A stretch of DNA of 64,000 nt from Saccostrea cucullata (lineage: Eukaryota): the NCBI RefSeq assembly GCF_032062105.1, contig NW_026930161.1:620001-684000 (forward strand), written 5' to 3'. The translations under genes and the position numbers were made by a program. This document shows positions 1 through 64,000 of this stretch, one piece after another. The notes beneath the pieces are model-generated. The model saw only the letters and a program-made list of their open reading frames with translations. It was not told the origin of the DNA and did not search any database. Each line of letters opens with the position of its first letter. The first letter of the stretch is position 1.

Positions 1-1537
1 TTCAAAGTTTTTGCTTGGAGGTCAACTACCATAACTTGCATACACAAGTTAAGCTTTCATTCAATTTATCATTATTTATGCCAAAATTTAAGCAAGTTTA
101 TTCTTTTCCATCATGGAAAAGCACAGATCCAGGAAAGCACAGAGCATTCAACAGCTTTCAGAACTTGTTCATAAATCATGCAAAGGAATGCCAAGCTAAA
201 TTTCTTCTCTATAATGGAACTACAGCTTTGTGATGTTTGTATACACCTCATAAATTCACTGTCAAGGAATCATAATTCTTAAGAGGTACATGGGTTTGCA
301 TGGAATACCACACATCACCTAAACTTAAACCATAAACTTCATTTAACTGGTATTATGTTTGAATCTTCAGATATTCATTCCTCCTACTAGCACTTACTGA
401 AATGCAATTTGATATCAAAGAAAAAAAAATATGAGATCATTACCAGATTATGATAACATCTGAATACTGGGTTATAACCCAGAGTTATAAGAAGGTTATA
501 ACCCAGATTTATAAGAACAGGGAACAAGATAGTCTTAAGTTAAATATGTTTTACATGACACCATAGACTTTTGTCCATTCAAGTATTCATTTCAGGTAAC
601 TTTCTATACCTTATTAACACTTAATTTATTTGTGTGTAAACAATATAATTCAAAATTTCCTTGTTGGTATTAGATATGCAAGTGAAAAAAAAATACTTAA
701 ATAGCACCTGTGTAAGAAATTCATAACTGTATCATTGAATTTTTACACCGGATGCAATTTGACTAGAATATATTCAAAGACATGTATATAAATAAGGTTG
801 CTGTCATTTGGCCAATGCTTATCTATTTTACAATGTACATGTATATGTACAATTTAAGTTTAGAAGCAATAAACCAATCTAGTCTCAGCTTTCACTCATA
901 TTGTAAAAATGTGATCTCCAACAGTACAAATGCCATTCTAATTAAAAAAAAAAAAAATCTTTTGTGTAAACTTCCAGAAAAATCTTATCATAAATACATT
1001 TATCATCTGATAAAAAAAATTATGTAAATAAGAAATATACACCATGGAAAAAGAATTACATCTCTGAAGTTGAATTTTCATAAAAAGACTCAGAAAATGA
1101 AATGTAAAAAAAAGTTTTCTGAATAAAGGCATGAGAAATTGATCTGTGATGTCAACATGTATAAAACATATACAGCATCATATGTGGCCATGACTAGGTT
1201 TTGTTTTTAAGTTCTAACAAGTCAAAGAACTGAGGTATTGAATGAAGAGGCTGAAAAAGAAAAACAATGAAGGGGTATAAACTAGAGAACTGGTGACACA
1301 CCACAACAAATTGCTGGAATATATGGAAATATTGGTTCATCTGTAACTACCCAAAGTAATTTCATTTTACAAAGTTACTTCAGTTAAAAAAGGAAAGTTT
1401 AATGTATTTCTGTCAGAATACTCCTTCTCACTTTTACTCTGAATCATTCTTTAGTCTGTTTTCTGCCAGTTATTGATCTGTCGGGGAGCAAGGAGGGGGA
1501 GGGGGTCATCACAATCTTTCTTTAAAATTAACAGGGG

Positions 1538-19627
<18,090 letters not shown>

Positions 19628-19719
19628 TGTATGTTGTATTTATACACAACTGTTTCTCATTATAACATCCATAATTAATCCATTCGTACACAGTCGAAAT
19701 AACTCAACATTAGAAACAA

Positions 19720-19785
19720 CTTATCGCGGAAGTCGGTGCTTTGCTGCAATATATGCATTTTTACGTGTTACGCATGCGTGAAAAT
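19720..19785 (-). promoter_or_regulatory. Putative PKC proximal promoter with ETS-like and NRF1-like motifs
   Basis: CpG-containing patch ~100-150 bp upstream of the ATG; GCGGAAGT at 19726-19733 and palindromic ACGCATGCGT at 19770-19779. Motif match only. Confidence 0.4.
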
Positions 19786-20922
19786 ACCATCATGACCTTG
19801 AACTTAGAATGCTTGGATTTGTTTTTATTTTCAAATAAATTAATAAACAAAGTATCAGATTATTGATGGGGGGTTTTCATTTAGGTTTAATTATAAACAT
19901 ATTAAAGACTTCGATGTTTAAAATAATATTGAAAATTAAAAGGGGAATATAGTTCTTAGGCATATGATATAGACGTACGTTTTAGTTATACCCCCCCCAA
20001 ATAACAAATAAATAAATAAATAAAATTTGGAATTTATTCAGTCTTTTACTTCCCTGTTGCTACAATGTGGCAGCACATGGAATTATTCATTTTATGGTCG
20101 GTAAACTAAGACTTAAAGAATTTTTTAATAAATTTATTCCTTTAGTTAACAATTAAGCCGAACATTAAAAAAAGTGAAATTCCATATACAAAAAACAGAC
20201 TATCAATATTGTTCACTGGTTATACTGAAATGATAATGCTTATTTTGTTATCTAACTGACTTTTTGCTTCAATTTGCACTATTTCAAATTTTAATTGAAA
20301 AAATCAAATTTTTGTAGAGGATTGTTTTGGCAACTACCTTCAATTAATCTACTAGTATTTTCAAACGTTAATATTTTTGTATTTGAACGATTTTTCATAT
20401 TTATAATTTACTAATTAGATATTTATGTGAATTTTCATAAAACCTAATACTAGTTTAAAATAATTTTTTTTTTCTTAAAAAAATCAGTTTTTAATTTGTT
20501 AAACTTGTGTTTTCCACAAAAAATAAACGGAAAATGGAAATTTATTCTCAATTAACCCATTTCCTCCGTGAAACAAAACTTTCCATTTAGGGGGACATTA
20601 TAGTGTTATTCCGCAAATTCATAGCAATGGTTAGGTTTTGATGTTTCAAGGGGGACAAAAATTTAGTCAATTTATAACCAATATAAATGTAAATAATTTT
20701 TTTTAAAAACAGTTCTCTATTAATATCTGATACATGTTAAATTTTATTATGGAATCATGCACTTTCCCAGCCCGATATGCTAAATTATCCAATGTTTCCA
20801 ACTATCGTTGATGTCCCTGGCATACCAAACAAATTATAGACAGTGATCCCTCTTATTTACTTTTCATTTTGAAATAAAATTATAAATATAGATTTGAAAA
20901 AAAAAAATGTTTAATAGATTTA

Positions 20923-22916
20923 AACAAGCAATTTCAAAGAATTGTGGTCCCCCCGCTTTCGGTGTCTTAGTGGGTGGGATGCCATTATTTTTGGCATATT
21001 GTATCAATTATTTATGGACACCCCGTCATATGGCATTAACAAGAGTTAAACAAAAAATTGAAAATAAGGTCAACATGAAGGTCAAGGGCTAAAAATCATA
21101 GCATGCTCGGAAACATCTTGTCACAGATAATGCACAAATATGAAAGAAATATCTCCTCTCAATCAAAAGTTACATGTACATGTATAAGGAAAATTAATAT
21201 TTTTGAAAAGTACGTCAAACTTCATGATCAATGTCACAGGGTCAAAATTCATAGAATATTTAGAAAGATCTTATCACAGGTAATATTCAAGTGAAAATAT
21301 GAAAGCCCTAACGCATCTCATTCAGAAGTTATGACCAATGTAAAAGTTTTTGTGACAGACGGACATACCTACAGACTGACAGACAAATGAGATTTCATGT
21401 CCCCTCGCTTTCGCAATTTTAAGCGGGGGAAAATTTCACGAGGCCTGCCAATATTCAAGTTCAGTAGTTCCCCCACTGACGTCAACACAAAGACAGACGC
21501 ACAAGATTTTTACATGCATATTATGCCGTCTTAATTAGCTCCTGACCTTTCGCTTGTCGATCCCATTCCGGTTGAATTATTAAGAAATCAACTCATCTAG
21601 CTTTCAAAGAGTTTTCATAGAGAAAACAAAATGTGTTTATGAAACACTGATGCCCTCGTATGGTAACAAAGCAAAGGTTATATTTTCTCAAATGCAAATA
21701 AAAAATGTTTGTACCCCAAGTAAGGTCTTCTCACAAGAAATATAAATGTGAAATACAAATTTTCTAGCACTACCTGTTCAAAAATTATGGCCATGCATGG
21801 TTAATGTTATTTAAAGGTAGTCAAACTCCGGAGTCAAGGTCAAAGGGTCAAGCTTGGTTTCTAAAAAAGTCCTTGTCACGAGGATAACATATTTGAAGTA
21901 TGAAAGCCCTAGCCCTAACCCTAACCGATTAAAAGTTATTGCCAAGGTTAAAGTTTTTAAAAAGTAGTTAAAACTCCAAGGTCAAGGTCAAAGGGACAAA
22001 GTTCTTGGTACTATAGTATCCATTGAAAGGTCTTGTCACAAGGATTTCATATGTGAAGTATGAAAGCCCTAGCCCTTACCATTCAAAAGTTGTGGCTAAG
22101 GTCAAGGTTTTTGGAAAGTAGGTCAGTCTCTAAGGTCAAGGTAAAAGGGCCAAAGTTGTTGGTATCCATTGGAAGGTTTTGTCAGAAAGAATACAAATGT
22201 GAAGTATGAGTCCTAGCACAAACCATTCAAAAGTTATGGTCAACGCAAAAGTTTGGATTTTTTAGTAAAAGTGTGTCAAACTCCAAGGTCAAGGTCAGGA
22301 GGTCAAATTTGGTGGTACCCAAAGAAAGGTCTTATAACAAGGAATACACATGTAAAATATAAAAGCCATAGTCTCAACCAGTCATAAGTTATGAGCAAGG
22401 TTAAAGTTTTTGCGAACAAACAGACAGACTGACAAGGCAAAAACTATATACCCCGAACACTGTTGACCCCGTATGGCAACATAGCGAAGATTAAATTTTT
22501 CTTAAATGCAAATTAAATATATTATTACCCGAAAGTCAAGGTTATTCGTGATATCCAATGAAAGGCCTAGTCACAAGAATTAAATTTTGAAACATGAAAG
22601 CCTTAGCCCTAACCCCTTAAAAGTTATGGTCAAGGTTTGTTCTTCAAAAGTAGGTTAAACTCCAAGGTCAAAGGGTCAAAGTTCATGGTATCTAATGAAA
22701 GGACTTTGCACAAGGATTACATATCTGAAGTATGAAACCCTAGCCCTTACCATTCAAAAGTTATGGTCAAGATTAATGTTTTTTTCACACGTACGGACAT
22801 CTCCAAGGTCAAGGTCAACAGGTCAAAGGTGTTGGTATCCAATGAAAGGTCTTGCCACAAATGATGCATATGTGAAATATAAAAATCCTTGTACATATCG
22901 TTCAAAAGTTATGACA

Positions 22917-22953
<37 letters not shown>

Positions 22954-23480
22954 ATCAAGGTCAAAAGGTCATAGTTCGTTGTATCCAATGAAAGGTCTTC
23001 TCACAATGATTACATATGTGAAGTATGAAAGTCCTACCTCTTTCCGTTCAAAAGTTATGGCCAAGGTTAAAGTTTTTTATTCATATGTTCAGAAATCTCC
23101 AAGGTCAACTGGTAAAGGTTATTGGTATCCAATAAAAGATCTTGCCACAAAGAATACATATGTGAAATATGAAAGTCCTAGTATCTACATGCACCATTCC
23201 AAAGTTATGGCCAAAGTAAAAGTGCGGATTTTTTGTGAAAAATTGGGTCAAACTCCAAGGTCAAGTTCAAAAGGTTAAATTTGGTGGTACCCAAAGAAAG
23301 GTCTTGTCACAAGAAATACATATATGAAATATGAAAGTCATAGCTCCACTTAATCAAAAGTTATGGACAAGGTTAAAGTTTTTTTGACGGACTGACAGAC
23401 GGACGGACAGCTAGACAAACTGACGGACAGACGAATGAGATTTAATGTCCCCTCGCTTTAGCAAAAGCGAGGGACAAAAA
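20923..23480 (+). repeat. Cluster of HINE/pearl-like elements with ~110-120-bp internal tandem repeats
   Basis: Repeated unit AAGGTCAAGGTCA..GAAAGGTCTTGTCACAAG..ATGTGAAGTATGAAAGCCCTAG..TCAAAAGTTATGGCCAAGGTTAAAGTTTT; (ACAG/ACGG)n tracts at ~21355, ~22420, ~23390; terminal hairpin GTCCCCTCGCTTTAGCAAAAGCGAGGGAC ~23447-23475. Confidence 0.85.
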
Positions 23481-23899
23481 TATAAGGAATACAATAAGGA
23501 ATCAATGTTTAGTTTTTTGGGTATGCCAGGGACATCAAAGATATTTGGAAACATTGGATAATTTATATGCATAACGGGCTTTTATGCAGATTATCCTGTT
23601 TCATACTATCGTTGATGTCCCTGGCAGACCCAAAAACTAGACAGGTTATAGACTGGTGAAATTTTGTAAAAATTAGTCAATATCCAAGGTCAAGTGGTCA
23701 AATATGATGGTAGTGCAGAAAAGATTTTTGAATTTAATAAAGTGGGACACACTTCTTTCATAAAGAATACAAATTAAAAGAACTAATGCCAACCATTCAA
23801 AAATTATGGCAATGTGACGTTTTTGGAGAATAAAAAAGATAGAGACCAAAACTACTAGTATTCGGTCCCAAATCTTTTATTTTGGGTTACAAAAAGCAT

Positions 23900-25465
23900 G
23901 TTTATTTATGCCCCGTAAACAAACTTTCGGGGTATATAGTTTTTGTCGTATCCGTTCGTCTGTCTGTCTGTCTGTTTGTTTGTCCGCAAAAACTTTAACC
24001 TTGCCAATAACTTTTGACTGGATGGGACTATGGCTTTCATATTTCACAGGTGTATTCCTTTTGACAGGACCTTTCTTTGGGTACCACCAAATTTGACCTC
24101 TTGACCTTGGAGTTTGACACACTTTCAAACCAAAATTCCAAACATACCTTAGCCATAACTTTTGAACGGAAAGGGCTAGGGCTTTCAATCTTTTCATACT
24201 AAGTACGTAATCCTTGTGACAAGACCTTTCATTGGATACCAACATCTTTGACCTTTTGACCATGAACATTGACCTACTTTTAAAAAACTTTTATCTTGGC
24301 CATAACTTGGCGACTGCTTTCATACTTCACATATGTAATCCTTGTGAAAAGACCTTTAATTGGATACCAACAACTTTGACCCTTTGACCTTAACTCTGGA
24401 GTCTGACCTACTTTTTAAAAAAACTTTAACCTTGGCAATAACTTTTGAACGGTTAGGACTATTGCTTTCATACTTCCCATATGTAATCGTTGTGATAAGG
24501 CCTTTCTTTCAATAACAACAACATTGACCCTTTAACCTTGACCACGGAGTTTGACCTACCTTTAAAAAACGTTAACCTTGGCCATAACTATTGAACAGGT
24601 GGTGCTAGGGTTTTATATTTCGTATTTATATTGTATTTCTTGTGAGAAAAACCCTACTTTGTGTATAAACAGGTTTGATTTGCATTTGAGAAAATTTAAC
24701 CTTTTTGCCTTGTCTGTCCGTCTGTCTGTCTGTCTGTTTGTTCGCAAAAATTTAACCTTGCCAATAACTTTTGACTGGGTGGGATTATATGGCCTTTAAT
24801 ATTTCACAGGTGTATTCCTTGTGACAAGACATCTCTTTGGGTACCACCAAATTTGACATCTTAACCTTGGAGTTTGAAACACTTTTACACCAAAATTCCA
24901 AACTTTTGCTTCGGCCGTAACTTTTAAATGGTTGGTGCTATCGGACTTTCATACTTCACATATGTATTTTTTGTGACAAGGAAAAAACTAGCTTTATCCT
25001 TGGCAATGAATTTTGAATGGTTAGTGCGAGGACTTCCATACTTCACAAATGTATTCTTAGTGACAAGGCCAGGCCTCCATTGGAAACCAACAACTTTGAC
25101 TTTTTGACCTTTGAGATTGATGTACTTTTAAAAAACTTAAACCTTGGTCATAACTTTTGAACGGTAAGGGCTAGGGCTTTCATACTTCCCATATGTAATC
25201 TTTGTGACAAAGCATTTCTTTAGAAACCACAACCTTGACCTTTGACTTTGACCCCAAAGTCTGATCTACCTTTAAAAATACTTTAATCTTGTCGATAACT
25301 TTTGAACAGGTGGTGCTGGTGTTTTATATTTTACATTTATATTTCTTGTGAGAAGGCCTGACTTTGGGTATCAATATATTTAAGCTGCATTTGGAAGCTA
25401 ATTTTACTTTCGCTATGTGGCCATAAGGGGGCATCAGTATTTCTCAGACACATCTTAATTGTTTT
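23900..25465 (-). repeat. Same HINE tandem-repeat family in the opposite orientation
   Basis: Reverse-complement units (AAAACTTTAACCTTGGCCATAACTTTTGAA..CTTGTGACAAGACCTTTC); (TCTG)n tracts at ~23960 and ~24715; end GGGGCATCAGTATTTCTCAGACACATCTT mirrors ~21630. Confidence 0.85.
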
Positions 25466-25934
25466 GTTAGAGCTTGATCTAGCTGGATATTCAAAAGAAT
25501 TACATTCTAGAAAACATATTGTATGCTGAGGTGAATTTTCCCCATCTTTTTATGTGTTTGTGTGTGTGCAGAAATTGTGCCTGGGGGTGGGTTAGGGAGG
25601 ATTCAGTTTGATTTCCAGGGAGATTGAATATATGGACCTGTACATGCAGATTTAAGCTCATCATGAATCAATAGTTTCAACACAATTAAGCAAGCGTCCA
25701 ACTCATCAGGGATAGTTTATCCATCATCTGTTATTAAAAATACATTAATTGATAGCTTGCATTTTTAGATAGGTTGGGTCATGCTCATGTCCATTTCAAC
25801 CCAAATAGCATAAATTTCAGCAATTTTAATACATGTATTTGCACTCAGTGTTCATTTGGCTGATTTTTTGCAACATACATGTACAAATGTCCATACTCAG
25901 TCATTGAAAATTACATCTGAGACCACCTGTTTAT

Positions 25935-26560
25935 TTTTAGCTCATCTTCACCAAGTGAAGATGAACTTTATGATGCTATAGTCTATACCCCAGGCGTTGG
26001 TGTCTGCATTGGTGTCCTTGTTAAAGTTTTAGGAGCAGGTCCATTCCCAATTAAGTTACTATAAATTACCTACCTGGACCATATTTGCATGGATGATGCA
26101 TCTTGGGATGAAATAAAACTGCTTCAGATGCCGGATCTGACCTAGCTTTTTCAGATGAGTGAATTTTAGCCATACTTTAATCAAATTAACATGGACGAGT
26201 TTTTGGTGGGATGAACACTATCCGACTTGCTTTGGATGCTGGACCTGTCCTACATTTTCCAGATGAGAGATCAGGGTATGTTTTGGATTAGCTCTGTAAT
26301 TTTATGGCCCGTTATGATTAAACCTGTATTGATGATGCATCTAAGGATGGACATTAATTCTTCGGATGTTGGAAATGAAAGAAACATTTTCTTGATTTGT
26401 GACCAGGTTCAAGTTGTTCGAGCAAATTCATTTCAAAAAAATTGTAAGTCGTTCTTCAACCAAACTTTATGGATATTGAATTCAGGATGTACACTAAATA
26501 AAAAAAAAATATTCGATCTGCATCACTAACACTGATAAAATTCATTGAGGTGACCTTTGT
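25935..26560 (-). mobile_element. HINE-like element
   Basis: T-run plus hairpin AGCTCATCTTCACCAAGTGAAGATGAACT at the left end, internal degenerate ~120-bp repeats (ATGGATGATGCATCT..GGATG). Confidence 0.5.
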
Positions 26561-26719
26561 AGTCTTTGATTACCTATGTTTTTACATTTCTTCTTGTGAT
26601 CCATATGGCAGGCCAGTAGTAATGCTTTGGGGTGGGGGTGCACGGGGATGGGGTTAGGATTATTGAATGTAATAAAGTGGGACACACTTCTATCACACAA
26701 CATTATGAGGTTAGGATAA

Positions 26720-27326
26720 ACAAGAGATATATTTGTAAAACACTTATGCCCCCCTCCCCCCAAATTGGATTTTTTCTAAGTCCAAAAGGGCATAACTCTG
26801 TCTAAAATGGTGCAATCATACCCAAAACAGAACTTGACCTAGATATTCAGCTAAAAAATCTGCATACTAAATTTCATTTCAATATGTGCAACCTCTGCTA
26901 AGAAAATGAATGGAAACTGCTAATAAGTGGAATTTTTCTAGGTCCAAGTGGCATAACTCTGTCAAAAAGAGTGCGATCGTACCCAAAACAAAAGATGACC
27001 TAGATATTCAGCTGAAAAATCTGTATACTAAATTTCATTTCAATATGTGCAACCTCTGCAAAGAAAATGAATGGAAACTGCTAATAAGTGGAATTTTTCT
27101 AACTGCTAATAAGTGGAATTTTTCTAAGTCCAAGGGGCATAACTCTGTCAAAAATAGTCCGATCATAACCAAAACAGAACTTGCCCTAGATATTTCCCTG
27201 ATAAATCTGTATACCAAATTTCATTTCAGTATGTGCAACAGTTGTGAAGAAAATGAACGGAAACTAAATGGACCGACAGACAGCAACAAAGCAATATGCC
27301 CCCCTTCTTCGAAGGGGGGCATAAAA
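26720..27326 (+). mobile_element. HINE element with ~160-bp internal repeats
   Basis: AACAAGAGATATATTTGTAAAACACTTATGCCCCC start; three AAGTCCAAGGGGCATAACTCTGTC..TTCATTTCAATATGTGCAAC units; terminal hairpin ATGCCCCCCTTCTTCGAAGGGGGGCAT. Confidence 0.8.
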
Positions 27327-29012
27327 AGACTCTCCCACCTTGTACTATAGGCTGGACTTTTTAAAAATATAGCTTTGGTAGCAAGAACTTTTGAGTCAAT
27401 GGATGACCTACTTTGAAGGTCATGCTAGCTAAGGTAAATCACAGTCACTCCTCAGTTGTCTTAATTTCTCAATCTCCATAACTGGTGATAAATATGGCAT
27501 ATTACTTGTGAATTTGATTTTTTCAAAAAATGCCTCCATTGAGTAAAAAAAAACATTGTGAAGTGTGGTGTAAAGCAAATTTGCAAGGATAAAGCTACTG
27601 GCCATGCAAAATACATCTGTAACAATATTATGAACACAATTTCAATTGTGTCATTTAGCACTCCAACTTTATTTATCATAATAATGTTCTAGCAGTACAA
27701 CAGAAAAATTCTAACGATCATTCTGTCAAACTTTGTTATATCTCAAAGACCATGTGAGGAAACTGAGATACTAATACTGCACTAGTATCTGAGGATTTGT
27801 AATATCAAGGATGTAAAAATAAATGGGGCTTCCAAATCACTTCAACATATCCGTGGTATTTAAGATAGTGTTTGAGATATCAAAGTTCAACTGTTTATGA
27901 TACATATCTTTTAAAAAAAAATGAAACCTAGTAAAAAGTATATAAATATATATATATTTTTTTTTACAAATCAGTTATTCATTTAATTATTATTTAGTCA
28001 AACAAAATCAAAAGGGCTCATGATAATGGTGCTAGTCTATGGAAAACTAGATATGGTAATTGATTGAACCTTATGGGAATGAAAATTCCCCTTACATATA
28101 ATACTGCTTATTTTCCACTGAAAGCTTATCACAGAGTTTGCATTAAACAAAATATGAAGTTTTCTTCACCTCTATATAATGAGCTCTGACAAATATCTCA
28201 TTCACAATTTCTTGAATGTTTTACTTTATTGAGAGTGCTGGTATAGAAGAAAATAACACTGGCAGTTAATTACTCTTTAGTATCTTTGGAAGAAGATATG
28301 AACACATAGTTTTGCCATGAAACCAATGAACTATAGACCAATTGCACTAAAAATTGGAATTTATTGTTTGCTGAATTTTTGCCTCTTGATTAAAAAAAAA
28401 TGACTAGATTCCATGAATTCGTAATTATTAAATATAATTACATGTACCATAGTACATATATTAAACAGTCGCCAAATAATTCCAATTCATAAATATCTTG
28501 AACAAAAAAAAAATCTTTTTTATTTTAAAATTCAACCTCCCCTCCAAATATAGCTGCCCAAAGGTCTAACATAAACATCCATCAAATTTAATATATGGAG
28601 CCCATCTCAATGCATTTCTGTCACTCAATCAACATAAAATAAAACAAATTCTTAACTTTTAAGGTACAGTCAATTATTCATAAAACAAGAAACATACCCA
28701 TTCTAGATACATGTATGCATGTATATTGTGTGGAAATAACAATAAATTATTTGATTTTTAGTATAAACATATTAATATGAACAATTTCAATTAAAAACCA
28801 GGCTGTAGGAGATTCAAATTAATCATCATATACACAGTTTAAGTACATGTACTGTGTTAAAAAACATCCACATAGTCTAGCAATATACTTGGAAACAGAT
28901 TAGGAGACTAAGGGAAACAAATAAGGAGACTAACATACTTGCTTTTATAAGGCTCTCCTTATTGTGAAAACATTCTAAAAAGTCACCTGTGATTTCATAT
29001 AAAATCATTATA

Positions 29013-30228
29013 TTATGACATAGGGATTTCATGTGCAGCAGCATATCTGCCATATACGTAATGGAAAAGCTGCCTCTCTATGTCTATTAAGAGCGCACTA
29101 GCTCCAAGACGAAAAAGATGAGGAAACAACCATTCATCTCCAAGCTCCTCTTTCATTAGGGAAAGCCATGTGCAAGCATCCTTGGCACTTCTTATTCCCC
29201 CTGCAGGTTTGAATCCAACTTTATGCCCAGTTCGCTGGTAGTATTCCCGAATAGCTCTCACCATGACCAGAGCCACTGGCAAAATGGCATTTACTCCTTC
29301 TTTTCCTGTGGAGGTCTTGATAAAATCTGCTCCTGCCATCATGCACGCCATGCTTGCTTTGTAAACATTAACCATGGAACCTAACTCCCCCGTGGCTAGG
29401 ATGGTCTTCATATGGGCCTCTCCACAAGCCTCTCTCATCAGGCGTACCTCATCATACACACCTTTCCAGTTTCCCTCCAAAGCATACTGACGATTGATGA
29501 CAATGTCAATTTCTTTGGCTCCGTCTGCTACTGCCATTTTGATCTCTTCTAGTCGTGTTTGAAGCGGGACCTGTCCTGTTGGGAATCCTGTTGCTACAGA
29601 GGCTACTGGAATATCAGGACGATTGGCAGCTTTGAGAAACCTGACACAATCAGCTACTCGGTTGGGATACACACACACTGCACCAACTGAAATGCCCTCA
29701 TTTTCCATTTCAACTGCTTTCAAGATGTCCTTCCCCACAGGATTTGCAGCCTTAAAACATAACCTGAAATAAGAACCAAAGGGCAAATTTAATTTCACAG
29801 GGTCAACTTTTATATAGTTTTTAAAATGAAAATAAGAGGTATAACATACAGACACATACAACTGCAAAATGAGCGTATAGTATGCTCTAATGCTCTACAC
29901 CTATTATAGTGACAGTCATCTCAATGGAATAAACATTTACTTGAAGTACCATTGTCAATTACAAGAAGGGTATAGTTAGTGCACTGAACTAAAATCTGGC
30001 AAAACTAAAAATAGAGCACCTTGAAACATTTGATGGAGTATCGTCCCCTGCCAAAGTTGTTAAATCAATGCACGTTACTGCACGTAGCAACCATGCTGCT
30101 TGCCATTGTTTCTTCACTGTTCTGCGAGTTCCTAAGGACTCTGCCCTGCGCTTCACAGCGGGTAAATTGACATAAATATTGTCAAACCAACTTGGATCAA
30201 ACACCTGTCCTGGATTTCTGGCCGACAT
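29013..30228 (-). CDS. DERA: Deoxyribose-phosphate aldolase, 319 aa, 2 coding exons
   Basis: Exons 30020-30228 and 29013-29763 join in frame (..PSNVSR|LCFKA..). Motifs IDLTTLAGDDT, VCVYP, ASVATGFP, GAKEIDIVIN, HMKTILATGEL, GADFIKTSTGK (Schiff-base Lys), GFKPAGGIR, FRLGAS. Confidence 0.96.
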
Positions 30229-30540
30229 CTCTAGGCTTACTCGGTTCGAAGAAAACTAGACATCGAGTTGTTCTTCTCCAACTATGAATACATGCTGTAT
30301 ATGCTCTCGTTCGTAATCATTAAAAACGTTTATTTATATATACATCAAAAGAGAAAAAAGACTCTTCCAAAAGCCTATTTTATATCATTTTCCCAAATTA
30401 TCTATGTACGATAGTATTGATATTTAGGAAATTGAACGCACCATGTTCTAGTCGTTGGAGCGTTTGGATTGAATACAACATATAATTGTATATTTAATAT
30501 GTACAATAACGTTGAGTTGTTTTCTGTCCCCTCTAAAATG

Positions 30541-33361
30541 CGGCCTGCCTAATTGAAGACCTACAGGTAAATGAAGACCTACGGAAGACCTACGGAAGAC
30601 CTACGCAAATGCACTCGGAGTTCCTCGGATGACTCGTACCTCGCACATAACCTCGGACGTCAACGGTGATCTACCATCTTGCTGATTCAGTCATGTGATC
30701 TTATTTGAATTTCTTTCAAATGTCATACATTTGAAATCGGAGTTATTTTGTGGCACACTCAACAGTTTTTTCTTGCTTTCAAAGCTTACTTACATGAGTT
30801 TGTAATCAAACCTGTTTACGATAAATAATTCCACAAATTAAGAAACATTTTCAAAGAACGTTATGCAGAGCGAAATATGAAATGAGTGATAAGGCAGTTT
30901 CCGGCGGAGAAATGTAAGGATCTGATGCGTATTCCTCCACCAATCACATCCGAGGTTTGAATGGAGCGGAGCGGAGTCAGCCGAGGATTGCCGATTGACG
31001 CAAATGTGTATTATATACATGAAATCTGATATGATAATCTTATTCAGCATGTCTTAAATATCAAATATATCAAAAAAAAAATTTATAAAAATACGTTTTA
31101 AACAGTGTTTTTGGAGCTCGGTATGAGGAACTATTTTTTCTCCCAAACGAACTATCGCAAGAACGATAACTCGCGTCGACTTGTAAACAAGAGACCACAG
31201 CGATGTTATAACCCAGTATATTTACATTGAATTGACATTGGAATTTTAATGAAAATTATTTCAAATATTATTCAACATTATTTCATATATTTAAATGTAT
31301 AAGAGTGCATTTATAATTATATATATTTTATTTTTTCTGATTATTAACAAAAAAAAATTTTTTTTAAATATATAAACAATTTTTAACATTTTATTACTTT
31401 ATGTGTATAAAGTTTTTTTTTAATTGTTAAAATTATTATTTTTTATAACTGGATTATCACTTTGAAGGATTATTGGATTAAATATCACAATACCAACAAA
31501 CACCAAGAGATATTGGAGGATGTCCATGTTTTGATAACAATTAACACAAGACCCACTCAGCCTGTGTGTGTTTATTTAGAGTCAACAGTGGTTTCTTAAA
31601 TACAATACCAATGTTTCATTCTGCTTGGCTAGCAATGACAAATGAGCAACGCACCAAATTTTTAGTTAAATTTTTTAAATACCAAAACCAGTCAAAACTT
31701 CAAACTTCAGGCGATGCTCTTTTGACAATTCCAACCACCAACCGTATCGCCAAAAAACCTGGTCAAATCAAAAGAGTAAGAACAGCAAAAACTTTAACCA
31801 TTCCTAATAAGAAACCAAAGTACCCAGGGGGAGACTGCTAGGTTAGGTAGGATTTCAGATGAGGAACAGATATAGATATGCAAACCAGTTATTAATTTTT
31901 TTTTTGATTTTATAATTTTTTTTTTGATCATTTCTGGCCTTCTTACCTCCTCCGCTTGACGGTTGTGCAGGTAGATGTGTTAGTTTAAATGACAATTATT
32001 TCTAACCATCTGAATCTCCTCCGCTTGACGGCTGTGTAGAGAGATGTGTTAGCTCTTTTTCCTTTTTCATATGTTGTACATAGGCATGCCAAAATATATA
32101 TGTTAAATTATTATTTAAGAAAAAAATTCAAAAAAAAAAAACAAAAACAAAAAAAAAAATAAATAAAAGGATCCTGTAAAGAACCACGTCCACGTCGTAG
32201 GATCTGGAAACATAGTTATGAATTCAAGAAATATAAAAATTAATAAAAATTAATCAGAAATGGAGAAATATTGAGTTCACAACTATGGCTAAGAGTTCTT
32301 TTATTTACAATATATTACAGTAATGTAATTCATTTTTAATTTAATTTAAAAAATTATTACTATCAATTCATAAATTATAATTTTCTACAATTAGTGCTCT
32401 ATTTTTATTTTTTTTTATTATAATATATTCAAGAAAAAAAATTCATCTTCTATGAAAAAAACAAAAACAAATAGGAAATATTCTTTGGCTGATTTTGTAC
32501 ATTGACACTTCAACAAGAGTTGTCTTTCTTGCGCTAGTTCGTTTGGGAGAAAAAATAGTTCCTCATACCGAGCTCCAAAAACACTGTTTAAAACGTATTT
32601 TTATGTAATATTTTTAGATATATTTTATATTTAAGACATGCTGAATAAGATTATCATATCAGATTTCATATATATATCCCCAATTTTTGTAGGTCTTCCG
32701 TAGGTCTTCCGTAGGTCTTCATTACCGTCTTCCTTGGAAGACGGTATTGTATAGTTGAAGTTTTTTACAGTCTTCGGACTATGCACTTCCTCTCTTTTGT
32801 GATTGGTAGAAATTGCATGATGAGAAAATTTTCAATTATTTCATTGGTTGAAATGCTGTTCACGGCAAGGGAGATAACTTTCTGATGATCTATTTTTCGT
32901 ACGACTTAACAATTTTGCAAGATTTCCAATCTTAAAAAAATGACAAAACGAACAACAAAATCAGCAGTAATTATTTCTCAATAGCATGATATTTTTTATA
33001 GCAATAAATAAAAAGGTCTTTTTAATTTCATTATAAATAAAATTTGATAGTTATTGCTTGCAAGTTTTACAATTTGTTATCATTCATTTTCCCATTCTTG
33101 TTTGAAGAGTGAATGGGAATCAGCCGAGGTTTGACGAAAGCTCTCGGCCAGTCAAAGTTTACGGAGATGACCGAGCGACAACCGTGGTAGGGCTAATGCC
33201 CGTAAAAAGCTAATTTAGAAATACAAAATCAAGAAATTCAAAAGAATTATACGGCCTGTTAAGTATAGATCTGTTTACTGCTTTAAAATTGTTGCTAAAG
33301 ACGGTAAGCTTTTTTGAAAAGCTCTACTTGTTTACCTGTAGGTCTTCAAATAGGCATTCCC
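30541..33361. mobile_element. Non-autonomous TIR DNA transposon (Mutator/hAT-like) with 8-bp TSD
   Basis: TIR core TGCCTAATTGAAGACCTACAGGTAAA (30546-30571) vs TTTACCTGTAGGTCTTCAAATAGGCA (33331-33356), 1 mismatch; exact TSD CTAAAATG at 30533-30540 and 33362-33369; subterminal 11-bp GAAGACCTACG repeats mirrored at 32689-32721; ~150-bp inner inverted repeats ~31010-31162 and ~32527-32676. Confidence 0.85.
32723..33331. mobile_element. Helentron-associated (HINE-like) element nested in the right arm of the 30541-33361 element
   Basis: Begins with hairpin TACCGTCTTCCTTGGAAGACGGTA; ends AAGACGGTAAG, hairpin AGCTTTTTTGAAAAGCT, CTACTTGT. Removing it restores CTTCATTTACC, the mirror of the left arm. 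Inserted in a T-run without a TSD. Confidence 0.7.
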
Positions 33362-33396
33362 CTAAAATGTCATTTTCGCTGTAAAGAAATTTAAAA

Positions 33397-36121
33397 ATGC
33401 AGACATTTCGGACTCTGAACTTGCTTCGGAAGACTAGTCACACCATTTCACGTCTTTGTCCAGCAAGGTATGTTTCTGCAATCATAATATACAGCGTCAT
33501 CGTTGGTAATTTATAAAATTACGCCTCAGTAGAGTTGAAAAAAAAACCCAGATGATGTAACCAAGTGTTATGTAAAAAGCTATACCTTACAAGCTCCCAC
33601 AACAACAAAATGAAGTCATCAGAAACTTTTTATAGCTCTCATAAATGATCAAATTTCAGTCAAAAGACATGGTGTGATAAAAGAGCTTTCCATCTTGGAA
33701 TGAAAAAGATGACAAATGATGCAGAGATGATAAAACTCAGTGATTCGTGTGTAAAGGTATTAATATGTAAGACAGTGTGACTGTAAGTGAGGGCAGAACC
33801 ATCAAAATAGCTTTTCCTATTTCATTGTTTAAAAACTTTAATGATTAATCCCTGATAAATCAGTCATTCTGAAGGTATTATCAACAGGTTGGGACCACTC
33901 GCCCAAATGGGATATAATAGTCCGTTTGGGATATAATATCCCAAATGGGCTATAAATTTACAGTGCAAAAAATGAAAATTTTTATTTTGGCTATAAATAT
34001 CATAAATCCGCATCAGGACACTTATAAAGGAATAAACTTTTGTTTGACAAGTTTTTCTGCATGTCCATTGTTTAGGAGATTGATCCCTCAGAAGTTCCAT
34101 AACTTCTTGGGGATCAATCTTACAAACTGTAGGGTTGCAGAAAAACTTGCTTACCAAAAGTTATTCCTTTTTAAGTGTCCTGATGCGGATTTATGATATT
34201 TATAGCCAAAATAAAAATTTTAAATTTTTGCACTGTAAATTTATAGCCCATTTGGGATATTATATCCCAAACGGACTATTATATCCCATTTGGGTGAGTG
34301 GTCCCAACCTGATCAATGGTATTGTAATGGTTTGGGCCGTGGATATCGGTGTGGATAGCTCAGTTGGTAGAGCACCTGACTAGAGATGCAGGGGTCCCGG
34401 GTTCATTTCGTCTTTCGCCTTTCCTGTTACAGATTTGGGGCCATTGACCACCCCTGGAATTGCAGGTGAAAGTCCTGCCAGGGGATAATAGAACTTGGGT
34501 TGTGTCTTCCAGGGTGAAGACCATTAATGGAGGGAGGAATGTTATGGTTTGGGCTGTGGATAGCTCAGTTGGTAGAGCACCTGACTGGAGATGCAGGGGT
34601 CCTGGGTTCCATTCCTGGTCCAGCCATACATTTTCTCCTTTCCTGTTACAGTATCACAGAGAGTCTTGGACCTGATATCATTTTAAACCTTTTATATATG
34701 TAATAGCAAAGAAGAAAAAAGGGATCCCTGCATGACACTAGTCAAGTGCTCAACTAACTGAGCTACTCAGGCTGATATCCACAGACAAAATCATTAAATT
34801 CCTCCTTCCTTATATTGTTTTCACTATTGAAGACACAACACAAGTTCTTATTGGCCAAGACACGACTTTCTCCTGCAACTCCAGGAATGGTCAACCACAC
34901 CAAATTTGTACCAAGGAAAGGAAAATTAATGAAATGGTCATGGACCAGACCAGGATTTGAACTGGGCTCCCTGAATCTTAATTGAGATGGTCTACCAACT
35001 GGCCTCTATAGCAAACGATGATCAAACCTGTTTGACCACCACATAAACATGTACTGATTCCAGAACTTTTATCCTTTATTTAGAGATTGAAAGAGATTGC
35101 TGATGAGAACTCTTACTTGAGAGTACTAGTGGATGGTGGGGGCTGCTCAGGATTTCAGTACAAATTTGATATCGAATCAAAAATCCATGATAATGACAAG
35201 TAAGTTGCTACTGTGCACTAGTATTATACTGCTGTCAAAATAGAACTTTTTGACTTTCTTTCAAATGACATAATCATATTTTCAAAAAAATTGCAAATTT
35301 TCTAAGTCCAAGGAGCATAGCTCCGTCCAGAATGGCTCGATCATATCTAAAACTGCACTTGACCTAGATATTCATATGATAAATCTGTATACCAAATTTC
35401 ATTTTAATATGTGCAACCTCTGCAAAGAAAATGCACAGAAACTGCTAAAAATTGGAAATTTTTTAAGTCCAAGGGGCATAACTCTGTCCAAAATGGATCG
35501 ATCGTACCCAAAACATTAGTTGATATTCTTATGATAAATCTGTATACCAAATTTCATTTAAGTATGTGCAACCACTGTCAAGTAAATAAATGGAAACTTG
35601 GTGGACTGGCAGACAGACAGCAGCAAAGCAATATGCTCTCCCTTCTTTGAAAGGGGGGGGGATAAATATCAGCACATAAATTCAATGTAATTATGAAAAC
35701 AATGAAAATTAAACCCCAGGGAAACAGTGATTTCACAGAATTCAAAGAATGTTATTAGTATATTTTAAAAGGATTAGAAACATTTCACAAAAGGCACCAA
35801 GTTCACTAAGCCCTTATTTCCTGACAATTGAAAAAGACCTGGGGCGCTTATGGGGGTAGGGGCGGTTAATAGGGATTATAAGGTTACTGTACGTGTACAT
35901 AATTTGGCATATTCATTCATTTGGATCATTCTTTGATCTTTGTTTTCAGAGTTTATGAAAAAGATGGTGTTAAAATTGCCATTGATAAAGACTCTTTGGA
36001 ATTTCTGAAAGGATCTACCATTGACTATCATGAAGAACTCATTCGGAGTGCATTTAGAGTTATCAATAATCCCCAAGCTGAACAGGGATGTTCTTGTGGT
36101 GTTTCATTTTCAATCAAGTGA
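33397..36121 (+). CDS. ISCA2: Iron-sulfur cluster assembly 2 homolog, mitochondrial, 151 aa
   Basis: Exons 33397-33467, 33660-33756, 35084-35199, 35950-36121, phase-consistent. Arg/Ser/Thr-rich N-terminal presequence; [54 protein letters not shown] contain the three conserved Cys of A-type carriers. Confidence 0.94.
33885..34311. mobile_element. 427-bp foldback MITE (near-perfect palindrome) with 5-bp TSD
   Basis: CAGGTTGGGACCACTC...GAGTGGTCCCAACCTG; arms pair along almost the whole length to a loop near 34100; ATCAA at 33880-33884 and 34312-34316. Explains the mirror-image ORFs 33864..34157(-) and 34135..34383(+). Confidence 0.88.
34323..34650 (+). mobile_element. Terminal-repeat retrotransposon in miniature (TRIM) with tRNA-derived LTRs (Helenus-like)
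   Basis: LTR1 34323-34431 (TGTAA..TTACA) and LTR2 34540-34650 (TGTTA..TTACA); PBS-like TGGGGCCATTGACC from 34436; PPT GGAGGGAGGAA 34529-34539; 4-bp TSD GTAT at 34319-34322 and 34651-34654. Each LTR carries A box TAGCTCAGTTGG and a GGTTC B-box-like sequence. Confidence 0.85.
34699..35030 (-). mobile_element. Degenerate second copy of the tRNA-LTR TRIM, inverted
   Basis: Reverse complements of the A-box region (GTGCTCAACTAACTGAGCTA ~34746-34765; TCTACCAACTG ~34991-35001), PPT (TTCCTCCTTCC ~34799-34809), internal GAAGACACAAC, and PBS (GGTCAACCACACCA ~34889-34902). Confidence 0.7.
35290..35666 (+). mobile_element. Truncated HINE of the 26720 family in ISCA2 intron 3
   Basis: Two AAGTCCAAGG..CATAACTCTGTC units, GACAG tail, hairpin CTCCCTTCTTTGAAAGGGGG. 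Confidence 0.75.
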
Positions 36122-37389
36122 AGAAAACAAATCAACAGTCTCCAGAAAAAAGATTGCAATTTTCAATTGTATGTAGACAAATATACATGTAGATACACTT
36201 TATTTATTGAAATAATATTCTACTTTTAGGAGAAATTGAATTCCTAAGGTATTTGTGGATAAATAACAGGGTCTTCTTGTCCAAAGAAGAAAAAGAATCA
36301 CAGGAGAAACTTACTGGTACATGTACTTTCTCTTGGTATCTTTACTAGAAGGCTTGAATCTGTGATTAAAAAAAAAACTTGGATGAGGTTCCCTTATTTA
36401 GAATGTAAAAATGATATGCTTTATTTCTTGCATGAATGATAGAATTTTCAGTTTGAAAGATGTATATGAGAATGTTCATGATTTGCTTGTTTTGTTTCAA
36501 ATAAAAAATTAATATGGTCCTTATTTTGGAGTTTATATTACCAAAATAATCTAGCTTTTCCTCCATAGGTAATTCACCTAGTACCAGGAATAACATTTCT
36601 AGAATACTAGTAGTTCAAATTCAAAATAACAGGAAGACTAATATGTTTAGTTACCAAAACAACAAATACAACAGATAGAAAGGCATTAATTAATGGTCAC
36701 CTTAAAATATAATACAATGAATCCAAAAAAGTTAAAAATAATACAAAGTCTGATTATTGCCCCATAGAAATACAATGATCAGGGCAGTAAGTTCAATACT
36801 CAATCATTCAGTAAATCATATTTACTTGCCTTTACTTGGCAGTATCAATACCCTTCCATCTGACATAATGCTCACACAGATTTAGTGATTAAATATCATA
36901 AATGGATAAAAAAGGAGGATAAATTCTTAGCAGAATACAAAATTTCCTCACAAGCTAAATGAGCTTTGACATGACAGTTAACCCTGTCCTCCAGAATTTC
37001 ACAAATCTGTTTTAAAAAAATTCCCCTTCTCATTACCACCTTGCTTTTTGTTTGTCTTGTTTGCATTCAAGATACATGTACTCAGGAGCAGTGGAGAACA
37101 TTTTCAAAGCATTTTAAAATGCATTAGTATTGGGAGGGGGATTGAGAAAATTTTCACTACTGTAAAATTATTTCAATTGTAGAGGTCAATATGTGTTGGC
37201 ATGTAAAATTTTGTTGGTTTGTGGAGATATTTTATTGGTAGCTCATACATATATACAGAAGATACATTTGCATCAAAAGTTATTATCTCTAAACTGAACA
37301 CCAATCCTTCTGTGGTCCTATTTTAAATGCAACACATAGAATGAAAAAGTTAACAAATCATCAAAGCATGTATTTATTGAACTGTCAAT

Positions 37390-40300
37390 CTAGACAAAAC
37401 AGAATGAATTATTGAGGAATCTGGTTAGAGTCACTGGTGTCTTCTTATCCTATATAAAAAAAAAAAAATTACTTAGTATCTTAAAAGCAAACATTTGTAT
37501 AACACGTTCTACATTACATAGATACATGTACATGAAGTTTTTATGAAACTTTGGATCCCACTAAAATTTTATGAAACTTTGGATCCCACTAAAATTTTAT
37601 GAAAATTTGGATCTCACTAAAATTGTATTAATCCTCAAATGTAATTTTCATGCATATGAATTTTTAGAATTTAACAACAGTGTACCTCAGGCACACTGTA
37701 TATGGCAATGTTTACAAACTAGTAATTAATTCAACTTCAAGTCGGTAAAAGGGCTTTAAAGCTCATGTTTTTTGTTATATGTACAGTGTTCATAGTCTGG
37801 TTATAAATGAAATTTACGATAATTACTTTTAACAAAACTGTAAACAGTGAGCTTACCATTGTTATTTGGTTGTATCTGTCACTCAGTTGAGATATGGCAT
37901 CAGCACTTAAACAGACTGGTTTTTGCTCCAATATCAGGTGAACCTTAAGTAGTAATTCAACTGTAGTTCTAAAGTTAGCAGGCTCACAGAGGTCACTGAT
38001 AACTGACGTATCTAAAGAAAAAAAAAATTATGATAAGTCACAATACCATCTAAGTATTTATATACCATTCTTTTTAGAAATGAAAATTAAAGTGTAAATG
38101 TAAATCAAGAACATTTGGTGCAATCTTCAGTTTGCACTCTCATATTTTATGTTAATAATACTTAGCAAAGTAATATTAACATTAATTAACACACTAAATG
38201 CCATGTCAATGATAAATATACTAACACATGTCTGAATCTTAATAATATATGTAAAAAAAATCTGTATCTTGAATAAGGAAACTGATAATGCAAAAGGTAT
38301 ATAGGCTCAGATCTACAGATTAAATATTTTTGCAATATACACAAAATGAATTATCAAACAAGGGCACTGCAAAAGATCTCACAAAGAACATATCTAAAAA
38401 TCAAGGCAGCGTTCAACATCTTTCCTGATGCAAATTACATCACTTCCATTTCACACAAAGGACAAACTAACTAACCCACCTACACACACAAACACACAAA
38501 GGATTCAAAGATGTTTTTATATCCTTTTCATATCTGATGGGAGGGGATAATAGTTGTCTCTCATAACAAATACAAACATACCTAGTATTTTAAGATGTTC
38601 CTGAACAAATTTAAGGTCCTGTATCAAGTCCTGAACTTGGATCTCCTCTGGTGTAAAGGAATGTGTTACATCATTGGTGTTGCTCAATGCCAACATTATC
38701 TGAATGAGAAAAATAACATTTCAGTGCCTGAAGTATAAGTAATAGGTAGTTACAAAAAGAGAAATAAATTTCTACACCTATACCTGTAACATTTGGTATA
38801 AATGAGCGGAACTGAAGATGGCCTCTGAGAAGAAACTGTTGTCCTCTGCTTCATACAACTGTTTACTAAAATCAGATGGCAAAATAAAGCATTGAATTAT
38901 AACTGCAGAATCATTTAATTCATGGGGCGTCAATGTTTGTGACCAACGAAAATTTTACTGGTTTGTGGGGACACACATGTAATTTCATGGATGATTCAAT
39001 GAAACAATATATTGACAAAGTTATTGTTTGTGGGAATGTAAATTCACAGGTAAAAGTGACCCACAAACTTTCTTCTTCAAGGGACAATAATGATTATAGT
39101 GATTAAATTTGAATTTTTTTTTTACATTTAAAAAGAATTATCAATCATCACAGTAAATATAACCCTATAATAACTATATACTATAGATTCCAAGCCATGG
39201 AGAATATTTGAAATGGTAAGGAAGGATATTTGATAACTCTCTCTCTTTTTTTGTTTTGTCATTTCAGTGGATTAAATTTGATATGTACATTTTTGAGTTA
39301 TCAAATTTGATATTTCAACAAATACAAAATTGAATAACCATGTGAAAGATTAGGCTTATTTTTCAGGATTCTAAACTTCTTATCTTATTTATGGGCTGGT
39401 TTTCCTAAGAGTGCCATACTTTACCTTTTACAAGATTTCAAAAATATCTGCTGAACACTGTTTGGATGATACAGCTTTTGAAAGATCTCTTTTACAACTA
39501 ATGTTGACCACCAGAAATGCCCACTGAAGTAACTTATCCATTCCTGTAAGTATAAAAATTCTGATAATTTTGAGTGTGATGAATGCAACATTAACATAAT
39601 ATATTTACATGTAATTCAAAGCTGAATTGAATCTACCCTACCAATCTGATCAGGGATGGACTCAATGTGTCCTTCAAATATTTAAAGCTGTATATACATG
39701 AATTTAATAAAACTTTTAATGTACAAGTAAGAGTAATTTACACTTTGTGGTTTTCATATCAGAGTAATCCAAATGAGTTTGATTTTGATAAAATTAACTC
39801 TAACTTGCCTGTAAGCATGTATTGCACTGCAAAGATCCATACTGCAAAAGATAACAAATTGAATATATTTGAAGTTTTCATAATAGATCTCCATCTGATA
39901 GAAAATTTATACAGATCATAATTTATACTAGTAAATCATCTTTACAGTACCTCATTAAATTCCTGAGAGAGTGAGGCGATGAATTTAGTAGCATGTCCCC
40001 TGACATCAGGATCGTCATCTTGTACAAGATTCCAGACAAAGAAAAACAACCTTAATGTAAAGAAAAATAAATAATTATCACTTAGCAGCAGCAGAAACAG
40101 TCTAAGTGTTCTGTTACAATTTCTTAAGTGATATTTTTTAAGTCCAATTATCCATGGGAAAAAATTAAAGATCTAAATAATTTTGAATAATGCTTGAGAA
40201 ATGACCCAACCAATTGACAAGATGTACTTTAATTCCACTATAAAGTTTATATATATCCAAAATATTATGATTTCCAAATTAACGGTAACTGTGGCCCTGC

Positions 40301-54500: not shown

Positions 54501-57500
54501 AATCATTTATCTTTCAGGTGCAACTAAATCATTTTTATTAAAATTGTGCATTTTTGAAGAGAGTATTAAACCTAAATGATCTTTTGGGATAAATTTCTAA
54601 TCACAACTTCTAAAATTGTTTTTATATACAAGTATTGCTCAAACAAAAAATAGCTATCCAGCAAGGCTAATACATTTGTGTCCCCATCTATCCAGAGCTG
54701 GATCAAAGAAATTTTTGCCTCAGTCATGTTTTAATGTGAATTTCTAAGAGAATAAAATTATTATTATGCAACCTTAATAATTAAATGAATCAAAAGAATT
54801 GTTCAAAAAAACTTACAAACTGAGACCCTAAATAAGGCATCAGGGCTGACATAACTTTATATTGGCCCTTAATATACCAAGGTACACTCTTAAGCTTTAG
54901 GAGGATAGAAGAGTAGAATTGATGTGCTTCATCACCATCTTCTGTCTTCTTTTCTTGATGAGCCACTTGCCACACCTCAAACAAACATTTCAGAGAGTCT
55001 GCTGCTAGTTCAGAAACATCTTCAACTGGGCTATCCCAATTAAGCCACACAACATCTATAGTCTTCTTATTTAAACAGGAGTCAATGAAATTTTCACTTT
55101 CAATCAATTCAGAGGACACTAAATGTAGAAATTTATTGAACCATGTCTGTAGAAGATTAAAGGCATGATATCGTAAAGATATCGGCCCCATGCAGAATTC
55201 ATGCACCACAGAAAATAATTCCACACAAAATGGCACTGAGTCCTTTGAATGGAACGCTAAACAGCTGTCACTTGCACATGCTAGCATTCCTTTAACCATT
55301 GCAATAGCACCAAGTCTTAGCTGTAGCAATGAATGCTCCTCAATCTCTCCTTCTGTCATCAGATCTTCATAGGAAGAAACATGGGATCTGCTACCTGAGA
55401 AATAATTCAATACATGTATTAATCATGGGATCTGCTACCTGAAAATTTATCTAAAAATAATTTTTGCTCTACTTACTGTGTTGCATATATTAATACTGTA
55501 CAGTGGGATAGAAATAACTAACATTATGATAATAATTATTTATTTAATTTTTTTATCTCAACCAGACATTTATTTTGTAAAAGATAGATACATGTATACA
55601 TATATGTACATGTATATCTCTGCAAAATGATCATCAGCATTTCTAATTTATACTTTACTATACTGGGATATTTTTGCCCAGTGTTTTTGTCCAAGTAAAA
55701 AAGGTCAAAATAAATGATGGTGAAAAAAAAATTCTATACAGAGTAACTCACATGTGCATGTAGCTACATTCACTCTCTGTCAGATGATTCAAACATGTCT
55801 ATATGAATTTTTTTTAGGGAGGATAAAATACCTGTAGTACAAATATAAAATTGAGAAAAGCTTTTAGAAAATACTAACCTTGAAATATGTTACTGAATAC
55901 AGTCCAAAATGTGCCAACGGACAAGTTATTTGTTGGTGCAGATGCTAAAAATATCCCAATGGCTGTTCCAGACAGCATTTTGACATCAGCTGACAGAGCC
56001 TGTAGGAAAAATTAAATTACAGTTAAACGCTGGTATCTCAAATGCCACCATGTAAATACAAGAAATCTGTTAAAATGATTTGTTGGTCACAACTACATTA
56101 TTATTATTTTGAGTTTCAACCATGAATATCTGGATATTCATTATGTTTTTTAACTGTCTAAACATGTTTGTGACAATGAAATTTGAGTGTATATATGGTA
56201 AATTGACAAAAACATGCAATACTGCTCATTTAATAACAAGACTTATGTCTTTAAATATACTTAGTAGTATGCTTAAAAGTTGAAACGTTCTATCTTTACA
56301 AAAAGAAGTGGATATGATTTCCAGTAGAGGCTAGTAAATAGATCTTTAACATCCTGGAAAAAAGATCAAAAATCGAAAATAAGTACCTCTGTGTCCAGTA
56401 ATTGAAATAAATGAAGTAGAATTTGTTTGAGAATTTGCCACATTTCATCCTGATATTCAGTTTTCCATGCTACAATACATGTAGTTGCTGGACAAGATTG
56501 AAACAGTTGAAGTATGATCTGAAATAAAGAAAAATGAAGGCAGTGTTTTAGAATTAAGATTTAACAAAAGTAATGTTAGCATATCTACATGCACTAAAAA
56601 TATGTCAAAACAAGTGCATTTGCCTGATTTTTTAATGAAACAATCCATTGCATAAAGTCAGTGTATTAAGTGTAATATTACAAAGTGATGTCTCAGACTT
56701 ACTTTGACTAAAGCAGAGACAATGAGGAGGTTCTCCTTGCTAGTACCACTGGTTGTGATTGAATCTCTAGCCTCGCTCATCTCCCGGAGAACCCACGACA
56801 GAACACCATTCATATTCTGCTCCGCTGTGGCTCTTATGATGTCACTTTGATCTAGAAGACATGATGCTACAAAAAAGTGAAGAGGGGTATTAATTTCCTT
56901 TTTCCTACTTTCATTTAATACCTACTGGGGTATTTATCATGCTTCAATTTCTTACCTGCAGTGAGTTTCTCTACTCTTGGGCGATGCTCTCTAATTACTC
57001 CCAAGAAAAATTGATTCAGTTCTTCCTCAATTCTTTTAGAATTGTCTGGTTTTAATGGCAGTAAAAACTAAAATAAGCAAGAGTAATTTATGCTTAAACA
57101 TCTCAGATAACAAATCACTTGATATATCGTATAGCGGGTTATTTTAGTGGGTTGCTAATTTTGGCTTATTTTGGCGTTTTAATGATAGTCCACTAAATAT
57201 TTAATCACTAAAATAGTTAGTAATCTTGTTACTGTCCATCTGCAAAGAGCTGAAACCCTGCATCCGCTAAAATAAATTACGCCAAAATTATTGGCATACC
57301 TTTGAGCAGGCAATACGCCAAATTTTACACCCGCCAAGAAAACCCGCTATACGGTAAGTACTTCAAAACAATTTGTGTTCATCAGGTGATAAATTCATTC
57401 TTATTTGTACCGTAATTCTTCTAGGAGTTAACAGTGAAAAATGCAATGGTCTTTACATACATGTACAGTGCACATGCACACTAATAGATTTCTGATGATG

Positions 57501-58076
57501 TAACTAATAACTATAGCATGAATATAAAGTATGTACCTTTTCCAATGATCTAGCCAATTTAATGTTCTCAATACAGTGGCAGTATAATCTGATGATAACA
57601 GCCACAAAATTCTTCACACAAGAATCATCTGTGTTGGCTCTCAATAAAATATTTCCTTTGTGCACAGCATCCAGGTTGCGTAAAAGTTTATGAACATCAT
57701 TTGTTCTGTAAAATATGTCATCAATAATATTGTTTTTTAAAGTATCTACAAATCAAATTCTTCTCCTTCTTTTTTATTAAATTTGCATATCATCTTCTGA
57801 TTGTCACATATGATTATTTACACAAGCCCACGGGAAACGACTCTCCATTGGTCTTTTCTGGCACAATGTACAATTAAATCTGTTGGATTTAGGTCATTTA
57901 ACATACATTTTATCTCTGAGATTTTCAAATTATCTTTTAAAAAATCTAAGGTACCTGTAGTAAAGCAAATTAACAAAGAGAAGATTGATTTTCTCTTGCT
58001 GGTCTTTTGGGAAAAGTTGTAACCAATCTGTTTCTTCAATTAAAGATCTTAAATCTTCTTCCTCCTGGCCAGCCAT
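37390..58076 (-). CDS. THADA: THADA / Trm732-family armadillo-repeat protein (DUF2428), ~1800 aa
   Basis: Phase-consistent GT-AG exons: 57955-58076, 57537-57705, 56956-57067, 56703-56866, 56387-56518, 55879-55999, 54817-55394, 54241-54350, 53981-54067, 53425-53614, 52979-53072, 52573-52743, 52020-52184, 49791-49900, 49130-49323, 48618-48799, 46415-46710, 46161-46292, 45890-45994, 45520-45630, 45126-45369, 44616-44853, 44178-44396, 43770-43968, 43110-43516 (start may be 43504), 42243-42413, 39951-40050, 39425-39543, 38784-38865, 38582-38699, 37857-38011, 37390-37449. Family motifs WLNWDSPVEDV, PGSCYQRR, CWVNIKE, CRHRGVIE, TRKSAGLP, VHALNILK, WAIRNAA, LHPSLFPVL. First and last exons are less certain. 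Confidence 0.88.
37539..37622. repeat. 28-bp minisatellite, 3 copies
   Basis: TTTTATGAAACTTTGGATCCCACTAAAA x3 (third copy with 2 changes) in the last THADA intron. Confidence 0.85.
40349..40753 (-). mobile_element. HINE-like element in a THADA intron
   Basis: TTTTATACCCCCCTCTTGAAAAGTGGGAGGGTATA hairpin, (CCGT)n tract, GGGGGGTAT sub-terminal repeat, ..CCTCTAGTT end. Confidence 0.7.
41900..42237 (+). mobile_element. Partial HINE-like element
   Basis: Two AAAGGTCA..CCAAGATGCAT..AAGTTTGAT units, GACGGACGG, hairpin ATACGTCCCGTCTTAAGACGGGCGTAT. Confidence 0.7.
42551..42721. mobile_element. Tc1/mariner-type MITE
   Basis: CTGTATA...TATACAG flanked by TA; internal GGCGAA/AATTTAAAAC repeats. Confidence 0.6.
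46830..47365. mobile_element. TIR element of unassigned family
   Basis: ATGAATACGTTATATCGCGACTAC vs GTAATCGCGATATCAAGTATTAATTCAT imperfect inverted ends; CpG-richer interior than the flanking intron. Confidence 0.5.
47616..48580 (+). mobile_element. HINE element carrying ~4-5 units of ~166-bp Cg170-like oyster satellite
   Basis: 5' ACAAGAGGCCCATGGGCCACATCGCTCACCTGAG; GAAGAAGATTT recurs at ~47807, ~47972, ~48138 (period ~166); (GACG/GACA)n microsatellite ~48490-48530; 3' hairpin AGCTCACTTGAGCCTTCAGCTCAGGTGAGCT followed by an A-run. Confidence 0.85.
49553..49727. mobile_element. Tc1/mariner (Tigger-like) MITE
   Basis: CAGTAAAACTTG...CAAGTTTTGCTG flanked by TA; same family as 3235-3413 (shared GAAGTCACTGGGACC). 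Confidence 0.75.
50140..51311 (+). mobile_element. Solo LTR (Gypsy-type) in a THADA intron
   Basis: Starts TGTAACG, ends CATTACA; 4-bp TSD TTAT at 50136-50139 and 51312-51315; AATAAA near 51243, ~65 bp from the 3' end. Confidence 0.7.
57127..57354. mobile_element. Tc1/mariner-type MITE
   Basis: TCGTATAGCGGGTT...AACCCGCTATACGG flanked by TA; absent from the paralogous duplicated intron segment at ~58290. Confidence 0.8.
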
Positions 58077-58859
58077 ATTTAAATGAGTTCCAATAAGAGA
58101 GGATCCTTAGAAACCAAAAAAGAAACACTATTTATCTGAATATACACAAGAAAGCACAGTTAATCTAGTCTAAACTCTCTTGAAAGATTTTTTTAACATC
58201 GTACAAAGTTGTACGGATTTGACAAGTTATAATGGCAGTAAAAACTAAAATAAGCAAAAGTAATGTTAATTTTTATCTCTGATAACAAATCACTTATAAA
58301 AGTACTTCAAAACAATATTTGTTAATCTGAAAACAGATACTAAAACAATTCTAAGTAATTCTACATAGGACCAATGCTGAAAAAATGCAATTGTATTCAA
58401 ATGCATGTTCACTGTATATGCAAATGAAGATTAGAGTTCTGACTACATGCATATTTTACGTGAATATAAAGTATGTACCTGATGAGTTCCAATGGATTAA
58501 AAGAGGCAGAAAGAATCCTTTTAGTTTTAAACAAAAAAGAAAATGCAAAATATTTTAGTAATTTTTTCTCTATTTTTTTTAAATTGGCACTTAAATATGC
58601 AACTGTAGTTTACACATTAAAAGTATCCCGTGTTATCTGAATTTTTTCCACTAGGCCTATTTTGATATTTGTCGTGGCAGACATGCTTTGAAAACGTCAT
58701 ATCAAAAGCTCGCACTGAAAAAATGTAATCTCCGAGGTAATTCGGAATATCAGTCATGATTGAGCACTTGAAGTGTCGACGAAGTTTAAAGTTCTGCTTC
58801 CAACTTAATTTATCAGGACTATCTTTTTCTTTTATTTTACTTGACCCATTTCATTAAAC

Positions 58860-58950
58860 ACTTGACGTCAACCTTACCAACTGCTTACGTTCTTGGACTT
58901 TCTTATTTCGCGCACATTGTTTGTGTTGTGGTTTTAAGCGGAAATCTCGA
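58860..58950. promoter_or_regulatory. Candidate shared promoter region of head-to-head THADA and FERM gene
   Basis: CpG-enriched patch with a perfect CRE palindrome TGACGTCA (58863-58870), an ETS-like GCGGAAAT near 58938, and minus-strand GTAAG donor sites near 58873-58888 suggesting a THADA 5'UTR exon. Confidence 0.35.
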
Positions 58951-60974
58951 AGCCAAAAATAATTTATAAATTTAAACAAAATAACTATTTACAAATAATT
59001 TTATTCCAAATATTACGCATCAGTTATCATTGTTTGACTGAATTTCGGTGAAATATTTTTATCTATTACAGTGTGTTATAAATTATTATTCCTAAGATTA
59101 GGTTCGAGATTATAAGAAATGAAAGCGAGGCTCGCTAGAGTTAAGAAAAGAGAATGGAATGTAAGGAATTTTGTTTCTTAGTTGAATCAATATCACTCAA
59201 TTAATGCATAAAAAGCGAAAGTACTCCCGATTCACTACTGTCATACTTTAATTTAAAAGGTAAGTGATGGCATGTCAATGAAATCTGATGAAACTGAGCT
59301 CGTTAAACTTGTTTTGAGGGACAACTTTTTCCACCGGTGCTCCCATTGGGACGCACAGCACGTATACACTCGTTCACACGTGTGTATTGATTGTCCCTGT
59401 CAGGTCAAAAAAAAATGTTCTGATCACATTGGGGCAATATGTTTATTATAATTATTTTATGAGGGTCTTTATAAATCTAAGAACAGTCAAAGAAATCAAA
59501 TTATTATCCTTTTTGAACATTTTGGGGGGAAATGAGAGCATTTTGCACCACTACATGTGTGTTGTTATGACACATAATGTTACCAAGTATGTTAATAATG
59601 TAACAGGGAAAGATTGTCAGACATGCATTCTAACAAGAATTTGTCATAAGAAAAACTTGGAAGCTAAGAAGTGTCCATTACCTCAGTATCTTACCCTGGG
59701 GAAAAAAATATTTAGACTTATTAAAGACTGAATTTTAAAATTTGGTGTAACATGTAAAATGGAGGTATATAGATACATTTTATAAAATAAGGTGCATAAT
59801 TTCAAAGGATTTACAAAAGATAAAATGTAGAGTTACATGAAGCAAAATATATTAATATAGGCCTAAATATTTAATAACTATAGGGAAAATAATCCATTGT
59901 AAGATTGTTCGTTGGAAATTATCTACTGTAAGAGGCTTTCAACCAATGTTTGACACATTTTTAAAAGACATTTAAAATGATCTTATCTAAGTACATGAAT
60001 GAAATATTTCTGTAATTATACTTAATAGACATTGTGTTTGTTGATAAATGCAGATCATTGATTTTTTTTCACTCAATCTGAATCTGTATGATTTTATTAC
60101 ATGGTAAACATATCATTCTGATTTATAATAAGTGTACTTTTTAAATCCATTTTAGTAGAATGAATTGATTGGTGATGGAAATTATTCTGCCAGATAAAAG
60201 AAAATTAAGAGGCAGAGTGGAGAGAGAGAGCGGGAGATAAACTTTTTCTTTTGAATGTGATGAAGACAAATTTATTTCAGTTCCACTTCCAGAAAATAAT
60301 TATAAAACTTAAAATTGAAATAAATCAGGCCAAGTAAATTAAATTAACGGTTCTCAGGCCAATTTTATTGAAAACAGTTGAGGACAAGAAGCCCTCTCTG
60401 CCATGATTTTTATTAATTTCAGAATTTTTTTTTAAATAAAGAAAATTTATAATTATACTGGAGTCATTCTGTATTTATATTTAACATCCAACAACATTGT
60501 ATACTGATATATTTCATTTTCCATGGTGCTAGGTGTCCATTTCAATATCCCATCATAAGGTACCAAGGGGTGATCTTGTTTTTTACAAAATGCTTTTACG
60601 AAATGGAAACCTGAAAACAAAAGTGTAAATCTATGAAAAAATGAGGAAGGAATTATATTTCCTGCATTGATTCCACATTATCAACTTATTATTAATTTAT
60701 TGAAAGTACAGATAATAAAAAAAGTTGCAATGCACTAGCAACCTCAAACCAGATGGACACAGACTCTGAGAACCATAAATTCAATTTTATTTAGTCTTAC
60801 TAAAACTTTAAATAAATGGACTTCAAAAATAGAAAATATATTCATTTCTAACATTAAGCTTAGAACCCATGAAATTTTGACAGCAATGTTTACATAATAT
60901 TTTTTTTTACAGGTGTATTATGGCTATACACCATAGGAGGTACAGAAGGCGATAAGATTCCTGACTAGTGAATT

Positions 60975-63834
60975 ATGTCCTCACTGTCCCTGCATAATGC
61001 TGCTAATAAAAAGAAGAAAATCGTCAACGTCATCTTATTAAATGGAGAGGCCTATCAAGTCACAGTGGATGTGAGTAGTGCAACTAGAAATCGAGTTATG
61101 GACCATATATGCCCTATTGAGTGCCCCCTGCCCATAGTAGTTTTTTTTTAACAGAAAGCCCTAATAAGTGCCCCCATTCATTTGCACTCAATAGGGAAAA
61201 TATGATATTTGAACTAAAAAAAATGTTTATATCAATAAGAAAATGAATTTAAATATACAGGATGAAACCAGCTCATATTTTGTGTTGTTTTGTCTTTATA
61301 GGTCAAGTCCAAATTTTTTGATGTCTTCAACCAAATTACCTCTTACCTAAATCTTAGAGAAACAGAATACTTTGGACTGGCTCAAAAGAAAGGTTAGAAT
61401 ATTATGTGTCGAATATTTCTTTTTTTATTTCATAATATTTTAACACTGGTTAACTTACTGATTGTTGTAAACATTGAATAATAAATACATTGAATATAAT
61501 TTATTACATTGTGATTGCTGTTTAAAATTATATTGATTATTCTAGATGAGGAATATTTTTTTGTTGCACTGGATGAGAAAATCCATAGACAAGCTCCTAA
61601 GTCATGGAAATCAGGAAATGGAGAGGTACTGTTCAACTTTAAATATAAATTATGCAGTCTCATTTGATACATTATCAATATAAAAAATATTTGTATATTT
61701 AAAAAAATTAACTGAATTTTTTTTTTTTAATTGAATAGGGATTGGATGAACGTGGTCAGCCGATATTAACAGTTTATTTCCGTGTTCATTTCTATGTTGA
61801 TCAGTTTGTATTACTTAGGTAAGATCTGTTATGACTCGAAACTAGAATCTGACAAAAGTTGAAATTCACAAATGTTTTAATTATATTTCTGTATATTTAT
61901 AATATTATTGTCTTTCACTATTTAAAAAAAAAAAGACAAAGAAAAAGTACAATTTAGAGATGAGAAGAGTCACTATACCATAATTTTTTTGTCTTCCAGG
62001 GAAAAGGTCACTAGACATCTGTATTATCTCCAGTTAAAGGAAAATCTGCTGAGTTACAATCATGTTTGTTCGGAAGGAAAGTGCTTTCAAATGGTGTCTT
62101 ATGCACTACAGGCAGATTTTGGCAATTATAATTCAGACAAGCATGGAGAGGGTTACTTTGATCCAAGGGAATACTTTCCTGCCTGGGTATTTAATTTTGA
62201 TAGAGTTTCCATATTTTAGATACGAAATATTTTATTGATTTTGGCAATAAGTTTATTAAAATATTAATCCAGTTTAACTAGTAGTAAGAGAAATAAATTC
62301 TGCAACAGGTTAAATTTTTTTTACTTTGAAAATCACATTTTGGTTTACTTGGTGTAGATAATCCTACTTTTTGAGAAAGTAGATAAAGCAAACAAATAAA
62401 TTGGAAGTTTTTTTTAATTTATTGACATAAGCTTAGATGGTTTAGAAAATATTTTCAGATGGTAAAGAGAAGGGGCGAAAACTACATTGTGAATAATACA
62501 CCAGTCATCCATCAAGATTTACAGAATGTGACAAAGTCGGAGGCAGAGTTGCGATTTATTCGGGAAGCCTCCATGTCACCTGCTGCACACAATCTTCATT
62601 TTTATCGTCTTCGGAAACGGAAAACTGACAAAACTAGCAATGCATGGTTAGGTGTTTGTGCCAAAGGAATTGAATTATATGAGGTAAATTTCCAGCGTTA
62701 CTTATGTGAAATCATAAACTTGCAAATAAAAGAAGTTTTTCTCGAAAAACTATTTATTGTAAAACTTAAATCTTAAACATTACAGGAAATTGAAACTATT
62801 TACTGTAAAACTTTAATCTTCTACATTACAGGAAATTGATGATTCATTCAAAAATCTCATTTCAACATTTTTATGGCCTGATATTGGAAAACTTCACTTT
62901 GAGGTAGGTAAAAGAAAATGAAAATTAACTTCTTTCCTTTTCCACTTAAAAAAAAAAATCACAGGATTTTGATAGATAAACAATTATTTACTCGCCTGGT
63001 ATTTTTATGAAAAAGAATTCTATGAATGAAGTGCTTTGATCATTTGATTGATATTCTGTTTCATCAGTATGTCAAAGGTTTTTTATGGTCAAACAACAGG
63101 TGGAGCCATCGGCCATACTTTTAATGAAATGATTACATATCTGTAAGGGCTGGGCAAAAATATTGATATTTCCGTATATTGCAATACAGTGAAAAAAAAG
63201 TATCGTATTGCAATACGTTTTTTTTTAATATAGATATACCGGCAAAATGCTTTAACTCAGGAATTCTTTAATTAAATATTAAGAAAAGTTGTCAGAAAGG
63301 TTTGGGAGTAAGCAAAATATTAAGACATAAGCTGTTGTATGTGGTATTTCAGTATATATAATTATAACTGTTATTAAATCAACTTGATTTTTATCCCCCT
63401 TGGTTACTTATCAAAGTTTTGTACATTCTACATGTAAATTAAAGTTAATATATCTACATGTAAATTAAAGTTAATATAATGAGAGAATGCCATATTTATC
63501 ATGTTGAAAATATTGCAATACATATGGCAATACAGTTAAAAATTTTGCAATATATTGCAATAAAAAATCTCTGGCCAATACCCAGCCCTAATATCTGTGC
63601 TTGTTTAAGGATTCGTGTGTATCTTTTAAGTTAGTGCTTTTCAATGAAATGTTTTCCCTTCTATGTAGAAAAAGAAGTTTGAGATTCAGTCCGGGCCAGG
63701 AGGGAGGAAATTTGCTTACTACACAGACTCGGATAGCAAGTCCAAGTACCTGCTATCTCTCTGTCGGACAACTCACATGTTCCAGATGGCCATCCAACCC
63801 AAGCTGATGGAGATCAGACACTTAGATGCAGAGG
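60975..63834 (+). CDS. FRMD6: FERM-domain protein, FRMD6/FRMD1/Expanded family (Hippo-pathway upstream regulator), 5' partial
   Basis: Exons 60975-61070, 61302-61392, 61546-61625, 61739-61818, 62000-62186, 62459-62683, 62832-62903, 63669-63834; continues beyond the window. In-frame TGA just upstream of the ATG. FERM motifs LRETEYFGLA, VYFRVHFYV, YYLQLK, ALQADFG, YFDPREYFPAW, LGVCAKGI, FLWPDIGKLHFEKKKFEI, RKFAYYT..SKYLLSLC. Subfamily assigned from recalled similarity. Confidence 0.8.
63145..63590. mobile_element. hAT-type MITE in FERM-gene intron
   Basis: Ends AAGGGCTGGG...CCCAGCCCTA; exact 8-bp TSD ATATCTGT at 63137-63144 and 63591-63598; subterminal TATTGCAATA repeats. Confidence 0.85.
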
Positions 63835-64000
63835 GTAGGAGTGTCATTTTTGTGATCTTAAGAGAATTGAATGTAGTGTTCCATATCTCCTGTTAGGTAG
63901 ATCCAATGATATTTATGAGCATATCACATATTTGGAATGATTTTTGGAGAATTGATTTAAAAAAAAATGTTTGTGAGCTTTTCAGAATTTTAACAGAAAG

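Follow-up and report, generated by a model that had tools for sequence, protein, structure and literature searches.

Structure, decay and family assignment of a Helenus-2_SaGl TRIM insertion with tRNA-like LTRs in an oyster genome, and a candidate Ty3/Gypsy helper

Positions 34323–34650 of the 64,000-nucleotide stretch of Saccostrea cucullata DNA analyzed here (the window; contig NW_026930161.1, positions 620,001 to 684,000) almost certainly hold an old, inactive insertion of Helenus-2_SaGl, a published oyster TRIM family of the Helenus group ("TRIMp3"). The element is not new, the family having been published for oysters in 2024. The one point that this analysis adds to the literature is a Ty3/Gypsy family of the same genome which, judged by its terminal signals, is the best candidate for the helper of these non-autonomous copies.

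The first-pass annotation of the window had described a complete TRIM at this site, with TG..CA LTRs and an exact target site duplication (TSD), GTAT, and both are present in the sequence (Table 1). Its figure of about 110 bp for the LTRs was a good approximation to the exact lengths of 109 nt (LTR1) and 111 nt (LTR2), which together with the internal part of 108 nt give a total of 328 bp by sequence inspection. The word "complete", on the other hand, applies to the structure only, the 5' LTR and the primer binding site (PBS) having degenerated.

Table 1. Features of the Helenus-2_SaGl copy in the window
Feature	Position	Strand	Sequence, basis or remark
5' target site duplication	34319-34322	+	GTAT; identical to 34651-34654
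LTR1 (5' LTR), 109 nt	34323-34431	+	TG..CA, TGTAATGG...CTGTTACA; sequence and LTR alignment
Truncated tRNA-like remnant in LTR1	34349-34404	+	A box 34356-34367, D arm, anticodon arm with 8-nt loop, first 5 nt of B box
Internal part, 108 nt	34432-34539	+	no meaningful ORF; length as in the published Helenus-2_SaGl internal part
Degenerate primer binding site	34436-34451	+	TGGGGCCATTGACCAC; family form TGGTGCCGTTGACCAC, tRNA-His type
Polypurine tract adjoining LTR2	34526-34539	+	AATGGAGGGAGGAA; family form TTTAAGGAGGGAGGAA, unchanged in 21/21 family internal parts
LTR2 (3' LTR), 111 nt	34540-34650	+	TG..CA, TGTTATGG...CTGTTACA; 12 nt missing near 5' end
tRNA-like unit of LTR2	34557-34622	+	A box 34561-34572, B box 34605-34615; Rfam RF00005
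T4 run downstream of the LTR2 unit	34631-34634	+	
3' target site duplication	34651-34654	+	GTAT; identical to 34319-34322

LTR1 and LTR2 align at 91 matching and 5 mismatched positions, with a few indels. The 12 nt absent from LTR2 are CGTGGATATCGG, a loss by slippage between two GTGGATA repeats. From 34405 on, LTR1 has suffered a net loss of 14 nt, so that its B box is halved and neither the 3' acceptor strand nor the T4 run remains; immediately after 34404, reads of other copies part from the window sequence with loose ends. Reads of other copies also end loosely exactly at 34323 and at 34650, their flanks being unrelated to those of the window. LTR1 is followed by GATT and then by the PBS-like TGG that had been placed 4 nt beyond its end and indeed begins at 34436. 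Two substitutions, at 34439 and 34443, distinguish this PBS from all reads covering the element, and its contiguous complementarity to the primer end amounts to 3 nt only (TGG). The polypurine tract (PPT) that had been read directly against LTR2 is found there as the pure purine run GGAGGGAGGAA at 34529-34539, flanked by two substitutions relative to the family form. The window copy diverges from young copies by 12–15%. The ORFs that overlap it (30–82 aa) are mechanical only, most of them relying on alternative start codons and several extending into the flanks. A 5' LTR devoid of B box and T4 run, combined with a mutated PBS, makes the window copy a fossil rather than a working element. The insertion is located in an intron, upstream of an exon at ~35084-35199. 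Another copy lies nearby on the minus strand (34699-35024), with no recognizable TSD at its ends (GGTT vs TATA). Rfam matches to MIR821 and other miRNAs at 33937-34264 fall far under the gathering score and are an artifact of the neighboring foldback repeat.

Assignment to Helenus-2_SaGl rests on the data file of Kojima 2024 (PMC10886601). Four strings of 10–29 nt taken from genomic copies occur exactly in Data S1 of that paper under Helenus-2_SaGl, which is the sole entry there with the 29-nt tRNA-like string; by eye, the LTR of one genomic copy (L020) is the LTR printed for Helenus-2_SaGl. For this family, described from Saccostrea glomerata, Table S1 lists an LTR of 123, an internal part of 108, a total of 354 and a TSD of 4, and Fig. 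S2C places the PBS under tRNA-His-GTG (PMC10886601). Thus, strings, dimensions and PBS type agree with the Kojima 2024 entry, so that both the kind of element and its family were already known, and the name Helenus, mentioned in the first-pass annotation, is borne out. Identity of at least 80% over at least 80% of the length holds indirectly, through the 85–88% match of the window copy to genomic copies whose LTR is the published string.

The features of the group are likewise present in the window copy, which has paired TG..CA repeats, a PPT, a 4-bp TSD, no coding capacity, and a length of 328 bp within the TRIM range (311–1263 bp in total in the Helenus survey; PMC10886601). Boxes A and B occur together within LTR2 and within standard LTRs, LTR1 of the window copy being without box B; a PBS fitting a tRNA 3' end belongs to the family and is degenerate in the window copy. 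The window copy therefore resembles Helenus-2_SaGl in its full-length alignment, via genomic copies, in its tRNA-His PBS type and in its internal length, and differs from it in being 328 rather than 354 bp long, in the 12-nt and net 14-nt losses from its LTRs, and in two PBS and two PPT-flank substitutions.

Searching the genome with the window element returned at least 2002 first-look candidates. Most of the 61 matches that were scored are full-length at 80–88% identity, the best reaching 85–88% over positions 1–328. The standard copy measures 354 bp (123 + 108 + 123), its internal part bearing no signals besides a PBS and a PPT. At no more than one mismatch, the genome contains 463 internal/LTR junctions and 767 LTR 25-mers (reversed controls, 0), two patterns of unequal length from which, as a pair, no estimate of solo LTRs follows. 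Copies end in ..GTTACA, immediately followed by the 4-bp TSD. Exact TSDs of 4 bp, which a given copy would show by chance with a probability of 1/256, flank 15 of 22 two-LTR copies and three of four arrays, and all of them differ from each other; the first-pass annotation had proposed looking for just this combination of constant ends and differing duplications. A-rich or poly-A tails are absent from all 26 loci examined (22 two-LTR copies and 4 arrays).

Each LTR of the window copy had been said to carry an A box, and LTR2 a B box as well; we find the A box, TAGCTCAGTTGG, in both LTRs and the B box, GGTTCCATTCC, in LTR2 only, with one mismatch to the family form. The 26-mer around the A box occurs in the window in two exact instances and once on the minus strand with three mismatches (chance expectation, 0). 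The Rfam tRNA model matches LTR2 at 34.2 bits over model positions 4–67, the gathering score being 29, whereas neither Rfam nor ARAGORN calls a tRNA in the LTR1 remnant. ARAGORN finds no tRNA anywhere in the window because the LTRs present there are too decayed.

The standard LTR of 123 nt is composed of a 26-nt leader, a 73-nt tRNA-derived cloverleaf at 27–99 (A box 34–45, B box 78–88), a T4 run at 104–107, i.e., 4 nt past the cloverleaf, and a 16-nt tail ending in CA. Standard copies score 52–54 bits over the full Rfam model, with a full tRNA cloverleaf. Of the LTRs of 123 nt, 52/53 carry the A box and 50/53 the B box in its family form; the T4 run occurs in 52 of all 54 LTRs and is absent from 20 of 21 internal parts. 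The anticodon loop of the family has an abnormal 8 nt, and Rfam can fit the anticodon arm only with an insert. ARAGORN reports standard copies as "tRNA-???" with a 4-base anticodon, agag or ggag. The warning that the element is easily mistaken for tRNA-Ser genes is thus sound as regards tRNA, given that LTR2 passes the Rfam threshold and that ARAGORN calls standard copies, but not as regards serine, the 4-base anticodon standing in place of that isotype. Neither the window copy nor the standard copies combine the 7-nt anticodon loop, canonical cloverleaf and defined isotype of a functional tRNA gene. Thermodynamic folding yields a cloverleaf for the standard unit, at a stability no greater than that of shuffles, and no clean cloverleaf for the window units; stability no better than that of shuffles is usual for tRNAs and hence uninformative. 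In this genome, Helenus LTRs pass the Rfam tRNA threshold hundreds of times and, if left unmasked, would inflate tRNA counts.

These data bear on several other explanations of the element. A tandem dimer of an ordinary tRNA-derived SINE (SINE2) moved by a LINE would likewise be short, occur in many copies and have a tRNA-like head containing A and B boxes; copies, however, end in TG..CA instead of A-rich or simple-repeat tails, their TSDs are always 4 bp rather than of variable length and flank the two-LTR unit instead of the monomer, and the tRNA-His-matching PBS and the PPT are placed precisely at the borders of the LTRs. We regard such an origin as extremely improbable, and the analysis of TSDs and ends in genomic copies already refutes it. 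Next to no probability attaches to two tandem host tRNA genes or pseudogenes that arose by local duplication and never were a mobile element. The Rfam match above the gathering score on LTR2 speaks for such genes, yet the same boundaries recur, amid differing flanks, in hundreds of dispersed copies, the 8-nt anticodon loop runs across the family, ARAGORN is silent over the window, and LTR1 is without a complete B box or 3' acceptor strand; the copy analysis has already refuted this reading as well. Arrays of 3–5 LTRs with a period of 231 bp do exist in the genome, and LTR-11_DR and Cassandra likewise form arrays, which raises the question of whether the window copy could be a two-unit piece of a satellite-like array (period ~231 bp), cut out by unequal crossing-over, and not a primary insertion. 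This is very unlikely, in our opinion, as the window copy consists of exactly two LTRs with an exact TSD right at its outer ends, and two-LTR units make up 22 of the 26 loci examined; the arrays are themselves flanked by TSDs and thus derive from insertions.

A TRIM insertion being retained, its rank within the family deserves separate consideration. The window copy might belong to a sister subfamily, older than Helenus-2_SaGl and as yet unnamed, or the DNA might come from a different Saccostrea-like species; in both cases the copy would be a new member. Its best matches are only 85–88% identical, its unique flanks occur in no sequencing run examined, and exon reads of a related organism are ~5% different. 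We nevertheless consider a new member unlikely, if deserving of some weight: full-length identity above 80% places the copy in the same family under the 80-80-80 rule, which is the usual family threshold, and the standard copies of this genome have the published LTR string. Moreover, the LTRs of the window copy differ from each other by 5% plus indels, so that age alone can explain its distance from standard copies.

How Helenus-2 copies may have spread can be proposed from their signals. We infer transcription by RNA polymerase III (Pol III), which would initiate at the tRNA-like unit within the 5' LTR. Some transcripts would pass the T4 run of the 5' LTR, cross the internal part and terminate at the corresponding T4 run in the 3' LTR, so that within the LTR R would span ~27–107, U3 1–26 and U5 108–123. 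This scheme presupposes read-through, since Pol III would be expected to terminate at the T4 run within the 5' LTR, short of the internal part. Proteins supplied by an autonomous Ty3/Gypsy element would then package the RNA, and host tRNA-His would prime it at the PBS; plus-strand synthesis would start from the PPT, and the Gypsy integrase would recognize the TGTA..TTACA ends and insert the DNA with a 4-bp duplication. The window copy is now incapable of such a cycle, owing to the losses in its 5' LTR and to a PBS with 3 contiguous nt. In RNA libraries (oligo-dT or metatranscriptomic), family sequence appears on both strands about equally and with no defined starts or ends, and therefore speaks neither for nor against Pol III transcripts. 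All element reads bear the family letters at 34350/51, 34439 and 34443 and thus stem from other copies.

The primer can be named with some precision. A host tRNA-His-GTG gene is present in the same genome, and the family PBS, TGGTGCCGT-T-GACCA, matches its 3' end plus CCA. The comparison with host tRNA 3' ends suggested in the first-pass annotation thus leads to tRNA-His-GTG for the family form. The standard match consists of 9 nt, a 1-nt bulge and 5 nt; the Gypsy element considered next matches tRNA-His better, over 19 nt.

A Gypsy family that shares PBS, PPT and LTR termini with the element, as the first-pass annotation had proposed to look for, does exist in this genome. Its example (G000:C1610:120561-129351) has a pol of 1308 aa in the order PR-RT-RNaseH-integrase and LTRs of ~1227 nt that are 99.76% identical to each other, and is flanked by the TSD TAAG. 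With Helenus-2, and likewise with Helenus-1, this element has in common the tRNA-His PBS, both LTR termini, a TSD of 4 bp and, almost letter for letter, the PPT: the PPT plus LTR start reads TTTAAGGGGGGAGGAATGTAGTGGTTTAG in Gypsy and TTTAAGGAGGGAGGAATGTAATGGTTTGG in Helenus-2, and the LTR end CCGGTTACA and CCTGTTACA, respectively. Among ~8 LTR families with a tRNA-His PBS that were sampled, the GTTACA end is found in this one only. The link comprises ~45 nt of common terminal signals, and no similarity was seen between the internal part of Helenus-2 and the Gypsy element. On this evidence, it is about as likely as not that Helenus-2 (and Helenus-1) copies in this oyster are in fact mobilized by this family.

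At a further locus (L066), a Helenus-1 body is preceded by the final 109 nt of the Gypsy LTR together with the Gypsy PBS. Template switching between two RNAs packaged together would produce such a junction, which may have arisen in that way, by later deletion, or otherwise; a whole Gypsy LTR ahead of the Helenus-1 body is ruled out, as only the last 109 nt are present. In Kojima 2024, animal Helenus elements are tied to Gypsy only by the similarity of their PBS to that of a Gypsy family of another species (PMC10886601). The candidate makes trans-mobilization of animal Helenus testable within one genome and, if it is indeed the helper, would give an animal Pol III-type TRIM a concrete autonomous partner for the first time.

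Known elements provide further points of comparison. Gypsy-39_CGi of Crassostrea gigas was named as sharing the tRNA-His PBS (Kojima 2024, PMC10886601). Its PBS, TGGTGCCGTGACCAGGA.., is also used by the candidate family, and the two are set side by side here by PBS only; the candidate additionally has the PPT and both LTR termini in common with Helenus-2. Cassandra, a plant TRIM of 565–860 bp, resembles Helenus in the promoter and terminator derived from a Pol III gene within its LTRs and in its tandem arrays, and differs in carrying 5S rRNA instead of tRNA; as cited in PMC10886601, its Pol III transcripts, unlike those of Helenus, have been shown experimentally (Kalendar et al. 2008). Helenus-1_SaGl and Helenus-4_CVi have the same PPT as Helenus-2, AAGGAGGGAGGAA, a PBS of the tRNA-His type and ends in ..GTTACA or ..CTACA, and differ from it in the 5' parts of their LTRs, in LTR length (129 and 161 nt) and in internal sequence. 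Helenus-4_CVi also shares the tRNA-like module of Helenus-2, including the leader GTGGATATCGGCCTGGATAGCTCAG.

Judged from shared strings and dimensions, the kind and the family of the window copy, the 328-bp TRIM at 34323-34650, are already known: it belongs to Helenus-2_SaGl. Helenus was defined as TRIMs with tRNA-derived LTRs, the animal families having 4-bp TSDs, and 51 Helenus families come from pteriomorph bivalves, oysters included (Kojima 2024, PMC10886601). Four strings of 10-29 nt from copies in this genome all occur under Helenus-2_SaGl in Data S1 of that paper, which bears out the name Helenus given in the first-pass annotation; within Data S1, the 29-nt tRNA-like string is found solely under this family. 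The LTR printed for Helenus-2_SaGl is, compared by eye, that of L020, a locus of the same genome. The published dimensions (Saccostrea glomerata, Sgl1.0; LTR 123, internal part 108, total 354, TSD 4; Table S1, PMC10886601) are those measured on the standard copies of this genome, and Fig. S2C of the same paper places the PBS under tRNA-His-GTG, beside Gypsy-39_CGi. In the literature searched, no later publication goes beyond PMC10886601.

Features of the window and of the standard Helenus-2 LTR
Feature	Position	Strand	Remark
Protein kinase	3818-4225	minus	open frame, Pfam match 2.9e-10
DeoC/LacD aldolase	29013-29867	minus	open frame, Pfam match 8.4e-22
Foldback or MITE-like repeat	33885-34311		11 bp upstream of window copy
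GTAT flanking duplication	34319-34322 and 34651-34654		both sides of window copy
LTR1	34323-34431		109 nt, starts TG, ends CA
Internal part	34432-34539		108 nt
LTR2	34540-34650		111 nt, starts TG, ends CA
Second Helenus-2-like copy	34699-35024	minus	326 bp; LTR, internal part, LTR
Spliced exon	about 35084-35199	plus	RNA reads of related organism
THADA/DUF2428	44986-45363	minus	open frame, Pfam match 7.4e-13
tRNA-like unit	27-99 of 123-nt LTR
A box	34-45 of 123-nt LTR
B box	78-88 of 123-nt LTR
T4 run	104-107 of 123-nt LTR

Sequence reading of 34100-34900, on which the LTR and internal borders in the table are based, recovered the anatomy proposed in the first pass (TG..CA LTRs, a TGG motif, a purine tract and a GTAT TSD); overall, the first-pass reading of the element finds support. 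GATT followed by TGGGGCCATTGACCAC lies directly 3′ of LTR1, and LTR2 is abutted by GGAGGGAGGAA. By repeat finder and pairwise alignment, the two LTRs form direct repeats in which 91 positions match, 5 are mismatched and a few indels occur. The 26-mer TAGCTCAGTTGGTAGAGCACCTGACT has two exact occurrences, and the opposite strand carries a further one that differs at three bases; the number expected by chance is zero. Between two GTGGATA repeats, LTR2 is 12 nt short; in LTR1, family sequence is gone from 34405 onward, which shortens this LTR by a net 14 nt. The only ORFs overlapping the element are short mechanical ones of 30-82 aa. In public reads of two related organisms, derived from other copies, the match breaks off exactly before 34323 and after 34650, with unrelated flanks beyond; this provides independent support for the element boundaries.

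When the element was searched against the assembly from which the window comes (1.17 Gb, 23,869 contigs), at least 2002 first-look candidates emerged; of the 61 matches that were scored, most span positions 1-328 and are 80-88% identical. Standard copies measure 354 bp (LTR 123, internal part 108, LTR 123). The proposal that copies share the same ends but differ in their 4-bp TSDs held: exact duplications flank 15 of 22 two-LTR copies, no two of them alike, and several others are off by one base. Tandem arrays of 3-5 LTRs with a period of 231 bp are likewise flanked by exact 4-bp duplications in three cases out of four; arrays have been reported for another Helenus family (PMC10886601) and are also known for Cassandra. 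No A-rich or simple-repeat tail was found at any copy examined. Allowing at most one mismatch, the diagnostic internal/LTR junction occurs 463 times and an LTR 25-mer 767 times (reversed controls, 0). The features established for the family are LTR-type ends, TSDs of 4 bp, a PBS that pairs with a host tRNA, a PPT, and conserved A and B boxes with a T4 run. Part of the family is young, since within-copy LTR divergence has a median of 1.2% (range 0-5.7%). The window copy is old, as indicated by an LTR divergence of 5% plus indels and a distance of 12-15% from other copies; it is a fossil whose LTRs have diverged and both carry indels, whose 5′ promoter is broken and whose PBS is mutated.

The tRNA-like sequence noticed earlier inside the LTRs is recognized by the Rfam tRNA model in LTR2 (34557-34622; 34.2 bits versus a gathering score of 29) and, end to end, in standard LTRs (52-54 bits). 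ARAGORN reported no tRNA in the whole window; in standard LTRs, its call is a tRNA whose type it leaves undetermined and whose "anticodon" has four bases (agag or ggag). This implies an 8-nt anticodon loop, and hence a cloverleaf incapable of normal decoding. Among the 53 LTRs of 123 nt, 52 carry the A box and 50 the B box in their family form; the T4 run is found in 52 of all 54 LTRs examined and is absent from 20 of 21 internal parts. LTR1 of the window copy has kept the A box, but half of the B box is gone, as are the 3′ acceptor strand and the T4 run. LTR2 retains the A box, the T4 run (34631-34634) and a B box with a single change.

The sole addition to the already known kind and family is a candidate Gypsy helper. 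A tRNA-His-GTG gene was retrieved from the same genome and confirmed. Its 3′ end plus CCA is complementary to 19 nt of the Gypsy-type PBS and to 3 contiguous nt of the window copy PBS; the standard Helenus-2 PBS pairs over 9 nt and, after a 1-nt bulge, another 5 nt. Genome-wide, 184 occurrences of the full 16-nt PBS string were counted (control, 0), and the 30 contexts retrieved led to about eight LTR-element families and to Helenus-1-type TRIMs. One of these families, a Ty3/Gypsy family, has the LTR end CTTCCGGTTACA, and it is alone in this among the tRNA-His-PBS families sampled in these contexts. The PPT plus LTR start is TTTAAGGGGGGAGGAATGTAGTGGTTTAG in the Gypsy family and TTTAAGGAGGGAGGAATGTAATGGTTTGG in Helenus-2; the LTR ends are CCGGTTACA and CCTGTTACA, respectively. 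Thus, a Gypsy family with matching PBS, PPT and LTR termini, as envisaged in the first pass, exists. Its example, G000:C1610:120561-129351, has LTRs of about 1227 nt with 99.76% identity to each other, the TSD TAAG, a gag-like frame of 335 aa, and a pol of 1308 aa whose protease, RT, RNase H and integrase follow the Ty3/Gypsy order. At least 26 PPT/LTR junctions belong to the family, and similarity among its copies is 94-98%. From about 45 nt of shared signals, we infer that the family is a concrete candidate helper of Helenus-2.

At positions 2045-2620 of locus L066 (G000:C3871:33000-37500), the final 109 nt of a Gypsy LTR, with the spacer and the tRNA-His PBS, lead into a Helenus-1-type body (internal part, LTR, internal part, LTR); upstream of 2045 in this locus, the sequence is unrelated to the Gypsy LTR. 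The joint fits a template switch between co-packaged RNAs, although this single case may have had another origin. In Gypsy-family loci on G000:C10831 (L075-L077) and at L081, the PPT/LTR junction is followed by the LTR and then directly by spacer and PBS, a tandem LTR-internal-LTR-internal arrangement resembling the Helenus arrays. Four loci on various contigs (L032, L034, L051, L058) represent a Helenus-1-type subfamily with a full-length tRNA-His PBS (TGGTGCCGTGACCAGGAT..), unlike published Helenus-1_SaGl, whose internal part has a shortened PBS.

In the model we propose, Pol III would initiate at the tRNA-like unit in the 5′ LTR, partially read through the T4 run there and terminate at the one in the 3′ LTR. 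R would then correspond approximately to LTR positions 27-107, U3 to 1-26 and U5 to 108-123, and Gypsy proteins would package, reverse transcribe and integrate the Helenus-2 RNA. The weak point of the Pol III model is the required terminator read-through. In RNA libraries (oligo-dT or metatranscriptomic), family sequence appears about equally on both strands and no starts or ends stand out; all RNA reads on the window copy carry letters of other copies.

The second Helenus-2-like copy lies tail to tail with the window copy, 48 bp apart and 72-80% identical to it, and has lost the B-box region of its 3′ LTR; no TSD was recognizable at this copy, which is much older than the window copy. At the spliced exon, the loose ends of reads fully agree at both borders, with AG before and GT after. 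Both Helenus copies would thus lie in the intron upstream of it. The exon translates into 38 residues of what we take to be an IscA/HesB-type iron-sulfur assembly protein. The three open frames with Pfam matches are presumably host gene exons. The foldback repeat has arms of 159 nt that are 96% complementary, termini CAGGTTGGGACC.. and ..GGTCCCAACCTG, and a possible 5-bp duplication, ATCAA. An Rfam MIR821 match to it (91.9 bits versus a gathering score of 249) was rejected as a hairpin artefact. In DNA runs from two related organisms, read depth over this repeat is very high.
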